Shown here: positions 1 through 64,000 of the stretch, piece by piece | How positions within the stretch are numbered: the stretch's first letter is position 1 | Layout: every line of letters begins with the position of its first letter | Virus record (IMG/VR): IMGVR_UViG_3300042562_000746 | Location: 62,251 to 126,250 of that record | Source of the DNA: a virus | Lineage: Duplodnaviria; Caudoviricetes | Strand: one strand, 5' to 3' | DNA length: 64,000 bases | Notes under the pieces: generated by a model | Told to the model about the DNA's origin: nothing | What the model saw: the letters and a program-made list of their open reading frames with translations, nothing else | Database searches by the model: none | Made by a program: the position numbers and the translations under genes

Positions 1-527
1 AAATCTAATCTATATTCTTTTTTAGTGTTCCTAAAAATTTCATTACATTGATAATGCTGTAATACAATTCTATTTGCTATAAATTTTCTTAATATAAATC
101 CAAAATCAAAAAGTTTATTAGGTTCTACAATTCTTAGTGTAGTGTAAAATATACAATTAGGATTACTTCTAATATAATCTATATTATCAAAAATATTATA
201 TGGTTCTAAATTCGCGGTATCGAATATATAGTATTTATTATTTGGATTATTTTTAATTGCTTCTGCAATTGTAGATTGTAATCCCATCAAATTTGTAGGA
301 ATAATATGATAACCAGGGTCTGATACTAATTCAAACTCTCTATCATGAATGAAAGCACTATCTATAAAAAACTCACGTTGTTCGGTATGTAAGTTTTTTC
401 TTAGTTCATCTCCAATTTCATGTGATGGTTCTAATACTAAAAATCTATAATATAAATCCCACCATTTTGTATTATAAAATAATGCTCTATTAGTTGCACT
501 ATCAAATGGACCATGTAAATAAATCAT
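1..527 (-). CDS. hypothetical protein (partial, runs off window edge)
   Basis: ATG at 527 just after the dUTPase stop; open frame MIYLHGPFDSATNRALFYNTKWW... continues to position 1; not in ORF track. Confidence 0.75.
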   Translation of the reverse strand, partial: MIYLHGPFDSATNRALFYNTKWWDLYYRFLVLEPSHEIGDELRKNLHTEQREFFIDSAFIHDREFELVSDPGYHIIPTNLMGLQSTIAEAIKNNPNNKYYIFDTANLEPYNIFDNIDYIRSNPNCIFYTTLRIVEPNKLFDFGFILRKFIANRIVLQHYQCNEIFRNTKKEYRLD

Positions 528-528
528 A

Positions 529-963
529 TTATTTTCCTGTTGAACCGAATCCACCTTCACCTCTTAGTGTATCGGATAATTCTTTTACTTCTAAAAATTG
601 TACTGGTGGATGTGGTATAATCATAAGTTGACAAACTCTATCACCAACTTTATAATCATTTTTTTGATTTTCAATTGTTGTTATAATTTTGTTGAATGTG
701 GCTTGCAACTCACCTCTATATCCACTATCAATTACCCCAACTGAATTACTTAATTGCAATCTAGTTTTTCTAATTGATGAACGAGGAAATACTAATCCTA
801 CAAATCCTTCGGGTATTTCCAATGCAACGCCCAATCCATATGTTATTTGAGTATATGTTTCTGATATAACCGATGTTGCTACTAAATCCATTCCAGCATC
901 ACCTTCTTTTGCATAGGTTGGTATTACTGCGTTTTCATTTAATTTTTTAATTCGTACTTTCAT
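529..963 (-). CDS. dut: dUTPase (trimeric)
   Basis: Motifs AGMDL, PRSS, GVIDSGYRGE, RGEGGFGSTG. Confidence 0.97.
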   Translation of the reverse strand: MKVRIKKLNENAVIPTYAKEGDAGMDLVATSVISETYTQITYGLGVALEIPEGFVGLVFPRSSIRKTRLQLSNSVGVIDSGYRGELQATFNKIITTIENQKNDYKVGDRVCQLMIIPHPPVQFLEVKELSDTLRGEGGFGSTGK

Positions 964-965
964 TA

Positions 966-2531
966 CTATGGTTTATAAAATATAAAAATTGGTTCGTATT
1001 TATATGATGTTCCTTCTAATTTCATAGAGTTCTTTACACCACTTAAATCTACACCAGTCATTGGGCTCATTGTCATTCTAAGTTTACCTTTGTATTCCAT
1101 ACCTAAACTTGTAAGTACATCAATACTATCTTGTTCTAATGTAAACCATTTATCTTTACCCACCTTAATATCTGCAATATTCCAGCAAATGTATCTATCA
1201 TTTTTAAGATATTCAAAAGCCGTTGTTAAGGTTGGTTTTAAGAATCCATCTCTCCAACTTTCATATGAATTAAACTTTTTAAACGATTGAGAATCATCAT
1301 CTGAATATCTCTCTCTATCAAAGTATGGTGGTGATGTGAATATAAAATCTAACTTACCTTTATACTTTTGAAAATTTGGGTCTTCCGATATAATCTCCGA
1401 ACCTGTTGTAAAGATTTCATATGTATTTTGATGTCCCCAAAATGGATTAGCTACACCCGGTACTTGTGTATTAAAGAACTCTGCTAAGTATTCATAACGA
1501 GTCTTACCTATCTCTGGTATTTGGTTTTCAGTATTAGGGTCATTTCCAATGTAGTGAATATTTCTATCACCCACACTCAATGCTCCTAATATTCTACCAC
1601 CCCATCCCGCCGAAGGGTCATAGATATTAATCTTATCTTGTCCTTTAATATGTTGAGTAAACCTTTCATATAAATACTTTGCAGTTAATGGTGGAAAATT
1701 TACTGCTGGTTGAGAACCCATACCAATTCTAAATGCGGCTGTTGCTTCAGGAAATATTCTCTGACCCAATGGGTACACCCTGATTTGAATTGGTTGTTTA
1801 GGTAAATCAACTAAGTTATCTATATTCTCACCCCAATCTGCAGTTTTCAAAGATGCGATATGTTTATATTCTAACACACCACTTTTGTATAACACTTTTA
1901 CTTCCTCTGCTGAAATGGGTAATGATGGTATTCTACTATCTGCTTGCGATAATGCGAATCCTAATCCATTTCCTCTATCTCCACTTTGCCATTTCTCAAT
2001 CCATTCCTTACCTGTTGCTAAGTGTGAATTATGAAACTCTGGATTATCTTTATGTAGGGTTTTAGAGAAACGATACATACCATCTTGTCTCGTCAATCTT
2101 CTCATTTGCTTTGTGAATAACTCTAAATAATCATCCGATGAAAAGATTTCGTGAATTGATGGTTTTGGTTTATCATATGTACTACCACCAATTGCAGTTT
2201 TGTACATAGCCGGAAAGAATTGATTTACGGGAGTAGCGAATTTATTAAAGTTAAATATAACTTCATTTCCATCATCATCCTTTTCCTCAAACTTAGTTAT
2301 CTTATAACCTTGTAGTTTAGAAAAGTTCTCAATGATTTCTGCTTCATTAACCCCAATCTTAGGTGGTGCACCGGTCTCATCCCACTGCTTTAATGCAGTT
2401 TTCTTAAAGTTGGCTACCCACGTTTCGAAGTCAGGGAATGACATCTCAAGTACTTGTTCGTACTTAAGATTCATTTCCGGGTCATAGAACCAATCACTTC
2501 TCTCGTAAAAATATTTCTTTTCGTAATTCAT
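966..2531 (-). CDS. SAM-dependent DNA amino-methyltransferase (N4-C/N6-A type)
   Basis: Motif I-like DPSAGWGGR followed by catalytic FTSPPY. Confidence 0.8.
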   Translation of the reverse strand: MNYEKKYFYERSDWFYDPEMNLKYEQVLEMSFPDFETWVANFKKTALKQWDETGAPPKIGVNEAEIIENFSKLQGYKITKFEEKDDDGNEVIFNFNKFATPVNQFFPAMYKTAIGGSTYDKPKPSIHEIFSSDDYLELFTKQMRRLTRQDGMYRFSKTLHKDNPEFHNSHLATGKEWIEKWQSGDRGNGLGFALSQADSRIPSLPISAEEVKVLYKSGVLEYKHIASLKTADWGENIDNLVDLPKQPIQIRVYPLGQRIFPEATAAFRIGMGSQPAVNFPPLTAKYLYERFTQHIKGQDKINIYDPSAGWGGRILGALSVGDRNIHYIGNDPNTENQIPEIGKTRYEYLAEFFNTQVPGVANPFWGHQNTYEIFTTGSEIISEDPNFQKYKGKLDFIFTSPPYFDRERYSDDDSQSFKKFNSYESWRDGFLKPTLTTAFEYLKNDRYICWNIADIKVGKDKWFTLEQDSIDVLTSLGMEYKGKLRMTMSPMTGVDLSGVKNSMKLEGTSYKYEPIFIFYKP

Positions 2532-3250
2532 TATGCTGATAGCTGAACTTCAACTAAATAATACTTACAAACGAAATCATCAATGATGAAACTAATGTGA
2601 GCTAATCCTTTTGAAGATACTAACAATTTAGCAGATGTTGCTTCTTTGTTTGCAGTTAAAATCTCTTTCAAATACTTTGCAGAGAATGAAATTGCTTTTA
2701 CATCAGTTGCATAGTTTTCTATTGCTTTGAATGTAATTCTGTTTGAGTTTACATTAGAGTAACCCATAACAATGTTCAAATTACCTTTCTCAGTTAATAC
2801 TGTAAATGTATCAACATCACTCAATGCGTTTTTAGCTTTGATGAATTTGTCAATAAACTTACCATCTAAATCGATTTCGATATCAAATGGAGGTAATGAT
2901 TTTAGTTCAGGTACATTTGGGATAACACTCAAATCTGCTAATTGATAAGCCGCTTTGATATCATCACTACCTAAACCTAATGCGATTGATTTATCCTCAA
3001 CCTTTTGAACTTCTAAATTAACATCATCACCTAATACCGATAACATTTTGTTTAGATTAGAAGTCGTATAGATACCTAACTCTGCATTTTCAAAGTTAAA
3101 GTTATCTAATGTGATTTCACCTAATACGGTTTTGTCATCTGCGATAAACTTTGTTGATAATTTTTGACCATCGGTAGTCCATGTAACCGATTCAACTAAT
3201 CCAGCTAAATTGTATTTGCTGATAAAGCGTGTAATTCTTGTTTTGTTCAT
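2531..3250 (-). CDS. sliding clamp (T4 gp45/PCNA-like)
   Basis: 239 aa, next to PolB, PCNA-like C-terminus (FSAKYLKEIL...KGLAHISF...YYLV). Confidence 0.75.
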   Translation of the reverse strand: MNKTRITRFISKYNLAGLVESVTWTTDGQKLSTKFIADDKTVLGEITLDNFNFENAELGIYTTSNLNKMLSVLGDDVNLEVQKVEDKSIALGLGSDDIKAAYQLADLSVIPNVPELKSLPPFDIEIDLDGKFIDKFIKAKNALSDVDTFTVLTEKGNLNIVMGYSNVNSNRITFKAIENYATDVKAISFSAKYLKEILTANKEATSAKLLVSSKGLAHISFIIDDFVCKYYLVEVQLSA

Positions 3251-3272
3251 TTTTTTATGTTTTATTATATAA

Positions 3273-3304
3273 TAAAGATACGACTTTTATTCCATTCTAC
3301 CAAA
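3273..3304 (-). promoter_or_regulatory. Bacteroidota-type sigma promoter
   Basis: TTTG-N20-TATCTTTA upstream of the clamp gene. Confidence 0.7.
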
Positions 3305-3307
3305 TTT

Positions 3308-5833
3308 TTAGAAGGAAAAGAATTCCTCTAATTTCTTTGAACTAAATGATGATTTTTCCCACCCTAATGCATTATAGAAATCATCCATTTTATTTTCTAA
3401 TTCTGCTTCAAATATTTTATCCACATCAATATACTTTTGGATAAACTCCATTATTTCAGGAGGGTCTTGATAACCCTTAAATGCTGCAGTTTCTAAACTT
3501 AATGGATTTTGTTTTAGATATACCCACTTAATCTTATCACCATCTCTCATAGGTGCATATTTGAAAGGGCAATTGAAATGTTTAAGTAATCTATTGTAAG
3601 TAATACCTGCTTTAATATGTGCAGGTGTTCCTTTCTCAAAATCACCCAATTGTTTATTTTTACCACCTTTATCATATCTACTAATTTCTTTAACTGCCCC
3701 ACCCTTTGCAATAAGTGCTACATCTAACCCAGCTAATGATAATTTAAACTCTGCTAGTTCAGTATCTACACTTTCATTTGTTTTACCTTGTAGAATATCT
3801 CTCAACATTCTCGCCATAAAATCTTGAAATGCTTTTGGAAAAGATGAACGAACTACATCTAATCCTTTTACATCTAACTTATCCATCGGTAAACCATTCG
3901 CTGCAACTATCCATTGTGCATATCTTTTTTTTGCAATCCAAATACCTGCTTTACTGATATACTCTTTCTTAATTTCAAATCTATGTTTCTTAATGTTGAA
4001 GAACTTATCTGCCATCATATCATAGAACTTATTTAAGAAATCCTGCACCTCACCTGCTATATCATCAATCTTTTCTGTCATTGCAGTATCATCAAACTCT
4101 GCCCAATTGGGAAATCTATGTTTAACTAATGGTAGGGCTGAAAAGAATACTGAATCCGTATCAATGTATATGTTATAATCTTCATTAGTACCCAACTCTT
4201 TGTTGTACTTAATGTTTACCATCTTTGCCGTATTCTTAATTACCGTTTGTCCCGTAGTGGTTACTGCCGCTGCATTATCCACATCATAAAAACGAAATGC
4301 AGGTAATCCTAATACTCCATATAAAGAGTTAAGTAAAATCTTTTGAACCAATTGTCTTTTAGCATAGAATGCGTGTTTTGCTGTATCACCTTCTTTACCA
4401 TATTTCTTTTCTAATTTACGGAACTCAACCCTTTGTTGAAACCACTCATCTAATATATCTGCAATCAATCCTACTTTCTCTTGTGTATATAATACTCCAT
4501 TAGATGATATAGATAAATTCTCCTCATTCAATTCCTTTCTCAATTCTTCGGTAGTATAATTAAGTGCCGTATGTTCTATGTTCCATACTCTATAATCACC
4601 TTTAACAAATGCTTCTGCATCAAAATTTGCAATCTTACCCACCTTTGTTTCGGGTGATATATTCAAACTCATAATAATTGATGGATATAGTGATGTCAAA
4701 TCCAAATCATATAACCAATCATACTTACCTGGTATCGGGTCTTTTACATATGCTCCAATGAAACCCTGCTCACCACTCTCTTTCAGAGCTTCCATTTGTT
4801 CCCTTCTATCTGATGGTTTGTTTGGTGCTACTAAGTTTCTTTTCTTTAAGTAGTTCAAACACGCTCCCTCTAAATACTTTGATGAATAGATATAATCCTC
4901 ATATGGAACGTGTCCAGCGTGACAGATACCTCTACATAAATCAATAAATTGTAATTTTCTATCCATCTCTACTACCAACTCAACATCCACAATATTATAC
5001 TCAATAAACTTTTCTAAATCCTCTTTAAATAAATCATCTAAACTTCCAGCATATTCAACTTTCTCTCTACCTAATTCTTTCTTTGCAATATAATTCAATG
5101 TATATGATGGTGATAACCCATAGTTATAGTTTTTATACAAAGTAATATAATCTAATATACTAACTCCCGCAAACGTCCATTTTTTTCTATATGGTGAATA
5201 AAACGCATCTCTAATTGGTGATAATCTATACGCATTTTGCTTACCCAATACATTAACTAAACGATTGAATAAATAAGGAATATCAAAGAAATCTATATTC
5301 CATCCTGTTAATATTGTAGGATTGATATGTTCGTAAATAGTTAAGAACGCATTAAGTAACTCTCTTTCACTTCTAAATGCCTTAATAATACGATTATCTT
5401 TTTTTATTGTATTTTGTAACTTACCTTCTTTATCTAAGACTAATGCATAGTAAGTATTTGTTGGTCCATCGTGCACCGCAATTGCTGTAATTTCATTTTC
5501 AGCTTTCTCTACATCCGGCAATCCGCTTTCCATTTCTACCTCAATATCAAAAGTAAGAACCACATGTCCTTCCGATGGTAAATCACTTTCCGAATATAAA
5601 TCTACTAAGATACGGGTTGTTTCGGGTACATCAGTTTCGTAATAAGCCGGGTCATCCTTTTGGAACTCATAGATTTTAGTAACCTTTGTACCATCTAATG
5701 CCGTTGATTGTCCTCGCTCTGCCGGGGCGTAAGCGTAGTTGAATGTTTTGTATGGGAATGTTTGATACCCTAATTTATCATCCCAAAGATGAACTAAATC
5801 CTTTCCTTTTTGTAAGTAGACGTTTTGATACAT
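3308..5833 (-). CDS. family B DNA polymerase (T4 gp43-like)
   Basis: Exo DIE and GWNIDFFD; polymerase DLTSLYPS, KILLNSLYG, YIDTDS. Confidence 0.97.
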   Translation of the reverse strand: MYQNVYLQKGKDLVHLWDDKLGYQTFPYKTFNYAYAPAERGQSTALDGTKVTKIYEFQKDDPAYYETDVPETTRILVDLYSESDLPSEGHVVLTFDIEVEMESGLPDVEKAENEITAIAVHDGPTNTYYALVLDKEGKLQNTIKKDNRIIKAFRSERELLNAFLTIYEHINPTILTGWNIDFFDIPYLFNRLVNVLGKQNAYRLSPIRDAFYSPYRKKWTFAGVSILDYITLYKNYNYGLSPSYTLNYIAKKELGREKVEYAGSLDDLFKEDLEKFIEYNIVDVELVVEMDRKLQFIDLCRGICHAGHVPYEDYIYSSKYLEGACLNYLKKRNLVAPNKPSDRREQMEALKESGEQGFIGAYVKDPIPGKYDWLYDLDLTSLYPSIIMSLNISPETKVGKIANFDAEAFVKGDYRVWNIEHTALNYTTEELRKELNEENLSISSNGVLYTQEKVGLIADILDEWFQQRVEFRKLEKKYGKEGDTAKHAFYAKRQLVQKILLNSLYGVLGLPAFRFYDVDNAAAVTTTGQTVIKNTAKMVNIKYNKELGTNEDYNIYIDTDSVFFSALPLVKHRFPNWAEFDDTAMTEKIDDIAGEVQDFLNKFYDMMADKFFNIKKHRFEIKKEYISKAGIWIAKKRYAQWIVAANGLPMDKLDVKGLDVVRSSFPKAFQDFMARMLRDILQGKTNESVDTELAEFKLSLAGLDVALIAKGGAVKEISRYDKGGKNKQLGDFEKGTPAHIKAGITYNRLLKHFNCPFKYAPMRDGDKIKWVYLKQNPLSLETAAFKGYQDPPEIMEFIQKYIDVDKIFEAELENKMDDFYNALGWEKSSFSSKKLEEFFSF

Positions 5834-5839
5834 ATGTTA

Positions 5840-5870
5840 TAAAGATACAACAAATTATCTTAACTACAAA
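5840..5870 (-). promoter_or_regulatory. Bacteroidota-type sigma promoter
   Basis: TTTG-N19-TATCTTTA just upstream of the PolB ATG. Confidence 0.65.
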
Positions 5871-5871
5871 A

Positions 5872-6402
5872 TTATTTAATCTTTAATTTGAATTTCTTTC
5901 CGGATGGGATTGAATATACTGCAAAGATAGGCGTTACTTGAAATTGTAAATCTCGCATTCTATTTGTATATGATTGCCACATTTGTTTTTCTAAATAAGC
6001 AATTGTCATATGTGGCCTATAATCTGTAAATTCGTTTGAGTTTGGTAGTTTGCTTAATAGATGATGTGCTTTTTCTAATCCATCACCAACCGCATCCATT
6101 TTTAATACATCATAATTATCACTTTCAAAAACTGAAACATTACTTAGTTGTATATCCCCAAAATGAATCCTATCTAATAATTGTTGAACTATTTGTGGAG
6201 TTACGTTAGAATGTAATCCATATAACAAAGTGACGTGGGGTTCTGTTTCTTTACCATACTTACCACTACCATCATCGTAAATATCTTTATCATCTATAAT
6301 ACCGGTAAGTTGACTTTCATTAAAATCAAAGTATAACATTACACATCCATATTCGTAAGGACCGTTTTTAATTTCTTTAAGTATTTTTCTTAACTTAATC
6401 AT
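5872..6402 (-). CDS. 2H phosphoesterase (T4 57B/Acb1-like)
   Basis: Two HxT motifs: PHVTLLYG and PHMTIAY. Confidence 0.75.
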   Translation of the reverse strand: MIKLRKILKEIKNGPYEYGCVMLYFDFNESQLTGIIDDKDIYDDGSGKYGKETEPHVTLLYGLHSNVTPQIVQQLLDRIHFGDIQLSNVSVFESDNYDVLKMDAVGDGLEKAHHLLSKLPNSNEFTDYRPHMTIAYLEKQMWQSYTNRMRDLQFQVTPIFAVYSIPSGKKFKLKIK

Positions 6403-6896
6403 ATTACCTTTTCGAACATATCGTTTATTATTTTTTTATTTTCCATTGTATTTTCAATATCAAATATTAATGCAATTCTATTTTTAGTTCCCAAATTATT
6501 TACTTTATGTTTGTTTTGTATACTAAAATGATAAATGTATCCAGGAAACATTACAAATTCATATACTGCACTCATTTCTTCAACATAACTTAATACCAAT
6601 TCATTGGTTATGATTGGCATTATAAATCGTAATTTATCAGTATCGTTGTCGTCTACATGCCAATCTATATTTTTATTAGATGATTGAAAATGTAGTTTAA
6701 AATTTAATAAAGGGAATATTGAATTAAAGTATTCAAATGTAGTTTTGTAAACCGGATGTGATTCTAAAAAATTAGAGTCATTTATATAATCATTAACTCC
6801 ATTGTGATTAGAATGTGATTGTATATAATTACTATTTAAAGATTCATTTAATAAATTGTTAAATGTGATATTATCGTATTTTAATTTAACTAGCAT
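6399..6896 (-). CDS. 2OG-Fe(II) oxygenase, Asp/Asn beta-hydroxylase-like
   Basis: WHVD (HxD), distal HKVNN, RIALIFD. Confidence 0.7.
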   Translation of the reverse strand: MLVKLKYDNITFNNLLNESLNSNYIQSHSNHNGVNDYINDSNFLESHPVYKTTFEYFNSIFPLLNFKLHFQSSNKNIDWHVDDNDTDKLRFIMPIITNELVLSYVEEMSAVYEFVMFPGYIYHFSIQNKHKVNNLGTKNRIALIFDIENTMENKKIINDMFEKVI

Positions 6897-7453
6897 TAGC
6901 TTACTTTAAAATCTTCTTTTAATTTTTCTAAGAATTTTGCTATTCCTTTATTGTGATTTTTTTTCCAATCATTTGCATCACCATTATCCGAAATAAATTT
7001 ATATGAAACAAAATCAAAACCATATATTTTACATACTTTTGCAATTGAATATGCTTCCATATCACATACTGAACGTTTTGTATTACTTTGAAACGTATCA
7101 GTTGTAAAACATACATCACTATTACCAAATGTTAAAATTCCTGCTTCTAATTTAGGGTAAATTATATCATCAAATGGAGTAACATATTTTTTTGCAAATT
7201 GCTTAGTATCTATATCACCTTGTTGAAATTGTAAACATTTAATAAGTTCACCAATTTTATAATCAGATGAACCAGCTGAACCAAAGTTTATTACTATTGT
7301 TTCGGTTGGTGATAAATCTTTTAATATTTCAGTTGCTTTAATTGCTGCATTTACTTTACCAACCCCAGTGTATATAACATCCACTCCCATTGGTTCTAAT
7401 CCTTTTGGAAACTCACTTGGTAATGCAACAAACAATTTTATTCTCATACTCAT
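6896..7453 (-). CDS. MTA/SAH nucleosidase family (PNP/UDP fold)
   Basis: GVGKVNAA, NFGSAG, DMEAY, KFISD motifs. Confidence 0.85.
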   Translation of the reverse strand: MSMRIKLFVALPSEFPKGLEPMGVDVIYTGVGKVNAAIKATEILKDLSPTETIVINFGSAGSSDYKIGELIKCLQFQQGDIDTKQFAKKYVTPFDDIIYPKLEAGILTFGNSDVCFTTDTFQSNTKRSVCDMEAYSIAKVCKIYGFDFVSYKFISDNGDANDWKKNHNKGIAKFLEKLKEDFKVS

Positions 7454-7462
7454 AAATATACA

Positions 7463-8488
7463 CTATTTTTGAAACATATCCCATTTTAAGATAACATCTT
7501 CTGTGAACTTTTTGTAATTACAACTACTAACATGTCCCGTATGTCCTATTTCTCCAGTTAATAATGCGTTTTCTAATTTAGTTTGACTACCATATTTTTG
7601 ATATTCCATCCATAGTGGATTAAAATCGATATCCGTACTTTTTATTTGATTTCTGATTGTCCATTCAAATACTCCACCATATTTATGTAATCCTTCCTCT
7701 TCAAAAAACCAGCAATATTTATCCCAATCAATTGAATCATATAAATATTTTGCATATGGATAATCATCTACTCTAAGTTTGGTATCATCCCAAGTATTTA
7801 TAATATCTTTATCTTCAAAAATACCTTTAATCATTTTTTGTTTAGTAGGATATCCACCTGGCATTAAACCATAATCATATTTTAATGAAAATGAATTATG
7901 CATAAAGAAACATTTTAATTCAATACCATTTGCTTTACAAAATTGAATTAAATAATCAAAATATTCCAACCATTCTATATATCTACTTTCATCATTATAC
8001 AATGTTTCTAAGTAGGATTGATTGTATTGAAATACTCTTGGACTTTCCCTTTCAATTGAAGAATATTTCATATCGGGTATAGCTAAGTTTAACCAATATC
8101 CATTTTGACCTGAAAATTCTTTTTCTTTTAAATAATCGTTTACAAAATCGGCATGCTTTTCAAATTCAATATAAGGAGTAAGTTCCTTTGAAATAAAATG
8201 GGTACGTCTGAAATAAGATGACCATTGTATAATCATACTGATTTCTTTTGGGTCAACTCCGTTTTTTATTAGTTCTTTAGCTTTGTATAATGCAGAACGA
8301 ACAATCATTGAATTATTATTACCCGGACTACCCATGTTGTATATTTTGAGCTCCGGTAAAATTCTTTGTAACCAATGTGGATAGTACCACATTTGTTTAT
8401 CATCTCTTAAAAATGTATCATCACTACGATGGTAATTAACCCTTGCCGATGATGTAAATGAACAACCCGATGTAATTAAATATTTCAT
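7463..8488 (-). CDS. SGNH-like hypothetical protein
   Basis: Probable start MKYLITSGCSF at 8488 (the track's longer start overlaps the tRNA-like RNA); GCSFT, GN, QWS and late GH motifs. Confidence 0.6.
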   Translation of the reverse strand: MKYLITSGCSFTSSARVNYHRSDDTFLRDDKQMWYYPHWLQRILPELKIYNMGSPGNNNSMIVRSALYKAKELIKNGVDPKEISMIIQWSSYFRRTHFISKELTPYIEFEKHADFVNDYLKEKEFSGQNGYWLNLAIPDMKYSSIERESPRVFQYNQSYLETLYNDESRYIEWLEYFDYLIQFCKANGIELKCFFMHNSFSLKYDYGLMPGGYPTKQKMIKGIFEDKDIINTWDDTKLRVDDYPYAKYLYDSIDWDKYCWFFEEEGLHKYGGVFEWTIRNQIKSTDIDFNPLWMEYQKYGSQTKLENALLTGEIGHTGHVSSCNYKKFTEDVILKWDMFQK

Positions 8489-8500
8489 ACTTTTAATTTG

Positions 8501-8650
8501 CTGTAAGGGATGGATTCGAACCACCACAGGGAGATTCGGAAAGTAACATTGATGCTTGCAAGCTGGTGGTCAACCCCATATTACTTTTCTATTTCTATGT
8601 CCCTATCCTCGAGACGAGAGGACATGTCTGCCAAATTTCAACACCTTACA
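8501..8650 (-). ncRNA. 150-nt tRNA-like RNA with very long variable arm
   Basis: Acceptor TGTAAGG/CCTTACA, D-loop with GG, stem TCCTC/GAGGA closing loop TCGTCTC, ~80-nt insert, T-arm GGTGG-TTCGAAT-CCATC. Confidence 0.75.
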
Positions 8651-8855
8651 ATTTTTTATATACATTACTATTAACCGGTAAGGCTAATGAGTTATTGTGA
8701 TATAATATTTTTCCGTCATCCGAAAAACCGGTGATTGTTATTATCTCATCTTTATCTACATTGGCTAACATTTTATTACCCAACTTATCCGATATGATTA
8801 ATAATTTATCACCAATTACTAAATCTACATTAAATTTATTTGTTACCTTTTCCAT
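8646..8855 (-). CDS. hypothetical protein
   Basis: 69-aa ORF overlapping the upstream ORF, same strand as neighbours. Confidence 0.6.
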   Translation of the reverse strand: MEKVTNKFNVDLVIGDKLLIISDKLGNKMLANVDKDEIITITGFSDDGKILYHNNSLALPVNSNVYKKL

Positions 8856-9051
8856 TATCTTTTGTTAGGTCTAAAGTAGCGTTATGATGCATTCTAATTT
8901 GGTCGCTTCGGTAATGTCTAACAATACCACCATCACATATAACTATACACCAAATATCGTTTTCAAATGGTCCTCCATTCGTAACATAAATTGCGTAACC
9001 TTCTTTATCACCTTCCACTATAACTGGAATTGGATTTTTAAATTCTAACAT
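8836..9051 (-). CDS. hypothetical protein
   Basis: 71-aa ORF MLEFKNPIPV... Confidence 0.65.
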   Translation of the reverse strand: MLEFKNPIPVIVEGDKEGYAIYVTNGGPFENDIWCIVICDGGIVRHYRSDQIRMHHNATLDLTKDNGKGNK

Positions 9052-9062
9052 AATCTAATTTG

Positions 9063-9147
9063 CGGAAGCTCAGGGATTCGAACCCCAGATACCTTTCAGT
9101 ATGACGGTTTTCAAGACCGTTCCATTCAACCACTCTGGCAAGCTTCC
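9063..9147 (-). tRNA. tRNA-Ser(TGA)
   Basis: Cloverleaf with long variable arm; loop CT-TGA-AA. Confidence 0.95.
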
Positions 9148-9152
9148 TATTA

Positions 9153-9422
9153 TTAATAGATATGTGTTTCTTCGTTTCTGAAATCACTCGTATCTAATTC
9201 AAATCTATTTTGTCTTATTCTAGCTTCCTCTGCTGCTTTATACCATCTAATCCAGGTCAAAGATGCATCAATAGGTGCCAATACCCATGCCATCATCAAT
9301 ACCATAATAGTATCCAATTCAGGAGAACCACCGGTAGGGTCATTTGAATATCGTTTGTCTAAGTTTTTAAATAACTGATAGAAACAATAAATAACACAAA
9401 TTACATAATAACTAACGAACAT
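9153..9422 (-). CDS. hypothetical membrane protein
   Basis: 89 aa with two hydrophobic segments. Confidence 0.65.
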   Translation of the reverse strand: MFVSYYVICVIYCFYQLFKNLDKRYSNDPTGGSPELDTIMVLMMAWVLAPIDASLTWIRWYKAAEEARIRQNRFELDTSDFRNEETHIY

Positions 9423-9582
9423 AACTTTCTTTTTTAGGTTTTATTGAAATTTTTATACTTTCTTCTTTTATATGAGGATTTACTTTTATAGTTGTTGCAC
9501 CATTTTTTTTATCGTGCATAAACACATAACTATGCACTTCTTTACCTATTAATTTTGCAATATTTTCTTTTGTAATCTCCAT
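9412..9582 (-). CDS. small hypothetical protein (56 aa)
   Basis: MEITKENIAKLIGKEVHSYVF...SYVR*; directly downstream of a promoter and overlapping the next start; below the ORF-track size cutoff. Confidence 0.55.
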   Translation of the reverse strand: MEITKENIAKLIGKEVHSYVFMHDKKNGATTIKVNPHIKEESIKISIKPKKESYVR

Positions 9583-9589
9583 TGTTCAT

Positions 9590-9621
9590 TAAATATACAA
9601 AAAATAAATTATACTACCAAA
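9590..9621 (-). promoter_or_regulatory. Bacteroidota-type sigma promoter
   Basis: TTTG-N20-TATATTTA. Confidence 0.6.
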
Positions 9622-9637
9622 TTTAGTAAAGTATTTG

Positions 9638-9711
9638 TGGGAAAGAATGGATTTGAACCAATGACCTTCGCATTATGAGTGCGCTGCTCTAACCATCTGA
9701 GCTACATTCCC
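9638..9711 (-). tRNA. tRNA-Met/Ile2(CAT)
   Basis: Cloverleaf, loop CT-CAT-AA; Met versus lysidine-Ile not resolved. Confidence 0.85.
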
Positions 9712-9943
9712 ATTATCGTTTAATCTAACGATAAAATCTGATATCGTTTCTTTCAACGATAAAAAAATAAGCAGGTGTGGAATCACCTACTTATATAGTG
9801 AATGAGAAACATATGAATCTCTTGCGGCTATATCACCAAAGCCCATAAGTTTTGTAACGGCTGTGCGGTTTGTGTCCGGGCTAACCCAAGTTTCCATTTC
9901 ATACTTAGCGTCTGTTCCGCCATTCTTACGAATCGTTACAATG

Positions 9944-10029
9944 TACCCCAGAACAGAATCGAACTGTCACTATCATTACTGATAACAAGATTTTAAGTCT
10001 TGCGCGTCTACCAATTTCGCCACCAGGGT
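9944..10029 (-). tRNA. tRNA-Leu(TAA)
   Basis: Cloverleaf with long variable arm; loop CT-TAA-AA. Confidence 0.95.
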
Positions 10030-10035
10030 ATTTCG

Positions 10036-10107
10036 TAGTCCGTCGTGGAATCGAACCACGAATATCTCATTAGAAGTGAGAAGTTATATCCATTTAACTA
10101 ACAGACC
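10036..10107 (-). tRNA. tRNA-Arg(TCT)
   Basis: Loop CT-TCT-AA, canonical T-arm. Confidence 0.95.
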
Positions 10108-10116
10108 TCTTTTATG

Positions 10117-10190
10117 CGGAATAGACGAGACTCGAACTCGCGACCTCCGCCGTGACAGGGCGGCGTTCTAACCAACTGAACTACCATTCC
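10117..10190 (-). tRNA. tRNA-Asp(GTC)
   Basis: Loop CT-GTC-AC, G discriminator. Confidence 0.95.
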
Positions 10191-10193
10191 AAT

Positions 10194-10293
10194 AAGATGA
10201 GAGATTAACTACGTCTAATTAATCAATGTATTTACTAGCTGCATCTCGAGTGAACCGGTATTACGGATGCTCACTTTCATCTACTCTCATCTT
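10194..10293 (-). ncRNA. putative structured ncRNA between tRNAs
   Basis: Perfect 10-bp closing stem AAGATGAGAG/CTCTCATCTT with internal hairpins. Confidence 0.5.
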
Positions 10294-10295
10294 TG

Positions 10296-10368
10296 AGCCC
10301 AGAGTCAGATTCGAACTGACGACCTACTCATTACAAATGAGTTGCTCTACCAACTGAGCTATCCAGGC
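10296..10368 (-). tRNA. tRNA-Thr(TGT)
   Basis: Loop TT-TGT-AA. Confidence 0.95.
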
Positions 10369-10376
10369 TTATATTG

Positions 10377-10448
10377 TACTCAGTACGGGATTCGAACCCG
10401 TATTACATCCGTGAAAGGGATGTGACCTAACCCTTAGTCGAACTGAGC
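10377..10448 (-). tRNA. tRNA-Glu(TTC)
   Basis: Loop CT-TTC-AC. Confidence 0.95.
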
Positions 10449-10452
10449 GTTA

Positions 10453-10560
10453 AAGGAAAGTAAAAGATGGGTGCGTGGACGATTACTTTTATGATTGGCT
10501 TTACTTTGGCTTTTAACCCCCTCACTCTACGATTTCTCATTTTGTTTCCCAATCAACCTT
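10453..10560 (-). ncRNA. putative structured ncRNA at the start of the second tRNA block
   Basis: Stems AAGG/CCTT, TGATTGG/CCAATCA, AAAGTAA/TTACTTT; begins just after a promoter. Confidence 0.45.
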
Positions 10561-10566
10561 ATATGT

Positions 10567-10598
10567 TAAATATACAATAATTTTCCCTATATACCAAA
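10567..10598 (-). promoter_or_regulatory. Bacteroidota-type sigma promoter for the second tRNA block
   Basis: TTTG-N20-TATATTTA. Confidence 0.65.
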
Positions 10599-10656
10599 AA
10601 ATTACCCTCAAAAAAATTTTCGGACTTTTGGTAAAAAGTGAAAAAAGTACATTTTG

Positions 10657-10731
10657 TACCGGTAATAGGATTCGAACCTATAATTGTATGGCTTCTAAGA
10701 CCACTGCGTATGCCAATTCCGCCATACCGGT
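10657..10731 (-). tRNA. tRNA-Leu(TAG), short variable loop
   Basis: Loop CT-TAG-AA; Leu-type D-arm but only a 6-nt variable region. Confidence 0.9.
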
Positions 10732-10738
10732 ATTTATG

Positions 10739-10823
10739 CGGAAAGTGTGAGATTCGAACTCACGGACCTTTAACAGTCGGCAGTTTAGTAAACTGCTGGT
10801 TTCAACCACTCACCCAACTTTCC
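10739..10823 (-). tRNA. tRNA-Ser(ACT)
   Basis: GCAGT-TT-ACT-AA-ACTGC, long variable arm, G discriminator. Confidence 0.9.
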
Positions 10824-10827
10824 TTTG

Positions 10828-10899
10828 GGTGTAAGGACGGTATCGAACCGTCTTATCTAGCTCCACAAACTAGCGCTTCACCTTAAAGCTTCAAACACC
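10828..10899 (-). tRNA. tRNA-His(GTG)
   Basis: Loop TT-GTG-GA, encoded G-1 opposite C73. Confidence 0.9.
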
Positions 10900-10904
10900 A
10901 TTTG

Positions 10905-10974
10905 AGGTTAGTGTTAGAATCGAACTAACTCCGTAAGATTTGCAGTCCCACCGGCCTCCACGACCTAACTAACC
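10905..10974 (-). tRNA. tRNA-Cys(GCA)
   Basis: Loop CT-GCA-AA, U discriminator, short D-loop. Confidence 0.85.
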
Positions 10975-10979
10975 ATTTG

Positions 10980-11052
10980 TAGTTTCAGTAGGATTCGAAC
11001 CTACACTCTAACATCCGTAGTGTTATGTGATAATCCATTTCACTATGAAACT
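10980..11052 (-). tRNA. tRNA-Arg(ACG)
   Basis: Loop CT-ACG-GA. Confidence 0.93.
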
Positions 11053-11057
11053 ATTTG

Positions 11058-11128
11058 CACGCAGTGAAGGAATTGAACCCTCTCCTTTGGTTTTGGAGAC
11101 CAATTGGCTGCCATAGCCTACCACGCGT
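11058..11128 (-). tRNA. tRNA-Trp(CCA)
   Basis: Loop CT-CCA-AA; imperfect acceptor stem. Confidence 0.8.
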
Positions 11129-11131
11129 TTG

Positions 11132-11204
11132 TAGGAATAACAAGATTCGAACTTGTGACATCTAACGTATCAGATTAGCACTCTACCAGCTGAGTTATAT
11201 TCCT
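11132..11204 (-). tRNA. tRNA-Ile(GAT)
   Basis: Loop CT-GAT-AC. Confidence 0.93.
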
Positions 11205-11209
11205 ATATG

Positions 11210-11283
11210 TTGGGAATGCAGGATTCGAACCTACGGCCTCTAGCTCCCAAAGCTAGCGCGATACCGGACTACGCTAATTCCCA
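11210..11283 (-). tRNA. tRNA-Pro(TGG)
   Basis: Loop TT-TGG-GA. Confidence 0.95.
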
Positions 11284-11288
11284 TTTTG

Positions 11289-11360
11289 TTATCGGACCTG
11301 GACTTGAACCAAAACTAATAGAATCAAAATCTATTGTGCTGCCAATTACACCATCCGACA
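11289..11360 (-). tRNA. tRNA-Gln(TTG)
   Basis: Loop TT-TTG-AT, U1-A72 pair. Confidence 0.92.
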
Positions 11361-11440
11361 ATTTCCAATTTTGTTATCACCATTTCCTGGTGTGCTAATA
11401 CACTAAACTTCCAGGCGTGTTCCGGATTGGTAACCGTTTG

Positions 11441-11513
11441 AGCAGATGAGAGGAATCGAACCTCCGTCTCCTACTTGGAAGGAAGGAGTAATGAACCATT
11501 ATACGACATCTGC
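11441..11513 (-). tRNA. tRNA-Gly(TCC)
   Basis: Loop CT-TCC-AA, U discriminator. Confidence 0.93.
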
Positions 11514-11531
11514 ATATCAAATAAACAATTG

Positions 11532-11603
11532 AGGGAAGGGAGAATTACGATATCTCGACCTGATGATTAACAGTCATCTGCTCTGCCGCTGAGCTACCAT
11601 CCC
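11532..11603 (-). tRNA. tRNA-Asn(GTT), atypical T-loop
   Basis: Loop CT-GTT-AA; T-loop ATCGTAA instead of TTCGAAT. Confidence 0.8.
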
Positions 11604-11640
11604 AAAAACAAAAAACCCCAACTAATTAAAGTCAGGGTTT
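11604..11640 (-). terminator. intrinsic terminator (attenuator) immediately upstream of the tRNA block
   Basis: AAACCCTGACT-TTAATT-AGTTGGGGTTT followed by TTTGTTTTT. Confidence 0.8.
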
Positions 11641-11672
11641 TCTAAAATTCTTAATATAAATCTAGCCTAACT

Positions 11673-11741
11673 TTACATATCTCTGCTACCCCAAATCTGA
11701 TTCGGTGTGCTACAAAGTGTATGTAATGTCAATGCTTTCAT
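11673..11741 (-). CDS. putative attenuator leader peptide (22 aa) MKALTLHTLCSTPNQIWGSRDM
   Basis: ATG 6 nt after a TATATTTA element; stop codon lies in the 5' arm of an antiterminator. Confidence 0.65.
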   Translation of the reverse strand: MKALTLHTLCSTPNQIWGSRDM

Positions 11742-11839
11742 TTGTTATAAATATAATCGAATTAAAAAAGTAATCAATCTTCAAAATACGCCACGTCAAG
11801 TCATGCTCCGGTTAATACTAGCCTCGATGAATTACTCTG

Positions 11840-11880
11840 CTATCATTATTGGAATCGAACCAACATTAACCATTATGATA
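11840..11880 (-). ncRNA. tRNA minihelix-like element (no anticodon arm)
   Basis: TATCAT/ATGATA acceptor-like stem plus GTTGG-TTCGATT-CCAAT T-arm, joined by about 9 nt containing TGG. Confidence 0.5.
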
Positions 11881-11887
11881 AAATAAA

Positions 11888-12760
11888 ATAGGGATGAGAA
11901 TACTCCATATTGTGAACCAGCTTTAGAAAGATTATTAGTTCCTTCCGTTTCCACTACCTTTTGAGTAGTACCAATTCAATGTGGATGATTTAAGACTATC
12001 AGTCTTTAAGTTGCCGATTACTCTCTACTTAATCATTTTCTTCAAGCCTCGCAGCCTAATTAATTCTTGCGGAATTAGAAACCTTTCGATAGAATCACAG
12101 ACTTCTTGCGGAAGTATCGTGGCTAAGAACAGCTCTTAACTATGTACACACCTTTCACCTGCAACTGGTAAACACTTAAGCTTAATTTTTAAATTGTAGT
12201 TTTTACACCGAAGTAAAAATTGAGTTTTAGTTTATAGAATTATTCAGGTAGTGGTTTACCACTAGCTCCCCCAACTTTTGGTCGAGAGAATACTAAACTA
12301 CCCGATGCAATATCCCTACTGCGTTATTTTGAGTCATCTTCATTGAGTAGTTTTGGTAAACTAGTTCAAAGGATAGTAACAGCACCACCTGTACACAGTC
12401 TTATCTTACGTCCTTTCGGATGGTTTGATGTTAAGACCACTCTGATAATGAATACCGCAATGATGTAGAGGGATTAAGTCTACATTTCTTACTGATATTC
12501 TATGGGTTATTCTTATTGGTGTTCCCACCTCAATTAGAGTATCTATAATACCCCAATTATTCTGACTGTTCCGATATAGTGTTACCCTTTCGTACAAAGC
12601 CTAAATAATATCCCACTTGCATACTTGAGTTAGTCTCTCCTTACGGGGAAAGTAACCGCAGATGTATCACTTAATACACCCACTTTATCCTTGTTTCCAA
12701 GTTTATTTACCGACCATATGCGGCCGTTATTCACTATGTAAGATAAACTTACTATGTGAA
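11888..12760 (-). ncRNA. large ornate ncRNA, GOLLD-like (boundaries approximate)
   Basis: ~870 nt with no credible ORF, higher GC than flanks, many GNRA-capped hairpins (GAAA, GCAA, GTAA), own promoter, located among tRNAs. Confidence 0.65.
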
Positions 12761-12809
12761 ATATTTTCAATAATGTAAAGAACTTTTTAGGTGTTACCCT
12801 ATTGTTTTA

Positions 12810-12841
12810 TAAATATACGATAATTTTTTCAAAGTACCAAA
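12810..12841 (-). promoter_or_regulatory. Bacteroidota-type sigma promoter for the large ncRNA
   Basis: TTTG-N20-TATATTTA. Confidence 0.65.
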
Positions 12842-12914
12842 TATTTGTAAACTTTTTTTCCTAAGATTGAATACCGAGTATCTTTCATCACCTATAAGTT
12901 CCAATCTTATAAAT

Positions 12915-12946
12915 TAAAGATACGATATGTTTTTCAATCTACCAAA
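12915..12946 (-). promoter_or_regulatory. Bacteroidota-type sigma promoter
   Basis: TTTG-N20-TATCTTTA. Confidence 0.7.
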
Positions 12947-13048
12947 TTTCTTTGGGTTTTTTATTTTGTTAGGATATCCGGCTTTCTTCGGTGTCGAACA
13001 CCTCACTCAATCGGTTTTATTAGTTGATGGCTTCAACCCTAACATTTG

Positions 13049-13121
13049 TTGCGATGGGAAGATTCGAACTTCCGACCTCTAGGTTATGAGCCTAGCGAGC
13101 TACCTCTGCTACTACATCGCG
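13049..13121 (-). tRNA. initiator tRNA-fMet(CAT)
   Basis: C1:A72 mismatch, loop CT-CAT-AA. Confidence 0.9.
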
Positions 13122-13125
13122 ATAT

Positions 13126-13499
13126 TGGTGGAGATGAAGGGAGTCGAACCCTTGTCTTACAAAGTAATCATAATACCAGCATGTCACACGTTTAGAATAA
13201 AGTTTTAATCTTACTAACTTTTCAAAAGAATTGAGGCTGTATGGTTAGTACAACGGTCCACCACTTTGTTTTGAAATAACAAAGAAAACGATTTCACATT
13301 CTATTTAATTGTCCCATGATGTGTACGGGAGTAATTATGCTGCTACAGCGTAATCGGCACCGATGAAATCCATTAAGGAATCAAAGGTCATAGTTGACAT
13401 TTCGTCAGTTATTGTTTTGTGCAGTTTTAAAGAGTTTCTAGCACTTACCTCTACGTGTGATACTACAATTCTCATTGCAATCAATTCCAAAGCATCCCC
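13126..13499 (-). ncRNA. ssrA: tmRNA
   Basis: GGGGATG.../CATCTCC-ACCA acceptor with G3:U70, T-arm GGGTTCGACTCCC, tag frame 13406-13335 DEMSTMTFDSLMDFIGADYAVAA*. Confidence 0.93.
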
Positions 13500-13519
13500 A
13501 TTATTTCAATGAACTTAAT

Positions 13520-13551
13520 TAAAGATACAACAATTATTTCAATCTACCAAA
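13520..13551 (-). promoter_or_regulatory. Bacteroidota-type sigma promoter for tmRNA
   Basis: TTTG-N20-TATCTTTA. Confidence 0.7.
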
Positions 13552-13601
13552 TATTTTAGGAAGTTTGTTATAACTTGCTGATAATCAATCAGTTATATAT
13601 A

Positions 13602-14726
13602 TTAATATCTTGTAAAACCAATCGTTACCCTTTCATCTTTGGTCTTATCTTGCTGATTATCAATGTTATAAATCTCCGCTAATGTTAATCCTTCTTTAGC
13701 TTCGGTTTGTTTATTCAACTTCTTTAACAAAGTTTTAGTATCTTCAAAAGATAACTTACCAAATTTGTGTTCAGCAATCAATCTACCTTTCCTTAATAAA
13801 GCACTATCAATTTTTTCTTTATCCATATTGAAAGTTGCTATTATATAGATATTTAGGATATCACCTAATATACCATCACTTAAATTCAATAGATTAGATA
13901 CACCAACTGAACTACCACTATTTTGTCTATCACCGATTACTTTCTCAGCATCTTCAATAATCAAAACACAATCTTTGTTCTCCATTAAGAAAGGAACAAA
14001 ATCTGGGTTTACAATACTTTCTGCCATAACAGGTGGTAAAAATAAAACCTTCTTACCTAATTCATGTGCTAAGTATTTTAGATAAGTTGTTTTGCCTGTC
14101 CCCGCTAGTCCATGCAATAGAACTAACTTTGCATTATTATCATTCTTACCTTGTATAGTATCAACAATATTATTATGCATATCACTAAAACCTGTTCCAT
14201 AATTCAAATCTAAATCAATTGTAGGTTTACCCAAATCAAATGCTTCGGTTTCAAATCCGTATGATGTAGATTTCAATAAATGAATCTTACCTTTCATATC
14301 CTTCTTAGCAAAATTGTTCAATTCAGGAAATATTTCAAACACCAATGCTAATTCACAAGTTGATTGAATCCATAATTTCAAAGGTGCTTGTTTTGCTTTT
14401 AAAATCGCTTCATCATCATCTACCTCGTCACCCGGATATGAATCGTTCCTATTTGAAAATCCAATTAATATTAAATCATCATTATTCACATATTCATATA
14501 CTGCAGTAATACTATAATCAGTTGGTTCATAGTATGTCCTTTTTTCATGTATACACGTTAATCCTTTCTCTTTCAGATATGGTATAACGCTATCATCAAA
14601 TATTACATTGTTTGAAAAGTATGCTACATTAATAGATTTACCTGTCTTTTCTGAAATGTATTTCTCCGAAGGAAACTCACTACCATGTGCCGGTGAATAT
14701 AATTTGTATTGCTCTTTATGTAACAT
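13602..14726 (-). CDS. AAA+ ATPase
   Basis: Walker A GLAGTGKT, Walker B LIIEDAE, ATFN, DSALLRKGR. Confidence 0.9.
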   Translation of the reverse strand: MLHKEQYKLYSPAHGSEFPSEKYISEKTGKSINVAYFSNNVIFDDSVIPYLKEKGLTCIHEKRTYYEPTDYSITAVYEYVNNDDLILIGFSNRNDSYPGDEVDDDEAILKAKQAPLKLWIQSTCELALVFEIFPELNNFAKKDMKGKIHLLKSTSYGFETEAFDLGKPTIDLDLNYGTGFSDMHNNIVDTIQGKNDNNAKLVLLHGLAGTGKTTYLKYLAHELGKKVLFLPPVMAESIVNPDFVPFLMENKDCVLIIEDAEKVIGDRQNSGSSVGVSNLLNLSDGILGDILNIYIIATFNMDKEKIDSALLRKGRLIAEHKFGKLSFEDTKTLLKKLNKQTEAKEGLTLAEIYNIDNQQDKTKDERVTIGFTRY

Positions 14727-14730
14727 TTAT

Positions 14731-15471
14731 TTAAATTTTATTTTTTAATAATTCTACTATTTCTTTATGTCCTTTTGGTGATGGATGTCCTCTTTCCTCA
14801 AACATACCATCATCCTTAAATCCTTTTAGATATTTTGTTAGGTTTATATCTTTAAAACTTTTTGGAATTTGTTTCCATAAATCTACTAACCCAAAGTAAT
14901 CATCCGTATCATCAAATTGTTTTGCTACTTTTTCAGTATTGATATCTTTATTTAGAACCATAATTTCATCCCCATCATACTCAAAGAATGCATTTACATA
15001 AAGATAAGGTATTTTATTTGCTTCACAAAATGATTTAAGAGAAATTATCTGATGAAATACCCTTAGTAATGAAGGAGTTAAGTGTGTTTGATGAATTACA
15101 TACTTACTATCTGTTAATCTTGTCTCATCAATTGTGCCCCATTTATCTTTATGTGTCCATAATCTTTCATTTATAAACACATCACCATCAAAATAATCAA
15201 ATCTAGTAGGTGCGGTGAATGAAATCAATACAAACATCTCATCTACTTTAACATATCCTAATTCTTCATTGTAAATTGGCTCACCATTAACAAACTTACA
15301 TAAATCTCGTAAAGTATTTCTATAAATTCTATCATTGGATATACCACTACTTGCTACATTAAAATCTACCAATCCTTTTTCTTTGGCTAACAATGTAGAG
15401 AAACGATTAGTTCTATCTTTTAGTTCTGAACCCCAACTAACTGAATCCCCATTTGTATATAATACTTTCAT
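14731..15471 (-). CDS. SGNH/GDSL-like hydrolase
   Basis: NGDSVSWG, SGISN, C-terminal GHPSPKGH. Confidence 0.65.
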   Translation of the reverse strand: MKVLYTNGDSVSWGSELKDRTNRFSTLLAKEKGLVDFNVASSGISNDRIYRNTLRDLCKFVNGEPIYNEELGYVKVDEMFVLISFTAPTRFDYFDGDVFINERLWTHKDKWGTIDETRLTDSKYVIHQTHLTPSLLRVFHQIISLKSFCEANKIPYLYVNAFFEYDGDEIMVLNKDINTEKVAKQFDDTDDYFGLVDLWKQIPKSFKDINLTKYLKGFKDDGMFEERGHPSPKGHKEIVELLKNKI

Positions 15472-15477
15472 TTGTAT

Positions 15478-16710
15478 TTAGTTTTTTCTCCATACCCACA
15501 TTGGTTCACAAAAAGTTTTATCACCCGCTTCTGCTGCTTTTGCTAATGCTTCATCTGTATATCTACTCTCGTCACCCTCTATGATTGCCCCAGCACCTGC
15601 ACTACCAGGTCTTTTTGCCATTTCCATACCCATACAGCCTAAGTATTCTGCACCCTCTTGTTTCTCAAGGTATTCGTTCATAGGAGTAGTGATTGCTCTA
15701 TAACCTTTATCCGTTCCTTTTGATGAAGCATATACATCGGCAATGTTTACAATTAGAACACCACCTTTTTTAAGTGTTTTCCAAATCTTTCCTAATGCTT
15801 TGTGTAAGAATTGTTCATTCCATTCATCAATCGTTTTATATCTAACCCAACTTTGTGTATCATCATAGGAATACCTTTCAACCGAAAAATAAGGAGGAGA
15901 GGTAAAAGCAATATCAAAATAATTATCGTACCCAGCATAGTCGAAATCCTCTGCAGGAGATTCGACAAAATCAGCTCGCTTCTCCACTTCAAAAAATCCA
16001 TTGTTCTTTTCATAGAATTCTGCTTGTTGTCTATAAATAGGATGGTTTTCTTTACGCGGGTCAATACCTACATAATGCTTTCCAGTTTCACTTGCGTAGA
16101 ACCCACACATTCTATCACCCCAACCTGCTGCAAAATCTAAAATAGTTTCTGCTTTAAAGTAATCATATAAAGCTTTTGCTACATTTGGTTTAAACTGAGA
16201 ACAAATATATTTTCTTAATGATAATGCTACTCTTAAACTACCTCTATTAATTTCATCAAACTTTAAAGTATACATTGCACCCATTAGTGTAACCATAAAT
16301 TCATATGTTCTCCAAGTTCTATCTGGACCAGGAGATACCGTCCCATCTACACCCCATCTATTTGCTTGTTGAAAATAGTTTGATGCCTGGTTTCCGGTAT
16401 TAACTCGTCTAAAATATAATTGTTTACCTTCTATACCTAATCCAAATCTACTATCACCTGCTTTACGAATAAACCATTCATCATCTTTTAATAATTCGTT
16501 CCATCTCGTTTTCTTTAATGCTAAATATTCTTTACGAGCATCATCTTCACTAATTTCTTGATAAGGTAGAGGATATTCCATAGCTAATTTTGCTAAGGAT
16601 TCACACACATCTGCTTTCTCAAATGTGGTTTGAATATGTTTCCATTGTTCTGCATTAATATGCAAATATGGTTTCATATTTTTAAACTGGTCGAAATAAT
16701 CTAAATACAT
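15478..16710 (-). CDS. SAM-dependent DNA amino-methyltransferase (paralog of 966-2531)
   Basis: DFAAGWGDR and FTSPPY. Confidence 0.8.
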   Translation of the reverse strand: MYLDYFDQFKNMKPYLHINAEQWKHIQTTFEKADVCESLAKLAMEYPLPYQEISEDDARKEYLALKKTRWNELLKDDEWFIRKAGDSRFGLGIEGKQLYFRRVNTGNQASNYFQQANRWGVDGTVSPGPDRTWRTYEFMVTLMGAMYTLKFDEINRGSLRVALSLRKYICSQFKPNVAKALYDYFKAETILDFAAGWGDRMCGFYASETGKHYVGIDPRKENHPIYRQQAEFYEKNNGFFEVEKRADFVESPAEDFDYAGYDNYFDIAFTSPPYFSVERYSYDDTQSWVRYKTIDEWNEQFLHKALGKIWKTLKKGGVLIVNIADVYASSKGTDKGYRAITTPMNEYLEKQEGAEYLGCMGMEMAKRPGSAGAGAIIEGDESRYTDEALAKAAEAGDKTFCEPMWVWRKN

Positions 16711-17228
16711 ATTGTTTCTATGTTTTTGTCTGCAACTAGTCTTAATCTAAAAACTATTCCAGGGATGATACCATCTTTTTTACTTGTCCAAACTATATCT
16801 GAATCTTTTACAAATCCATTTCTATAATAAAAGTTAACTGCTTTATCATTATATTTTCTAACTGTCAGAAATAAATTTTCTGCGTATTGTGATTTACAAT
16901 ATTCTATAAACTCAAATAAAATCTTTTTAGCATTTCCATTGTGTTGGTCGATATTTGCAATTTGATGTAAAATAAAATCACCACTTTTTTTATAAGTGGT
17001 TGCGTTTCTACTCATCTTACCATGTCCTTTGTATTTACTAAATGTAATTACAACCCCATCTTGCAATATAATATTACCTTTCTTAATATATTTTTCAAGT
17101 TTATAACCTTGCTTATATAAGTGTGGAAATATTTCTGGATACAAATCTATAATTGCCATAGCCTGATTTGTGGCTACAATCATTTCATTTGTACCTCGTT
17201 CTGCTTTTACAAAGTTAAGCATATTCAA
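16701..17228 (-). CDS. GNAT-family acetyltransferase
   Basis: LHQIA...HNGNAK, LTVRKYNDKAVNFYYRNGF. Confidence 0.8.
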   Translation of the reverse strand: MNMLNFVKAERGTNEMIVATNQAMAIIDLYPEIFPHLYKQGYKLEKYIKKGNIILQDGVVITFSKYKGHGKMSRNATTYKKSGDFILHQIANIDQHNGNAKKILFEFIEYCKSQYAENLFLTVRKYNDKAVNFYYRNGFVKDSDIVWTSKKDGIIPGIVFRLRLVADKNIETICI

Positions 17229-18672
17229 AAAATTTATTTAGGTTTAGAGTGTCTTTATACAAATATAACTCTTTTAATTTAGATTTCAAAATATCCTTAC
17301 GGCTTTCTATCAATTCACCCGTCCTTGCCCCCTTTGCAAAGAAAACTTTAGGTCTCCAAAGTAGTTCATCACTAATTTCGCCACTAAAAGCTGCTCTTAA
17401 AAGTGGTTTCATATGTCCTTTTTCTTTCTGATATAATGGTGGAATGTTTAAACTATATTCTACAAATGGTCTCCAACTATATGGTGTACGAACTTCAACT
17501 GTCCCACCCCACATTATAGATTGATTGGTAGTTAAGAAATTTGTTTTATGCACATCCTCTACTAACTTCCGTCTTGCCTTATCATAATCATCCGGCTTAT
17601 AATGAAATGCTTGAATGTGACCATAACTTCCCCAAATTTCATCCGATAAATCTCCGCTGAATACTACTTTAAATCCCAACTCGTCTATCTTTTTTCCTAA
17701 TGCAACTTGAGCAATTGCACTACCTAAGTTTTGCCAACGGTCTTGTTCAATAACATAAAGAGTTTCATCAATTGCATTTATAACATCATCTTCTGTTAAT
17801 ATAATTTCATGTAGTTTTACATTAAATTCTTTAGCTGCAATTCTTGCGTATTTAATATCATCGTTTATTGTATTACCATCACCCATTGATACCACAAACG
17901 CTTCTATATCAGGTTTTATTTTAGAAAGTAAGTAGGTTATAATTACACTATCAATACCACCGCTAAGAATTGTACAAATAGGAACATCAGAAACCATTTT
18001 TACTTTTACCGCTTCATCTAATTGTTTCCTAATATTTTTAATAATAGTTTCTCTATCATCATTTATAATTTCAGTTGGTAAAGTGTAGTATGTTTTAATA
18101 CTATTCTCTAATGTTTTATAATTGTATTCTATATAAGTTCCAGGATAAACTGTCTTAACTTGTTTTTCGTATAAATCTGCGGTTGGTAATCCTTTTTTTT
18201 CTGATGCGAATACTAACTTACCATCATTATCAATTGCATACCACAAAGGTAATTCACCAACATAATCTCTTACAATAAATGCAGTATTAATTCTACTATC
18301 GACTATACAAAAAGAAAACATACCATCCAATTCAATGAATGATTCAACTCCAAATTGTAAGTATGCATTTAAAATTATTTCTGTATCTGATTTTGTTTTT
18401 CTAGGGAGTGAAATTTTTTCCTCTAATTTTTTTGTGTAATCACTTTCCCATAACTCACCATTGTACACAATACAAACTGATTTATCGTCATTCCACATTG
18501 GTTGATTTGCAGATGACGATAAATCTTGTATTGAAAGGCGGTTGTGTCCGATATAAAAATTATCTACAACATCTACTTGAGAAGCATCTCTGCCTCTATG
18601 AATTATTTTATTTAATTGGGTAAAGGTTTGCTCTTTAGATGTAAACCAGTTACCACCTATTATTCCACACAT
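17215..18672 (-). CDS. asnB: asparagine synthetase B-like glutamine amidotransferase
   Basis: N-terminal MCGI (Ntn Cys), HRG, RLSIQD, NGE, LSGGIDS, SGDLSDE. Confidence 0.88.
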   Translation of the reverse strand: MCGIIGGNWFTSKEQTFTQLNKIIHRGRDASQVDVVDNFYIGHNRLSIQDLSSSANQPMWNDDKSVCIVYNGELWESDYTKKLEEKISLPRKTKSDTEIILNAYLQFGVESFIELDGMFSFCIVDSRINTAFIVRDYVGELPLWYAIDNDGKLVFASEKKGLPTADLYEKQVKTVYPGTYIEYNYKTLENSIKTYYTLPTEIINDDRETIIKNIRKQLDEAVKVKMVSDVPICTILSGGIDSVIITYLLSKIKPDIEAFVVSMGDGNTINDDIKYARIAAKEFNVKLHEIILTEDDVINAIDETLYVIEQDRWQNLGSAIAQVALGKKIDELGFKVVFSGDLSDEIWGSYGHIQAFHYKPDDYDKARRKLVEDVHKTNFLTTNQSIMWGGTVEVRTPYSWRPFVEYSLNIPPLYQKEKGHMKPLLRAAFSGEISDELLWRPKVFFAKGARTGELIESRKDILKSKLKELYLYKDTLNLNKFFEYA

Positions 18673-18709
18673 ATATAACTAATTTACGAAACTTATTTAA
18701 TAAAACCTA

Positions 18710-18973
18710 TTATTTTATAGCTTCATTTATAGCATTTACATATGCTAATTTAGAACTCAATCCTGTAAACCTTTCAACAATTTCACCATTTTTTTCTATG
18801 ATGATTGTTGGGACTGATGTTACATTATATTTTTGTGTTTCTTCCATATAATCATCTACATCATAATCTTCAAACTTTACATTTGAAAATTGTCCTTTAA
18901 TCTCTGTCATAACCGGTGCTAATGCTCTACATGGCCCACACCACACTGCACTAAATTTTTTAACTGTTACCAT
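18710..18973 (-). CDS. trxA: thioredoxin
   Basis: WCGPC; probable start MVTVKKF at 18973. Confidence 0.93.
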   Translation of the reverse strand: MVTVKKFSAVWCGPCRALAPVMTEIKGQFSNVKFEDYDVDDYMEETQKYNVTSVPTIIIEKNGEIVERFTGLSSKLAYVNAINEAIK

Positions 18974-19682
18974 TTTTTTTGTTTTTAAAATCTTCATATT
19001 CTTCCAATAGGGCATCAACTACCGAATGTCTATGATTTACTAATAATGTTTGCGATGCCATCTCTTTTACTTTTTGCGCTACCCTAAGTAAAAATCCAAA
19101 TCCACTTTCTCCTTTTTGTTTTAAGTCAACCTGAGCAGTATCGCCACATACTACCATTTTACTTCTAATACCCAATCTACTTACAATCATTTCCATTTGT
19201 TCGTGAGTGCAGTTCTGAGCTTCATCCACAATTACAAATGAGTCTAAGAAAGTTCTACCTCTCATAAATGCTACCGGCACAATTTCAACTTGTCCGTTTG
19301 TTAATATCTCATCTATTTTTTCTCTATTATAAAGTAGATAGAAGTTTGAATAGATTGGTTGCATCCAGGGTTCCATCTTTTCTCTAAGGTCTCCTGGTAA
19401 GAATCCAATTTCTTCTTTACTTACTGTCGGTCTTGTAATGATAATTTTACTAACCGTTTTCTTAAATAGCATATCCAATGCAATTTGACAAGCTAATAGT
19501 GTTTTACCACTACCCGCTTTACCACTTAGGATTGTGATTGCGTTATTTAAAATTTTATCTTTTGCCTCTTTTTGTTCTTCGTTCAATTGAATTTGAAACT
19601 TAATAGGTCCTTTTTCTTTTTGCTTTTCTTCTTTGATTTTCTCTGTCAATTCTTTATGTTTTGTTGAGTGATTTTCTGCCAT
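18960..19682 (-). CDS. phoH: PhoH-family ATPase
   Basis: GKAGSGKT, GFLPGD, FMRGRT, DEAQN, GDTAQVD. Confidence 0.95.
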   Translation of the reverse strand: MAENHSTKHKELTEKIKEEKQKEKGPIKFQIQLNEEQKEAKDKILNNAITILSGKAGSGKTLLACQIALDMLFKKTVSKIIITRPTVSKEEIGFLPGDLREKMEPWMQPIYSNFYLLYNREKIDEILTNGQVEIVPVAFMRGRTFLDSFVIVDEAQNCTHEQMEMIVSRLGIRSKMVVCGDTAQVDLKQKGESGFGFLLRVAQKVKEMASQTLLVNHRHSVVDALLEEYEDFKNKKNGNS

Positions 19683-19846
19683 AACGTTTCTAATTGAGTA
19701 TTATCTGTTATATGTTTTGGTTCATACGGACAATGGCGGCACTTATTACCACAGCAATAACCTCTTGCCATATGATACTCTGGAGTAAAAACCACCTTAC
19801 CTTGTTCCAAATAGTATAACTTTTCATTTTCTTTATTTAATTTCAT
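19646..19846 (-). CDS. small Cys-rich protein (DUF5522-like)
   Basis: RGYCCGNKCRHCPY. Confidence 0.75.
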   Translation of the reverse strand: MKLNKENEKLYYLEQGKVVFTPEYHMARGYCCGNKCRHCPYEPKHITDNTQLETLWQKITQQNIKN

Positions 19847-19911
19847 CTGTTTGTCCTAATAGGATGATATATCCCATTAATAATGTTTTGAACTACGTTA
19901 TCATGTACCAT
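19843..19911 (-). CDS. 22-aa micro-ORF MVHDNVVQNIINGIYHPIRTNR
   Basis: ATG abuts the RNR stop; its TGA overlaps the next ATG (ATGA). Confidence 0.4.
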   Translation of the reverse strand: MVHDNVVQNIINGIYHPIRTNR

Positions 19912-21768
19912 TTACTTAACCTCACACGCACCACCAGCACACGCTAACTCACCACTTAGGTCTGTCATATCTTCGGTTTCAATAACTTTAGATAAGTCAA
20001 CATCACTTAATGTTTTTAATAGTTCTTCATATCTTTCTTTTGTACAATCTTCAAATGGTGCTTGAATATAAGTTCCACCATCGTAAGGCAATACTGAAAG
20101 TCCATTATAAAATTCTTTATTTTCCCACATCCACTCACCAACTGCTTTCCATTCATGTTCTCTAATAGATATTGTTGCAGATACATTATGTGAATTTGAA
20201 CCACTTCTATGCCCAGGTTTAATCCATTCACCATGTACTTTTTTAACTCTCTCTAATAATTGAATTGGAGATTCAGTTCTAAAGATTGCAGTATCAGGTG
20301 CTTTTTGTGGAATACCAATTACTGCCGTATCATGTGGTCTGAAATATTCATCTTCAATTAATTCAGGATGATTGATTAATAAGTGTGAATACATTGATTC
20401 ATTCTTACCAACTCTTACTCTACGAATATAATAATCATTATGCCATGCGTGAATACCACTACTTGTTCCTAATGTTAATGATGTAGTTCCTGCTGGTTTA
20501 ACCGTTGTTGTTCTTGCTGAAACATTTATTTTTAATATTTCTGCTACCCTTCTATTTTCTGTCTTAACCACTTTTGCAGATTCTTTCATATCCAATTTCA
20601 AAACTGCACCACTACCAATACCCGTCATAGATACACCAATCAATGCATCCTTTTCGGTTGTTCTCTGCCATATTGGGCGAAGGTAATGGAAATCAGTATA
20701 ACCTGCTTGCAATGTTCCTATGAATGATGCTGCTTTTACTCTTGCATTCAAATCGTCTTGGTCTACTACATCACTTACATTAACTTCACATAAGTTACAG
20801 AATTGGAAAGGTCTTAATGCAATTTCACAACATGGGTTAGTTCCCCAATCTTTGTCGTTTGATAAGTAGATACCAGGTTCACCTGCTCCACTTGCTTCAA
20901 TTCTTTTCCACAAATCCATAAAATAATCCTTTGTGATTTTGTGTCTCATTAATACCGCTGAGTTATTTGCTCTACCTCTTTGTGGATTTGTTTCCCACCA
21001 TGCACCACTCTTACAACTAATCATTTGTTCATCACTTGCTGAGAACAAACAAATTAATGCTGCTCTACGAATACCACCTGCCAACACTGCATCAGCAATA
21101 TGGCAAACTATATCATGTACTTCAATTGGATTTAATTTATCACCATCTTTTTTAGCATCAAAAATACCGTCAATCTTAATTAGACATTCTTTTAATGGTT
21201 GAGGACCTGGTGCTTTACCACCACTTGTAATTAATCGTGCTCCCTTTGCTCTAATATCTCTAAAATCAAATACTGGTTTTGAACCACCAAAGAAATATGA
21301 TTTTACTAATACTGAAATTGAATCCGCCCATCCTTCAATAGAATCACCGATAAGAAATCTACGAGTCTTATCTGCATTTGGTTTTCTAATTTCAGGTAAT
21401 GCATCAACATGATGTGATTGTACTGAATATCCTACACCAGTTCCACCTAAAAGTAAGAACATAATTTCAGAGAATACTCTCCAATCATCAATAGGTGCGA
21501 ATGCACAATTATAAATTCTATTTGGTGAAATTTCAATTGGTTTACCTGCGAACTGCATTGAACGCATTGAAGGTAACACTTTCTTATCATAAACAAACTT
21601 ATAGTTCTCTCTGATTTCTTCTTCTAAATTGGGATATGTTTTTATATGCATATCCATATTTCTTGTAACCAACTCCTGCCACGTCTCTCTTCTTTTTAAT
21701 TCTGGCTTATATTTTGCGTACTTCATGTACACCGTAATTTCTGATAGGATTCTTGTTGAAATGTCCAT
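19912..21768 (-). CDS. nrdJ: class II (adenosylcobalamin-dependent) ribonucleotide reductase
   Basis: PSMR, NCAF, TNPCCEI, KPAGT, C-terminal ACAGGACEV; no beta-subunit gene adjacent. Confidence 0.9.
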   Translation of the reverse strand: MDISTRILSEITVYMKYAKYKPELKRRETWQELVTRNMDMHIKTYPNLEEEIRENYKFVYDKKVLPSMRSMQFAGKPIEISPNRIYNCAFAPIDDWRVFSEIMFLLLGGTGVGYSVQSHHVDALPEIRKPNADKTRRFLIGDSIEGWADSISVLVKSYFFGGSKPVFDFRDIRAKGARLITSGGKAPGPQPLKECLIKIDGIFDAKKDGDKLNPIEVHDIVCHIADAVLAGGIRRAALICLFSASDEQMISCKSGAWWETNPQRGRANNSAVLMRHKITKDYFMDLWKRIEASGAGEPGIYLSNDKDWGTNPCCEIALRPFQFCNLCEVNVSDVVDQDDLNARVKAASFIGTLQAGYTDFHYLRPIWQRTTEKDALIGVSMTGIGSGAVLKLDMKESAKVVKTENRRVAEILKINVSARTTTVKPAGTTSLTLGTSSGIHAWHNDYYIRRVRVGKNESMYSHLLINHPELIEDEYFRPHDTAVIGIPQKAPDTAIFRTESPIQLLERVKKVHGEWIKPGHRSGSNSHNVSATISIREHEWKAVGEWMWENKEFYNGLSVLPYDGGTYIQAPFEDCTKERYEELLKTLSDVDLSKVIETEDMTDLSGELACAGGACEVK

Positions 21769-21923
21769 TGTTTTTGTATTTTTGTAAAATTAATAAATAA
21801 AACTTTTTTCGATAAAAGTATGAAATGTACCAATAACTATTAGTATATTCATATATAGATACGACTTTTGAAAGAAAAAAACCCACTTTTTATAAGTTTT
21901 TTTTTCCACAAGTTATATACTTA

Positions 21924-23282
21924 TTAACCCATATTTTCTATATATTTTTTATGTAAAAGTTTCTTTTCTAAGTTACCACCATTACTAGATTCTTTTTGTG
22001 TCATCACACCATCTGCCGATAATGGTTCAAATACATCTATTAATCCAATCATAGTATCCATCTTAGCCGGGAAAGTTAAACCATCTGCACCAAATCTATT
22101 TTTCATAACGTGGAATCGTGCAGTATTACTTAACTTATCTTTTGCTTTTCTACTTACACTCATAATGAAATCTGATGTCATTACTTTTGCATAAGAATCT
22201 GCAATTGAATCCGCTTGTATAACTTCAAAATCAATTGCTGAACGATTGGTTTGTGATGCTGTCCAAATTGGAACACCCAACTCACCACTCAATCCTCTGA
22301 TTTCTTCATACACACCACCCAATTCTGCATAGGTACTATCTCGTTTGTTTACGGGCTTTAACAAATCTGCATAATCAATAATAATTAAATCCGGTTTAAA
22401 TCCGAATCCTTTGTACTTATCTAAATGTGCTTTGATTGTTTTTGTGCTTGCCCCTCTCGGTGGATAATACTTAACCATCAAATTTGCTTTGTGGTTTTTA
22501 AGTTTAGCTACTACTTCTTCTTTTCTATCTTTCAATTCGTTAGATGGAATACCCGTCATAATAGTATCGTATCTCGTACCTGCATAGATTTCTGATAATT
22601 CTAATGTATAATGCATTACATTGTAACCTTGCCTTACAGCATCGGCTGCTATCTTACACAATACCCAAGTCTTACCAACTCCACTCGGTGCTACAATTAC
22701 TCCTAATTCACCTGGTCCTAATCCACCATCCATTAAATCATTGATTGGTTTCCATCCGGTAGGTACTGAACTTCTTTTAGTTTCTTCCATCCTCATTGCA
22801 ATATCCTTATAGTAATCATGTCCTAAATTGTTTTCCATTCCCGCTTTTAATGCGTTCTGAACTACAACTCCTATCTCATCCCAACTCTTTTCGGATTTGA
22901 TTAGGTCTACTGATTGAAATATTGCGGCTTTTAACTTCTGAAACTTTGAGAATTTAATATATTCGGTTTTTACAAACTCCATATCTTCACTACCGAATAC
23001 ATCATAGATTTGTTTTATTCTTTCTATGATTTGTTTCTTTTGAGAATCAGTTCCCAATGATGCCAACTTAACTTTAAATACGTCTAAGGTTGGTGCGGCG
23101 AATTGTTTACTTTGATAATCTAATATCGCTTCTACAATCCACTTATCTTGTTCACTTTCAAAATAATCTTTGTTTGTAATTTCAGAAACTTGATTAAGAA
23201 AAGGTAAATCCGATAATAATGCAGCTATGACTTTAGATTGGTATGATTCACCAAATTTTTCTAATGTATCTACTGCGTTCAT
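21924..23282 (-). CDS. replicative helicase (T4 gp41/DnaB-like)
   Basis: APSGVGKT, IIIDYADL, TASQTNR, KNRFG. Confidence 0.93.
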   Translation of the reverse strand: MNAVDTLEKFGESYQSKVIAALLSDLPFLNQVSEITNKDYFESEQDKWIVEAILDYQSKQFAAPTLDVFKVKLASLGTDSQKKQIIERIKQIYDVFGSEDMEFVKTEYIKFSKFQKLKAAIFQSVDLIKSEKSWDEIGVVVQNALKAGMENNLGHDYYKDIAMRMEETKRSSVPTGWKPINDLMDGGLGPGELGVIVAPSGVGKTWVLCKIAADAVRQGYNVMHYTLELSEIYAGTRYDTIMTGIPSNELKDRKEEVVAKLKNHKANLMVKYYPPRGASTKTIKAHLDKYKGFGFKPDLIIIDYADLLKPVNKRDSTYAELGGVYEEIRGLSGELGVPIWTASQTNRSAIDFEVIQADSIADSYAKVMTSDFIMSVSRKAKDKLSNTARFHVMKNRFGADGLTFPAKMDTMIGLIDVFEPLSADGVMTQKESSNGGNLEKKLLHKKYIENMG

Positions 23283-23437
23283 TATTTACTTTCTTTTTCT
23301 TTTGTTTCTTTCTTAGGGTTTTTGTATTCTTTCCACTCCGATTTAGGAATAAATTTCCATTCACTCGTTGCGTTGTAAGCATCTTTATCACTTACTCTAA
23401 TAATGTTCCCTGTTTTGTTGCTTTTAAGACACTTCAT
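23282..23437 (-). CDS. small basic protein (51 aa)
   Basis: MKCLKSNKTGNIIRVSDKDAY...WKFIPKSEWKEY...; preceded by GGAGG; TAATG overlap with the helicase start. Confidence 0.65.
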   Translation of the reverse strand: MKCLKSNKTGNIIRVSDKDAYNATSEWKFIPKSEWKEYKNPKKETKEKESK

Positions 23438-23468
23438 AGGTTGTTTCCTCCATGTTTGTTTTTAATTG

Positions 23469-24497
23469 TTATTTATGTAATTTTGCGAAAGTAGTTTGAA
23501 TCCAGCTATTAACATCACCAAATGAATTAATAACTTTCATTCCCATTGCTTTCTTTATGAATCCTAATTTATCCAATTTTGCTGAATTATCCAAATATTT
23601 TTGGTTAATTGTTAGTTTTTTGTTTGTTGGAATTTCAGGATCGAATAATTGCATCAACTTATAGTTTCTTTCAACTAACTTTTTTTGATTTAATATCTTT
23701 TCGTAGATTCCGTTTTGTGCTTTTCGTTCTTCACACAATTCAAACATCGCATCAATTGTAATTTCTTTCGAATCAACAATCTCAGGAAACCTCTTAATAA
23801 TAGTTTTAAGACCACAACCAGCAATACCATCAATGTTATCGGACTTATCACCATCAAGAGTGCGATAGACCATAAAATTTGCAGGATGTACACCATACTC
23901 AGTAATAACCAATTCTTTATCATATAACTTCTTTTTAGTCGGAGAATATACTTTAACTTTGTCATTTACTAATTGTAGGAAGTCTTTATCTGCACTCATT
24001 ATGACTGCACTTTCTTCCTCTTTTAATAATTGTGAGGCAATATAGCCCATAACATCATCTGCTTCAATGTTATCGTATAACATAATTTCTACGGGTAGGT
24101 ACTCTAAGAGTTCGATTAAACCAATCATCTGTCTTTTCATAGATACACCTTCTTCTTCTTTGTTCATCAAATCTGCATAGGCTCTATTCACTCTAAAACG
24201 ATTGTTACCTCTATTCTCTTTGTAACCACTATATAAATCCTTTCTACTTTTAGAACCACCCTTACCATCGAATACAATTATACAACGAGTTGCATTATAT
24301 TCTCTGATAGCATAACCGATGCCTTTTAATGTACCTACTATACCGCCAATGTGGTCCCCATTATCATCCATTGTAGGATTTACGGTCCAACTTCTTATAA
24401 AAGTATTAAGACCATCAACAATTAATACTTTTTCTTTTCCTAATTGCTGATAGTCTTTTTCTACTTCGTTTAGTAACTTCTTATATGTTTCGTTCAT
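23469..24497 (-). CDS. 5'-3' exonuclease / RNase H (T4 rnh, FEN-like)
   Basis: VDGLN, FDG, EADD, SADKDFLQL, GDKSDNIDG. Confidence 0.92.
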   Translation of the reverse strand: MNETYKKLLNEVEKDYQQLGKEKVLIVDGLNTFIRSWTVNPTMDDNGDHIGGIVGTLKGIGYAIREYNATRCIIVFDGKGGSKSRKDLYSGYKENRGNNRFRVNRAYADLMNKEEEGVSMKRQMIGLIELLEYLPVEIMLYDNIEADDVMGYIASQLLKEEESAVIMSADKDFLQLVNDKVKVYSPTKKKLYDKELVITEYGVHPANFMVYRTLDGDKSDNIDGIAGCGLKTIIKRFPEIVDSKEITIDAMFELCEERKAQNGIYEKILNQKKLVERNYKLMQLFDPEIPTNKKLTINQKYLDNSAKLDKLGFIKKAMGMKVINSFGDVNSWIQTTFAKLHK

Positions 24498-24503
24498 AAA
24501 CCT

Positions 24504-25625
24504 TTATTCTGTTTCGATATCGGGTTCAGGCTCTTGCCCTCCGTTATCATATGTAATTTCATCCGGATCGATTCCTTCTTTTTTATATTGTAAGATTGTT
24601 GCTTCACAAATCTTTCTATAAATTTGGTCTCTTAACTCATCCTTAACTCCCATCATCTGAATAAAATCTTTAGATTGGAATTTAATAACTTCACCAGTAT
24701 CAGTGTCTACATATTCGTACCATGCACCACCTTGCTTAACTAATTTATTATCTTTCATCACCTTTAACCATCCACCAAAATTATCAATACCTCTATCAAA
24801 GAAAATATCGAAATCTGCTGAACGTAATGGTGGTCCTAATCTATTCTTAATAACCTGTGCTCTTACTTTGATACCAATGATTCTCTCACCTGCTTTAATC
24901 TGTCCCATATTCTTTAAACGAATACGAACCGAAGCGTGGAATGCTAATGCTTTACCACCCGATGTAGTCCAAGGGTCACCAAACATCACACCTAATTTCT
25001 GCCTAAGTTGATTAGTAAATACAACGGAGATTTTTTGTCTACCAATTACATTTGTAATCTTTCTCATTGCTTTTGAAATGATAATTGCCTTATCAGTTGC
25101 GTAACCATCTTTATCATAATCAGCATCCATCTCTTTTTTAGTTGATGCCGCTGCGACTGAATCGACTACTATTGTAACTAATCTATCCTTATCACCTTTA
25201 CGAACTTGTTCAATAATTGTATCAATTGTTTCAAAAATATCCTCAACTGTGTCTACTGAAACGTATAATAGTTTAGAAACATCCACTCCAATTGCATCAA
25301 AGAACTCTCTACTTACCGCAGTTTCAGTATCAATTAATACTGCTACCCCACCTTGTCTTTGCGTTTCTGCTAACACGTGTGCTGCTAAAAGTGATTTACC
25401 ACTTTGTTCTAAACCGGTGATTTCGGTAATTCTTCCTACGGGTAATCCCCCATAAGGTCTGTTCGAAATTGCTACGTCTAACATTGCTGTTCCAGTGGAA
25501 ACCCAACCTGGTACATTGGTTGGGGCTCCATCGGAATCATCATCCAAGAAGAAAGCTACCTTTTGGTCTTTCCACTTTTTGTTAAGACTATCAGCAATTT
25601 GATTTGCTAAGTCTACTTTTGCCAT
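24504..25625 (-). CDS. recA: RecA/UvsX recombinase
   Basis: GLEQSGKS, VVDSVAA, NQLR, GGKALAFHASVR. Confidence 0.95.
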   Translation of the reverse strand: MAKVDLANQIADSLNKKWKDQKVAFFLDDDSDGAPTNVPGWVSTGTAMLDVAISNRPYGGLPVGRITEITGLEQSGKSLLAAHVLAETQRQGGVAVLIDTETAVSREFFDAIGVDVSKLLYVSVDTVEDIFETIDTIIEQVRKGDKDRLVTIVVDSVAAASTKKEMDADYDKDGYATDKAIIISKAMRKITNVIGRQKISVVFTNQLRQKLGVMFGDPWTTSGGKALAFHASVRIRLKNMGQIKAGERIIGIKVRAQVIKNRLGPPLRSADFDIFFDRGIDNFGGWLKVMKDNKLVKQGGAWYEYVDTDTGEVIKFQSKDFIQMMGVKDELRDQIYRKICEATILQYKKEGIDPDEITYDNGGQEPEPDIETE

Positions 25626-25630
25626 AAAAA

Positions 25631-26491
25631 TTATGAATTAAATAAGTCATCAAATGCTGCTGCCACATCTACTTTAGGTGCGGGTGCAGCTGTCTCATCA
25701 TCATCCCAAGGTAAATCATTAACTAATCCACTTCCACCAATTTGAGGTGCAGCATCTTTAGTTACTAATTGTTCTTCAACTTTCTTTGGTTGAGGTGCTA
25801 ATGTTTGTTGAGAAACAGAAGGAGTTGGATTTTCTTCTTCAAGCACTGCCGTTGGGTTTAACCAATTCTCTAACACAGTCTTTAATTCTGCATAAGATAA
25901 TTCTGAATAGATATCAGTAATATCAGTTTGCTCATCTAACAATTTAGTTGCGATTGTAGAATTATCATGTAATAAAGATACATTTGGTTTTACTCTGATT
26001 CGAGTTTCAGGATATGTTTTACCTGCTTCCTCTACAATTTCAATAACAATATCTCTACCATTTGTTTCATCGGTAATATCGCCGTAATCAGGATCAGCTA
26101 CGATAGCTAAAATCTCTTGATACACAGTCTTACCAAATCCCCAAAATTTAACACCTTCGTTTTCTTGACCTCTGATTACCACAGGTGCGAAAGTTCTTAA
26201 TTTAGGCTCCATTTTCTTACCCGCTTTCCAATTCTCAGTATCACCTAATTTCTTAAGTTTTTCTGCGAACTCTAAAATTGGGTCAGGTCTTCCAAAAGAA
26301 GCTGGACTCAAATAAGTTTTGTTGTTAATGTTGTAGTGAAATAACAATTCAATGAAAGGATTTTCCTTATTGAATTTGTAAGGTACGATACGAACTTGGT
26401 ACTTTCCAGGTTTGGTTTTCCACAATGAGTCCGTTTTCTTCGAAGTGTTTTGCAACGAATTAAGACGTTGCTTGATTGCATTAATGTTCAT
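25631..26491 (-). CDS. single-stranded DNA-binding protein (T4 gp32-like)
   Basis: WK...G...VRIVP, WGFGKTVY, DITD...GRD, acidic tail AFDDLF; next to recA. Confidence 0.8.
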   Translation of the reverse strand: MNINAIKQRLNSLQNTSKKTDSLWKTKPGKYQVRIVPYKFNKENPFIELLFHYNINNKTYLSPASFGRPDPILEFAEKLKKLGDTENWKAGKKMEPKLRTFAPVVIRGQENEGVKFWGFGKTVYQEILAIVADPDYGDITDETNGRDIVIEIVEEAGKTYPETRIRVKPNVSLLHDNSTIATKLLDEQTDITDIYSELSYAELKTVLENWLNPTAVLEEENPTPSVSQQTLAPQPKKVEEQLVTKDAAPQIGGSGLVNDLPWDDDETAAPAPKVDVAAAFDDLFNS

Positions 26492-26590
26492 GCTGCTTTG
26501 TTTTTAATGTTTAAAAATTTGTTTTTAAGTTTTAAGATTATCGCGATTTAATCTCACGTATAAATATCGATTTTCTTAATTCCTATACAA

Positions 26591-26622
26591 TAAAGATACG
26601 ATATTTTTTTGGAACTACCAAA
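26591..26622 (-). promoter_or_regulatory. Bacteroidota-type sigma promoter
   Basis: TTTG-N20-TATCTTTA upstream of SSB. Confidence 0.7.
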
Positions 26623-26922
26623 TTATTTAGAGAGTAATTTTATCCTTCTTTCAAGGTAAAAAACTGCTTTCTTCAAATCCTCTAGTTCCTTTGCTGGGTC
26701 CTTCTTTCCGGCCCTTGCTATGTATTTTGCTACATTGAATAGGTATGCATCTTTGTCTAATCCCCACGCTTCACATACCTTTATTACTTCGTATGGGTTA
26801 TCGATACCACCATAATATGCTGGTCCGTTTACCATTTCTTTTTGTGGAGCAGGTGGTGTGTGTTTGAAATTCGGTAAACTATCTGTAAATTCGTCTTTTC
26901 TTATTTTTGGTTTTGCTGGCAT
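26623..26922 (-). CDS. DUF3310-like protein
   Basis: VNGPAYY, NVAKYIARAGKK, EDLKKAVFYL. Confidence 0.8.
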   Translation of the reverse strand: MPAKPKIRKDEFTDSLPNFKHTPPAPQKEMVNGPAYYGGIDNPYEVIKVCEAWGLDKDAYLFNVAKYIARAGKKDPAKELEDLKKAVFYLERRIKLLSK

Positions 26923-26940
26923 ATAAGGTATTTATGTGAT

Positions 26941-27504
26941 TTATATTAATCCTGTTTTTTTAGGTATGTTAAGTTGTAAATTATATACCAATGAGTATCT
27001 GTAATTTGGGAACACCGGACTTGGTACTCTACCTGTATGTGGTATACCTGCATCAAACAATACCAATCTACCTGGTTTTGGTAATACACTTTTTATTATT
27101 TCAGCATCACTTCCTATTTTATCAAAAAATACAGTTTCAGAACCCCAATTTGCATCCCAATTATCATTGCCATATATTATTGCTGTAATATTATTGAATC
27201 CGTTTATCACGCCATCATCATGAATTGAGAGGACATCTGAGTATTTGTATGCATTTATCATAATTCTTTTACATATATATTCATTGTTTAATATTGGTAA
27301 TAAAAATATTTTATTTAATATTTCATTATAAAAATTAATATTAATATCTTCATTATTTACTTTTTTGGCCATTGACCATCTTCTATCCATTCTATCTGCA
27401 TTGGAATATTCGATACCCGTTAAATATAAATCAGATGACCAGAGTATATCGTACAATTTTTTAATTTCGTTTTTATCTAAAAAATTATCAATTATTTGAA
27501 ACAT
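26941..27504 (-). CDS. 2OG-Fe(II) oxygenase
   Basis: IHDD, WGSET, PKPGRLVLFD, PH...R. Confidence 0.85.
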   Translation of the reverse strand: MFQIIDNFLDKNEIKKLYDILWSSDLYLTGIEYSNADRMDRRWSMAKKVNNEDININFYNEILNKIFLLPILNNEYICKRIMINAYKYSDVLSIHDDGVINGFNNITAIIYGNDNWDANWGSETVFFDKIGSDAEIIKSVLPKPGRLVLFDAGIPHTGRVPSPVFPNYRYSLVYNLQLNIPKKTGLI

Positions 27505-27581
27505 ATTTTTATTTTTTTTAGCATATCAATTTAACCATTCGTATCCACTAATTTTTGGTTTTGCTGATATATAACTTTTTA

Positions 27582-28160
27582 TTAAATTAAGTTTATTTTT
27601 TCAATTATGTTATGTTTTGTAATTGGCATTACAATTGACCATCTTTCACCACTTGTTATTTCTTTTATTTCGTGCAGAATTCTGCCGTGATAGGATAACG
27701 CCGTGCCTGTTTGTTTTGAAATTAAACATTCATTATTATTATCATCCCAACATATATATTCACCCCCCGTATATGTATCATTTAATTGAATGCCTAAATT
27801 GTATCGTCTTTCTTCAAATCCATGCGATAAATCTATATGCGTTGCAAAGGCATCACCAATACCATACCTATGTAAAGTACATACTCTTACTATGTGGTTA
27901 TGATTTATTTTAATATTACTTACCTCACTAAACCATAACATTAATTTATTAAACATCCACTCTGTTTCTGCTGTATTTTTTATAACATATACATTATATG
28001 ATATGGCCCCGCCACTAGTTGCAACCAATTTATTGTCATCTATAAACTTAAATTTGCCTTCGGTGTTAAAATATTTAGTTAAATCGGTGGGCTGTAAGTT
28101 TACATATGATTTTATTAAAGCACACTCTTCTTCACTAAATAGTTGTTGTTGATAAATCAT
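27582..28160 (-). CDS. 2OG-Fe(II) oxygenase (prolyl hydroxylase-like)
   Basis: HID, QLNDTYTGGE, HEIKEITSGERWS. Confidence 0.85.
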   Translation of the reverse strand: MIYQQQLFSEEECALIKSYVNLQPTDLTKYFNTEGKFKFIDDNKLVATSGGAISYNVYVIKNTAETEWMFNKLMLWFSEVSNIKINHNHIVRVCTLHRYGIGDAFATHIDLSHGFEERRYNLGIQLNDTYTGGEYICWDDNNNECLISKQTGTALSYHGRILHEIKEITSGERWSIVMPITKHNIIEKINLI

Positions 28161-28164
28161 ATAT

Positions 28165-28374
28165 TTATTTTTTTAATCCGTACTTAATCCATTTGTACCA
28201 AACTCTTTCATGTAGATAATACTGAATAGGTTTGTATATTAATTCTGCTACTCCAAATGCGGCACCTACTTTAATTGAACCACTTATCAACCACATTAAT
28301 AAGAATCCAACTAAGGTACTTAAAATACGATATGAGATGGTTTTAGCAATGTGTCTCTTTCTTTCTACTATCAT
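28165..28374 (-). CDS. DUF2061-like small membrane protein
   Basis: KTISYR...YYLHERVW. Confidence 0.8.
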   Translation of the reverse strand: MIVERKRHIAKTISYRILSTLVGFLLMWLISGSIKVGAAFGVAELIYKPIQYYLHERVWYKWIKYGLKK

Positions 28375-28379
28375 ACTTA

Positions 28380-28904
28380 TTAGATAATTTGTTTTTCTTT
28401 TTCCAAGAAAAATTGTAAAGAGTATCTATATTCGGCATCCATATTAACCGTAGTTACGCAATGTTGTATGCCACTATATTGAAATACACCTAAATTTCGT
28501 TTTGGTTCTACTGCACGTATATCTTTATCCGGTTTATACATAAAAATACCACCCCAGTTTGTATCCCATGTTTCATTTAAATACAAAGAAAGAGCTGCTT
28601 TTACATGAGAATCATCGTGCCATGGTATATATGATAATTTAGGCATCATATGTACCATTATACTTGAAACTTTATATGGGATTTTTATTTCAACTTCTTT
28701 TTTTATCTTTTGAAGCAAATCAATTTCATCCGACTTAAATTCATAGATAAGTATAGGTGTAGATGCATTTATAAGTTCTTTTTGCCAGTTACCAAAACTA
28801 GTTGATAGTGGTTTTTCATTATCAGTTATTAATCCTTTTACAAATTTTTGTACTTCTAAAAATAATTCTTCTGATAGAAATGATTCATATTGTGTGATGT
28901 GCAT
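28380..28904 (-). CDS. 2OG-Fe(II) oxygenase
   Basis: WHDD, YLNETWDTNWGG, HCVT, RYSLQ. Confidence 0.85.
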   Translation of the reverse strand: MHITQYESFLSEELFLEVQKFVKGLITDNEKPLSTSFGNWQKELINASTPILIYEFKSDEIDLLQKIKKEVEIKIPYKVSSIMVHMMPKLSYIPWHDDSHVKAALSLYLNETWDTNWGGIFMYKPDKDIRAVEPKRNLGVFQYSGIQHCVTTVNMDAEYRYSLQFFLEKEKQII

Positions 28905-29252
28905 TTATTTATTTTTTATAACTTGTTTACGAATTTGTGTTCCACTTATTTCTGCTATTTCAGTTGGTGGTTCATGATAGATTACATCATAACCAACCCC
29001 TCTACCATAATTTACACTTTCAATATCAGGAATAATACTAAGTAAAATCTTATCTGAATTGTTTACAAAGAATGGTTCGTTCGCTAATTCTTTTAAAACC
29101 TGTTGTGCGGTTTTAGGATTGTTCTCATCTTGTTGAACATCTCTAATTGCTACCCACACATTTTTGTTTTTTTGTAATTGTTGGGTTATTAGCCACTCAT
29201 GTCCTTTGTGCCAATTTTGCCATCTACCAATGTATAATGCGTATGTTTTCAT
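28905..29252 (-). CDS. HxGH nucleotidyltransferase (cytidyltransferase-like)
   Basis: GRWQNWHKGH and ISGTQIR. Confidence 0.8.
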   Translation of the reverse strand: MKTYALYIGRWQNWHKGHEWLITQQLQKNKNVWVAIRDVQQDENNPKTAQQVLKELANEPFFVNNSDKILLSIIPDIESVNYGRGVGYDVIYHEPPTEIAEISGTQIRKQVIKNK

Positions 29253-29276
29253 ATATCCTAATATACAATTTATTTA

Positions 29277-29714
29277 TTAAATTCCCAAATCTTTACGGAG
29301 TTTTTTAAAAGTATCGATTTCTCGCATATCCGTAGTATCTAAATCAATGTAAAATTCGGTAGGTGCTTCATAATTAGAAACATGGAAATTCTCCCTACCT
29401 CTTTCATTTGAAGTATGAACGTAAATTTCTTTTAGGTTTTCACCCATTTCTGATTTGAATTTATCTCGTTGGTCTTTGTAGGGTGAAACCAATGATACCA
29501 CTACGTTGTAACCTTTGTGTTGTAAGAACTTGGCCAATGTTTGTGCATTAGTTATATTCTTTCTACGGCCTTCTTCTGAGTAATCTTTGTTTTGAAATAC
29601 ATCTCTAATGTCATCACCATCAATAGTGATAACTTTATGTATTAAATGAGCTTCCAGCCAATTAGCCATAGTAGTTTTTCCACTACCAGGTTGTCCTGTA
29701 AACCAATATATCAT
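29277..29714 (-). CDS. cysC: adenylylsulfate (APS) kinase
   Basis: WFTGQPGSGKTT, DGDDIR, SLVSPY, YEAP. Confidence 0.88.
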   Translation of the reverse strand: MIYWFTGQPGSGKTTMANWLEAHLIHKVITIDGDDIRDVFQNKDYSEEGRRKNITNAQTLAKFLQHKGYNVVVSLVSPYKDQRDKFKSEMGENLKEIYVHTSNERGRENFHVSNYEAPTEFYIDLDTTDMREIDTFKKLRKDLGI

Positions 29715-29720
29715 AACTAT

Positions 29721-30119
29721 TTATTTTGTCAAATCTATCACATCAAATACTCTAGTGTATATTTTTTTTACACCTTCGGTATTTGTAACCAATATACAAT
29801 TTCTATATTTTTCCCAATCCACTTCAAATTTATTATCTAATTGTCCACCGGTCGCTTCCATAATAACATTGTTCAAAGCATTGATTGTGTATAATGTATT
29901 ACTTTGTTTTTTTCTATGAACCAAAATAGTTTTCATTTCTAAGTTTGGTTGTTGATTTTCTACTACCACATTATAAGTTACAAACAATTCATTTGGAATA
30001 TTTTTGTTTTGAAGAACATATATGTAGTTATAAGCTAATGTATAATTGCTTTTAATTAATTCTAAGTGATTTTCTACATCTGTTTTTGTACTAAAAGTAC
30101 AAAGTAATTGTGTCTTCAT
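29721..30119 (-). CDS. hypothetical phage protein
   Basis: 132-aa ORF (LLCTF...HRKKQSNTLYTINALN). Confidence 0.75.
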   Translation of the reverse strand: MKTQLLCTFSTKTDVENHLELIKSNYTLAYNYIYVLQNKNIPNELFVTYNVVVENQQPNLEMKTILVHRKKQSNTLYTINALNNVIMEATGGQLDNKFEVDWEKYRNCILVTNTEGVKKIYTRVFDVIDLTK

Positions 30120-30132
30120 TTATTTTATTTTC

Positions 30133-32601
30133 CTAATCTAATGAAATAATATGTGATGAATTTGGATTATTCATTGCTAATGACATACATCCTTTTGGTC
30201 CATTTTGTACATTTGCAGTTGCTGCAATTCCTGGATCATAACTCCAACTCATTCCACATTTATTTAACAATTGATTCTTTTTGAAATTACCTTTACCATC
30301 AAATAATTCTCTACTATTTTTAAATAAAGTATATTTTAAATCTTTATTATAAATTTGCTCTACTGCTGCCCCCATTCTTGCCCATAAACTAACCATTCTT
30401 TTATATTTATCTTTTCCTTTTTTATCTAAACAATTCCCCGCTCCTTTTTTATCAACCTTACCTGCAATTAAATCACCTTGATGTTGACCTTCTTTTCTAA
30501 TTTTAAATGCTTCTTCTTTAGAAATGATACCACTTTTAACTGCATCATCTATATATGATTCAATCATTTTTTCTTGTTTATCAATTTCCTTATCGTCTGG
30601 TAATTGATTTATAATATCTTCGTATTCTCCTAATTTTTTACTTTGTTCTTCTTTTGATAATTTAGTCCATCGTTTACTTGCTTCTTTTTTAGCATATTCG
30701 GTTGCTTCTTCTTCTGTTTTACCTACCTTAATTGCTGCTTTATAATCTTTATCAAATCCTTCTAATCTTGGATTTTGTTTTGCAAACCTATCTTTATTTC
30801 TAAATGCAAATGTGTAAGTATTCATCATTTCCAATGTTCTATCTTTTGTTTTAAATTTACCATCTTTACCACCAAAAAATTCAGATTGTAAAACCCTCTC
30901 AATACCACTACTTGCACCACCTTCTAAAAATTTTTCAGATACGCCGCCTGTAAATACTAAACTTTCAATAATGTTAGATACTTTACCTGTTATTTGTTCT
31001 GCTAAATCTTTTCCTTGTGTATTTTGTTTTAAAATATCTCTAGGTGCAAATACTATAATGTCTGAAATTTGAAATGTACTATCTGCTGGTAAATATGCTT
31101 CATATCCTTGTCCTAAATACGCCGAATATCGTAGTACCTCAACAAAATCAGGAACACCTTGTCTAAATGATGGACTCTTTACCATAAGTTCCATTAAATG
31201 CTCTATCTTACCAACATACTCATCTCTTAATTTTTTTTGTTGCTCCGGTGGTAATTTATCAAAATTTGGAGTTTCGTATGGAGATTTTGTATCATTATAA
31301 AATTTTAATATTTGAGCTTCTTCTGGTCTTAGTTGACCTTTATTTGCTTTTCTAAAAAAAGATTCAAATTTCTTAATACTTTTTTCTTTTACATTTTTTA
31401 AAATAGTATTTCTACCTTCGTTTGTTGTAGGCTCAGCTCCCCAATCAATCATTTTTATATTATTACCACCTTTTGAAAAATAATCAACTACACCATTGTT
31501 TTGTTCCGCTGCTATTATTAATTTATCTGCTTGTTTATTTGCTTCTTCCGCAGACATCTTCTGGTTTTTGATAAATGATTTAACCAATTCATCTCTTTTT
31601 GGTAGATTTACTTTTTCTATCTTTTGTCCATTTCCGAATTGAAATGAATTACCATCGTGTTTAATTGGAGTATCAACACTATTTGGATTAATACTCATTG
31701 CAGTAACACCTTTCTTTGGAACTGGTGGAGTTGCTGGTCCTGAACTAGAGTTCCCATCATTACTATTTCCAAAATTATTCTTTCCGTATTGAACTAATTT
31801 ATCTAAGTTTTTATTACCAACTTTAACTTTAATATGTTTAGTTGCTTTTCCTGGAGGATATACAATATAAACCGCCGCATCTGTTGGATTATCTTTAACT
31901 CTCAAATAATTTGCTGCAATTTGTTTTTCTTTTGCATTTAAGTTTTGACCATTTAATGTCTTTGTTAATGCTGTTATAATTCCTACGCCATCTTTTGTAG
32001 GTATTCCTCCGGCTTTGATTATCTTAGCCAATTCTTTATTTGCTGCACTAATAGTAACTTTTGCTAATTTAGGGTCATCAATAATTGGACCTGATTTAGT
32101 TGATTTTTGTTGTGGTGCTACTTTAGAATTTGGTTTTTCTTGTGGTTTTTGCTTAGCATAGTATTGTGGTTCTTCCGGATTAGGGTCATCAATCATATCC
32201 ACATTTTTTTCACTATAACCAGCCCCTTTTAACATTGCAGCTGCTGCGTGATATGCCGACCTTGCTCCACTACCTTTTTGGTCTTTATAATTTAATGCTG
32301 ATGCTACGGTTACATCTCTACCTGTATCTGCATTTTTTACTTTCTTTTTTAAAATTGCCGCTAACTTAGGGTCAGTGCCATCTTTCTTAGGTGCTTCCAA
32401 TGTAAATTTCTTTGGTGCTAAACTAATAGCTTCCATCAATTCTATATCGGTAAATGCTTCTGCACCGAATTGTTCCAATACTGAACGTAAATGTTCTAAT
32501 TGTTCTTTGTTATCAAAGTTTGGAATTGGATATGTAACACAAAATTCTGTTAAAACCTCATCAATAATTTCACTAAGATTGTCTAAGTTAAAGTTCATCA
32601 T
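30133..32601 (-). CDS. large Lys-rich hypothetical protein, possibly virion-internal
   Basis: 822-aa ORF; N-terminal LMEA and TLEA sites resemble prohead-protease (L/I-x-E) sites. Confidence 0.7.
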   Translation of the reverse strand: MMNFNLDNLSEIIDEVLTEFCVTYPIPNFDNKEQLEHLRSVLEQFGAEAFTDIELMEAISLAPKKFTLEAPKKDGTDPKLAAILKKKVKNADTGRDVTVASALNYKDQKGSGARSAYHAAAAMLKGAGYSEKNVDMIDDPNPEEPQYYAKQKPQEKPNSKVAPQQKSTKSGPIIDDPKLAKVTISAANKELAKIIKAGGIPTKDGVGIITALTKTLNGQNLNAKEKQIAANYLRVKDNPTDAAVYIVYPPGKATKHIKVKVGNKNLDKLVQYGKNNFGNSNDGNSSSGPATPPVPKKGVTAMSINPNSVDTPIKHDGNSFQFGNGQKIEKVNLPKRDELVKSFIKNQKMSAEEANKQADKLIIAAEQNNGVVDYFSKGGNNIKMIDWGAEPTTNEGRNTILKNVKEKSIKKFESFFRKANKGQLRPEEAQILKFYNDTKSPYETPNFDKLPPEQQKKLRDEYVGKIEHLMELMVKSPSFRQGVPDFVEVLRYSAYLGQGYEAYLPADSTFQISDIIVFAPRDILKQNTQGKDLAEQITGKVSNIIESLVFTGGVSEKFLEGGASSGIERVLQSEFFGGKDGKFKTKDRTLEMMNTYTFAFRNKDRFAKQNPRLEGFDKDYKAAIKVGKTEEEATEYAKKEASKRWTKLSKEEQSKKLGEYEDIINQLPDDKEIDKQEKMIESYIDDAVKSGIISKEEAFKIRKEGQHQGDLIAGKVDKKGAGNCLDKKGKDKYKRMVSLWARMGAAVEQIYNKDLKYTLFKNSRELFDGKGNFKKNQLLNKCGMSWSYDPGIAATANVQNGPKGCMSLAMNNPNSSHIISLD

Positions 32602-33934
32602 AATTTTTTCCGGTCGTTGTTTTTATTTGATACCTACCATAACCACCTTTTAATATAGGTATGATATCAGTATATAAATATTGTTTTTCTGACGGATACA
32701 CATCAAATACAAACGCATCGTATGTATATAATATCAATTTTGTGTGTTTTCCTTCTAATTTCTCTTTTATTTTTAATATTTTTCGTATATTTCTTTCAGT
32801 TTCGTATGCTTGAATATAATAATTAAGAACTTTTGCGGGAGTTATAGGTTCTAATCTTTCAATACCAAACTGAATATGATATGAATGCGTAAAAATTGCT
32901 TTGTTTTTTACCATTGTTTCTGATAATAAGTCAGTAAGATGTTGTATCTCTTTAAAATATTGAATATCTAATAACTCGCTCCTAATACCGCCATATAAAT
33001 TTTGGAATATTAAAGTTTTTACTTCATTTCTATCATCAATACCAATTTGATTTCCAATCCATGTATAAAAATCTAACCCACTACCATAGAAATCCTTCAT
33101 CCATTGCATATCTTTTACATTTGCAGTTGAATTTAATTTCATTTGATAAATAATATCCATCAATAATCTTGGGTGATATGCTTCATAATCACAACTAATC
33201 AATTCACCACCATCAAATCTACTTATAAATGCTTTTCTTTCACCTGTATCCTTTTTAAGTGCAGCATAGTTTACACCACCATATCGGTTCGATGGTCGGA
33301 GTGTAGATGTCATTAGGTTATATTGAGTATAAACCATATTATCCTTTGTTAAATGAACTGGATTGTAGGTTAAAACGTAATCCCCATCTATCTTTAATCC
33401 ACTACTTTCAATATAACTAAATGCTTTTGTTGCATCATCTATATATTTAATTGAATTTTTATTTACATTTAGTGAAAACTTAGAAACATATTGTTGTATA
33501 AGTTCTAATTGTTTAACCATTGGAATACTATCATTCAAATATGGTTCACCTTTAAACTTTGATTTGTAAAATTGGTTTAACTGATTATCTCCTAACTCAA
33601 CATCATGATAACCATACTCAATAAATTTAGCTAAATCTACATCAAATCCTTTTGTAAAATTTAATATTTGTGAAATTGCTTTGTAATTAAAAATTAACTG
33701 AGGGTGTATTGTATCTAATAATTGTTCTAATGCTTCTACTTTAATTCCTAACCCATCACCATTGTTCACATTTATAACCCACTCATTCTTTTTTGATTTT
33801 ACATAAATAAAAGATATACGATTATTCATCACATGCTTTTCTTCATCTGATAATCTAACGTATATTAAATTAGTATGCTTTCTATATTCTATTAAGAAAC
33901 TTTGGAATTCAAATTTATCTTCTACAAATGTCAT
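32588..33934 (-). CDS. compact family A DNA polymerase-like protein
   Basis: Motif A DYEAYHPRL, motif B KTLIFQNLYG, motif C YTYDAFVFD, TSTLRPS. Confidence 0.75.
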   Translation of the reverse strand: MTFVEDKFEFQSFLIEYRKHTNLIYVRLSDEEKHVMNNRISFIYVKSKKNEWVINVNNGDGLGIKVEALEQLLDTIHPQLIFNYKAISQILNFTKGFDVDLAKFIEYGYHDVELGDNQLNQFYKSKFKGEPYLNDSIPMVKQLELIQQYVSKFSLNVNKNSIKYIDDATKAFSYIESSGLKIDGDYVLTYNPVHLTKDNMVYTQYNLMTSTLRPSNRYGGVNYAALKKDTGERKAFISRFDGGELISCDYEAYHPRLLMDIIYQMKLNSTANVKDMQWMKDFYGSGLDFYTWIGNQIGIDDRNEVKTLIFQNLYGGIRSELLDIQYFKEIQHLTDLLSETMVKNKAIFTHSYHIQFGIERLEPITPAKVLNYYIQAYETERNIRKILKIKEKLEGKHTKLILYTYDAFVFDVYPSEKQYLYTDIIPILKGGYGRYQIKTTTGKNYDEL

Positions 33935-33939
33935 ATATC

Positions 33940-33970
33940 CAAAGATAATACATTTTGGTTATAATACAAA
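33940..33970 (-). promoter_or_regulatory. Bacteroidota-type sigma promoter (exact consensus)
   Basis: TTTG-N19-TATCTTTG. Confidence 0.72.
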
Positions 33971-33973
33971 ATA

Positions 33974-34000
33974 AAAAGGAGAGTAATTAAACTCTCCTTT
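33974..34000 (-). terminator. intrinsic terminator
   Basis: AAAGGAGAGT/ACTCTCCTTT hairpin plus T-rich tail after the PhyH gene. Confidence 0.75.
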
Positions 34001-34009
34001 CGTTTGTGA

Positions 34010-34819
34010 TTAGAAACCACCGTAATTTTTTTCATCAGATTCTGTCCAATGTTTCGCTTTTAAAGCGTGTAAATCAATTGGCTCTCTTTTCATATGCCCA
34101 CCTTTGTTAAAGTTTGCACCTTTTTTTAAGTAACCACCCAAAAAGTTCCTACGGAATCGATTTGAGTTATTTGTCTCCGAGCCATGGATGTTGTGTGAAT
34201 GTAACAAAACTACTTGACCCTTTCTGCAATGTCCTTCGATTTTTCTAAAGTCATGTCCTTCGGGCATAACACACGGTTTACCTCTTTCATTTCTCCAAAA
34301 AGTAGGATTGGTTTTTGTTCTCTCCTCATCTACTTCAATTGGTAAAATTGGTAATCTATGTGAACCTTCGTAAACCCACACTGCTCCATTTTCAGGATCG
34401 TGATTATCTAAAGCCAAAGAAGTGTTGATGATTTCGTTGTGTTTGCAACCTGTGTAAAATGCATTTTGATGCTGGTCTCTACCTAATTGTCCAGGTGGTT
34501 TAAAGTAACACCAAGTCTGCATTCCTTCTGCTTCACCTTCCATTAAATATTCTACTGCTTCCAAAACTTTTGGATGACAAAATAGTTTTTCTAATTTAGC
34601 TGAAATTTTATGTGGATATGAAAACGGGTCCCAATCTCCCCACTCTTTACCATCTTCGGTAGTAGTGCCGATTCTTTGTTGACGAAGTGTTTCTAACTCC
34701 GTGTTAATTTCATCACACTCTTCTTCTGTTAATAAATCTAATATTGTGAATCCTTTGTAACGCCAATCAAATGTAATTTGTTGGACCTCTTCTTCACTAA
34801 GATGTTTTAATTTTGCCAT
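34010..34819 (-). CDS. phytanoyl-CoA dioxygenase (PhyH) family oxygenase
   Basis: FKPPG..G..QHQN, ENG, GSH, HGSETNNSNRFRR. Confidence 0.85.
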   Translation of the reverse strand: MAKLKHLSEEEVQQITFDWRYKGFTILDLLTEEECDEINTELETLRQQRIGTTTEDGKEWGDWDPFSYPHKISAKLEKLFCHPKVLEAVEYLMEGEAEGMQTWCYFKPPGQLGRDQHQNAFYTGCKHNEIINTSLALDNHDPENGAVWVYEGSHRLPILPIEVDEERTKTNPTFWRNERGKPCVMPEGHDFRKIEGHCRKGQVVLLHSHNIHGSETNNSNRFRRNFLGGYLKKGANFNKGGHMKREPIDLHALKAKHWTESDEKNYGGF

Positions 34820-34888
34820 ATAACTTGTTTTATTTATTATAAATATAATCTATTATTTTTTACTAACCAAATAATAATATGACTTTTA

Positions 34889-35254
34889 TCACATTTTAGA
34901 AAACAACGTAAGATTTTTTAAATAGGTATCTAAATTAGAAATATCTAATTTTCCTAAATTAATTGATTTTCTATTTGCAGTTTCTATTTCGTATTGTTCA
35001 CCACTTACTTTCCATCTAATACGAGTTGTTATAAATAAAGGGTCTTTTTTATATTTTTCGTTAGTATCTGTATTAATTTCAAATATAGTCCCATTTACTT
35101 CATTTCTTTTTCTAATAAAATATCTATAAATAAACCCAATCTGATAATCTCTTTCTATTAATTTTGGTTCATATGGAGATAATACGGGTTGTTTATATAC
35201 CTTTTTTTTATTTATAGTATTATACCTATCAATTATATTTTGATTTATTACCAT
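34889..35254 (-). CDS. hypothetical protein (end of baseplate module)
   Basis: 121-aa ORF contiguous with baseplate genes. Confidence 0.7.
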   Translation of the reverse strand: MVINQNIIDRYNTINKKKVYKQPVLSPYEPKLIERDYQIGFIYRYFIRKRNEVNGTIFEINTDTNEKYKKDPLFITTRIRWKVSGEQYEIETANRKSINLGKLDISNLDTYLKNLTLFSKM

Positions 35255-35256
35255 TA

Positions 35257-37398
35257 TTATCCTCTTTTTACTCTAAATCTTAGTTCAACATCTATTTCCC
35301 ATTTTGTATCATCTATTTTTTGTGTAATATCGGTTACTTGCCAATATCCTTTTCCAGGTGTCATCCATGGAATATCATTTATTATAACACTTTTACCAAT
35401 TGTAAAACCACCCACCCCTAATGTTGTAAATGTTAATTTAGTTGGTAATAATATATTTGATGGTGGTTTATTTTCTTTACCAAAATACATATTTTTTACT
35501 ATACCTGCATCTTTTACTACTACAAAAAAACTACTATCAGTACCAGAATAATATGAACCAAACGTAGGATTATTTAATTTAACTCTAAGTTCACCAGGTG
35601 CATTAAACATTGCAGATATGGCAGCTGCTGCTTTTTGATATAATACTGCCGCTTCATTTGCTACTGCAGTAGCTGCGGTAGAAACTCCACTTGCTAACGC
35701 TGATAACCCAGTTACATTTGCTATTGCTTGAAGTGGATGGTTCCATGCAAAAGTTGCTGCTTCTGCAATTGCATTTTCAGTTTTTGCAAGTAAACCCGGT
35801 TCTTCTTTTGCACCACTATTTGCTTCAGCTGCAGCTGTCGCTTCTTCTTTATTTTTTTTATATTCTGCATCTTCAATAGCCAATTCACCTGATATAAAAT
35901 CGTCTGCCTTTGAACCAAATACAAATTCTCCAACCGAATGAGTAGATGTTAAATTGTTTTCTTTACCTTTATCACCTAGCATAGCTTGTCCAGCTACTTC
36001 TTTAGGCATATCTGCATTTAAATCTATATTTGTAATAGTAGACCTTTCGGAAAACAAGTTTAATTCTAAAATTGCATCATTTTCATTTGATAAATTATAA
36101 TCTACAATAGTATATACCATCCAGCCACCTGGATTTTCAATATCTCTTAATCCTAAATTCCATAAACCCGCCCCCGCTACATTTAATTCAGCTATAATTT
36201 TTTCTAAAAAGTCTTTATTATTATCCATTCCTCTTGCTGCTTCTTTTACAAAATCTGCTGATACAAAAAGATTTTTTATATGCCCATGTTCATTTGCTTT
36301 TAATGTTATCCCATCATAAAGTTGTGTGTCAGTTGGTGTTGGGAATTGTATCGGTTCTGCCAAATTAATTGGTCCAAATGTTATTGGTGTTTCTTTTTCT
36401 AATGTTATTGTTTTTATTGTGGACTCACCAAATATTATAGTTCTAGTATCATTTGTTGTTGGTATTTGTGCAGATGGTATAATTACATTTTCAGAAGCAC
36501 TTATCATTACTGGCCTGCCACATGCTACTGCATCATCAATTTGAACATCTACCGGCATTGCACCCATTTTACTATCTTTACCTTTATTACAAATTGTTTT
36601 TATAATATAACCAAGTTGAAGATACCCACTATCTGTATTACCATATGACCAATCTACAATTTCTTGTTCGATGTTTATTGCATATCCTTTTAATGCAGCA
36701 AACGCTTTCGCATCGGCTCCGTCTGGATCCAATTTTACCGCTTGCATTGCCATAACTGTTGCTTTTGCTTTTTTATCATCTGAACTATCTGCTACTGCTT
36801 TGCCTACTTTACTTAATGATAAAAATGCAGGTATATCAGAAGGAGATGATAATTCTATTTTAACATCAACCGTAAGATTTTCATTTATTTTAATATCAAA
36901 ATTAGTTAATATCCCAGCAAAAATATCAAAATCACGACCTGTTACATATTCATTACGATGTACTATATTAATCGCTTTAAGTGCCGTTTCTTTCCCAGAT
37001 GGAATATTTACTTGCGTTCCTTTTCTACTTTTTGACCATCCCCAAACTAATAATTGTGTTTTACCAATAAACATAAATCCAGCGTTTTTTAAAACCTCAT
37101 CCATATCTGAAAATTGTATGGTTGCCGATGCCATTTTAATAGCACCCATATTACCAGTTGTTTTTACCTCAATTGATTTTAACATTGGAGGTATTTTAGC
37201 TATTTGTTTATTTACGTTTGTTGATATATTAAATTTTGTATATGACTCATTACCAATAATTCCACCTACATTATTACCACCCATAAAGCATTGTAAAAAC
37301 GCAAATGATTTTGTTCCTGAGAAAACTTGTTTATCAGTATTAGTAATTGCATTAATAATTTCTTGTTCTAAGCCAGATACAAATGGAAATCTACTCAT
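35257..37398 (-). CDS. putative baseplate hub/tail protein
   Basis: Position after tape measure and LysM genes; C-terminal WQVTDITQKIDDTKWEIDVE typical of gp27/gpD-like hubs. Confidence 0.55.
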   Translation of the reverse strand: MSRFPFVSGLEQEIINAITNTDKQVFSGTKSFAFLQCFMGGNNVGGIIGNESYTKFNISTNVNKQIAKIPPMLKSIEVKTTGNMGAIKMASATIQFSDMDEVLKNAGFMFIGKTQLLVWGWSKSRKGTQVNIPSGKETALKAINIVHRNEYVTGRDFDIFAGILTNFDIKINENLTVDVKIELSSPSDIPAFLSLSKVGKAVADSSDDKKAKATVMAMQAVKLDPDGADAKAFAALKGYAINIEQEIVDWSYGNTDSGYLQLGYIIKTICNKGKDSKMGAMPVDVQIDDAVACGRPVMISASENVIIPSAQIPTTNDTRTIIFGESTIKTITLEKETPITFGPINLAEPIQFPTPTDTQLYDGITLKANEHGHIKNLFVSADFVKEAARGMDNNKDFLEKIIAELNVAGAGLWNLGLRDIENPGGWMVYTIVDYNLSNENDAILELNLFSERSTITNIDLNADMPKEVAGQAMLGDKGKENNLTSTHSVGEFVFGSKADDFISGELAIEDAEYKKNKEEATAAAEANSGAKEEPGLLAKTENAIAEAATFAWNHPLQAIANVTGLSALASGVSTAATAVANEAAVLYQKAAAAISAMFNAPGELRVKLNNPTFGSYYSGTDSSFFVVVKDAGIVKNMYFGKENKPPSNILLPTKLTFTTLGVGGFTIGKSVIINDIPWMTPGKGYWQVTDITQKIDDTKWEIDVELRFRVKRG

Positions 37399-37691
37399 TA
37401 TTTCATTGAATTTTTAAGTTGTGCGGCTTCTTGTGTACTTGGTATTCTAAGTTTTATACCACCTTTCATTGTTAAATCAACATCTGTTATGTTATTTTTT
37501 AATGCAATTACCCACCACATTGTACTATCACCATAATATTCGTTTGCTAATAAATCTAATCTATCACCCATTGTAGTTAATATAACAATATCAGTATCGG
37601 TTGGTTCTACATATGATAATAATGTAGAATCATATACTTTACCTTTGCCTGTTTTTAATATTGTTTTTATATTTTCGTATCTATTATCCAT
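37398..37691 (-). CDS. LysM/gpX-like baseplate protein
   Basis: GDRLDLLANEYYGDSTMWWVIALKN...LRIP. Confidence 0.8.
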   Translation of the reverse strand: MDNRYENIKTILKTGKGKVYDSTLLSYVEPTDTDIVILTTMGDRLDLLANEYYGDSTMWWVIALKNNITDVDLTMKGGIKLRIPSTQEAAQLKNSMK

Positions 37692-37693
37692 TA

Positions 37694-39913
37694 CTATGCT
37701 TTTAATGTATTATAAAACGTATATCCACCCGCATCCCCATTTGTTACTACTTTAAATGATACACTAATTGAACATATCATTGGTGCTTGCGACCCTTTTG
37801 TAATTTCCCATGGTGTAGCATCATCTACATTCATTGATATATCACTTACAAATCCTTCTACCGATATTAAATCCCCAATTTCTAAACCAACGATTCTACC
37901 AAATACTCCTTTTTTACTATCGGTTGGTTTTCCACGTGTTAATGCGGTTACTGCATTTACTTTTTTCCATATTTGGTCTAATTGTGATTTGTTATCTGCA
38001 TATAATTTTAAATCAAATGAAATATCTCTTTCCCATGAATTATATAAATAGAAATTAACACCTGAACCAATTGGTTTTACACTATCCCAACTTGCTGCAC
38101 TTTTATCTGATAGATTACTTATTGTTGATATAAAATTAATTCCATATATACTAACCTTAATTACCCCATCTTCTGCATTATCTTTTAATACATCTCGTTT
38201 TTTGTGTAAATATGGATTTATATTTAAAGAAGTATTGTTTTGTGTTTGAAGTGCTGTATTTAAAAAATTAGTATCATTATCTGTTATTGTTTTAACGTTA
38301 TCACTAAACTTAGCATCTTTGGTATTCCACCTAGCAACCGTATCCATTTGTCCTATTGTTCTAAATGGATACTTATATTCTTCTGGTTTTTTAGTATCAA
38401 TATCTACTGCTATAAATGCATTTCCAAATAGTTGTCCTACCTGTGTTTCTACATTTTGAGCGCCCATTCCTTTTATTAATTTAGATTCACCTAAATCAGC
38501 TATACCACCATCTATGAATCTACTTTGTTCATCGGTAGTTAATGTATTTATTTTTAATTCACTTTTTGTATACTCATATTCTTCCCCACCTTTCATATTT
38601 CCAATAAAGTTACTACTACCATCATCAGTTGATATGTCAAATGTATAATCGTTATCACCTTTAACTATTTTTATTAAATTAATAGGTGAATCAGGTGCAC
38701 CATATATTTGCGATAAACTTGCACCTTTATCTATAAGATTATCTTGTTGAAATCCATCGGCATCTTTTGGACCTGGGTAAGTATATGCATTGCCATCCTT
38801 ATCTACTAATTTAGAATAATTTTGTACTCTATCATCTAATGCTCTACCACTTGCATCTTTCTTTTTAATTTGTTGATATTTTCCAGTATTATTTTTAGTA
38901 TCAATATTTTCTAATCTTGCAAAAATAGGAAAACTATTTTTTACCATATTAGCAGATACTATTACATTTCCTAAATTTGTTGTTTGTGGTGTGTTATTTG
39001 CATATACACTAGAATAGTAATCACTTAATGTATGTTCACTATCTTTTCCAACTGATGGAATTTTCGAAGAATCTATTGTAGGTGAAAGGTATTGTATTAT
39101 TTCATCTGAACTACTTTTTAAGTAGTCCATACCTGTAATTTTCATTTTGTGTGCACGTAATCTACTATAATTACGATACGATACGCCATCTTTAAATCCT
39201 GAATTTATTACTAAACTAGATGGGAAAAATGGTATTTTATTTTTATCGATTGTTGCAAATCCAGTTGCTGGTTTTACTTTTGGTTTCACTGGTGCTGGAC
39301 CAGATTTTCCTTTCTTTTTTCCTTTTGAAAATAATTTACTTAATCCCAATCCAATTCCCACAACTGCTAATCCAACTGCTGCTGATTTTAATGAAGGAAC
39401 AATTGCGTTTGCTGCTTGGTCTGGTGTTTTATTTCCCGTTAAGAAATTTCCTAATTTAGTTTTATTATTGTTATGATATGGATTATATCTTTTTCCAAAT
39501 GCATAATCACCATTTATTAATCCTTTATAGAAATTCTTTTCCATTCCGGTTGGCGAACCATCTTCACCTACCGTCCAATCATCTGGAAATTTAGGATGAA
39601 ATGCTGCAACTGCCGATATTGCTCCACCAACTAATAATCCTACACCACCTAATCCTGCTAATGCACCCCCAACTTTATCTGCTCCTTTTTTAATTGCTTT
39701 CTTTGTTTCATGTGGGTCTGTTCTAGTTGTGATACGAACTATATCTGTACCATATATTCGTGGAGTTGCTTTAACAAAGTCTAATGCTTGTTTATTATCG
39801 TTTGTAAATTTATTATCCGGTTCGGGTTTAAGCATACCCGCTTTTTGGCTATTTGGATTTAGTTTATCTGGCGTAGGCCATGCTTCTAATAATTGTAATA
39901 ATGTTTTTCCCAT
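37694..39913 (-). CDS. putative tail-tube initiator/baseplate protein
   Basis: C-terminal tube-like domain (W...YLYNSWERDISFDLKLYA...PWEI); follows tape measure. Confidence 0.55.
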   Translation of the reverse strand: MGKTLLQLLEAWPTPDKLNPNSQKAGMLKPEPDNKFTNDNKQALDFVKATPRIYGTDIVRITTRTDPHETKKAIKKGADKVGGALAGLGGVGLLVGGAISAVAAFHPKFPDDWTVGEDGSPTGMEKNFYKGLINGDYAFGKRYNPYHNNNKTKLGNFLTGNKTPDQAANAIVPSLKSAAVGLAVVGIGLGLSKLFSKGKKKGKSGPAPVKPKVKPATGFATIDKNKIPFFPSSLVINSGFKDGVSYRNYSRLRAHKMKITGMDYLKSSSDEIIQYLSPTIDSSKIPSVGKDSEHTLSDYYSSVYANNTPQTTNLGNVIVSANMVKNSFPIFARLENIDTKNNTGKYQQIKKKDASGRALDDRVQNYSKLVDKDGNAYTYPGPKDADGFQQDNLIDKGASLSQIYGAPDSPINLIKIVKGDNDYTFDISTDDGSSNFIGNMKGGEEYEYTKSELKINTLTTDEQSRFIDGGIADLGESKLIKGMGAQNVETQVGQLFGNAFIAVDIDTKKPEEYKYPFRTIGQMDTVARWNTKDAKFSDNVKTITDNDTNFLNTALQTQNNTSLNINPYLHKKRDVLKDNAEDGVIKVSIYGINFISTISNLSDKSAASWDSVKPIGSGVNFYLYNSWERDISFDLKLYADNKSQLDQIWKKVNAVTALTRGKPTDSKKGVFGRIVGLEIGDLISVEGFVSDISMNVDDATPWEITKGSQAPMICSISVSFKVVTNGDAGGYTFYNTLKA

Positions 39914-42852
39914 TAGTATTTAGTTCCTCCGGATGAACCATTTCTAGCAGCACCATCATTAGTTGCTACGGTTAGTTTTTTACTATCTATATTAATTGCC
40001 GGTGCTCCGCCTACTTTACTATCTATTGATTTCAAAATTGCTATCATTTCATCGTTACTACCTCCACCTTCACCACCAAACAAATTCATTGCCATTCCAC
40101 CAACTGCACCCAATGCCGCTAATACCGGAAGTGCAACTAATCCCATCGTTCCTAACATAAGTAATGATAAACTTAATGCACTAATTGCAGCTGCTAATCC
40201 AAATATAGGTAATATCATTGCAATTAATGGTAAAAAACTAGTCACCATTGTCGGTAATGCCGAAGCTATTGTTACAAATGCACTTGCCATACTTGTAAAT
40301 ACCATTGCAATTACTGTTCCTACTGCGGTTACTAATGGTGCTAATAAACTTAATGCATACGTTAATGGAATAAGTGCCGCACCAAATAATGCCAACAATC
40401 CAATACCAATTATTGCTGCAGGAGCGGTAGCACCAAATGTTGCTAATCCACCGCCTAAAGCTGTTAATCCAGTTGCTGCTAATTGACCGAATACACCTAT
40501 TGCAATCATCGCAGGTATACCAAGTAACATAGCCGTCAATCCTACTGCGGTTGCTAATAATCCTAATGCTCCCATAAATACATTTCCAGTACCCATAAAA
40601 CCTACACCTATTGCTAAGTTCATTAAGCCCGTACCAACCGTTGATAAATCCATTTTACTTAATATAAATAATGTAGGTAAACCAGGAAGTAATCCTAATA
40701 ATCCTATACCAACTGGAATTAAGTTTAGTGCTCCTATAAATACTTTTCCACTTGCAAAATATTTTAAACCTGCTGCAATATTTTCTGCTTTTGTTTTAAA
40801 ATTAGAACCATCATCTCCTTTTCCTGCTGTAGCTGTGCTTTTTGCTACACTATCCGTACCTTGTGTTACTGCGGTTGGATTTATTTTATTTTTTATAGAA
40901 TCAGTTGCGTTAGCTTTTATACTATTTTTTGCCTTTTTACCTAATACTGATTTTGCACTTGCTCCCGATTGTTTTAATGCATCCGCTGCTCCTACTCCTT
41001 TACCTCTTAATGATTCGTACATTGCAGTTGGTGATTTACCTGCCATTAAGCTTTTACTAATACCACCTATTCTACCCCCAAACGATTTCATTGCTGCCAT
41101 TGCTTTAGTGTAGGTAGATGCTTTAAATAAACTCTTAACTAAATCCAAACCTTTAGCTACTATCCCTGCCATTGGTCCACTATTTATATCTTTTAATGCT
41201 CTGGAATATTCACCTGCACCTAATACTAATCCACCCATTCCTTTTAATACTTTACCAGTTAGGGTGTTACCCATATTTTGTAATATCTCAGATGTTTGAC
41301 TATATATTTGATTACCCACACCATGCATACCATTTAAGGTTTCTTCATGTGCTACCATTTGTTGCATTTCTGCATTTGAAACACCAATTGCTTTAGCAGT
41401 TGCTGCTCTTTGATACGGGTCCATTGCATTATAAGCAGCTATACCTCCCGCTGCTTCTAACCCTTCTTTCAATGCACCTGCTATATCTCCATTATATGCT
41501 AATTCTCTTGCTTTACTAAGGTTCATATCTCTACCTAATAAAACCGATGCTTCCATTTCATCTTGTACTGATGATTGGTAATCTAATAAATGGTCTGCTA
41601 CTTTTGCCGCCGTTCCTAATCCTACTCCTAATTTTGCGGCTGCTACTGCTGCATCACCAATGTTTTTTCCACCATCTTTACTATATAACGCAAAGAATTC
41701 TGCATTATCTGCCACATCTTGCATTACTTGAGTTGGTGCTACCCCGTTTGCCATTGCTAATTGCTTAACATATTCGCCTGTATTTTTACCGGTCTCATAA
41801 CTTTTTCCACTTAATTCACCAAACGCAGTTGACATGAATGCCGCTTGCTTTGCACTTAAATTATAATTAGAAGCTAATAAACCAGCATCTACTGCCATCC
41901 CCATTGTTAAGTGATGTGAATCACCTAAATCTTTAGCTAAATCCAACGCAGCCTCACCTGCTTCTTCACCTAATATTGCACCTACCAATCCTACTTGTGT
42001 TTTAAGCCCTACCATTTGTGTCATTCCAACACCAATTTTCTTTCCTATCTCACCAAACTTTTCTGCGATTTCACCCGCACCAAAGGCCACTAATGCAATT
42101 TTTCCTCTAGTAGAACTTAAGAATACTTCTGCTGTGGTTGTCAGTTTTTTAAAAAATTTATTTATGGAATGTAATTCTTCACCTAATTCTTCATATATTT
42201 CTTTTACTTCTTTACTTTGACTTGCAAATTTACCTGCTGCTACTCTATTATTATTTAAGTAACCGGTCATTGAATCAAATGTACTAGCTAATTCTTTGGT
42301 TAAAAGTCCAGCGTATGCTAATTCTTCTTTTTCTTTTTGAATTGCTTTTATACTATTATCAATTTCAAAATTCTTTTTTGCAATTTCAGTTGCATCTTCT
42401 TTATTTAATTGTGCCAATTCTGCAATTAAAGATGTACCCGTTTCTAATGATTTTGTAACATTTAAAAATTTATCTTGTTCCCATTCATTGTTAGTATTCT
42501 TTGCAGCATTAAATATTTCATTTGCAAAAGATTGCGATGTTTTTAATTCTTTAGATAACGATTCATATAATTTAGGTAAAGTTTTAACAGTACTTGCTAA
42601 ACTTGTCATACTATCTAATCTAGTTGATTCTAAATCATTTGTAGATTTTACAATACCTCTATTTGCAATTAAATCCTTTCGTATTGCCGCTAACTTTTTT
42701 TGTTTTTCTTCAATTATTTCTTTTTGGACACTATCTTCTTCTGTTAGATTTTGTTCTAATTTATAGATGTCTTCTAAAAGATTTTTGATTCTTTTAACCG
42801 CATCTTCGTTTGGAAGAAACCCGCCTGAATTATTAGATGTTGCCTTTGCCAT
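39913..42852 (-). CDS. tape measure protein
   Basis: 979 aa, helical and Ala/Gly-rich, hydrophobic C-terminal third, downstream of tube and chaperone genes. Confidence 0.8.
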   Translation of the reverse strand: MAKATSNNSGGFLPNEDAVKRIKNLLEDIYKLEQNLTEEDSVQKEIIEEKQKKLAAIRKDLIANRGIVKSTNDLESTRLDSMTSLASTVKTLPKLYESLSKELKTSQSFANEIFNAAKNTNNEWEQDKFLNVTKSLETGTSLIAELAQLNKEDATEIAKKNFEIDNSIKAIQKEKEELAYAGLLTKELASTFDSMTGYLNNNRVAAGKFASQSKEVKEIYEELGEELHSINKFFKKLTTTAEVFLSSTRGKIALVAFGAGEIAEKFGEIGKKIGVGMTQMVGLKTQVGLVGAILGEEAGEAALDLAKDLGDSHHLTMGMAVDAGLLASNYNLSAKQAAFMSTAFGELSGKSYETGKNTGEYVKQLAMANGVAPTQVMQDVADNAEFFALYSKDGGKNIGDAAVAAAKLGVGLGTAAKVADHLLDYQSSVQDEMEASVLLGRDMNLSKARELAYNGDIAGALKEGLEAAGGIAAYNAMDPYQRAATAKAIGVSNAEMQQMVAHEETLNGMHGVGNQIYSQTSEILQNMGNTLTGKVLKGMGGLVLGAGEYSRALKDINSGPMAGIVAKGLDLVKSLFKASTYTKAMAAMKSFGGRIGGISKSLMAGKSPTAMYESLRGKGVGAADALKQSGASAKSVLGKKAKNSIKANATDSIKNKINPTAVTQGTDSVAKSTATAGKGDDGSNFKTKAENIAAGLKYFASGKVFIGALNLIPVGIGLLGLLPGLPTLFILSKMDLSTVGTGLMNLAIGVGFMGTGNVFMGALGLLATAVGLTAMLLGIPAMIAIGVFGQLAATGLTALGGGLATFGATAPAAIIGIGLLALFGAALIPLTYALSLLAPLVTAVGTVIAMVFTSMASAFVTIASALPTMVTSFLPLIAMILPIFGLAAAISALSLSLLMLGTMGLVALPVLAALGAVGGMAMNLFGGEGGGSNDEMIAILKSIDSKVGGAPAINIDSKKLTVATNDGAARNGSSGGTKY

Positions 42853-42857
42853 TTATA

Positions 42858-43067
42858 TTATAATAAGTGGTATTTTCTTAATTTAGTATTAAGTTCTTCG
42901 GTTTCTTTTGCAACACGTTCCATACTACTAACTACATCAGGATGTACATCTGCTTTTTTTATTTTTGCCATAAAACTTGAAGATACACCTCTTTGCAATG
43001 ATTTAAAAAAGTTATCAACAAATGATGTTAATATTCCTTCGTTTAGTTTTGTATATTGTTTTTCCAT
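42858..43067 (-). CDS. hypothetical protein
   Basis: 69-aa ORF preceded by GATATTTATA. Confidence 0.65.
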   Translation of the reverse strand: MEKQYTKLNEGILTSFVDNFFKSLQRGVSSSFMAKIKKADVHPDVVSSMERVAKETEELNTKLRKYHLL

Positions 43068-43119
43068 ATTCTATATAGTTTAATTATAAATATCATATAA
43101 AACAAAAAGTTAGGAGTTT

Positions 43120-43320
43120 TTATCTTCTCCTAACTTTACTATTTGCTTTTTGTATTTGTTCGTTTTCTTTCTTTTTTATATCAACTAACATATTTGCATA
43201 CATTCGTCTAATATGAAGTGGTAAATTATATACATCACTAAATGTAAATCCTCCACCACCTTGAAATACCAAGAAAAATAATTCTTCGTATAACCCTTTT
43301 TTATAATCCGCTGGAAGGGT
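43120..43320 (-). CDS. tail assembly chaperone C-terminal extension (gp51-like), probably reached by frameshift
   Basis: Frame lacks a good start of its own; FTFSDVYNLPLHIRRMY; overlaps the upstream gene at a T7 run. Confidence 0.6.
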   Translation of the reverse strand, partial: TLPADYKKGLYEELFFLVFQGGGGFTFSDVYNLPLHIRRMYANMLVDIKKKENEQIQKANSKVRRR

Positions 43321-44131
43321 AAAAAAAGTTGATTCCAAAAGGAATATCAAGTGCCTCCGTTTCACCCGTCACATCCGATATGAACTCAAATTTCATATTT
43401 AAATCCGGAGATATACTTTTTATATGTGCTCTAAATGCTTGAACATCTTTTGCTAAGAATTGATTACTTACCCAATTATTTACATATCCTCTATCTGAAT
43501 TATCATTAACAGATAGTATCATATATTTTAATCTCGTTGTAACTTCCGATGAATTTGTTTTTCCTTTTGTTAATCTTGCTAATGCATTGATTTCATTAGT
43601 AATATCCTTTTCATCTTTATGTGTTAATAATTTAAATATTATTTTAGTTTGGGATGGTAATACAAATGCATATCTATTTTCAGTATTTAACAAAGAATAA
43701 TCAATATCTTTAGTTTGAATCTTTGTTAAATCAATTGATACTTTTTGTTTTTCACCACTAAAAGGGTCTGTAATTTCTACATCGTATTCAGGACCATATC
43801 CTAATACTCTTGCTGCTAAGTAAATTGCGTTTTTATCACCCGTAACCAAATCATCTGCATTAACACCTGTTTGAACTACAACTGATTCTAATAATTTATC
43901 TAATACTACACCCTTATTAATTAGGTTACTATCTGCTAAAATATCTTCTTCTCTTGCAGTAAGGTATTTAATTTCTAATGTACCTTTACTCAATGGATTA
44001 CTTTCCGCATATACCTTACCTTCTGATGGTAATGATATAACTTGTGTTGGGAAATTAAATGTTGATGTTGTTGTTTGAGGTTGTGTTTGAACGGGTGTTC
44101 CACCTCTTTGGATGTTTATGTTTTCTTCCAT
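43301..44131 (-). CDS. baseplate hub assembly/tail chaperone (T4 gp26-like)
   Basis: LPSEG..Y, IKYLTAREEDIL, GDKNAI, ARVLGYG. Confidence 0.75.
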   Translation of the reverse strand: MEENINIQRGGTPVQTQPQTTTSTFNFPTQVISLPSEGKVYAESNPLSKGTLEIKYLTAREEDILADSNLINKGVVLDKLLESVVVQTGVNADDLVTGDKNAIYLAARVLGYGPEYDVEITDPFSGEKQKVSIDLTKIQTKDIDYSLLNTENRYAFVLPSQTKIIFKLLTHKDEKDITNEINALARLTKGKTNSSEVTTRLKYMILSVNDNSDRGYVNNWVSNQFLAKDVQAFRAHIKSISPDLNMKFEFISDVTGETEALDIPFGINFFYPSSGL

Positions 44132-44177
44132 AATAACTTTTTGTTTTGTTTTATATAACTATTTGTTTTTTTAATTT

Positions 44178-44642
44178 TTAATCTTCACCACCTAAATCAA
44201 AATGGTCTTCCCACTCTTTTACCGATTTTGCTTTTCTTTTTTTAAAATTATTTTTTTTATGAGTTGTAATATTAGTTGGTTGATAGGTTGTATAACTCCA
44301 ATTAGAACCACTGGGATATCCGTATGTAGTTGATGTACTTCCAAATCCAAATTGTGGATTAGCTATTGTAATAGAACCACTACCAGGTGTTGTTGTAATC
44401 GTTGTACCATTGGTATCTCCACAATTTATTTTATATGGGTTGTATGGGTCATATGGTTGGATAAATGGTAATGTTTGTATTGGTGCAGTGTTTGGAACTC
44501 CAAATGGAAATCCTATTGGTGTTTCATCTTTAACCTCTGCTAATTTATCTTTTAATAAATCCCATTGTTTTGGAGTAATGTTGTATTCATGTACCCCATC
44601 TGTAAATCCTTTTAACCAAAGTGTAAATTCTTTTGATGTCAT
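44178..44642 (-). CDS. hypothetical protein
   Basis: 154 aa, MTSKEFTLWLKGF start, Pro/Thr-rich middle. Confidence 0.65.
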   Translation of the reverse strand: MTSKEFTLWLKGFTDGVHEYNITPKQWDLLKDKLAEVKDETPIGFPFGVPNTAPIQTLPFIQPYDPYNPYKINCGDTNGTTITTTPGSGSITIANPQFGFGSTSTTYGYPSGSNWSYTTYQPTNITTHKKNNFKKRKAKSVKEWEDHFDLGGED

Positions 44643-44676
44643 AACTATATATTTGTATATATAAATATAACGAAAA

Positions 44677-44708
44677 TAAAAAAGGGAAACAAATAATGTC
44701 TCCCTTTT
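44677..44708 (-). terminator. intrinsic terminator after tail tube gene
   Basis: AAAAGGGAGAA-like arm pairing with TTTCCCTTTT (one mismatch) plus T-tail. Confidence 0.65.
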
Positions 44709-44728
44709 CTTTTATATTTTTCTTTAGA

Positions 44729-45217
44729 TTAGAATTCTAAGATTGCGTAATCGTAAGTTAAAGTTAATGATATCATAACTGGATCGTTTGAACTCCAATC
44801 TACATCACCAAACTCTGCCGAAGAAATCCAAGCACCAACAATTTTCCATTGTTCTACTTTATCACCAACAGGTCCTAACATATAGAAATCGATATTCTTT
44901 TTATAGAAATCTGCATACCCGTCTCTACCAGTGATAGATTCGTGTCCACTTCTAATCCATTCCATTACTGATTGTGCACCACTTGGTACAATTGGGTCAT
45001 ATAGAGTGATAGTGATATCAGTCCAATTTGATTTACCTTTAATTTTTCTCTTTAAGTTGATATGGTCTAATTCTACAACTTCACTTTCTAACTTAGGTCT
45101 GTTTGCTGTTTTAATCATGAAAGATGGAATACCATCGATTTCCATAATGAAACGATTCGCTAACTTTGGTTCAAAGTTTGTATAAAATATCTTATCAAAT
45201 GATAATACGTCAGCCAT
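44729..45217 (-). CDS. tail tube protein (T4 gp19-like)
   Basis: NRF, WTDITITLYD, MEW, W..VGAW, LTYDYA; follows sheath. Confidence 0.9.
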   Translation of the reverse strand: MADVLSFDKIFYTNFEPKLANRFIMEIDGIPSFMIKTANRPKLESEVVELDHINLKRKIKGKSNWTDITITLYDPIVPSGAQSVMEWIRSGHESITGRDGYADFYKKNIDFYMLGPVGDKVEQWKIVGAWISSAEFGDVDWSSNDPVMISLTLTYDYAILEF

Positions 45218-45260
45218 TGTTTATTTCTCCTTTACTTATTATAAGTATATCTTTTTTTAA

Positions 45261-47549
45261 TTATGCGTTAAAAGTTGCCCCAGTTGGTAAAACATTGAAA
45301 TCAATTTGAATGAATTCTGCAGTTTTAGTTGGTTGTAAGAATATTGCACCTTTTAAGATGTTTCTATCGATTACGTCTGGAGTGTTGTTGGTTTCATCCA
45401 TTACAACTTTGAATGCGTATAAACCTTGTCTTTGTTGAATGTTTTCTAAATAAGGGTTAACTGTATTTAAGAATTTAGTTCTTGTATCTGTTGTGTTTTG
45501 TTCAAATATTAAATATCTACTAGTTGAAGCAATATACTTCTTAACTGTGATAAGTAATCTTCTAACATTGATTCTATCTAATGCTGATGGTCTAGCTTGT
45601 AAGGTTTTTTGTCCGAATGCTACGATACCTTGTCCAGGGAACTGAGCGATTGGATTTACTTTTCCTTCATATAAAGTATCTCTATCAGAATGAGTTAATC
45701 TATCTAATACTGCTACTGCACCAGTGATACCACCTCTATTCAAACCTGCAGGTGCAAACCACTCAGCTGATGTAGCATCGTTAGCTGCATAAACTCTAGG
45801 TAATAAAACTGAAGGTGGAACTGCGATTAATTTATTTGTGTTTGTGTCAATTGTTTTAACCCAAGGATAGTAAACTGCTGCATAGTTAGTATCTAAACTT
45901 TCTGCTACACCTACTACCGTTGCAATACCAGCACTTTGTCCTGCTGCATCCATAATATAGAATGTATCCGCTCTATTCTCACATATATCCATTGCGTATT
46001 GAGTTACATTACTATGGTCGTTATGATTAACACCAGGTAATACTAATAAGTTAATATCCCACTCATCTACATTTGATAATGCATCTAAACATTTTTTATA
46101 TGCTACTGAACCACTTGCTGCTGAATCAGATAAATCTAATCCTTGAACATTTCCAGAAGTAATATCTGTTCCTTTGTTAGAAGTAATTGTTGGATTTAAA
46201 CCATCAAAACCACCTTGGAAAGCGATTGTAAATGTTCTATATGATACTATATTTGCATTTGCGTTTGCACTTAATGGTAAACCTACTAATGTATCTAATG
46301 AGAATATTGAATTATTTCCATTATATCCTAAAGTTGCAGTTAATGGCTTTAAGAAAAGAGTATTATCAGCATTATCTAAATTGATACCACTTGCATAAAT
46401 AGATGAACTATATGATGCGGTTGTAAATGTTACACCAGGTAAATTAGCTAATTCAGCAGATGAACCACTTATAAAGTTTTCATATGCAGCGTGTGCGTAA
46501 GGTACTGCTGTTACAGGATACAAATCAGAATCTTTTGCTTCAACTCTAATGTATTTAGATTTATTAAGCCAATCACCAATTGTAGTTACTTTACCATAAG
46601 AATCAATTGTACTTACTTCATCACCGATTACTCTAGCAATATAGTTAGTTGAAGTTGGGTCTAATGATAAATTATTATATTGTTCTAAAATGTTTTGTCT
46701 TTTATCGGTATCATCATATTTTCTAACATATAGAGAGAAAGTTCCATAATCAGAACCATTGATATCACCTGCTGCTTTAATGTTACCAATAGTAACTTTA
46801 AATCTTGTATTTTCTACATTACCATCTGCTAAAGTATGTATACGGAATAATTCATATCTTAATCCACCCATATCTTGTGATTGAATCCATGGAGTAGAAG
46901 CGTAAGTTGCATCGGCTGTGAAGTTTTGGTCACCCAATATCACATAACTTACATTTGCATTACTTGCAGTATTAAAACTTGTGTATGTGGTAGTTGCTGC
47001 ATCAGAAAAATATCCATATACATATGCTTCTTTTGTTCCTAATGGTGAAGTACCAAATACATCATCTACTGATTGAGTTGATGATGGAACTAATGAAGTT
47101 GCATATGAACCACTAAGTGTTGCTCCACCTAATGAAAAATTACCACTATTAGCAGTGTTTGAACTTGCACTAAATGTAGTTGAAAAACTATTAGTATCTG
47201 TATCGGTATTAAATAGTACTGCTACTGATTTAGATACTGATGCCGATGATATAGTTAATAAAACAGGATTTTGTTCGGTATATCCACCGATACCTGCTAC
47301 TCTACAAATAGTTACTAAACCAGTCTCTCTTAAATAATTTTGAGCGGTTAATTCTGTGTAATATGTACCATCAGCTGCACCGAAGATATCTTCTAACTCA
47401 GATGGTGATGTTACGATTGTTGGTTTAAACGCCGGTCCTTGTTTGAAAGGTCCTACAATTGCCCCACCAATAGCTCCAACTCCTTGTGCTATGAATGATA
47501 AATCGTTTTCTCTTGTAAATACACCCGGCGATACTAATTTTTCAGCCAT
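45261..47549 (-). CDS. contractile tail sheath (T4 gp18-like)
   Basis: SPGVFTRENDLS, WFAPAGLNRG, DRINVRRL, PTKTAEFI. Confidence 0.95.
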   Translation of the reverse strand: MAEKLVSPGVFTRENDLSFIAQGVGAIGGAIVGPFKQGPAFKPTIVTSPSELEDIFGAADGTYYTELTAQNYLRETGLVTICRVAGIGGYTEQNPVLLTISSASVSKSVAVLFNTDTDTNSFSTTFSASSNTANSGNFSLGGATLSGSYATSLVPSSTQSVDDVFGTSPLGTKEAYVYGYFSDAATTTYTSFNTASNANVSYVILGDQNFTADATYASTPWIQSQDMGGLRYELFRIHTLADGNVENTRFKVTIGNIKAAGDINGSDYGTFSLYVRKYDDTDKRQNILEQYNNLSLDPTSTNYIARVIGDEVSTIDSYGKVTTIGDWLNKSKYIRVEAKDSDLYPVTAVPYAHAAYENFISGSSAELANLPGVTFTTASYSSSIYASGINLDNADNTLFLKPLTATLGYNGNNSIFSLDTLVGLPLSANANANIVSYRTFTIAFQGGFDGLNPTITSNKGTDITSGNVQGLDLSDSAASGSVAYKKCLDALSNVDEWDINLLVLPGVNHNDHSNVTQYAMDICENRADTFYIMDAAGQSAGIATVVGVAESLDTNYAAVYYPWVKTIDTNTNKLIAVPPSVLLPRVYAANDATSAEWFAPAGLNRGGITGAVAVLDRLTHSDRDTLYEGKVNPIAQFPGQGIVAFGQKTLQARPSALDRINVRRLLITVKKYIASTSRYLIFEQNTTDTRTKFLNTVNPYLENIQQRQGLYAFKVVMDETNNTPDVIDRNILKGAIFLQPTKTAEFIQIDFNVLPTGATFNA

Positions 47550-47621
47550 TTTATTTGTTCTCCTTATAAATTATGTTATAATATTCTAATATAAATATAC
47601 AATATTTGTTGTAAAAATATA

Positions 47622-47873
47622 TTATTGTTGTTCTTTTGGTTTAAATTCTCCGGTGGTGGTATCTAAATCTCCATCTCCGTATTCTTTTTGAATTTCAGAT
47701 AAGAAATTTTGTTCTTCTACACCTAATTTTTCAAACTCTTCAAACATATTTTCTTCATCAAGTTTTAATTGTTTTTGTTGAATTTGATTTTGTCCTATAA
47801 TAAAAGTTAATTCATTAAATTTTCCTTTTAGTTCTTTTAATTGTTGTAACTGCTCTGGTTTGATTTGTGCCAT
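47622..47873 (-). CDS. small coiled-coil protein
   Basis: 83 aa, Q/E-rich, ends KEYGDGDLDTTTGEF. Confidence 0.7.
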   Translation of the reverse strand: MAQIKPEQLQQLKELKGKFNELTFIIGQNQIQQKQLKLDEENMFEEFEKLGVEEQNFLSEIQKEYGDGDLDTTTGEFKPKEQQ

Positions 47874-47929
47874 AGTTTTTTATTTTATTTGTTCTATATA
47901 TAAATATATATTTTTTTACTCAAACGATA

Positions 47930-49591
47930 TTATAATCCGTATCTACCTTTTAAATTATTCCAAACATTTCCTATTTCAGTTGCAGTTAATGCTCTTTGAT
48001 AGAAAAAGAATGAACCTAAATTACCAGTATTATTTTGCATTAAATAAATATCAGATGTTCCAGTAGTTGCTGCTGCGGTTGTTGATGCAGATGCTACTTC
48101 TGAGTTGTTATTGTATATTTTTGTTGTACCAGCACCTGTTGTAACTGCAATCATATGCCATCCTGTTAAAGTTTGACCTGTTGCTGATGTGTTACCATTC
48201 GGTGTTGATGTAAATGCGATAGTTGTTGAACTTGCATTTAATGTATAATCAGTTCCTCTACTTAATATATTACCACCACTTGCATTTACAAACGCTATAA
48301 TAGTATATCCATTTCCAGATGTTGTATTAAAGTTTGCATTACCAGTACCACTACTATATGCTTGTTCTTTGATACCATATTTACCACTTGCAAATGTTAA
48401 TGATTTTGGAGATGTTCCGTTGAATGTTGGTGCTACTATTGCCGGATTGGAAGTTCCACCGGTTAAGTTAAAACCGGTTGAATAGCCTGCTACATCATTA
48501 AAGTTTGTAGTTGAAACTGCTGTGTTATAAGATGCCTCAAATTGAGGTTCTAAATAACATACTAAATTTGTCCATGGAATTGGTGCAGTTGCTGCTCCTT
48601 TATTATGTGAAACAAATCCATTAGCTAAATAAGTGTGTGCCGTATCTACTGTAATTGTTGCGATTTCCAATGTTTTATTTACAAATTGTACTAATTCTAC
48701 TAATACATCTTCTACTAAACCAGTTGCTGCATTATATTTAACTAATTTATCACCTTCAACAACATCTTCTGCTCTTGTAAATTGATAAGTTTCAGTTAAT
48801 GCATCCCATACAAATAAAGGATGTGCGTGTGTTGCTTTGATTGCACCATCATTAATAGAAACATATGAATCTGCAAATGAAAAATAAATGTTACTTACTT
48901 CTGCATTTACAATTTCACCATTTGAACCAGTTGTGTTATACCACCAATACCATTCACCTTCATCATTTGCCGGAAACCATTCTGGCATATCAGTTGGTAC
49001 GAATGTTTTAATCATATCACCTGCATATAAATCACCTGCTAAAACAGTTGAACCATCTGCTAATAAAATTTCAGTATCAGTTGCTACACAAAGAACATCT
49101 GAGTTGATTGAGTTATATGAATCTACTGAATAAATTGTTTTTGTACTTGCTGCACCTGCTCCACTATTTCCTGTTGCATTTGTAGTATAGGTATCATCAT
49201 AATATGCAGTTAATGTTGTTGCATTACTACCACTTAATGTTGCAGCTGCTAATGCTTTTGCACTAATAGAAGTTGTTGCACCATTTGTACCAATTGTAAA
49301 ATATGTACTATCGTTTACCGTCACACTATAATTAGCTGCTAGTATCTTTACTCTATTATCAAATGCTAAACCTTGTCCGGTAAATGCAAATGTAAGATTT
49401 TCAGATGTACTTTCTACTATATAAGTAAATGGTTGTGTTACCGCTACATTACCATATATAAATGAACTCATTGATACCGGTGTTCCTGCTAATGCGTTTG
49501 CTGCATTTAATGAAGATGATACTAAACCACTTCTAGTTGTACCAGCCCATGCTCTATACAAATTTCCTAAACTTAAATTACTTGCTGCCAT
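47930..49591 (-). CDS. virion protein with internal Hint domain and C-terminal LamG/ConA-like domain
   Basis: CVATDTEILLADG...ATHAHP...YLANGFVSHN; C-terminal WHMIAVT, YQRALTATEI. Confidence 0.75.
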   Translation of the reverse strand: MAASNLSLGNLYRAWAGTTRSGLVSSSLNAANALAGTPVSMSSFIYGNVAVTQPFTYIVESTSENLTFAFTGQGLAFDNRVKILAANYSVTVNDSTYFTIGTNGATTSISAKALAAATLSGSNATTLTAYYDDTYTTNATGNSGAGAASTKTIYSVDSYNSINSDVLCVATDTEILLADGSTVLAGDLYAGDMIKTFVPTDMPEWFPANDEGEWYWWYNTTGSNGEIVNAEVSNIYFSFADSYVSINDGAIKATHAHPLFVWDALTETYQFTRAEDVVEGDKLVKYNAATGLVEDVLVELVQFVNKTLEIATITVDTAHTYLANGFVSHNKGAATAPIPWTNLVCYLEPQFEASYNTAVSTTNFNDVAGYSTGFNLTGGTSNPAIVAPTFNGTSPKSLTFASGKYGIKEQAYSSGTGNANFNTTSGNGYTIIAFVNASGGNILSRGTDYTLNASSTTIAFTSTPNGNTSATGQTLTGWHMIAVTTGAGTTKIYNNNSEVASASTTAAATTGTSDIYLMQNNTGNLGSFFFYQRALTATEIGNVWNNLKGRYGL

Positions 49592-49606
49592 ATTATTGTT
49601 TTCCTT

Positions 49607-50611
49607 TTAACTATTATAAATATCTAATAAACTATTAACCCATTTGTTTCTATCCGAATACTCTAACATATATTCTTTTATTTTGTTGAACCAATGTTTT
49701 TTATATTCGTAATCACTATTCTTAATCCATTGTATTGTTCCTTCAAATTCAGTTTTAGTATCTGCTCTAAAAGGATATACCCAATCTTTCATCCATTCTT
49801 TACTTAATATAGGTAGTTTTCCATAATCAACCGCTTGAAATATTGAATATCCAAATGGCTCATAATTAAAACAACTATGTGAAATTCCCCAATCTAAACG
49901 ATAAAACCAATCTAACTTACTATAATCAAACATATATCGTTTAGCTCGTTTGAAATTCACCCCATATCCCTTCTCCCACACATCATTTAGAACTTTTAGT
50001 GTTGTAAATAAATAACAATCTATATTTTCTAAATACCAAACTCTCTTTCTTGTTTCAGTTCTCGCTGCAAATCCTACTTTTGTACTATCACTCAATTCTA
50101 AATTATGAGTAAAATCATAATAATTAGGAATATCAATGAACTCATACTCTGCATGCTTTGGAGTTTGAAATAATCCTATCCAAATTCGTTTCTTAGCTGA
50201 TTTAATTATATTATTTTCCCACTCCGAGTCTGCTCCATAATGTTGCATTCCTGGTGCTTCTGAAAATAATCCAGCTTTGAGAGACATATCAATTGAATTA
50301 TGCATTACATAACTTTCAATCTTGTCCAAATTGTTTAGGATTGCTGAGTTAGGGTAATAGTGTCCGTGTAGTATGTGTATTCGCCGAGCACTATTTATAA
50401 GTTCATCGAACTTATCTTTATCATCCACTTGCCAATAAATTTCGAGGGGGAATTTCACCCCCTCAAAATCATCTGGTTTCTTTCTATGTATAAGTAGGAT
50501 AGGTTTTACTTTTAAGTGAGGAACAACGTATTCTACAAAGTTATTCACCCAAACATCACTACCAGCACCTACTTTATTTCCGAAACCTGTTGTATAATAT
50601 ACATCATACAT
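49607..50611 (-). CDS. putative glycosyltransferase (GT-B fold)
   Basis: GFAARTETRK and EPFGYSIFQAVDYGKLPI. Confidence 0.7.
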   Translation of the reverse strand: MYDVYYTTGFGNKVGAGSDVWVNNFVEYVVPHLKVKPILLIHRKKPDDFEGVKFPLEIYWQVDDKDKFDELINSARRIHILHGHYYPNSAILNNLDKIESYVMHNSIDMSLKAGLFSEAPGMQHYGADSEWENNIIKSAKKRIWIGLFQTPKHAEYEFIDIPNYYDFTHNLELSDSTKVGFAARTETRKRVWYLENIDCYLFTTLKVLNDVWEKGYGVNFKRAKRYMFDYSKLDWFYRLDWGISHSCFNYEPFGYSIFQAVDYGKLPILSKEWMKDWVYPFRADTKTEFEGTIQWIKNSDYEYKKHWFNKIKEYMLEYSDRNKWVNSLLDIYNS

Positions 50612-50617
50612 TTTTTA

Positions 50618-52570
50618 TTATTTTTTTAGAGCTTCTACTTCTGCTTTTAATTCAGCTATTTGTGTTTGTTGCTCTTTAATTGCTTCTACTAATAAACCAA
50701 CCATCTTAGAGTAATCGATACCTAAATATCCATCTTCTCTTTCTTTTACTACTTCTGGTAAAACTTCTTGCACTTCTTGTGCGATTAAACCAGTTGAAGG
50801 TGCGGTTTTAGTTACTTCATTTGCATCTTCATTCCATTCCCAAGTTACACCATTTAATTGTTTAACTTTATTTAATGCATCTGAAATGTTTACGATGTTA
50901 TTTTTTAATCTTCTATCTGAACCTGAGAACGCTACGATATCACCCGTTGCAGATACACTTGCGAATGCTACTGCTGAGTTTGTTGCTACCGCTTGTCCAA
51001 TTGAAATTGTTGGAGTTGCACCTTCACCACTATTGTTTGTGATTGTAACACCAGTTCCTTGTACTAAACTTGCAACGTAATCACCGGTTGTATCAGTTCC
51101 CAATGCTACTGAATTAGCAGCGATTGTAGTTGCAAATGATACGTTAGCTAAATCTGTTATTGTACCAGTACCTGTTACATCTCCGGTTAACGTAATTGAA
51201 ATATCTTTTCCTTCTAATGTTGTTACTCTACCACTTATTGCATCTGTTACTACTTTAACTGAACCACTTATTGTTGATATAGAAGTTGCAGTTGCACTTG
51301 CTACACTTGCAGAAGTTGCAAAAGTATCTGTTACTGCTTTAACACTTGAACTTAATGAAGTTATAGAAGTTGCAGTTGCACTTGCTACACTTGCAGAAGT
51401 TGCAAAAGTATCGGTTACTGCTTTAACTGAACTACTTAGTGTAGTTATTGATGTTGCAGTTGCTGATGCTACTGAACTACTTACTGCGAATCCACTTGCT
51501 GCTACCGATGCGCTTAATGCTACTCTTGCTGCATTTGAAGAACTAAGGTCAGTTGCTGCGCTTGCACTATATGATGATGCACTTTGGAATGCTCCCCATG
51601 CACTTGCACTTACAATAGTTACACTTGCATCTGTTGCAAATGTTGAATCTAATGAAGAACTAAATGTTTCTGCTGCTACTAATCTACTATCTACTGATGT
51701 ACTATATAAAGATACATTTCCTATACCTGTTATTGTTGATGCGCTTAATGTACCAATTAATGATATTGAACCACTAACTTTTAATGAACCAGTTACTGCG
51801 GTTACTGCTGCAGATGAAGTACCAAATGAACTATCACCTTTTGCAGTTAAACCCTGATCCATTATCATTCCGTTTCCGGTATTTGATAATGTAGAAACTA
51901 CTACACCATTAGATACCATTTTGATTGAACCAGTTGAAATATATAAATCTCTGAAAAATTTATCTACCGAACCTAAATCATATGTATTACTTACTCCAGG
52001 TATAATTGAACCTGTTAAATTTATATCACCATTTATGAATTGAGAACCTGTAAATCTATTTGTTTTACTATCATCGGTAGTTGCAATTCTACCATCATTT
52101 AACATCGCGGAAAATGTAATGTATCCACCAGAAATTGCACTAAATGCATGTTCGGTTAAAGTTGAAACTACTGTACTACCTTCTACAAATTTAATTGAAC
52201 CAGTTGAAATATATAAATCTTTCCAAACTTTAGTTGTAGAACCCAAATCAAACGTATTAGTTGTTGATGGGATTAATGAAGAACTTAAAGATGCTACTAC
52301 ATTAACGGTATCACTTACATTATCACCGATTGTAATTGCTCCACCTAATATTAAGTTACCATCAATTTTTGCATTTCCTGTAATATCTATTGAAGAACCC
52401 GAAATACCAGAGAATGAACCTGCACTTCCTGTTCCAGATGCACCTAATGTAATATCACCACTTGCACCACCAATTTGTAAAGTTCCTAAATCTGTATTTA
52501 CATATGGCTCACCAAATGCTAACGAACCTGATTTCTGTGCGGTCGTACCACGTCTAAATTTTAATCCCAT
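50618..52570 (-). CDS. tail fibre with C-terminal S74 intramolecular chaperone
   Basis: N-terminal FRRGT...GEP; SDRRLKNNI...GLIAQEV...YSKMVGLLVEAIKE. Confidence 0.85.
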   Translation of the reverse strand: MGLKFRRGTTAQKSGSLAFGEPYVNTDLGTLQIGGASGDITLGASGTGSAGSFSGISGSSIDITGNAKIDGNLILGGAITIGDNVSDTVNVVASLSSSLIPSTTNTFDLGSTTKVWKDLYISTGSIKFVEGSTVVSTLTEHAFSAISGGYITFSAMLNDGRIATTDDSKTNRFTGSQFINGDINLTGSIIPGVSNTYDLGSVDKFFRDLYISTGSIKMVSNGVVVSTLSNTGNGMIMDQGLTAKGDSSFGTSSAAVTAVTGSLKVSGSISLIGTLSASTITGIGNVSLYSTSVDSRLVAAETFSSSLDSTFATDASVTIVSASAWGAFQSASSYSASAATDLSSSNAARVALSASVAASGFAVSSSVASATATSITTLSSSVKAVTDTFATSASVASATATSITSLSSSVKAVTDTFATSASVASATATSISTISGSVKVVTDAISGRVTTLEGKDISITLTGDVTGTGTITDLANVSFATTIAANSVALGTDTTGDYVASLVQGTGVTITNNSGEGATPTISIGQAVATNSAVAFASVSATGDIVAFSGSDRRLKNNIVNISDALNKVKQLNGVTWEWNEDANEVTKTAPSTGLIAQEVQEVLPEVVKEREDGYLGIDYSKMVGLLVEAIKEQQTQIAELKAEVEALKK

Positions 52571-52654
52571 TGTTTGTTTTTGTTTGTTTTGTATTTATCA
52601 TTAGAGACATTGGTGTAAACTTAATTGTATATAGTAATAAATATGTAATTCGTA

Positions 52655-55369
52655 TTAAGAACCCACTTTATTTTCTAATTCTTTTATTCTTTTTTCTTGT
52701 TCTTTTACAACCTCAATTAATAAACCTATAATCTTATCGTAATCAACTCCTAAATAACCAGTATGTGTTTCTTTTACTAACTCAGGTAATACTTTTTCAA
52801 CATCTTGTGCTATCACACCATAATCATGTTTACCTGCTTTAAACATAGATTTATCGTTCCAATCAAATTCAACACCTCTTAATTGTTGTACTTTTTCAAT
52901 AGGGTTAGAAATTAATTGAATGTTATCTTTTAATCTTTCATCTGATGTTGAGTATGCTGTTATATCACCCGTCACATTTAACGAGCCACTTATGATTTGA
53001 TTTTGTGTAAATGTATTTTCTACAGCTAATTTAGCATAAGTTGTATTTGCACTTGCACTATAAGAAGTTGCTGCTGCATTACTTGCACTTATTGATGTTG
53101 CAAAACTACTACTATTATTTGTAATATTATAATTACTTGCACTTATTGATGTTGCTAATGAAGAACTATACGAAGATGCACTTTGGAATGCTCCCCATGC
53201 ACTAGCCGAAGCTTGTGTTATATTACCAATGTTAGTGTTTATAGTTGTATAAAAGCTACTACTATAAGAACTAGCTGATTGAAATGCTCCCCATGCACTT
53301 TGAGAATTTATAATTATTCTATTATCTACTGATGTTGAATATTCCGTTACATTACCTATACCATTTATACTACCACTAAATCCTAATGATGCAGTTATTG
53401 AACCTGTTATTAATAATGCAGTTGCACTATATTGGTCTAAACCGTTTTGTGTTAATCCAGTAAATGTAATACTATCAACAACTTGAATACTTTTAGCAGT
53501 TGCACCTTTAATTAAAATATTTCCTAAAGTACCCTGTGTTTCATATGCTAATACCGGTAGTTCTGCACCTACTAATGTTGTTGCTACTAATGTATCACAA
53601 TAAACTGTTCCACTTGCACTAATATTTGTAGATGCTGTAATATTATTAAATTGTACATTCGACCCGATTGCTAATCCACTTGCAATTGCACTAACTTGTG
53701 TTCCTATATGTGTAAAATCAATTCCGGTTTGTCCTGTTGTATCGTTATGAGTTAATGTACTTGCACTAATTCTCGTATCAAATGAAGAACTATCGTTTTT
53801 ATATGAAGAACTAAATGTATTTATTGTTCCACTAATTGAAGAACTATAATATATTGAAGAACTTTGTAAACTTGCACTTACTAAACTTAATGAAGAACTG
53901 AATGAGCTACTATACGAACTTGCACTTTGGAATGCTCCCCATGCTGATGCACTTGCTTCTGTTATGTTTGTATCTTGATTTGCATCTCTTGTATAAATTG
54001 ATGCCGAATATGAAGATGCACTTTGGAATGCTCCCCATGCACTCTGAGAATTAATTAATACACTTTGAGTTGTATTATTAATTGTTGTATAAAAACTAGC
54101 ACTATAAGATGATGCACTTTGAAATGCTCCCCATGCACTTGCGCTTACTATTGAATGAGATACACTTTGAGTAGTATCTGTAAAATATAAAGATGAACTT
54201 AGATTAGATATATCTATTGTTGTACCTACTTGTATTTCACTTCCTTTTTTACCCGCTTTCCATATATCATTTGTTACATCCCAAATCATTGAACCGGTTA
54301 TGGTACTTGCACCAACTTTATCGGTTACCTCAATACCACCATTTACTGCACCACCTGCATCTAATTGTATTACACTTGCAGATAAATTTACAATAGTTGC
54401 ATTAATGGTTGTAGTTGTACCTCTTACTAAAAAATCACCTTGAATTGTAACGGATGAACCGGTTAATTCTATTGCAGTTTTTAAAGAAGATGTATAATTT
54501 TCAATTGAATCTAATCTACCATCAAATGAAGTGCTATCTGAATTATATTGAGAACTACTAAATGTTTGTAATAATCCTACTGATGTTGAAACACTTGCAC
54601 TAAATAATGTTAATACACTTGCGGTTGATTCTACTAAATCTAATCTACTATCAAATGAACTACTATCGTTTTTATATTGTGATGAACTAAACGTTAATAA
54701 AGATGCACTTACATTATTTAAAGATTGGGAAGTTGCAATATACGAACTACTTACATTAAATAAAGATGAACTTACACTATTCAAAGATTCTGAAGTTGCA
54801 TTATAAGATGATGTAATAGATGCGGTAAATGAATTAACACTACCACTATGTTGTTCTAAATTATCTAATCTAGTATCATCTGATGTTGCTGCTATTTCTA
54901 AACTATCTAATCTACTATTTACTGATGTAGAGAATACTTTTATATCTATACCATTAACCGAACCACTTAAAGAACCTGTGATTGAAGTAATGTATGCGGT
55001 TTTCCAATTTTTATTTGTAGCACCACTACCGGAAAATCCTAAATCAAATGTATTATCTAAATAAGGAATCATTGAAGATGAAACTTCTGATAATAATGTA
55101 ACCGTATCTATTGATGATGTACTACCAAATTGTAAATTACCTATAATAGTAGTATTACCATTTATCAATACATTCCCACTTGCAGTTATATCACCACTAA
55201 CAGTAAAACTACCATTATTAATTCCACCTATTTTTGCTAATTGAATATTATTACCACTTCCTGATCCCAATGCTAATGATTGAGATGTCATATCATAATA
55301 TATTTCACCGCTGGCTAATGAACCGGTTAGTGATTGTCCTCTTGCTATTTGAAATAATGCTCTTGCCAT
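52655..55369 (-). CDS. Ser-rich tail fibre with S74 chaperone
   Basis: SDERLKDNI...GVIAQDV...YDKIIGLLIE; SAWGAFQSAS repeats. Confidence 0.85.
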   Translation of the reverse strand: MARALFQIARGQSLTGSLASGEIYYDMTSQSLALGSGSGNNIQLAKIGGINNGSFTVSGDITASGNVLINGNTTIIGNLQFGSTSSIDTVTLLSEVSSSMIPYLDNTFDLGFSGSGATNKNWKTAYITSITGSLSGSVNGIDIKVFSTSVNSRLDSLEIAATSDDTRLDNLEQHSGSVNSFTASITSSYNATSESLNSVSSSLFNVSSSYIATSQSLNNVSASLLTFSSSQYKNDSSSFDSRLDLVESTASVLTLFSASVSTSVGLLQTFSSSQYNSDSTSFDGRLDSIENYTSSLKTAIELTGSSVTIQGDFLVRGTTTTINATIVNLSASVIQLDAGGAVNGGIEVTDKVGASTITGSMIWDVTNDIWKAGKKGSEIQVGTTIDISNLSSSLYFTDTTQSVSHSIVSASAWGAFQSASSYSASFYTTINNTTQSVLINSQSAWGAFQSASSYSASIYTRDANQDTNITEASASAWGAFQSASSYSSSFSSSLSLVSASLQSSSIYYSSSISGTINTFSSSYKNDSSSFDTRISASTLTHNDTTGQTGIDFTHIGTQVSAIASGLAIGSNVQFNNITASTNISASGTVYCDTLVATTLVGAELPVLAYETQGTLGNILIKGATAKSIQVVDSITFTGLTQNGLDQYSATALLITGSITASLGFSGSINGIGNVTEYSTSVDNRIIINSQSAWGAFQSASSYSSSFYTTINTNIGNITQASASAWGAFQSASSYSSSLATSISASNYNITNNSSSFATSISASNAAATSYSASANTTYAKLAVENTFTQNQIISGSLNVTGDITAYSTSDERLKDNIQLISNPIEKVQQLRGVEFDWNDKSMFKAGKHDYGVIAQDVEKVLPELVKETHTGYLGVDYDKIIGLLIEVVKEQEKRIKELENKVGS

Positions 55370-55403
55370 TTAAATATTTTATTCTTTTTTATAAATATCA
55401 ATT

Positions 55404-56189
55404 TTAATTAAAATCCAAATCACCCTCTGCATTTATATATTTTGCTAAGTGATAATAGTTTGCAGTTACACTACCGGTTGTTACATTAAATGCAGTTGCA
55501 CTCATTGATACATACGTTAGATTACCAATTTTTATATCAAGTGAATTTTGTAATGCTGATATTGTTGTATTACTTGTACTATCTTCTATATAGTTTACTG
55601 TGCCTGCTGCGTTTGGGTCTAAATTAAAATCAAATGTATTAGGTCCTGCTGCTACTCCAACTTCACTTCCGTTTACTAAAAATGAACCGGTTACTGAAAC
55701 TGAACCTGTGAATTGATGTATATCATCGGCTGTATTACCGAATTTAGAACTACCACTTTCAAATATAACCGATGATGAAATTATATTAATATTAAATTGA
55801 GTTGCATTAATTGCACCCAATACGGTTAAACTACCGGTAATATTTGCACTTCCACTTAATTGAAAATTGTTGTGTGTAATGCTTAAAGTATCGTTAATTG
55901 ATAACCCACTACCACTTAATGAACCACTTGCATCGATATCACCATCTGTAATTACATCTCTAACTACATATAAATCTCTTTGTATTGTAATATCATCACT
56001 AACGAATAAAGAACCAGATGTGATTGAATTCGTTGTTACTATTGTTTCTACTGACTGAACTGAACCGGATTTCTTAAAATATAATTTACCATCGTAAGTA
56101 TTAATTGCTACTTCACCAAAGTTAATTGAACCCGTATCAGGAACCCTACCAGGAACGGCTGAGCGTTTTAGTATAATGTTTTGAGCCAT
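55404..56189 (-). CDS. short fibre-like protein
   Basis: N-terminal LKRS..PG.VP...GEVAINTYDGKLY; GS-rich beta repeats. Confidence 0.75.
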   Translation of the reverse strand: MAQNIILKRSAVPGRVPDTGSINFGEVAINTYDGKLYFKKSGSVQSVETIVTTNSITSGSLFVSDDITIQRDLYVVRDVITDGDIDASGSLSGSGLSINDTLSITHNNFQLSGSANITGSLTVLGAINATQFNINIISSSVIFESGSSKFGNTADDIHQFTGSVSVTGSFLVNGSEVGVAAGPNTFDFNLDPNAAGTVNYIEDSTSNTTISALQNSLDIKIGNLTYVSMSATAFNVTTGSVTANYYHLAKYINAEGDLDFN

Positions 56190-56224
56190 ATGTATGGAAA
56201 CGTTTTATGTGTTATCTAACAACG

Positions 56225-56248
56225 AAAAAAGGTACTATATAGTACCTT
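56225..56248 (-). terminator. intrinsic terminator
   Basis: AAGGTACTATATAGTACCTT inverted repeat followed by a T run. Confidence 0.6.
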
Positions 56249-56284
56249 TATAAATATATTAAAATAAATTAAAACGAAATTATA

Positions 56285-56758
56285 TTATATGGAGATTGTT
56301 ACTGTAATTGGATATGCATCATTAAATGCAGTTCCACTACTTGATACTAAATCTAATGTACCAGTTGGTGGGACACCCACCTTATCATTCCAATATACAC
56401 TAACATCATCAGGGTATTGATTATGTATTCTAAATGCTCCTGGTGTAAATGAGAATTCTATATGATACGCTGCTTGTGAAAGTCTTATCGTACCACTATT
56501 TGTAGTCATAGATGTTAATATTGTAGTTCTATCTACATTAAGTGCATCTATAAAATTTATATAAAGACTAGCATCCTCTAATATTAAATTAGGGTCTGCT
56601 ATTCCTAAATTAGTAGTATGGTTAGGAAATGTTATATTTCCATCATTCAGTGCCGGATTGAATCCACCTGCTCCAATTACTAAATAATATTCACCTGCAG
56701 CTGCTCCTGCATTATTTGGAACTATTGTAAATCCATCTGTAAATTGTATTAAAGCCAT
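56285..56758 (-). CDS. hypothetical virion-associated protein
   Basis: 157-aa beta-rich ORF within the fibre array. Confidence 0.65.
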   Translation of the reverse strand: MALIQFTDGFTIVPNNAGAAAGEYYLVIGAGGFNPALNDGNITFPNHTTNLGIADPNLILEDASLYINFIDALNVDRTTILTSMTTNSGTIRLSQAAYHIEFSFTPGAFRIHNQYPDDVSVYWNDKVGVPPTGTLDLVSSSGTAFNDAYPITVTISI

Positions 56759-56778
56759 TTTTTATTTTTTAGTTTTTA

Positions 56779-57384
56779 TTATGCCCAAACACCTGCATCA
56801 GGACCTGCTGCAAATTGAGTATAAATTGATGAACTGAATGATAATACATCACCGATACCATATACACTACCACTAAATCCGTTTGCAGTTGTGATATTTG
56901 CTATTGTTACATCATTATATCTAAAATCAATTGATTCACTTATACTTGCTACTTTATAAAGAGAACCACTACCTTGAATAAATCCGATTGTTCCTGCAAA
57001 TGGCTCAGAGTTGAAATCAAAATCATCCGGTCTCATTGATGCGGTTACACCGGTCAATGCTCCACCATCACCACTAAATGAACCAGTGAATGCACCACTT
57101 ACCGGACCAGCAAAATATGTGTTACCATCAAAGTTTGCATTACCATTGATTTCTAATTGTCCAAATGAACCTGTTCCTAAGATATTAATTGAACCAGTTA
57201 CTTCTGCACCAGTTACAACTAATTGTTCAATTGTTATTGTCCCAGCATTATCTTTTTTAAGAAATACTCTACCATCTGTGGTGTTTACACCCAATTCACC
57301 AAGTTGTAATTGGTCGGTTGTAGGTACTTTAGCCGCTAAATTTGAACGTCTTAATAATACTGATTGTGTTACTGCTGCTGCCAT
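56779..57384 (-). CDS. short fibre-like protein
   Basis: LRRS...KVP...LGELGVNTTDGRVF; ends DAGVWA. Confidence 0.75.
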   Translation of the reverse strand: MAAAVTQSVLLRRSNLAAKVPTTDQLQLGELGVNTTDGRVFLKKDNAGTITIEQLVVTGAEVTGSINILGTGSFGQLEINGNANFDGNTYFAGPVSGAFTGSFSGDGGALTGVTASMRPDDFDFNSEPFAGTIGFIQGSGSLYKVASISESIDFRYNDVTIANITTANGFSGSVYGIGDVLSFSSSIYTQFAAGPDAGVWA

Positions 57385-57414
57385 ATATTTGTTTTCCCTT
57401 TTACTTGTTTGTTA

Positions 57415-60400
57415 TTAGAATGAACCACCATCTATTGTTGTTTCTAATGTTGTTATTCTATAATTACTTGCACTTATTGATGTTGCAAACGATGAACTAT
57501 TGTTTGTAATATCAGTACTTTGAGTTGCATCAGTTAAATAGATTGAAGCACTTAATGCTGAAACTACATATGCACTTGCACTAAATGAAGTTGCTACCGA
57601 ACTACTAAAGTCACCAGTTACACTTGCTACACTTGCAGATAATGCAGTTATATTAGCGTTACTAGCCGATGTAGATGTTGCAAATGCTCCACTAATTGAA
57701 GTTACATTTGCTGCACTTGCACTAATTGAAGTTGCTACCGAACTACTAAATATAGTTTGAGATGCTACACTTGCACTTAATGAAGTTGCAAAAGATGAAC
57801 TAAATGAACTAGCTGATTGGAATGCTCCCCATGCACTAGCACTTGCTTCTGTAATATTTGTTGTTTGTGTTGAATCAGTTGATGCAATTGAAGCACTTAA
57901 TGCTACTCTTGCTGCATTTGAAGCACTAAAGTCCGTTGCTACTGATTGAGAGAATGTACCACCAACACTTGCTACTGAAGCACTTAATTCAGTTATTTGA
58001 TAATTACTTGCAGATGTTGATGTTGCAAATGATTGGCTAAATGAACTAGCTGATTGGAATGCTCCCCATGCTGATGCACTTGCTGCATTTATATCAGTAT
58101 AAATTGCATCATTATAATCTGCGTATCCATCTAAATCTGCTATTGCAATTTGAGCACCACCACTTACTACACTATCACCTATTGCTAATAATACTTTACT
58201 TTCACTATTCTTAGTTCCAGCCTTCCAATAATCGTTTGTTGAATCCCAAAGTAATGAACCAGTTGCTGTATTTGGTGCAGTTACATCTTTAATATACAAA
58301 CCACCATTAGTTGCACCAGTACCATTTAATTCGATGATGTTATCACCTAATTCAATTGTAGTTGAATTAACCGAAGTTGTTGTACCTCTTACTAATAAAT
58401 CTCCTTGAATTGTTACACTTGAACCAGTTAATTCAATCGCCGTTTTTAACGATGATGAATATGTTTCTAATGCATCGATTCTACCGGTTTGTGTGTTACC
58501 ATTTGATGCTAAAGAAGCACTTACTGCACTTAATGAAGAACTAAATGAACTACTTATTGATGTTACATTTGCTGCACTTGCACTAAATGAAGTTGCTACC
58601 GCACCACTTACTACACTTAAATTTGTTGCAGTTGTAAATGCACTTGCAGAATCTGTTGTTGCTAATGAAGAACTTACGTTAGTTATTGTTGATGCTACCG
58701 CACCACTTAAAGCAGTTTGAGAAGCCACACTTGCACTAAAATCAGTTGCAATTGAAGCACTTAATGCTACTCTTGCTGCAGTTGAAGCACTAAAATCAGT
58801 TGCTACTGAACTACTGAATGTTCCACCTACTGATGCAACTGATGCACTTAATTGTGTTACTTCATATACACTTGAACTAAATCTACTATCTACCGATTGA
58901 GAGAATGCACCGATATTTCCTACACCACTTATGTTTGATGCACTAAGTTCGTTAGTTATCGTTGTTTGGCTAGCAGAAACTACTAACACATTATTGTTTA
59001 AACCACTAGGTGATACTGAGAAATTAGCATTATGAACATGAACACCACTACCTGTTGCTGTTAACATTAATTCGTTATCAGCTATGATACTAATATTATT
59101 ATCTATATTTCCTAATTCAATTCTACCTTGATTTCCTGAGATATGATTAGTTACTAAATCTTGACCGAATTGAATATATACTGAACCAGTTACTACTACA
59201 TCACCTGTTATATTTTGTGTTCCTACGAAACCATTTGAACCAGTTGTTGCAAATGTTGTTGATTTGAATTCTTCACTTCTTAATCTACTATCTACTGATG
59301 TACTTAATGTATTAATTGTTCCACTAACTGAAGCACTTAATGCTACTCTTGCTGCTGTTGATGAACTAAAATCGGTTGCTACTGAACTACTGAAAGTTCC
59401 ACCAACACTTGCTACTGAAGCACTTAATTCAGTTATTTGATAATTACTTGCAGATGTAGAAGTTGCAAATGCTCCACTAATTGAAGTTACACTTGCACTT
59501 ACTGATGTAATTAAAGCTACACTTGCAGAATCAGTTGTTGCCAATGAAGCACTTAATGAAGTTTGTGAAGCTGCACTTGCACTTAATGAAGTTGCAAAAG
59601 ATGAACTATTATTAGTTATTGAATTTGATTGCGTTGCATCTGTTTGATATATTGAAGAACTTAATGTATTTACATCTGATGCAATTGATGCACTTAATGC
59701 TACTCTTGCTGCGGTTGATGCTGAGAAATCAGTTGCTACTGAACTACTGAAAGTTCCACCAACTGAAGCTACACTTGCACTTAATACTGAAATATCATAT
59801 GCACTTGCACTAAATCTACTATTTACTGATGCAGAATATAAACTTACATTTCCAATACCTACAATACTACCACTAATTGTACCTACCCCACCTACATATA
59901 TTGAAGAACCACCTGTTAAGTTTAATGATGAACTATTACCTAAGTTCATATTTGAATCATTAACCGCTACTGCATTATTGAAATTTGCAGTACCCGTCAT
60001 ATCAAATGAACCAGTTAATACTTGGTCACCATTGAATGTATTTGAACCAGTTGTTGCATAACTTCCTGTTTTAGAAGTTAAACTTTGAATATTAACACTT
60101 TGAGTTGCATCAGTTTGATAAATAGAAGCACTTAATGCTACTCTTGCTGCTGTTGATGAACTAAAATCGGTTGCTACTGAACTACTGAAAGTTCCACCAA
60201 CCGAAGCTACACTTGCACTTAAAGATGTGATTTCAAAATTACTTGCTGATGTTGAAGTTGCAAATGCTCCACTTACTGAACTTAAACTTGCACTTACCAA
60301 TGCTATTGAAGCTGCACTTGCACTAAATGAAGTTGCTACCGCACCACTTACTGAACTTAATTGAGATGCCGCATATGCTGCACTTGCACTATCAGTTGTT

Positions 60401-62883
60401 GCTATCGAAGCACTTAAAGCGGTTTCAGAAGCTACACTTGCAGAGAATGAAGTTGCAAATGCTCCACTTACTGAACTTACACTTGCACTTACATTTGTAA
60501 TTTCTGCTACACTTGCACTAAATCTACTATCTACTGATTGAGAATATAAAGTTACATTTCCAATACCAGTTATAGTTGATGCACTTAATTCAGCTGATAT
60601 AGTTACTGATGTATCAATTGTAACACCATTAGTTGCATCAATAGTAATAGTTTGTGCACCATCATCAATTTTTAGATAGTTGGTATCATCACCAAAGAAA
60701 CTATATGATGCATTACCTTTAATATGAATATCAGAAGGGGCTGTGTTATATATTTCAACTTTTCTTGCATCATTAACATCTGGTTGTAAAAATATACTTC
60801 CAGTACCTTTAATTTCATTAGTTACGATTAAAGAAGAACTTATTATTTGCTCACCTTTAAATGTATTTGAACCGGTTGTTGCATATGAACCAGTCAATGC
60901 TTCTAAACCAGAAACTCTACTTCCTAATGAACCACCTGTACCGATAGAAGATTCTATTGATGCAACTCTACTATTTACTGATGTAGAATATGCCGTTACA
61001 TTACCGATACCTGCTATTGTTGAAGAACTAATTTCACCACTTACATCTAAATCACCAGTTACGATAATTGTAGATGCACTTTGTTCCATTATAGAATCAC
61101 CAATATGGTCATCACCGGTTGCCACAGGTATTCTACCACTTGTTAATCCAACTTCTTCTCCTAATGAACCCGTATTTTTAGGACCAGCAATTAACATTGC
61201 GGAGTTATAAGGTGCTCCACTATCTGCCGGATGCTCATATAACCAATGATTGTTTATTGAATCCCACCATAAAGAACCTGTTCCTGCATTTGAACCACTA
61301 TCTATTACCGAAATACCACCGAATCTAACTGCAGGTGATGCGGTATTTAATACTATTGTATTTGTACCAATTGATACTGCACTTGCGGTTACATTCAATA
61401 AAGATGAAGAACCATATATAGTTACATCACCTGTTACAGATAACGAACCACTAATAATTTGGTTTGCTTTGAATGTATTTGAACCAGTTGTTGCATATGT
61501 AGTTTCAATTACACCTAATCTATCTGATTGTGCATTATCTGTTAATGCTATTGAAGCACTTAATGCTACTCTTGCTGCCGCTGATGCTGAAAAATCCGTT
61601 GCAACACTACTACTAAATGTACCACCTACTGATGCTACACTTGCAGATAATGCTGCGATTTCTGCGTTACTTGCAGATGTTGATGTTGCAAACGCACCAC
61701 TAATTGCAGTTACATTTGCTGCACTTGCTGAGAATGAAGTTGCAACAGATGAACTTACTGAACTTAATTGAGATGCTGCATATGCTGCACTTGCTGAATC
61801 CGTTGTTGCAATTGAAGCACTTAATGAAGTTACACTTGCTGCACTTGCACTAAATGAAGTTGCTACTGCACCACTTACTGAATTTAATTGTGAAGCTGCA
61901 TATGCTGCACTTGCACTATCAGTTGTTGCTATTGAAGAACTTAAATTTGTTATTGTTGTTGCTACCGCACCACTTAAAGCAGTTTGAGAAGCGGCACTTG
62001 CTGAGAAAGAAGTTGCTACTGATGAACTAAAGTCACCAGTTACACTTGCTACTGAAGCACTTAATGCTGAAATTTGATATGCTGATGCTGAATCAGTTGT
62101 TGCAATTGAAGAACTTAAATTTGTTATTGTTGTTGCTATCGCTCCACTTAATGCGGTTTGAGAAGCTACACTTGCAGAATCAGTTGTTGCTATTGAAGAA
62201 CTTAAAGCTGTTTGAGAAGCTGCACTTGCACTAAATGAAGTTGCTACCGCACCACTTAAAGCAGTTTGAGAAGCTGCACTTGCAGAATCAGTTGTTGCAA
62301 TTGAAGAACTTAAATTTGTTATTGTTGTTGCAATTGCACCACTTAATGCAGTTTGAGAAGCTGCACTTGCACTATCAGTTGTTGCTATTGAAGCACTTAA
62401 TCCGGCAAAACCAAATACTGATTGTGAGAATGCATTTAGATTTGCGGTACTTGCACTAAATGAGGTTGCAACCGAAGAACTAAAATCACCAGTTACACTC
62501 GCGATACTTGCTGCACTTGCACTAAATGAAGTAGCTACTGAAGCACTAAATGTACCAATGTTACCTGTTAAGTCTGGAGTTGTATTACCATCTGCACCTA
62601 ATAAGAATAAAGTGTTACTACTACTTGCATAGAAAGGAACACCATCCATTAGATTTCCGTAAGATGAAGCAGAGAATATAGGAGCTGTTGCACCTTGTAG
62701 TACTCTGTTTGCAGCTACTACTGAACCACTTTCTACTGCCGCAAATACTATACCTTGTCCGTTAGTTACGCCTGTTAATTTACTTGAACCGGTAGCTATT
62801 AAAATCTCACCTTTTTGAAGTGAGCCGGTTGCTGAAGATAGTCTGTCTAAACTACCACGTCTATTCTTAATGATTTGTGCCAT
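57415..62883 (-). CDS. giant Ser/Ala-rich repetitive fibre protein (1822 aa)
   Basis: N-terminal RRGSL...LQKGE; many SAS heptad-like repeats; ends IDGGSF. Confidence 0.85.
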   Translation of the reverse strand: MAQIIKNRRGSLDRLSSATGSLQKGEILIATGSSKLTGVTNGQGIVFAAVESGSVVAANRVLQGATAPIFSASSYGNLMDGVPFYASSSNTLFLLGADGNTTPDLTGNIGTFSASVATSFSASAASIASVTGDFSSSVATSFSASTANLNAFSQSVFGFAGLSASIATTDSASAASQTALSGAIATTITNLSSSIATTDSASAASQTALSGAVATSFSASAASQTALSSSIATTDSASVASQTALSGAIATTITNLSSSIATTDSASAYQISALSASVASVTGDFSSSVATSFSASAASQTALSGAVATTITNLSSSIATTDSASAAYAASQLNSVSGAVATSFSASAASVTSLSASIATTDSASAAYAASQLSSVSSSVATSFSASAANVTAISGAFATSTSASNAEIAALSASVASVGGTFSSSVATDFSASAAARVALSASIALTDNAQSDRLGVIETTYATTGSNTFKANQIISGSLSVTGDVTIYGSSSLLNVTASAVSIGTNTIVLNTASPAVRFGGISVIDSGSNAGTGSLWWDSINNHWLYEHPADSGAPYNSAMLIAGPKNTGSLGEEVGLTSGRIPVATGDDHIGDSIMEQSASTIIVTGDLDVSGEISSSTIAGIGNVTAYSTSVNSRVASIESSIGTGGSLGSRVSGLEALTGSYATTGSNTFKGEQIISSSLIVTNEIKGTGSIFLQPDVNDARKVEIYNTAPSDIHIKGNASYSFFGDDTNYLKIDDGAQTITIDATNGVTIDTSVTISAELSASTITGIGNVTLYSQSVDSRFSASVAEITNVSASVSSVSGAFATSFSASVASETALSASIATTDSASAAYAASQLSSVSGAVATSFSASAASIALVSASLSSVSGAFATSTSASNFEITSLSASVASVGGTFSSSVATDFSSSTAARVALSASIYQTDATQSVNIQSLTSKTGSYATTGSNTFNGDQVLTGSFDMTGTANFNNAVAVNDSNMNLGNSSSLNLTGGSSIYVGGVGTISGSIVGIGNVSLYSASVNSRFSASAYDISVLSASVASVGGTFSSSVATDFSASTAARVALSASIASDVNTLSSSIYQTDATQSNSITNNSSSFATSLSASAASQTSLSASLATTDSASVALITSVSASVTSISGAFATSTSASNYQITELSASVASVGGTFSSSVATDFSSSTAARVALSASVSGTINTLSTSVDSRLRSEEFKSTTFATTGSNGFVGTQNITGDVVVTGSVYIQFGQDLVTNHISGNQGRIELGNIDNNISIIADNELMLTATGSGVHVHNANFSVSPSGLNNNVLVVSASQTTITNELSASNISGVGNIGAFSQSVDSRFSSSVYEVTQLSASVASVGGTFSSSVATDFSASTAARVALSASIATDFSASVASQTALSGAVASTITNVSSSLATTDSASAFTTATNLSVVSGAVATSFSASAANVTSISSSFSSSLSAVSASLASNGNTQTGRIDALETYSSSLKTAIELTGSSVTIQGDLLVRGTTTSVNSTTIELGDNIIELNGTGATNGGLYIKDVTAPNTATGSLLWDSTNDYWKAGTKNSESKVLLAIGDSVVSGGAQIAIADLDGYADYNDAIYTDINAASASAWGAFQSASSFSQSFATSTSASNYQITELSASVASVGGTFSQSVATDFSASNAARVALSASIASTDSTQTTNITEASASAWGAFQSASSFSSSFATSLSASVASQTIFSSSVATSISASAANVTSISGAFATSTSASNANITALSASVASVTGDFSSSVATSFSASAYVVSALSASIYLTDATQSTDITNNSSSFATSISASNYRITTLETTIDGGSF

Positions 62884-62982
62884 AATTTTATTGGGGTTAC
62901 TCCTTTACTTCTAATAAATAGTTAAATTTATTAGTAATCCGTAGATTATTTGAATATATTATTGTTTTATTTTGAATTAATT

Positions 62983-63648
62983 CTACCACTCACCCCCATC
63001 CGCTACTGATGATGTTACATACACCTCGTAATCGGTTGCAAACGTTGTATCTACCGTTGATGCCATTGTAGAACCCGATGTAAAGTTTGCGTTAAATATA
63101 TCAATCACTTGTTGTGAAGATGATATTACACCTATTGGAAAATAGTTTTGTATGCTAGCCAACGAATTTGCAATAGATGCACTTACCAATGCTTCTGATG
63201 CTGATATAGATTGGCTTACTGCTGCTAATTCTAAATCCGTTGCAAAGGTTGTACTTAATGAAGAACTAAATTGTTCTACTGCATCTAATCTACTATCTAT
63301 TGAACTACTAAATGGTTGTATATTACCTATTAAATTAATTGCCTCATTTCCAGTTGAACTTAATAAATGTAAAGTAGAACTACCGCTTGTATAATATGGA
63401 ATACCATCAATTAAACCATTATAAACTCCGTTTGATAAATCAGGTGCAGTTGAACCCGTTGTTTTCATTATTCTATTTGTTGCCTGAACTGAACCACTTT
63501 CAGTTGTAGTAAACATAATAGAAGAACCATTTGAAGATGGGATACCAATAGATGCTGATGCAAATATTACCTCACCTTTTTGTAGTGAACCAGTAATAGT
63601 AGATAATCTCTCTAAACTACCACGTTTTAATTTTAATATTTGACTCAT
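62983..63648 (-). CDS. short paralog of the giant fibre protein
   Basis: N-terminus closely similar to 57415-62883 (KRGSLERLS..TGSLQKGE, DGIPYY); ends ADGGEW. Confidence 0.8.
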   Translation of the reverse strand: MSQILKLKRGSLERLSTITGSLQKGEVIFASASIGIPSSNGSSIMFTTTESGSVQATNRIMKTTGSTAPDLSNGVYNGLIDGIPYYTSGSSTLHLLSSTGNEAINLIGNIQPFSSSIDSRLDAVEQFSSSLSTTFATDLELAAVSQSISASEALVSASIANSLASIQNYFPIGVISSSQQVIDIFNANFTSGSTMASTVDTTFATDYEVYVTSSVADGGEW

Positions 63649-63685
63649 TATATAGGTTTCCTATGTTATTTATTTTTTAATTATG

Positions 63686-64000
63686 TTAAAATTCGCCTTG
63701 ATCAATTATTTGTGAAGAAGTAATATAAACTTCGTAATCTGTTGCGTATATATCATTTAATGAAGAACTAAATTGATTAAATGTTGTTGAACTTGCACTA
63801 AATGATTGAGATACCGATTGTGTATATGAATTGAATGAAGCGGTCGTTACAAGTCCCACCCCAGTTGCTACTATACCAATACTTGCTGCAATTGATGCAC
63901 TTATTGCTGCAACTTCTATATCGGTTGTAATTAAAGATAATGCTCCACTCAACGATGAACTAACAATATCAATCACCTGCGTATTTATATCTACACCAAT
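63686..64000 (-). CDS. fibre-like protein, C-terminal part (5' end outside window)
   Basis: Frame open to the window edge; ATDYEVY..S...IDQGEF shared with its neighbour. Confidence 0.75.
   Translation of the reverse strand: MGVDINTQVIDIVSSSLSGALSLITTDIEVAAISASIAASIGIVATGVGLVTTASFNSYTQSVSQSFSASSTTFNQFSSSLNDIYATDYEVYITSSQIIDQGEF

What the first reader, a model, noticed from the sequence alone, without database searches (positions are those of the whole stretch)
8501..8650. 150-nt tRNA-shaped RNA with a giant structured variable arm and non-canonical anticodon loop
Seen: intact acceptor, D and T arms. The anticodon-position loop is TCGTCTC (no U33, pyrimidine at 37). An ~80-nt insert forms nested stems (TAGGGA/TCCCTG, AAAGTAATAT/ATGTTACTTT) and carries GGTTGACC and GCTTGCAAGC mini-hairpins. 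Inference: unlikely to decode. It could be a tRNA mimic (decoy for anticodon nucleases or synthetases) or an RNA matured through tRNA-like ends, comparable in size to the T4 tRNA-cluster stable RNAs of unknown function.
Basis: partly seen in the sequence, partly recalled or inferred. Interest (0 to 1): 0.7.

Follow-up and report, generated by a model that had tools for sequence, protein, structure and literature searches.

The report
Giant-armed tRNA-like RNA family
The 150-base element is a real, conserved tRNA-shaped RNA gene with a huge structured extra arm, and it is a phage copy of an apparently undescribed multi-copy RNA family of Bacteroidota bacteria that keeps every signal for aspartate charging but looks unfit for ordinary decoding.

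Summary
On the minus strand of 8501-8650 lies a complete cloverleaf (7-bp acceptor, Leu-type D arm, 5-bp anticodon stem with loop UCGUCUC, canonical T arm) whose variable arm is 77 nt long. ARAGORN (default) and Rfam 15 do not call it, and its folding energy is unremarkable (z -0.93).

It is not a phage oddity or a pseudogene. A covariance model found 46 viral and 74 bacterial members (117 distinct). 96% of cells pair, and 31 of 40 pairs show compensatory change. The bacterial copies lie in Saprospiraceae, Chitinophagaceae, Flammeovirga and other Bacteroidota, often in tandem (up to 5). These genomes also carry a normal tRNA-Asp.

Near-invariant positions are U1-A72, G2-C71, G73, G34, U35, C36 and C38, with a pyrimidine always at 37. 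That is the full published aspartate identity set, in a loop that breaks the decoding rules.

My best reading: an RNA matured like a tRNA and read by AspRS, but not used for decoding, whose arm is a docking module. Function remains unproven. I found no description in Rfam or in seven literature searches. Expression evidence is weak (contigs from RNA libraries only).

The parts
8501..8650 (-). Whole tRNA-like RNA gene, 150 nt. No CCA is encoded. It is the single copy in the 126-kb virus record.
   Evidence: CM R1 155.6 bits; only one family hit in G000
8644..8650 (-). Acceptor stem, 5' strand (UGUAAGG). U1 and G2 are near-invariant in the family.
   Evidence: U1-A72 in 117/117, G2-C71 in 116/117; pairs 4-7 covary
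8624..8641 (-). D arm, tRNA-Leu type: 3-bp stem, A14, A15, G18, G19. In other members this loop carries an extra hairpin.
   Evidence: D-stem pairs 10-25 and 11-24 covary; tRNA-Leu genes are the next-best CM hits
8606..8622 (-). Anticodon-like arm: 5-bp stem UCCUC/GAGGA and 7-nt loop UCGUCUC (8611-8617). G34, U35, C36, U37 and C38 are conserved.
   Evidence: G34 114/116, U35 116/116, C36 116/116, pos37 U113/C4, C38 117/117; stem 99.8% paired
8528..8604 (-). Giant variable arm (77 nt) in the class-II position between U44 and the T arm.
8594..8604 (-). Arm base, 5' side: 4-bp stem (AGGG), 4-nt bulge (ACAU), 3-bp helix (AGA). It pairs with 8528-8534.
   Evidence: helices 4 and 5; 6 of 7 pairs show compensatory change
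8588..8593 (-). Conserved internal loop, 5' strand (AAUAGA; family consensus R-A-Y-A-R-A). The opposite strand is 8535-8539 (CCGAA; AA invariant).
   Evidence: columns 103-108 and 302-305; AA in 117/117
8578..8587 (-). Long stem, 5' strand. It pairs with 8540-8549 and ends in a conserved AUA/UGU with a U.G pair.
   Evidence: helices 6-7; 8 of 9 pairs show compensatory change; U.G in 104 of 109
8565..8577 (-). Apical hairpin Va: G-GGG-UUGA-CC(A)C-C with a bulged A.
   Evidence: sequence conserved where present; closing pair G-C 29 / U-A 21
8554..8563 (-). Apical hairpin Vb, a perfect 10-nt palindrome (GCUUGCAAGC). Its sequence varies among members.
   Evidence: 24 of 73 distinct Vb regions hold a perfect palindrome of 8 nt or more (10 words), against 3.6 in shuffles
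8509..8525 (-). T arm (GGUGG UUCGAAU CCAUC)
   Evidence: helix 9, 98.5% paired; 3 pairs covary
8501..8508 (-). Acceptor stem 3' strand plus discriminator G73 (8501)
   Evidence: G73 in 117/117
9062..13499 (-). Upstream RNA gene array on the same strand: 19 tRNAs, GOLLD (11891-12305) and tmRNA (13126-13499). The element is its last RNA gene.

Best explanation
SHOWN: 8501-8650(-) is an intact member of a conserved, structured, tRNA-derived RNA family. The family is a cellular multi-copy gene of Bacteroidota (Saprospiraceae, Chitinophagaceae, Flammeovirga and others). Phages of lake and marine communities carry copies in their tRNA arrays. The body is a class-II, tRNA-Leu-like cloverleaf. The variable arm has grown into a 40-160-nt module: a bulged base stem, a conserved A-rich internal loop, a long stem, and usually a three- or four-way apex.

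INFERRED mechanism:
(1) It is transcribed with the array and cut out like a tRNA (RNase P, 3' trimming, CCA addition). Its ends and spacing are those of a tRNA gene.
(2) It folds into an L shape, since U8, A14, G18, G19 and the T loop are kept.
(3) It is recognised, and probably charged, by aspartyl-tRNA synthetase. The family's invariant positions outside the core (G73, G34, U35, C36, C38, plus G2-C71) are exactly the published Asp determinants.
(4) It is kept off the ribosome by a pyrimidine at 37, an unfixed 33 and the bulky arm.
(5) The arm is a docking surface for a partner not yet known.

It would therefore be a dedicated Asp-accepting or AspRS-binding RNA, acting as a carrier or a regulator, rather than a decoder. 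The phage copy would top up the host's supply during infection.

Rough odds: steps 1-2 about 0.8, step 3 about 0.45, step 4 about 0.7.
For: Family and structure:
- An exact 24-mer found 10 viral loci. Further patterns added 33 and 27 viral loci and 80 genome loci.
- CM R1 gives 43 viral hits of at least 112 bits among 86 sources, 19 more viral hits, and 67 hits in 46 of 80 genome loci. Of those 46 loci, 45 are labelled Bacteroidota lineages and 1 is labelled 'uncultured bacterium'.
- 15 of 151 sampled Bacteroidota species genomes hold a member.
- Covariation: 97.9% of cells paired and 22/40 compensatory pairs on the MAFFT alignment. On 117 distinct sequences, 96.0% and 31/40, with slid controls at most 57% and at most 15 pairs.

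Cellular and extra to the normal tRNA set:
- 15 of 53 bacterial loci hold 2-5 copies.
- 4 of 4 host genomes checked also have canonical tRNA-Asp(GTC).

tRNA-like placement: the element sits a few nt from neighbouring tRNAs in L003, L008, L010 and L018.

Identity set: U1-A72 117/117, G2-C71 116/117, G73 117/117, G34 114/116, U35 116/116, C36 116/116, C38 117/117. Passages read in PMC9976931 name G73, G34, U35, C36 and C38 as the five strong Asp determinants and G2-C71 as a minor one. Among the window's canonical tRNAs, tRNA-Asp scores best against the model (35.9 bits).

Non-decoder traits: position 37 is U in 113 and C in 4, never a purine. Position 33 is U 102, C 9, A 4, G 1. Neither ARAGORN (default) nor Rfam tRNA calls it.

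RNA: contigs from 4 RNA-library runs of 3 studies carry the element or close variants with the arm intact and no joint.
Against: - No experiment shows charging, CCA addition or even the mature ends. The RNA-library contigs may be DNA carry-over, and two of them run into the flanks.
- Bacterial tRNA-Asp has G1-C72, said to help position the 3' end in AspRS. The family has U1-A72.
- G10 is not conserved (A 65, U 38, G 14).
- A class-II arm plus G73 is also the SerRS signature (passage in PMC7609411).
- Two bacterial copies have U34 (loop CUUUCUC).
- Invariance of the loop was partly forced by one of my search patterns, although members found by loop-independent patterns show the same loop.
- The anticodon stem sequence is also near-invariant, which AspRS recognition alone does not explain.
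- No partner gene was found: flanks of 15 bacterial loci differ, and phage neighbours are shared only among related phages.
Confidence: 0.5

Rival explanations
1. A tRNA-scaffolded functional RNA. The variable arm (internal loop, long stem, apex) is the working part: a protein-binding or RNA-RNA assembly module. The tRNA body only provides processing and stability. The conserved loop binds some partner other than AspRS, and charging is irrelevant.
For: - The arm carries invariant unpaired bases (AA 117/117, A-Y-A-R-A) and a conserved hairpin.
- Short forms keep the internal loop but lose the apex (L014, L153, L262).
- Palindromic apical and D-loop hairpins are over-represented (24/73 against 3.6 expected; 6/13 against 1.1). 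That would suit self-association.
- A second family of tRNA-Leu-like scaffolds with hypervariable middles sits in the same phage arrays.
- GOLLD lies in the same array.
Against: It does not explain why the invariant positions coincide with the Asp determinants, including discriminator G73 far from the arm. The palindrome null (mononucleotide shuffles) is crude for hairpins, and many bacterial members have ordinary hairpins there. No partner was identified.
Confidence: 0.25
2. A decoy or sponge for enzymes that attack or bind tRNAs with GUN anticodons (anticodon nucleases, toxins), protecting the real tRNA-Asp.
For: The anticodon arm resembles that of tRNA-Asp apart from position 37. Phages carry it beside a canonical tRNA-Asp. 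A 2H-phosphoesterase (RNA-ligase-like) gene lies just downstream in several related phages.
Against: It is a chromosomal, tandemly multiplied gene in free-living bacteria, with no linked defence or toxin genes in the 15 loci inspected. A decoy needs neither a conserved acceptor end with G73 nor a 77-nt structured arm. The 2H gene is linked only within one phage lineage (8 of 112 viral loci).
Confidence: 0.1
3. A genuine decoding tRNA: an Asp isoacceptor, or a Ser-charged class-II tRNA reading GAY, that tolerates a giant arm.
For: It has a complete cloverleaf with a 7-nt loop, and U33 in 102 of 116 members. Tandem multi-copy layout is typical of busy tRNA genes. A class-II arm plus G73 fits SerRS.
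Against: Pyrimidine-37 in 117/117. Position 33 is C, A or G in 14. The arm reaches 160 nt. Hosts already have canonical tRNA-Asp. Ser at Asp codons would be harmful.
Confidence: 0.1
4. An interrupted or decayed tRNA gene: the insert is an intron or mobile insertion that is removed, or the gene is dead.
For: ARAGORN run with relaxed settings proposes a 55-nt 'intron'. A few decayed copies exist (L027 and L050 lack the 5' part; L147 lacks the loop).
Against: The ARAGORN model needs a mismatched stem and is contradicted by covariation. The insert is in the variable region, not the anticodon loop. It shows 31/40 covarying pairs and invariant loop bases across phyla-level distances. No Rfam intron hit. 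No joint in RNA contigs.
Confidence: 0.03

Closest known systems
Class-II tRNAs, especially bacterial tRNA-Leu
   Same: The arm emerges at the same place (after U44, before position 48). The D arm has the Leu layout: 3-bp stem, an A.A at 13-22, and the AA..GG loop. tRNA-Leu genes are the next-best hits of the family model (54-62 bits; 4 of 4 inspected).
   Different: The discriminator is G, not A (recalled Leu determinant). The arm is 40-160 nt instead of about 10-20. The loop is YUGUCUC with a pyrimidine at 37. The first pair is U1-A72.
tRNA-Asp
   Same: It carries all five strong Asp determinants (G73, G34, U35, C36, C38) and G2-C71. The loop differs from the phage's own tRNA-Asp loop only at 37 in most members.
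   Different: U1-A72 instead of G1-C72. It is a class-II body. It has U37. There is no sequence similarity elsewhere. Hosts keep a separate canonical tRNA-Asp.
YrlA / bacterial Y RNAs (tRNA-like domain plus Ro60-binding stem; PMC4201824, passages read)
   Same: It is a non-coding RNA that mimics the tRNA D and T arms and carries a large extra module. It is found in both bacteria and phages.
   Different: In YrlA the 5' and 3' ends lie in the Ro-binding stem and the 'acceptor' is a closed stem-loop. Here the ends form a normal acceptor stem, an anticodon arm is present, and the module is the variable arm. No Rfam Y-RNA hit at E up to 10. No conserved neighbour gene was seen.
tRNA-Sec and allo-tRNAs (PMC5389517 abstract; PMC7609411 passages)
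   Same: They are specialised tRNAs with long arms and G73. Their unusual shape recruits dedicated enzymes for chemistry on the tRNA-bound amino acid. They are found in bacteria and their phages.
   Different: Those have 8/5, 8/4 or 9/3 acceptor/T geometry and decode. This family is 7/5, has an arm several times longer, and has a non-decoder loop.
   Same: They are small stable RNAs of about 140 nt encoded in a phage tRNA cluster, with unknown function.
   Different: No sequence or model was available here. Homology could not be tested.

Membership tests
Canonical decoding tRNA | Recognised by general tRNA models | tested here: not met
   ARAGORN default: no call. Rfam RF00005: no hit at E up to 10 in the window or up to 1 in bacterial loci.
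Canonical decoding tRNA | Cloverleaf with 7/5 acceptor/T arms, U8, A14, G18, G19 and the T-loop consensus | tested here: met
Canonical decoding tRNA | Anticodon loop with U33 and a purine at 37 | tested here: not met
   Window: C33, U37. Family: position 37 is U 113 / C 4; position 33 is U 102 / C 9 / A 4 / G 1.
Canonical decoding tRNA | Variable region of 4-5 nt, or about 10-20 nt | tested here: not met
   77 nt in the window. Members are 100-233 nt overall.
AspRS substrates (Asp identity set, PMC9976931) | G73, G34, U35, C36, C38 | tested here: met
   117/117, 114/116, 116/116, 116/116, 117/117. Determinants as quoted. Sequence only; charging was not tested.
AspRS substrates (Asp identity set, PMC9976931) | G1-C72 and G2-C71 of bacterial tRNA-Asp | tested here: inconclusive
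   G2-C71 is present in 116/117, but the first pair is U1-A72 in 117/117.
GatCAB (amidotransferase) substrates | U1-A72 determinant; no G1-C72 or U20a antideterminants | tested here: inconclusive
   U1-A72 is present. The D loop has extra bases after G19 (C, A, G), none a U. gatB is present in 15/15 carrier genomes, but also in 126/151 overall. The window's own tRNA-Asn starts with G.
SerRS substrates | Long variable arm plus G73 | tested here: met
   Both are present (criterion). The arm's orientation and length limits are not testable here.
tRNA-Leu | Discriminator A73 (recalled) | tested here: not met
   G73 in 117/117
YrlA / Y RNA | Ends paired in a Ro60-binding stem; closed acceptor mimic; gene next to rsr | tested here: not met
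   The topology differs. No Rfam hit. Flanks of 15 bacterial loci share no gene (ORFs were read, not scanned against Pfam).
tRNA gene with group I or other intron | Insert in the anticodon loop, removed from the mature RNA | tested here: not met
   The insert is the variable arm, and covariation spans it. No intron family hit. No joint in RNA contigs (weak).
T4 species 1/2 stable RNAs | Sequence or structure homology | not testable with these tools
   No reference sequence was held. A blastn search of the phage collection found nothing.

The most novel reading that the evidence does not exclude
The family is a dedicated carrier tRNA for amino-acid chemistry off the ribosome. It would be charged with aspartate by AspRS. 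Its U1-A72 end and giant arm would then recruit an amidotransferase or another modifying or transferring enzyme, much as tRNA-Sec's odd shape recruits its own enzymes. The product would go to metabolism or to a non-ribosomal acceptor. Phages would carry it to keep that pathway running. A further layer, suggested by the palindromic hairpins, is that the RNAs pair up through self-complementary loops.
Probability: 0.15. Interest if true: 0.9.

Novelty: new variant of a known kind. Interest (0 to 1): 0.78.

Why it matters
If it holds, a whole bacterial lineage (at least 15 of 151 sampled Bacteroidota species) and many of its phages carry an abundant, tandemly amplified tRNA derivative. Every standard tRNA finder and Rfam 15 miss it.

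It would be a natural example of a tRNA body used as a chassis for an RNA module of about 80-160 nt. It would also be a candidate new player in aspartate/asparagine or AspRS biology.

It gives a directly testable object: one locus with five copies in a cultivable Flammeovirga. It offers a host marker for a large group of uncultured lake phages. And it gives a reason to re-examine 'gaps' in phage tRNA arrays, where a second scaffold family turned up.

Tried and rejected
1. Alternative fold ATGTCC/GGACAT enclosing the loop (the MFE). Rejected: relatives with GGGATTAAG cannot form it.

2. Pairing of GACCACC with the T-stem 5' strand. Rejected: the T stem varies (GGTGG, GAGTGG, GGAGG, GAAGG, TATAGG) while GACCAC does not.

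3. Pairing of the anticodon loop with the Va loop. No covariation (L260 has C37 with a UCGA loop).

4. ARAGORN relaxed 'tRNA-Thr(cgt) with 55-nt intron'. Contradicted by covariation.

5. Rfam at gathering and at E up to 10. No family.

6. blastn against the phage collection. No match.

7. tRNA-dependent Asn route as a profile. gatB is in 126/151 and asnS in 118/151 sampled Bacteroidota, and all 15 carriers have both. There is no discriminating pattern. The window's tRNA-Asn has G1. This is kept only as speculation.

8. The phage AsnB-like gene (17215-18672) as partner. Asn_synthase scores over cut-off in 1 of 4 other element-bearing virus records and in 0 of 5 without the element. It is absent from two complete element-bearing records. 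Not a consistent link.

9. YrlA. Different topology.

10. Conserved neighbours. None in 15 bacterial loci. LigT-like and PNP-like genes are downstream only in related phages.

11. RNA-run details. No cover of 8351-8365 or 8666-8755, and the stop of X17 contigs at 8501/8510 abuts adapter letters, so this says nothing about the ends. The X18 50-nt contig of depth 2135 is a homologue, not this phage.

12. Literature. Searches (listings and abstract starts), plus passages of PMC4201824, PMC5737381, PMC2864571, PMC7609411, PMC13219725 and PMC9976931. Nothing describes this family. Supplementary motif lists of the Weinberg 2010/2017 and Chen 2014 papers were not opened (supplements are closed) and could hold it.

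14. My gap estimate in the pattern (45-75) was too long for the window's own subclade (about 42). Those scans therefore found only members with longer apices. Counts are lower bounds, and the taxon list is biased.

Full report
**What is there**

Read on the minus strand, window 8501-8650 is a 150-nt cloverleaf. It consists of:
- acceptor UGUAAGG/CCUUACA with discriminator G;
- U8 and G9;
- a 3-bp D stem with an AA..GG loop;
- G26;
- a 5-bp stem UCCUC/GAGGA closing the loop UCGUCUC;
- U44;
- a 77-nt arm;
- a canonical T arm.

No CCA is encoded. The gene fills the gap between two minus-strand ORFs. The stop codon of the upstream ORF (8646-8855) lies inside the first acceptor bases, and the next ORF starts 12 nt after the discriminator. 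Upstream on the same strand lie 19 tRNAs, a GOLLD RNA and a tmRNA.

ARAGORN with default settings and Rfam 15 do not call the element, even at E up to 10. Its folding energy is ordinary (z -0.93 for the whole, -0.55 for the arm). The sequence alone therefore proves little. The case rests on relatives.

**Relatives and structure**

The 3' 24-mer recurs exactly in 10 IMG/VR contigs. Two further patterns brought 33 and 69 loci.

A MAFFT alignment of 24 distinct members (A1) supports a hand-drawn structure of 40 pairs. 97.9% of cells pair, and 22 pairs show changes on both sides. Controls with slid partners give 45-59% and 4-7 pairs. RNAalifold found most of the same helices independently.

The covariance model R1 then separated three groups among 86 sources:
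- 43 full members, at 112 bits or more;
- three shorter variants (L014, L071, L050);
- ten 82-85-nt class-II 'tRNA-Asn(GTT)'-like genes at 65-69 bits.
Ordinary tRNAs scored at most 48.5 bits.

The D stem was resolved by covariation (N10-N25, U11-A24). This makes the body a regular tRNA with a Leu-type D arm.

From base to tip, the arm is:
- 4 bp;
- a 4-nt bulge starting with a conserved A;
- 3 bp, all three covarying;
- an internal loop, 5' R-A-Y-A-R-A opposite 3' C-K-A-A. It recalls the UAA/GAN internal-loop motif by name only (recalled, not tested);
- a 9-10-bp stem ending AUA/UGU with a fixed U.G;
- an apex holding hairpin Va (GGG-UWGA-CC(A)C) and a variable hairpin Vb.

Some members add a hairpin in the D loop, or a further hairpin at the apex. 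Natural short forms of 100-113 nt keep the internal loop but lack the apex.

**The turn: it is a bacterial gene family**

A pattern built on Va plus the T loop hit 27 more viral contigs.

R1 confirmed 19 of the viral loci. It also found 67 hits in 46 of the 80 genome loci. By record title, 45 of those 46 are Bacteroidota: Saprospiraceae, Chitinophagaceae/Chitinophaga, 'Sphingobacteriales' and 'Flavobacteriales' MAGs, Flammeovirga, Flavilitoribacter, Lacibacter and Phnomibacter. One is labelled only 'uncultured bacterium'. The 34 model-negative loci come from other phyla and are chance pattern matches.

In an even sample of 151 Bacteroidota species genomes, 13 have members of at least 90 bits. 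Two more (G064, G048) are members on inspection. The remaining 26 hits, 82-88 nt at 54-62 bits, are ordinary genes; the 4 of 4 inspected were tRNA-Leu.

Copies often stand in tandem. There are five at a 197-nt period in Flammeovirga pacifica (L136), and alternating short and long forms in L153. 15 of 53 bacterial loci hold 2-5 copies.

The genes are not in tRNA arrays (no tRNA in ten 8-kb loci). They have no shared neighbours. In L260 each copy is followed by a terminator-like hairpin.

Four of four carrier genomes checked also have canonical tRNA-Asp(GTC), so this RNA is additional. Rfam finds nothing at the bacterial copies either.

The window's phage (a 126-kb record, 65% complete, with one copy) therefore most likely infects a Bacteroidota host. 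It carries a diverged copy, at most 73% identical to bacterial members over 120 shared columns.

**What is conserved**

On 117 distinct sequences aligned to the model (A2; the alignment leans towards the model), 96.0% of cells pair and 31 of 40 pairs have compensatory changes. Slid controls reach at most 57% and 15 pairs.

Outside the universal tRNA core, the invariant positions are:

| Position | Count |
|---|---|
| U1-A72 | 117/117 |
| G2-C71 | 116/117 |
| G73 | 117/117 |
| G34 | 114/116 |
| U35 | 116/116 |
| C36 | 116/116 |
| Position 37 | U 113, C 4 |
| C38 | 117/117 |

Positions 32 and 33 vary. The window's UCGUCUC occurs in 7 viral and 2 bacterial distinct members, and most members have YUGUCUC.

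Passages of Giege and Eriani 2023 give G73, G34, U35, C36 and C38 as the five strong aspartate determinants and G2-C71 as a minor one. They give U1-A72 as the determinant for amidation of Asp-tRNA(Asn) by the amidotransferase.

The conserved set thus equals the AspRS set. It sits in a loop that violates decoder rules (pyrimidine-37) and on a body with a very large arm.

Caveats:
- one search pattern fixed part of the loop, although members found by loop-independent patterns agree;
- bacterial tRNA-Asp has G1-C72;
- G10 is not kept;
- a long arm plus G73 also fits SerRS.

**Mechanism**

I commit to the following reading. The RNA is matured like a tRNA. It is read, and probably charged, by AspRS. 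It is excluded from decoding. It uses its arm as a docking module. Only the family, the structure and the conservation are shown; all functional steps are inferred.

Tests of the more specific Asp-to-Asn idea gave nothing decisive:
- all 15 carrier genomes have gatB and asnS, but so do 126 and 118 of the 151 sampled;
- the phage's AsnB-like gene is not consistently present in other element-bearing phages;
- the phage's own tRNA-Asn starts with G.

**Expression**

The stretch occurs in many lake metagenomes and in contigs of four RNA-library runs from three studies. When laid on the window, these contigs carry the element or close variants with the arm intact and no joint. One run holds a very deep 50-nt contig of a homologue. 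However, two contigs extend into the flanks, and DNA carry-over cannot be excluded. I count this as weak support for transcription and against excision of the arm.

**Novelty**

Rfam 15 has no matching family. Seven full-text searches and the passages I read show no description. Supplementary motif lists could not be opened.

The closest known things are class-II tRNAs, tRNA-Asp, YrlA, and tRNA-Sec or allo-tRNAs. The element fails defining features of each. I rate it a new variant of a known kind (tRNA-derived non-coding RNA).

Noticed in passing
L018:5130-8251, L021:10174-10808, L003:4907-5973, L030:5065-5412 and others (not in the window): A second family of tRNA-Leu-like scaffolds in related phage tRNA arrays. 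The 5' acceptor plus D arm and the 3' T arm plus acceptor are conserved, with discriminator A. The middle, 40-90 nt, is hypervariable. There are 27 copies in 10 viral loci, up to 7 in one locus, 78-158 nt long.
   Followed up: partly
L036, L040, L049, L053, L059, L063, L065, L068, L069, L079: Class-II-shaped 'tRNA-Asn(GTT)' genes of 82-85 nt with loop TTGTTTC (U37, C38), U1-A72, G73 and the same T arm as the element. They are short-armed cousins of the family, at 65-69 bits to the model.
   Followed up: partly
window 12306-13047: The 742 nt between the Rfam GOLLD hit and the next tRNA are 68-77% conserved in divergent phages (L107, L108, L067, L098, L014, L021). This is probably the unmodelled 5' half of the GOLLD RNA.
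   Followed up: partly
window 9712-9942: Non-coding gap between tRNA-Met and tRNA-Leu. Its first ~55 nt and last ~50 nt recur in many related loci; the last part contains two ATCGTT..AACGAT hairpins. Unknown element or promoter.
   Followed up: no
window 11852-11860 (-): A T-loop-like GTTCGATTC just 3' of the GOLLD hit. No tRNA is called there.
   Followed up: no
L007:12502-12613 (-): A tRNA-Leu(UAA)-like gene with a 26-nt insert in the anticodon loop. The window's tRNA-Leu(TAA) at 9943-10029 is normal.
   Followed up: no
window 17215-18672 (-): Phage-encoded asparagine-synthase-like protein (GATase_7 plus Asn_synthase, E 2.5e-46). It is not consistently present in other phages that carry the element.
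   Followed up: partly
window 5872-7453 (-): A 2H-phosphoesterase / 2'-5' RNA-ligase-like gene (Acb1 below cut-off) and a PNP_UDP_1 nucleosidase-like gene lie downstream of the element, directly adjacent in several related phages. Family-B DNA polymerase follows at 3308-5833.
   Followed up: partly
window 10738-10823 (-): [quoted passage not shown]
   Followed up: no
window 11531-11603 (-): The phage tRNA-Asn(GTT) has an atypical T-loop region that does not match the GTTCRANTC pattern found in the other tRNAs.
   Followed up: no
L027:2908-3047, L050:3806-3922, L147:5356-5501: Decayed or truncated family copies. Two viral copies lack the 5' acceptor and D arm. One bacterial copy lacks the anticodon loop.
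   Followed up: no
window 8554-8563; D-loop inserts of L012, L024, L033, L051: Apical and D-loop hairpins are often perfect palindromes (for example 10-mers with self-complementary 4-nt centres), in 10 different words. This is unexplained and would suit self-pairing of two RNAs.
   Followed up: partly

What the first reader, a model, noticed from the sequence alone, without database searches (positions are those of the whole stretch)
11604..11755. Leader-peptide attenuator that could switch on a phage tRNA array when host tRNAs run low
Seen on the minus strand: a TATATTTA element, then a 22-codon ORF (11741-11673, MKALTLHTLCSTPNQIWGSRDM), then an 11-bp terminator hairpin with U-tail (11640-11604) ending exactly at the first tRNA. 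The stop codon and following bases (TAAAGTTAGG) can pair over 10 bp with CCTGACTTTA, the terminator's 5' arm and loop, so the two structures exclude each other. The next 11 tRNAs, up to the next promoter, are Asn, Gly, Gln, Pro, Ile, Trp, Arg, Cys, His, Ser and Leu, and the leader contains all 11 amino acids, including rare Trp, Cys and His. The leader lacks Phe, Val and Tyr (no tRNA in the window) and Glu (tRNA behind a separate promoter). Lys and Ala have no tRNA here but sit at positions 2-3. Established: trp/his-type attenuators use this geometry but sense one or a few amino acids, and host anticodon nucleases deplete tRNAs during infection. Inference: a ribosome reaching the stop masks the antiterminator and transcription ends, whereas stalling at an upstream codon lets transcription read into the replacement tRNAs. 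That would be a multiplex tRNA-depletion sensor, which I do not know to be described for phage tRNA clusters.
Basis: partly seen in the sequence, partly recalled or inferred. Interest (0 to 1): 0.92.

Follow-up and report, generated by a model that had tools for sequence, protein, structure and literature searches.

The report
Leader-peptide attenuator before phage tRNA genes
A tiny conserved reading frame wired to a switchable transcription stop sits directly in front of this lake phage's tRNA genes and spells nearly every amino acid whose tRNA the phage carries, so the phage probably makes these tRNAs only when ribosomes decode slowly.

Summary
On the minus strand there is a TATATTTA box, a 22-codon ORF (11741-11673), a 12-15 bp hairpin with a U-tail that ends at tRNA-Asn, and a 10-bp alternative pairing.

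Relatives add three things.
- The ORF is conserved as a frame of 22-53 codons in 49 fetched loci, with in-frame length changes.
- The terminator follows it in 33 of 33 modules examined.
This gives a full trp-style 1:2 / 2:3 / 3:4 layout in 31 of 31 unique modules.

In 28 of 31 modules the U-tail lies 14 nt or less from the first tRNA, so the array can only be transcribed through this stop.

The window's leader covers 14 of the 15 amino acids that have a phage tRNA. Only 2 of 17,128 windows of the phage's own proteins do as well, and 0.3% of stop-free shuffles. A relative that gained tRNA-Tyr gained a Tyr codon. Most long forms hold all 20 amino acids.

Weak points:
- Compensatory covariation for 1:2 and 2:3 is thin.
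- One lineage (L012) shows no matching.
- There is no expression or ribosome evidence.
- The link to anticodon nucleases is speculation.

This scan has noted the same kind of element before on other phage DNA. I found no paper describing it. I class it as a new variant of leader-peptide attenuation.

The parts
11748..11777 (-). Promoter-like element. The -7/-10 box TATATTTA is at 11755-11748 and a weak upstream TTGATT at 11777-11772. The ATG follows the box by 6 nt, so the 5' UTR would be very short or absent.
   Evidence: Aligned with three stronger sites in the window (TTTGGTA-N20-TATATTTA at about 12840, 10597 and 9620). The box stays 6-7 nt before the ATG in L010, L012 and L031. Function is not shown.
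11673..11741 (-). Leader ORF of 22 codons plus a TAA stop: MKALTLHTLCSTPNQIWGSRDM.
   Evidence: Homologous frames of 22-53 codons occur in 49 loci. M1, L6, H7, T8 and W are invariant.
11728..11736 (-). Segment 1 (AGCAUUGAC, codons 2-5). It pairs with segment 2 when no ribosome covers it.
   Evidence: MFE structures. The 1:2 duplex is -13.0 kcal/mol.
11691..11705 (-). Apical hairpin inside the ORF. The Pro codon CCG(AAU) pairs with (AUU)UGG, the Trp codon.
   Evidence: In 18 relatives the three inner pairs change on both sides in 5, 5 and 3 sequences.
11664..11675 (-). Segment 2, the antiterminator 5' strand: stop codon plus following bases, UAAAGUUAGGCU. It pairs either with segment 1 or with segment 3.
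11627..11643 (-). Segment 3: the terminator 5' arm (11643-11630) plus the first loop bases. CCUGACUUUA (11636-11627) pairs with segment 2.
11604..11623 (-). Segment 4: the terminator 3' arm (AGUUGGGGUUUU...) and the U-tail, ending one base before tRNA-Asn.
   Evidence: The CCC(C)UNAC...GUUNGGG(G)U5+ core is present in 33 of 33 modules.
10656..11603 (-). Controlled target: the first tRNA sub-array (Asn, Gly, Gln, Pro, Ile, Trp, Arg, Cys, His, Ser, Leu). There is no room for a promoter between the U-tail and tRNA-Asn.
   Evidence: The gap from U-tail to first tRNA is -3 to 14 nt in 28 of 31 unique modules.

Best explanation
This is a ribosome-dependent (leader-peptide) transcription attenuator that gates entry of RNA polymerase into the phage's first tRNA sub-array.

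Transcription starts at or upstream of the TATATTTA box. The nascent RNA has four segments:
- segment 1: codons 2-5;
- segment 2: the stop codon plus the next 9 nt;
- segments 3 and 4: the two terminator arms.

Three states follow.
- No ribosome: 1:2 forms, then 3:4, and transcription stops at 11604.
- A ribosome that runs quickly to codons 20-23 masks segment 2. Again 3:4 forms and transcription stops.
- A ribosome still on codons 1-19 when segment 3 emerges keeps segment 1 covered and segment 2 free. Then 2:3 forms first, the terminator cannot fold, and polymerase reads into tRNA-Asn and the tRNAs behind it.

The leader uses one or a few codons each for 14 of the 15 amino acids that have a phage tRNA. 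It therefore acts as a broad gauge of decoding speed. Shortage of any of many charged tRNAs raises tRNA-array transcription, and plentiful tRNA shuts it off again, which is negative feedback.

Shown here: the sequence features, their conservation, the alternative pairings and the compositional match.

Inferred: translation of the ORF, termination at the hairpin, kinetic coupling, and what causes the shortage (codon-usage mismatch, host shut-off or tRNA-cleaving defences).
For: 1. Anatomy is at the stated coordinates. The fold has z = -6.5.

2. The module ORF + hairpin + U-run + tRNA array is conserved.
- The ORF is present in 13 of 13 spacers from the first set of relatives.
- 49 loci in all carry it, giving 36 unique sequences.
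- The terminator is present in 33 of 33 examined modules.
- The U-tail lies 14 nt or less from the first tRNA in 28 of 31. The array therefore depends on read-through.

3. The frame is preserved across length variants.
- ORFs are 22, 31, 40, 42-44, 47, 48 and 53 codons long.
- The in-ORF segment 2 anchor sits at nt 75, 105, 123 and 138 and 132 for L050. The 132 is my hand count, because mis-picked that locus. All five are 0 mod 3.
- The C-terminal peptide is dispensable.

4. Segment 2 is kept as RNA, not as peptide. In the window group and, independently, in L056 it lies after the stop codon (UAAAGUUAGG in both).

5. The 1:2, 2:3 and 3:4 duplexes exist in 31 of 31 unique modules, at -6 to -14, -10 to -19 and -14 to -22 kcal/mol.
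- Cells paired: 91%, 88% and 97%. Slid partners give 21-73%.
- In L010 and L033, segments 1 and 3 carry U and segment 2 carries A where the others have C, C and G.

6. Ribosome-mask folding of the nascent RNA:
- the antiterminator forms (7 of 8 core nt) with the A site at codons 1-19;
- it does not form (0-5 nt) at codons 20 to the stop;
- 1:2 forms without a ribosome.

7. Composition.
- 18 of 22 leader codons are readable by the phage tRNAs, against a background of 0.56 (P = 0.011).
- 14 of the 15 tRNA-backed amino acids are covered. That is matched by 2 of 17,128 protein windows and 0.3% of stop-free shuffles.
- L008 gained tRNA-Tyr as the first gene, and its leader changed GGT AGC to TAT GGC. 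This keeps G and S and adds Y, giving 16 of 17 (0 of 17,128 windows; 0.02% of shuffles).
- L056 covers 16 of 16.
- 16 of 23 distinct leaders hold all 20 amino acids in 40-53 residues.
- Cys sits at different positions in different lineages.

8. Phage genes here mostly lack Shine-Dalgarno motifs (9 of 44 have one) and have A-rich upstream regions, as the leader does.
Against: - Compensatory covariation for 1:2 and 2:3 is thin. Each has 2 pairs with a double change. The covariation score is reached by 154 of 500 shuffles for 1:2 and 59 of 500 for 2:3. The helices rest mainly on conserved complementarity, and the L010/L033 change may be a single event.
- The invariant residues (L-H-T, P, W) all lie in base-paired RNA. 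Peptide conservation and RNA conservation therefore cannot be separated.
- There are no runs of regulatory codons as in trp or his.
- L012 shows no match between composition and tRNA set: 14 of 17, P = 0.14-0.18.
- Long leaders contain amino acids that have no phage tRNA, for example F, I and K in L010.
- Against stop-free random ORFs the diversity is only at the 0.3-5% level per lineage, and the lineages are related.
- At equilibrium the terminator always wins, so the switch needs kinetic coupling, which is not shown.
- The promoter is only a consensus-like match.
- No ribosome, 3'-end or read-through data exist for the ORF.
Confidence: 0.6

Rival explanations
1. The same attenuator architecture, but the stall is programmed by the nascent peptide. 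The conserved M-K-x-L-x-L-H-T...P...W would act as an arrest motif, as in tnaC, secM or ermCL. It would respond to a specific signal such as a small molecule, a host factor or ribosome rescue by the phage tmRNA, and not to tRNA supply in general.
For: - M1, L6, H7, T8 and W are invariant in order across peptides that are otherwise 36-65% identical.
- The N-terminal 19 residues are the only part kept in all forms.
- The phage encodes its own tmRNA 1.4 kb upstream.
Against: - The invariant codons are also paired RNA, which explains their conservation without any role for the peptide.
- It does not explain why the leader covers 14 of 15 tRNA-backed amino acids.
- It does not explain why Cys, Tyr, Phe and Glu are retained at shifting positions.
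- No known arrest motif was matched by any tool.
Confidence: 0.13
2. An ordinary small phage gene with its own intrinsic terminator. The tRNA array would be made by constitutive leaky read-through, and the internal complementarities would be incidental.
For: - Gene callers predicted the 43-47 aa forms as proteins in public data: 5 of the 8 phmmer hits are such short ORF products (43-47 aa, plus one 95-aa call with an N-terminal extension).
- The terminator is a canonical hairpin plus U-run.
Against: - The C-terminal half is dispensable, since 22- and 31-codon forms exist.
- Segment 2 is conserved even where it is no longer coding (window group and L056).
- Complementarity of segment 2 to both segment 1 and segment 3 holds in 31 of 31 modules.
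- There is no room for a promoter before the tRNAs, so a strong unregulated stop directly in front of 11 tRNA genes would be self-defeating.
- No relative was found in 185,579 species genomes.
Confidence: 0.1
3. A ribosome-independent RNA switch or processive-antitermination element. It would bind a protein or an RNA, or be a put-like modifier of polymerase, and the open frame would be a by-product of the structured RNA.
For: - Strong structure (z = -3.8 to -6.5).
- A covarying apical hairpin.
- The segment 1 motif YUR-AC shifts frame between lineages, read as L-N or as L-T. This shows that RNA constraints dominate there.
Against: - All length variants keep the frame open from a conserved ATG-AAA to beyond, or exactly at, segment 2.
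- The composition match to the tRNA set has no reason to exist in an untranslated RNA.
- No Rfam family, T-box included, matches 11604-11890 at E <= 1.
Confidence: 0.1

Closest known systems
Leader-peptide transcription attenuators of amino-acid operons (trpL, hisL, leuL, pheL). This is textbook knowledge, recalled and not read here.
   Same: A short leader ORF, four segments with mutually exclusive 1:2 / 2:3 / 3:4 pairings, an intrinsic terminator just before the regulated genes, and default termination without translation.
   Different: It regulates tRNA genes of a phage, not biosynthetic enzymes. It has no tandem run of one regulatory codon and uses one or a few codons each of 16 amino acids. 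Segment 1 starts at codon 2. The 5' UTR is probably very short.
Multivalent attenuators ilvGMEDA (Ile/Leu/Val) and thr (Thr/Ile). Recalled, not read here.
   Same: One leader senses several amino acids.
   Different: Those sense two or three related amino acids with clustered codons. Here 14 of the 15 tRNA-backed amino acids are sampled, and in long relatives all 20.
pheST attenuator (pheM leader) of E. coli. Recalled, not read here.
   Same: Leader-peptide attenuation applied to a gene of the translation apparatus.
   Different: It controls a synthetase, senses one amino acid, and is cellular.
Anabaena trn operon, a long tRNA array induced by translational stress. I read passages of PMC8421152 and the abstract of PMC10272220.
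   Same: A supernumerary tRNA array is kept off and is switched on when translation is impaired.
   Different: Control there is by promoter repeats bound by the repressor TrcR. The terms 'attenuat', 'leader peptide' and 'terminator' each occur 0 times in PMC8421152.
T-box riboswitches. Recalled, not read here.
   Same: A terminator/antiterminator leader that responds to tRNA charging.
   Different: A T-box binds the tRNA directly and has no ORF. No T-box or other Rfam family matches this region.

Membership tests
Ribosome-mediated (leader-peptide) transcription attenuator | A short ORF in the leader, upstream of and on the same strand as the regulated genes | tested here: met
   A 22-codon ORF at 11741-11673. 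The homologous frame is present in 49 loci, and length changes are in frame.
Ribosome-mediated (leader-peptide) transcription attenuator | An intrinsic terminator between the ORF and the regulated genes | tested here: met
   A hairpin of 12-15 bp plus a U-tail at 11644-11604, present in 33 of 33 modules. This is tested at sequence level only; termination was not measured.
Ribosome-mediated (leader-peptide) transcription attenuator | Mutually exclusive alternative pairings (anti-antiterminator 1:2, antiterminator 2:3, terminator 3:4) | tested here: met
   Present in 31 of 31 unique modules. Cells paired are 91%, 88% and 97%. Compensatory covariation for 1:2 and 2:3 is weak.
Ribosome-mediated (leader-peptide) transcription attenuator | Regulatory codons placed so that a stalled ribosome frees segment 2 and a finishing ribosome masks it | tested here: inconclusive
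   The masking model gives the antiterminator at codons 1-19 and none at codons 20 to the stop. There are no codon runs. The composition covers 14 of the 15 tRNA-backed amino acids.
Ribosome-mediated (leader-peptide) transcription attenuator | Read-through depends on translation of the leader | not testable with these tools
   This needs reporter, Term-seq or Ribo-seq experiments.
T-box riboswitch or any Rfam 15 family | A match to the covariance model | tested here: not met
   No match in 11604-11890 at E <= 1. The nearest hits are GOLLD at 11891-12305 and tRNA-Asn.
GOLLD RNA (RF02032) | The finding lies inside the GOLLD model match or the GOLLD transcript | tested here: not met
   The Rfam match ends at 11891. 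RNA-library contigs carrying adapter letters end at 11895 and 11903. The leader ORF starts about 150 nt downstream of the end of the Rfam match.
Nascent-peptide arrest leaders (tnaC, secM or erm type) | A conserved peptide motif that stalls the ribosome by itself or with a ligand | tested here: inconclusive
   M1, L6, H7, T8 and W are invariant, but the same codons are base-paired RNA.

The most novel reading that the evidence does not exclude
The leader is a near-pangram test message: a peptide selected to contain one codon for almost every amino acid the phage can supply a tRNA for. It would give the phage a single, general gauge of decoding speed. The gauge would feed back on its own tRNA supply. 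It would also switch the array on when host tRNAs are depleted or cleaved during infection, that is, a counter-defence sensor built from a trp-type attenuator.
Probability: 0.35. Interest if true: 0.9.

Novelty: new variant of a known kind. Interest (0 to 1): 0.8.

Why it matters
Why phages carry tRNA genes, and how they time their expression, are open questions. A ribosome-read gauge in front of the array would mean the phage measures the cell's decoding capacity and tops it up on demand. That reading fits both the codon-usage explanation and the anti-defence explanation of phage tRNAs.

It would extend leader-peptide attenuation in three ways:
- from enzyme operons to RNA genes;
- from one to three amino acids to nearly all of them;
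- from cells to viruses.

The element is short (about 140 nt), self-contained and conserved in many lake phages. It is therefore directly testable in a reporter, and it might serve as a sensor of translation stress.

Tried and rejected
- blastn of 11400-12900 against 50,697 phage records matched only tRNA-Asn (46 records, about 5% of the query). There is no cultured close relative.
- tblastn of the neighbouring ATPase gave only matches under 60% identity to jumbo phages of Pseudomonas, Xanthomonas and others. The host is therefore not identified. The Bacteroidota-like promoter reading rests on recalled consensus.
- The genome-contig scan found no relative.
- The phmmer hits P0005, P0007 and P0008 are long repeat proteins. 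Only P0007 was looked at; it is full of H/C-rich repeats that I take, from recall, for zinc fingers. I treat all three as spurious.
- RNAalifold on the first 80 nt predicted only the apical hairpin.
- My first column guess for the ACAUAC:GURUGU helix was off by one. One search shows that it pairs in several registers and does not covary.
- Metatranscriptome contigs (4 runs, 3 studies):
  - The leader region 11604-11755 has next to no cover, which proves nothing.
  - One contig of depth 3 in one run (X18, 11530-11721) bridges ORF, terminator and tRNA-Asn. It may be DNA carry-over or a relative.
  - I draw no conclusion on termination or read-through from these data.
- A second ORF plus terminator at 9897-9767 before tRNA-Met is not an attenuator of this kind. 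The hairpin is conserved, but the ORF is absent in L007 and cut to 19 aa in L011.
- The sub-array-specific reading (leader matches only the first 11 tRNAs) is rejected. At codon level it is weak (10 of 22, P = 0.06), and T, D and M belong to later sub-arrays.
- Fisher's combined P treats related lineages as independent, so I do not rely on it.
- Supplements of papers were closed and were not needed.

Full report
**What is there**

All features are on the minus strand. The window carries 18 tRNA genes at 11603-9062. Further upstream it carries a tRNA-Met, a tmRNA (13499-13126) and a GOLLD RNA (Rfam RF02032, 12305-11891, 283 bits, E = 8e-81). The window is part of a 126-kb IMG/VR virus record estimated to be 65% complete.

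The finding lies in the 287-nt spacer between GOLLD and tRNA-Asn.
- TATATTTA at 11755-11748;
- the 22-codon ORF at 11741-11673;
- a hairpin at 11644-11609 with a U-tail to 11604 (15 pairs), one base before tRNA-Asn;
- the 10-bp pairing of UAAAGUUAGG with CCUGACUUUA at -11.4 kcal/mol.

No Rfam family matches 11604-11890 at E <= 1.

The 140-nt leader folds at -41.9 kcal/mol (z = -6.5; 0 of 200 shuffles fold as well). In that fold the ORF is itself a long hairpin with these pairings:
- codons 2-5 (AGC-UUGAC) pair with GUUAG-GCU just after the stop codon;
- UUACAUA pairs with UAUGUAA;
- CUUUGU pairs with GCAGAG;
- the Pro codon CCG pairs with the Trp codon UGG.

So the strand that can invade the terminator (segment 2) is held by a segment 1 when nothing else intervenes. 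This is the complete 1:2 / 2:3 / 3:4 arrangement of the trp attenuator.

**Relatives**

I started from the neighbouring ATPase gene and found 19 viral loci. The order ATPase, tmRNA, tRNA-Met, GOLLD, spacer, tRNA array is kept: GOLLD is present in 14 of 15 loci scanned, and the one without it has too little flank.

All 13 spacers examined, the window's included, contain a homologous ORF:
- 22 aa in the window group;
- 42 aa in L010;
- 31 aa in L012;
- 47 aa in the L013 group.

A phmmer search of 1.84 billion representatives with the 47-aa form gave 8 hits. Five of them are ORF products of this kind: four of 43-47 aa, and one 95-aa call with an N-terminal extension.

Scans with peptide alignments added viral and metagenome loci. 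The scan of 185,579 species genomes added none.

In total:
- 49 loci carry the M[KM]xxxLHT frame, as 36 unique sequences;
- 33 were complete with at least 90 nt downstream, and all 33 have a CCC(C)UNAC...GUUNGGG(G) hairpin followed by five or more U;
- in 28 of 31 unique modules the first tRNA starts -3 to 14 nt after the U-tail;
- of the other three, two have an uncalled Asn-like tRNA there and one has an insertion of about 420 nt.

The array therefore has no promoter of its own and must be reached through this terminator. This is the strongest argument that the stop is regulated and not final.

**Is the frame read?**

- Length variants of 22 to 53 codons all keep the frame.
- Where segment 2 lies inside the ORF, its anchor sits at nt 75, 105, 123, 132 and 138, all 0 mod 3, and is always read xxG-UUA-GGG. 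The 132 for L050 is my hand count, because mis-picked that locus.
- Phage genes in the window mostly lack Shine-Dalgarno motifs (9 of 44 have one) and have A-rich upstream regions, like the leader.
- RNA constraints are also visible:
  - The apical Pro...Trp hairpin covaries, with both sides changed in 5, 5 and 3 of 18 sequences at its three inner pairs.
  - The invariant L-H-T codons are paired.
  - The segment 1 motif shifts frame between lineages, read as L-N or as L-T.

I conclude that the sequence is under both constraints. Translation itself is inferred.

**The switch**

All 31 unique modules have the three duplexes: 1:2 at -6 to -14, 2:3 at -10 to -19, and 3:4 at -14 to -22 kcal/mol.

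| Helix | Cells paired on alignment A4 | Shuffles reaching the covariation score |
|---|---|---|
| 1:2 | 91% | 154 of 500 |
| 2:3 | 88% | 59 of 500 |
| 3:4 | 97% | 0 of 500 |

With partners slid by 1-3 columns, the paired share falls to 21-73%.

Compensatory change is scarce, with two pairs per helix for 1:2 and 2:3. The clearest case is L010 and L033. There segments 1 and 3 both carry U and segment 2 carries A, where the others have C, C and G, while segment 4 keeps G. This may be a single evolutionary event.

Segment 2 is retained where it is not coding. In the window group and, independently, in L056 a stop codon sits directly before it (UAAAGUUAGG in both). In the long forms it lies 5-12 codons before the stop.

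I masked a 29-nt ribosome footprint along the window's nascent RNA:
- A site at codons 1-19: the antiterminator forms (7 of 8 core nt);
- A site at codons 20 to the stop: it does not form (0-5 nt);
- no ribosome: 1:2 forms.

In the full-length RNA at equilibrium the terminator always wins, so the switch must be kinetic, as in trp.

**Does the leader mirror the tRNA set?**

In the window:
- 18 of 22 codons can be read by the phage's own tRNAs under strict wobble, against a background of 0.56 (P = 0.011).
- The leader covers 14 of the 15 amino acids that have a phage tRNA. It lacks F, V and Y, which have no tRNA, and E, which has one.
- Only 2 of 17,128 windows of the phage's proteins do as well, and 0.3% of stop-free shuffles of the leader's own nucleotides.
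- The rarest residues (W, C, H, M) are all present, while common ones (E, F, V, Y) are absent.

In relatives:
- L008 differs from the window leader by little else, and it has acquired tRNA-Tyr as its first gene. Its leader reads TAT GGC where the window has GGT AGC. It gains Y and still holds G and S, for 16 of 17 (0 of 17,128 windows; 0.02% of shuffles).
- L056 covers 16 of 16 (9 of 16,741; 0.2%).
- Long forms are uninformative for tracking because 16 of 23 distinct leaders contain all 20 amino acids. That diversity is itself unusual: 0.25-1.6% of protein windows and 0.3-3.5% of stop-free shuffles (19 of 23 rows computed).
- Cys is kept at different positions in different lineages.

Against tracking:
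- L012 shows no match (14 of 17; P = 0.14 and 0.18).
- L010 holds F, I and K without matching tRNAs.
- The lineages are related, so the P values are not independent.
- The match is to the whole tRNA set. The narrower claim about the first 11 tRNAs is weak at codon level (10 of 22, P = 0.06), and T, D and M are in the leader although their tRNAs lie behind the next promoter.

**Context and expression**

Three sites in the window share TTTGGTA-N20-TATATTTA. The leader has the same -7/-10 box but a poor upstream element.

In four lake metatranscriptome runs from three studies, contigs cover GOLLD (11895-12752) deeply. In two runs they end with adapter letters at 11895 and 11903, just before a tRNA-like minihelix.

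**Known or new**

- Four full-text searches found no paper on leader-peptide attenuation of tRNA genes or arrays.
- The nearest functional analogue I could read is the Anabaena trn array, which is induced by translational stress through a promoter-bound repressor (passages of PMC8421152; abstract of PMC10272220).
- Earlier notes of this scan describe the same kind of element on other phage DNA. One shares 19 of 29 short words with this stretch. These are unchecked AI notes, and I did not count them as evidence.

**Verdict**

A translation-coupled attenuator gating the tRNA array is the best explanation, at about 0.6. Its role as a broad gauge of tRNA supply is plausible and has statistical support. 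The anticodon-nuclease trigger is speculation.

Noticed in passing
window 11891-12752 (-): A GOLLD RNA: the Rfam match is 12305-11891 at 283 bits. Contigs from four lake metatranscriptome runs cover 11895-12752 at summed depths of about 10^2 to 10^4. Contigs carrying adapter letters end at 11895 and 11903, which looks like a defined 3' end.
   Followed up: partly
window about 11878-11838 (-); L014 18022-18093; L017 17747-17896: Directly after GOLLD lies a tRNA-like minihelix: an acceptor stem plus a GGTTCGATTCC T-arm, with no anticodon arm. In several relatives the same place holds one or two full tRNA-like genes (Gly-TCC, and one that ARAGORN calls with a two-base anticodon). This may be a processing signal for the GOLLD 3' end.
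   Followed up: partly
window 11756-11838 (-): A block of about 80 nt between the minihelix and the leader promoter is nearly identical in the window group, L010 and L012, where it follows a 300-nt insertion. It is partly present in L033 and absent from the L013 group. Its function is unknown.
   Followed up: no
window about 12840, 10597 and 9620 (-): Three sites share TTTGGTA-N20-TATATTTA. They stand before GOLLD, before tRNA-Glu, and (about 9620) before the small ORFs downstream of tRNA-Met (9711-9637). From recall they resemble the Bacteroidota -33 TTTG / -7 TAnnTTTG promoter.
   Followed up: partly
window 9767-9897 (-): A second hairpin plus U-run (9794-9767) overlaps the stop codon of a 36-aa ORF, 56 nt before tRNA-Met. 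The hairpin is conserved in L002, L007 and L011, but the ORF is not: it is absent in L007 and only 19 aa in L011.
   Followed up: yes
window 13126-13499 (-) and relatives: A phage tmRNA with a 23-residue tag ending in AVAA. It is conserved next to tRNA-Met in the relatives, and its tag varies between lineages.
   Followed up: no
window 10738-10823 (-): tRNA-Ser with anticodon ACT (A34), kept in the window group, L008, L010 and L012. More distant relatives (L027, L031, L033, L055, L056) have GCT instead.
   Followed up: no
L043 1209-1628: One relative has about 420 nt inserted between the attenuator's U-tail and tRNA-Asn. It is the only module of 31 in which the terminator is not next to a tRNA.
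   Followed up: no
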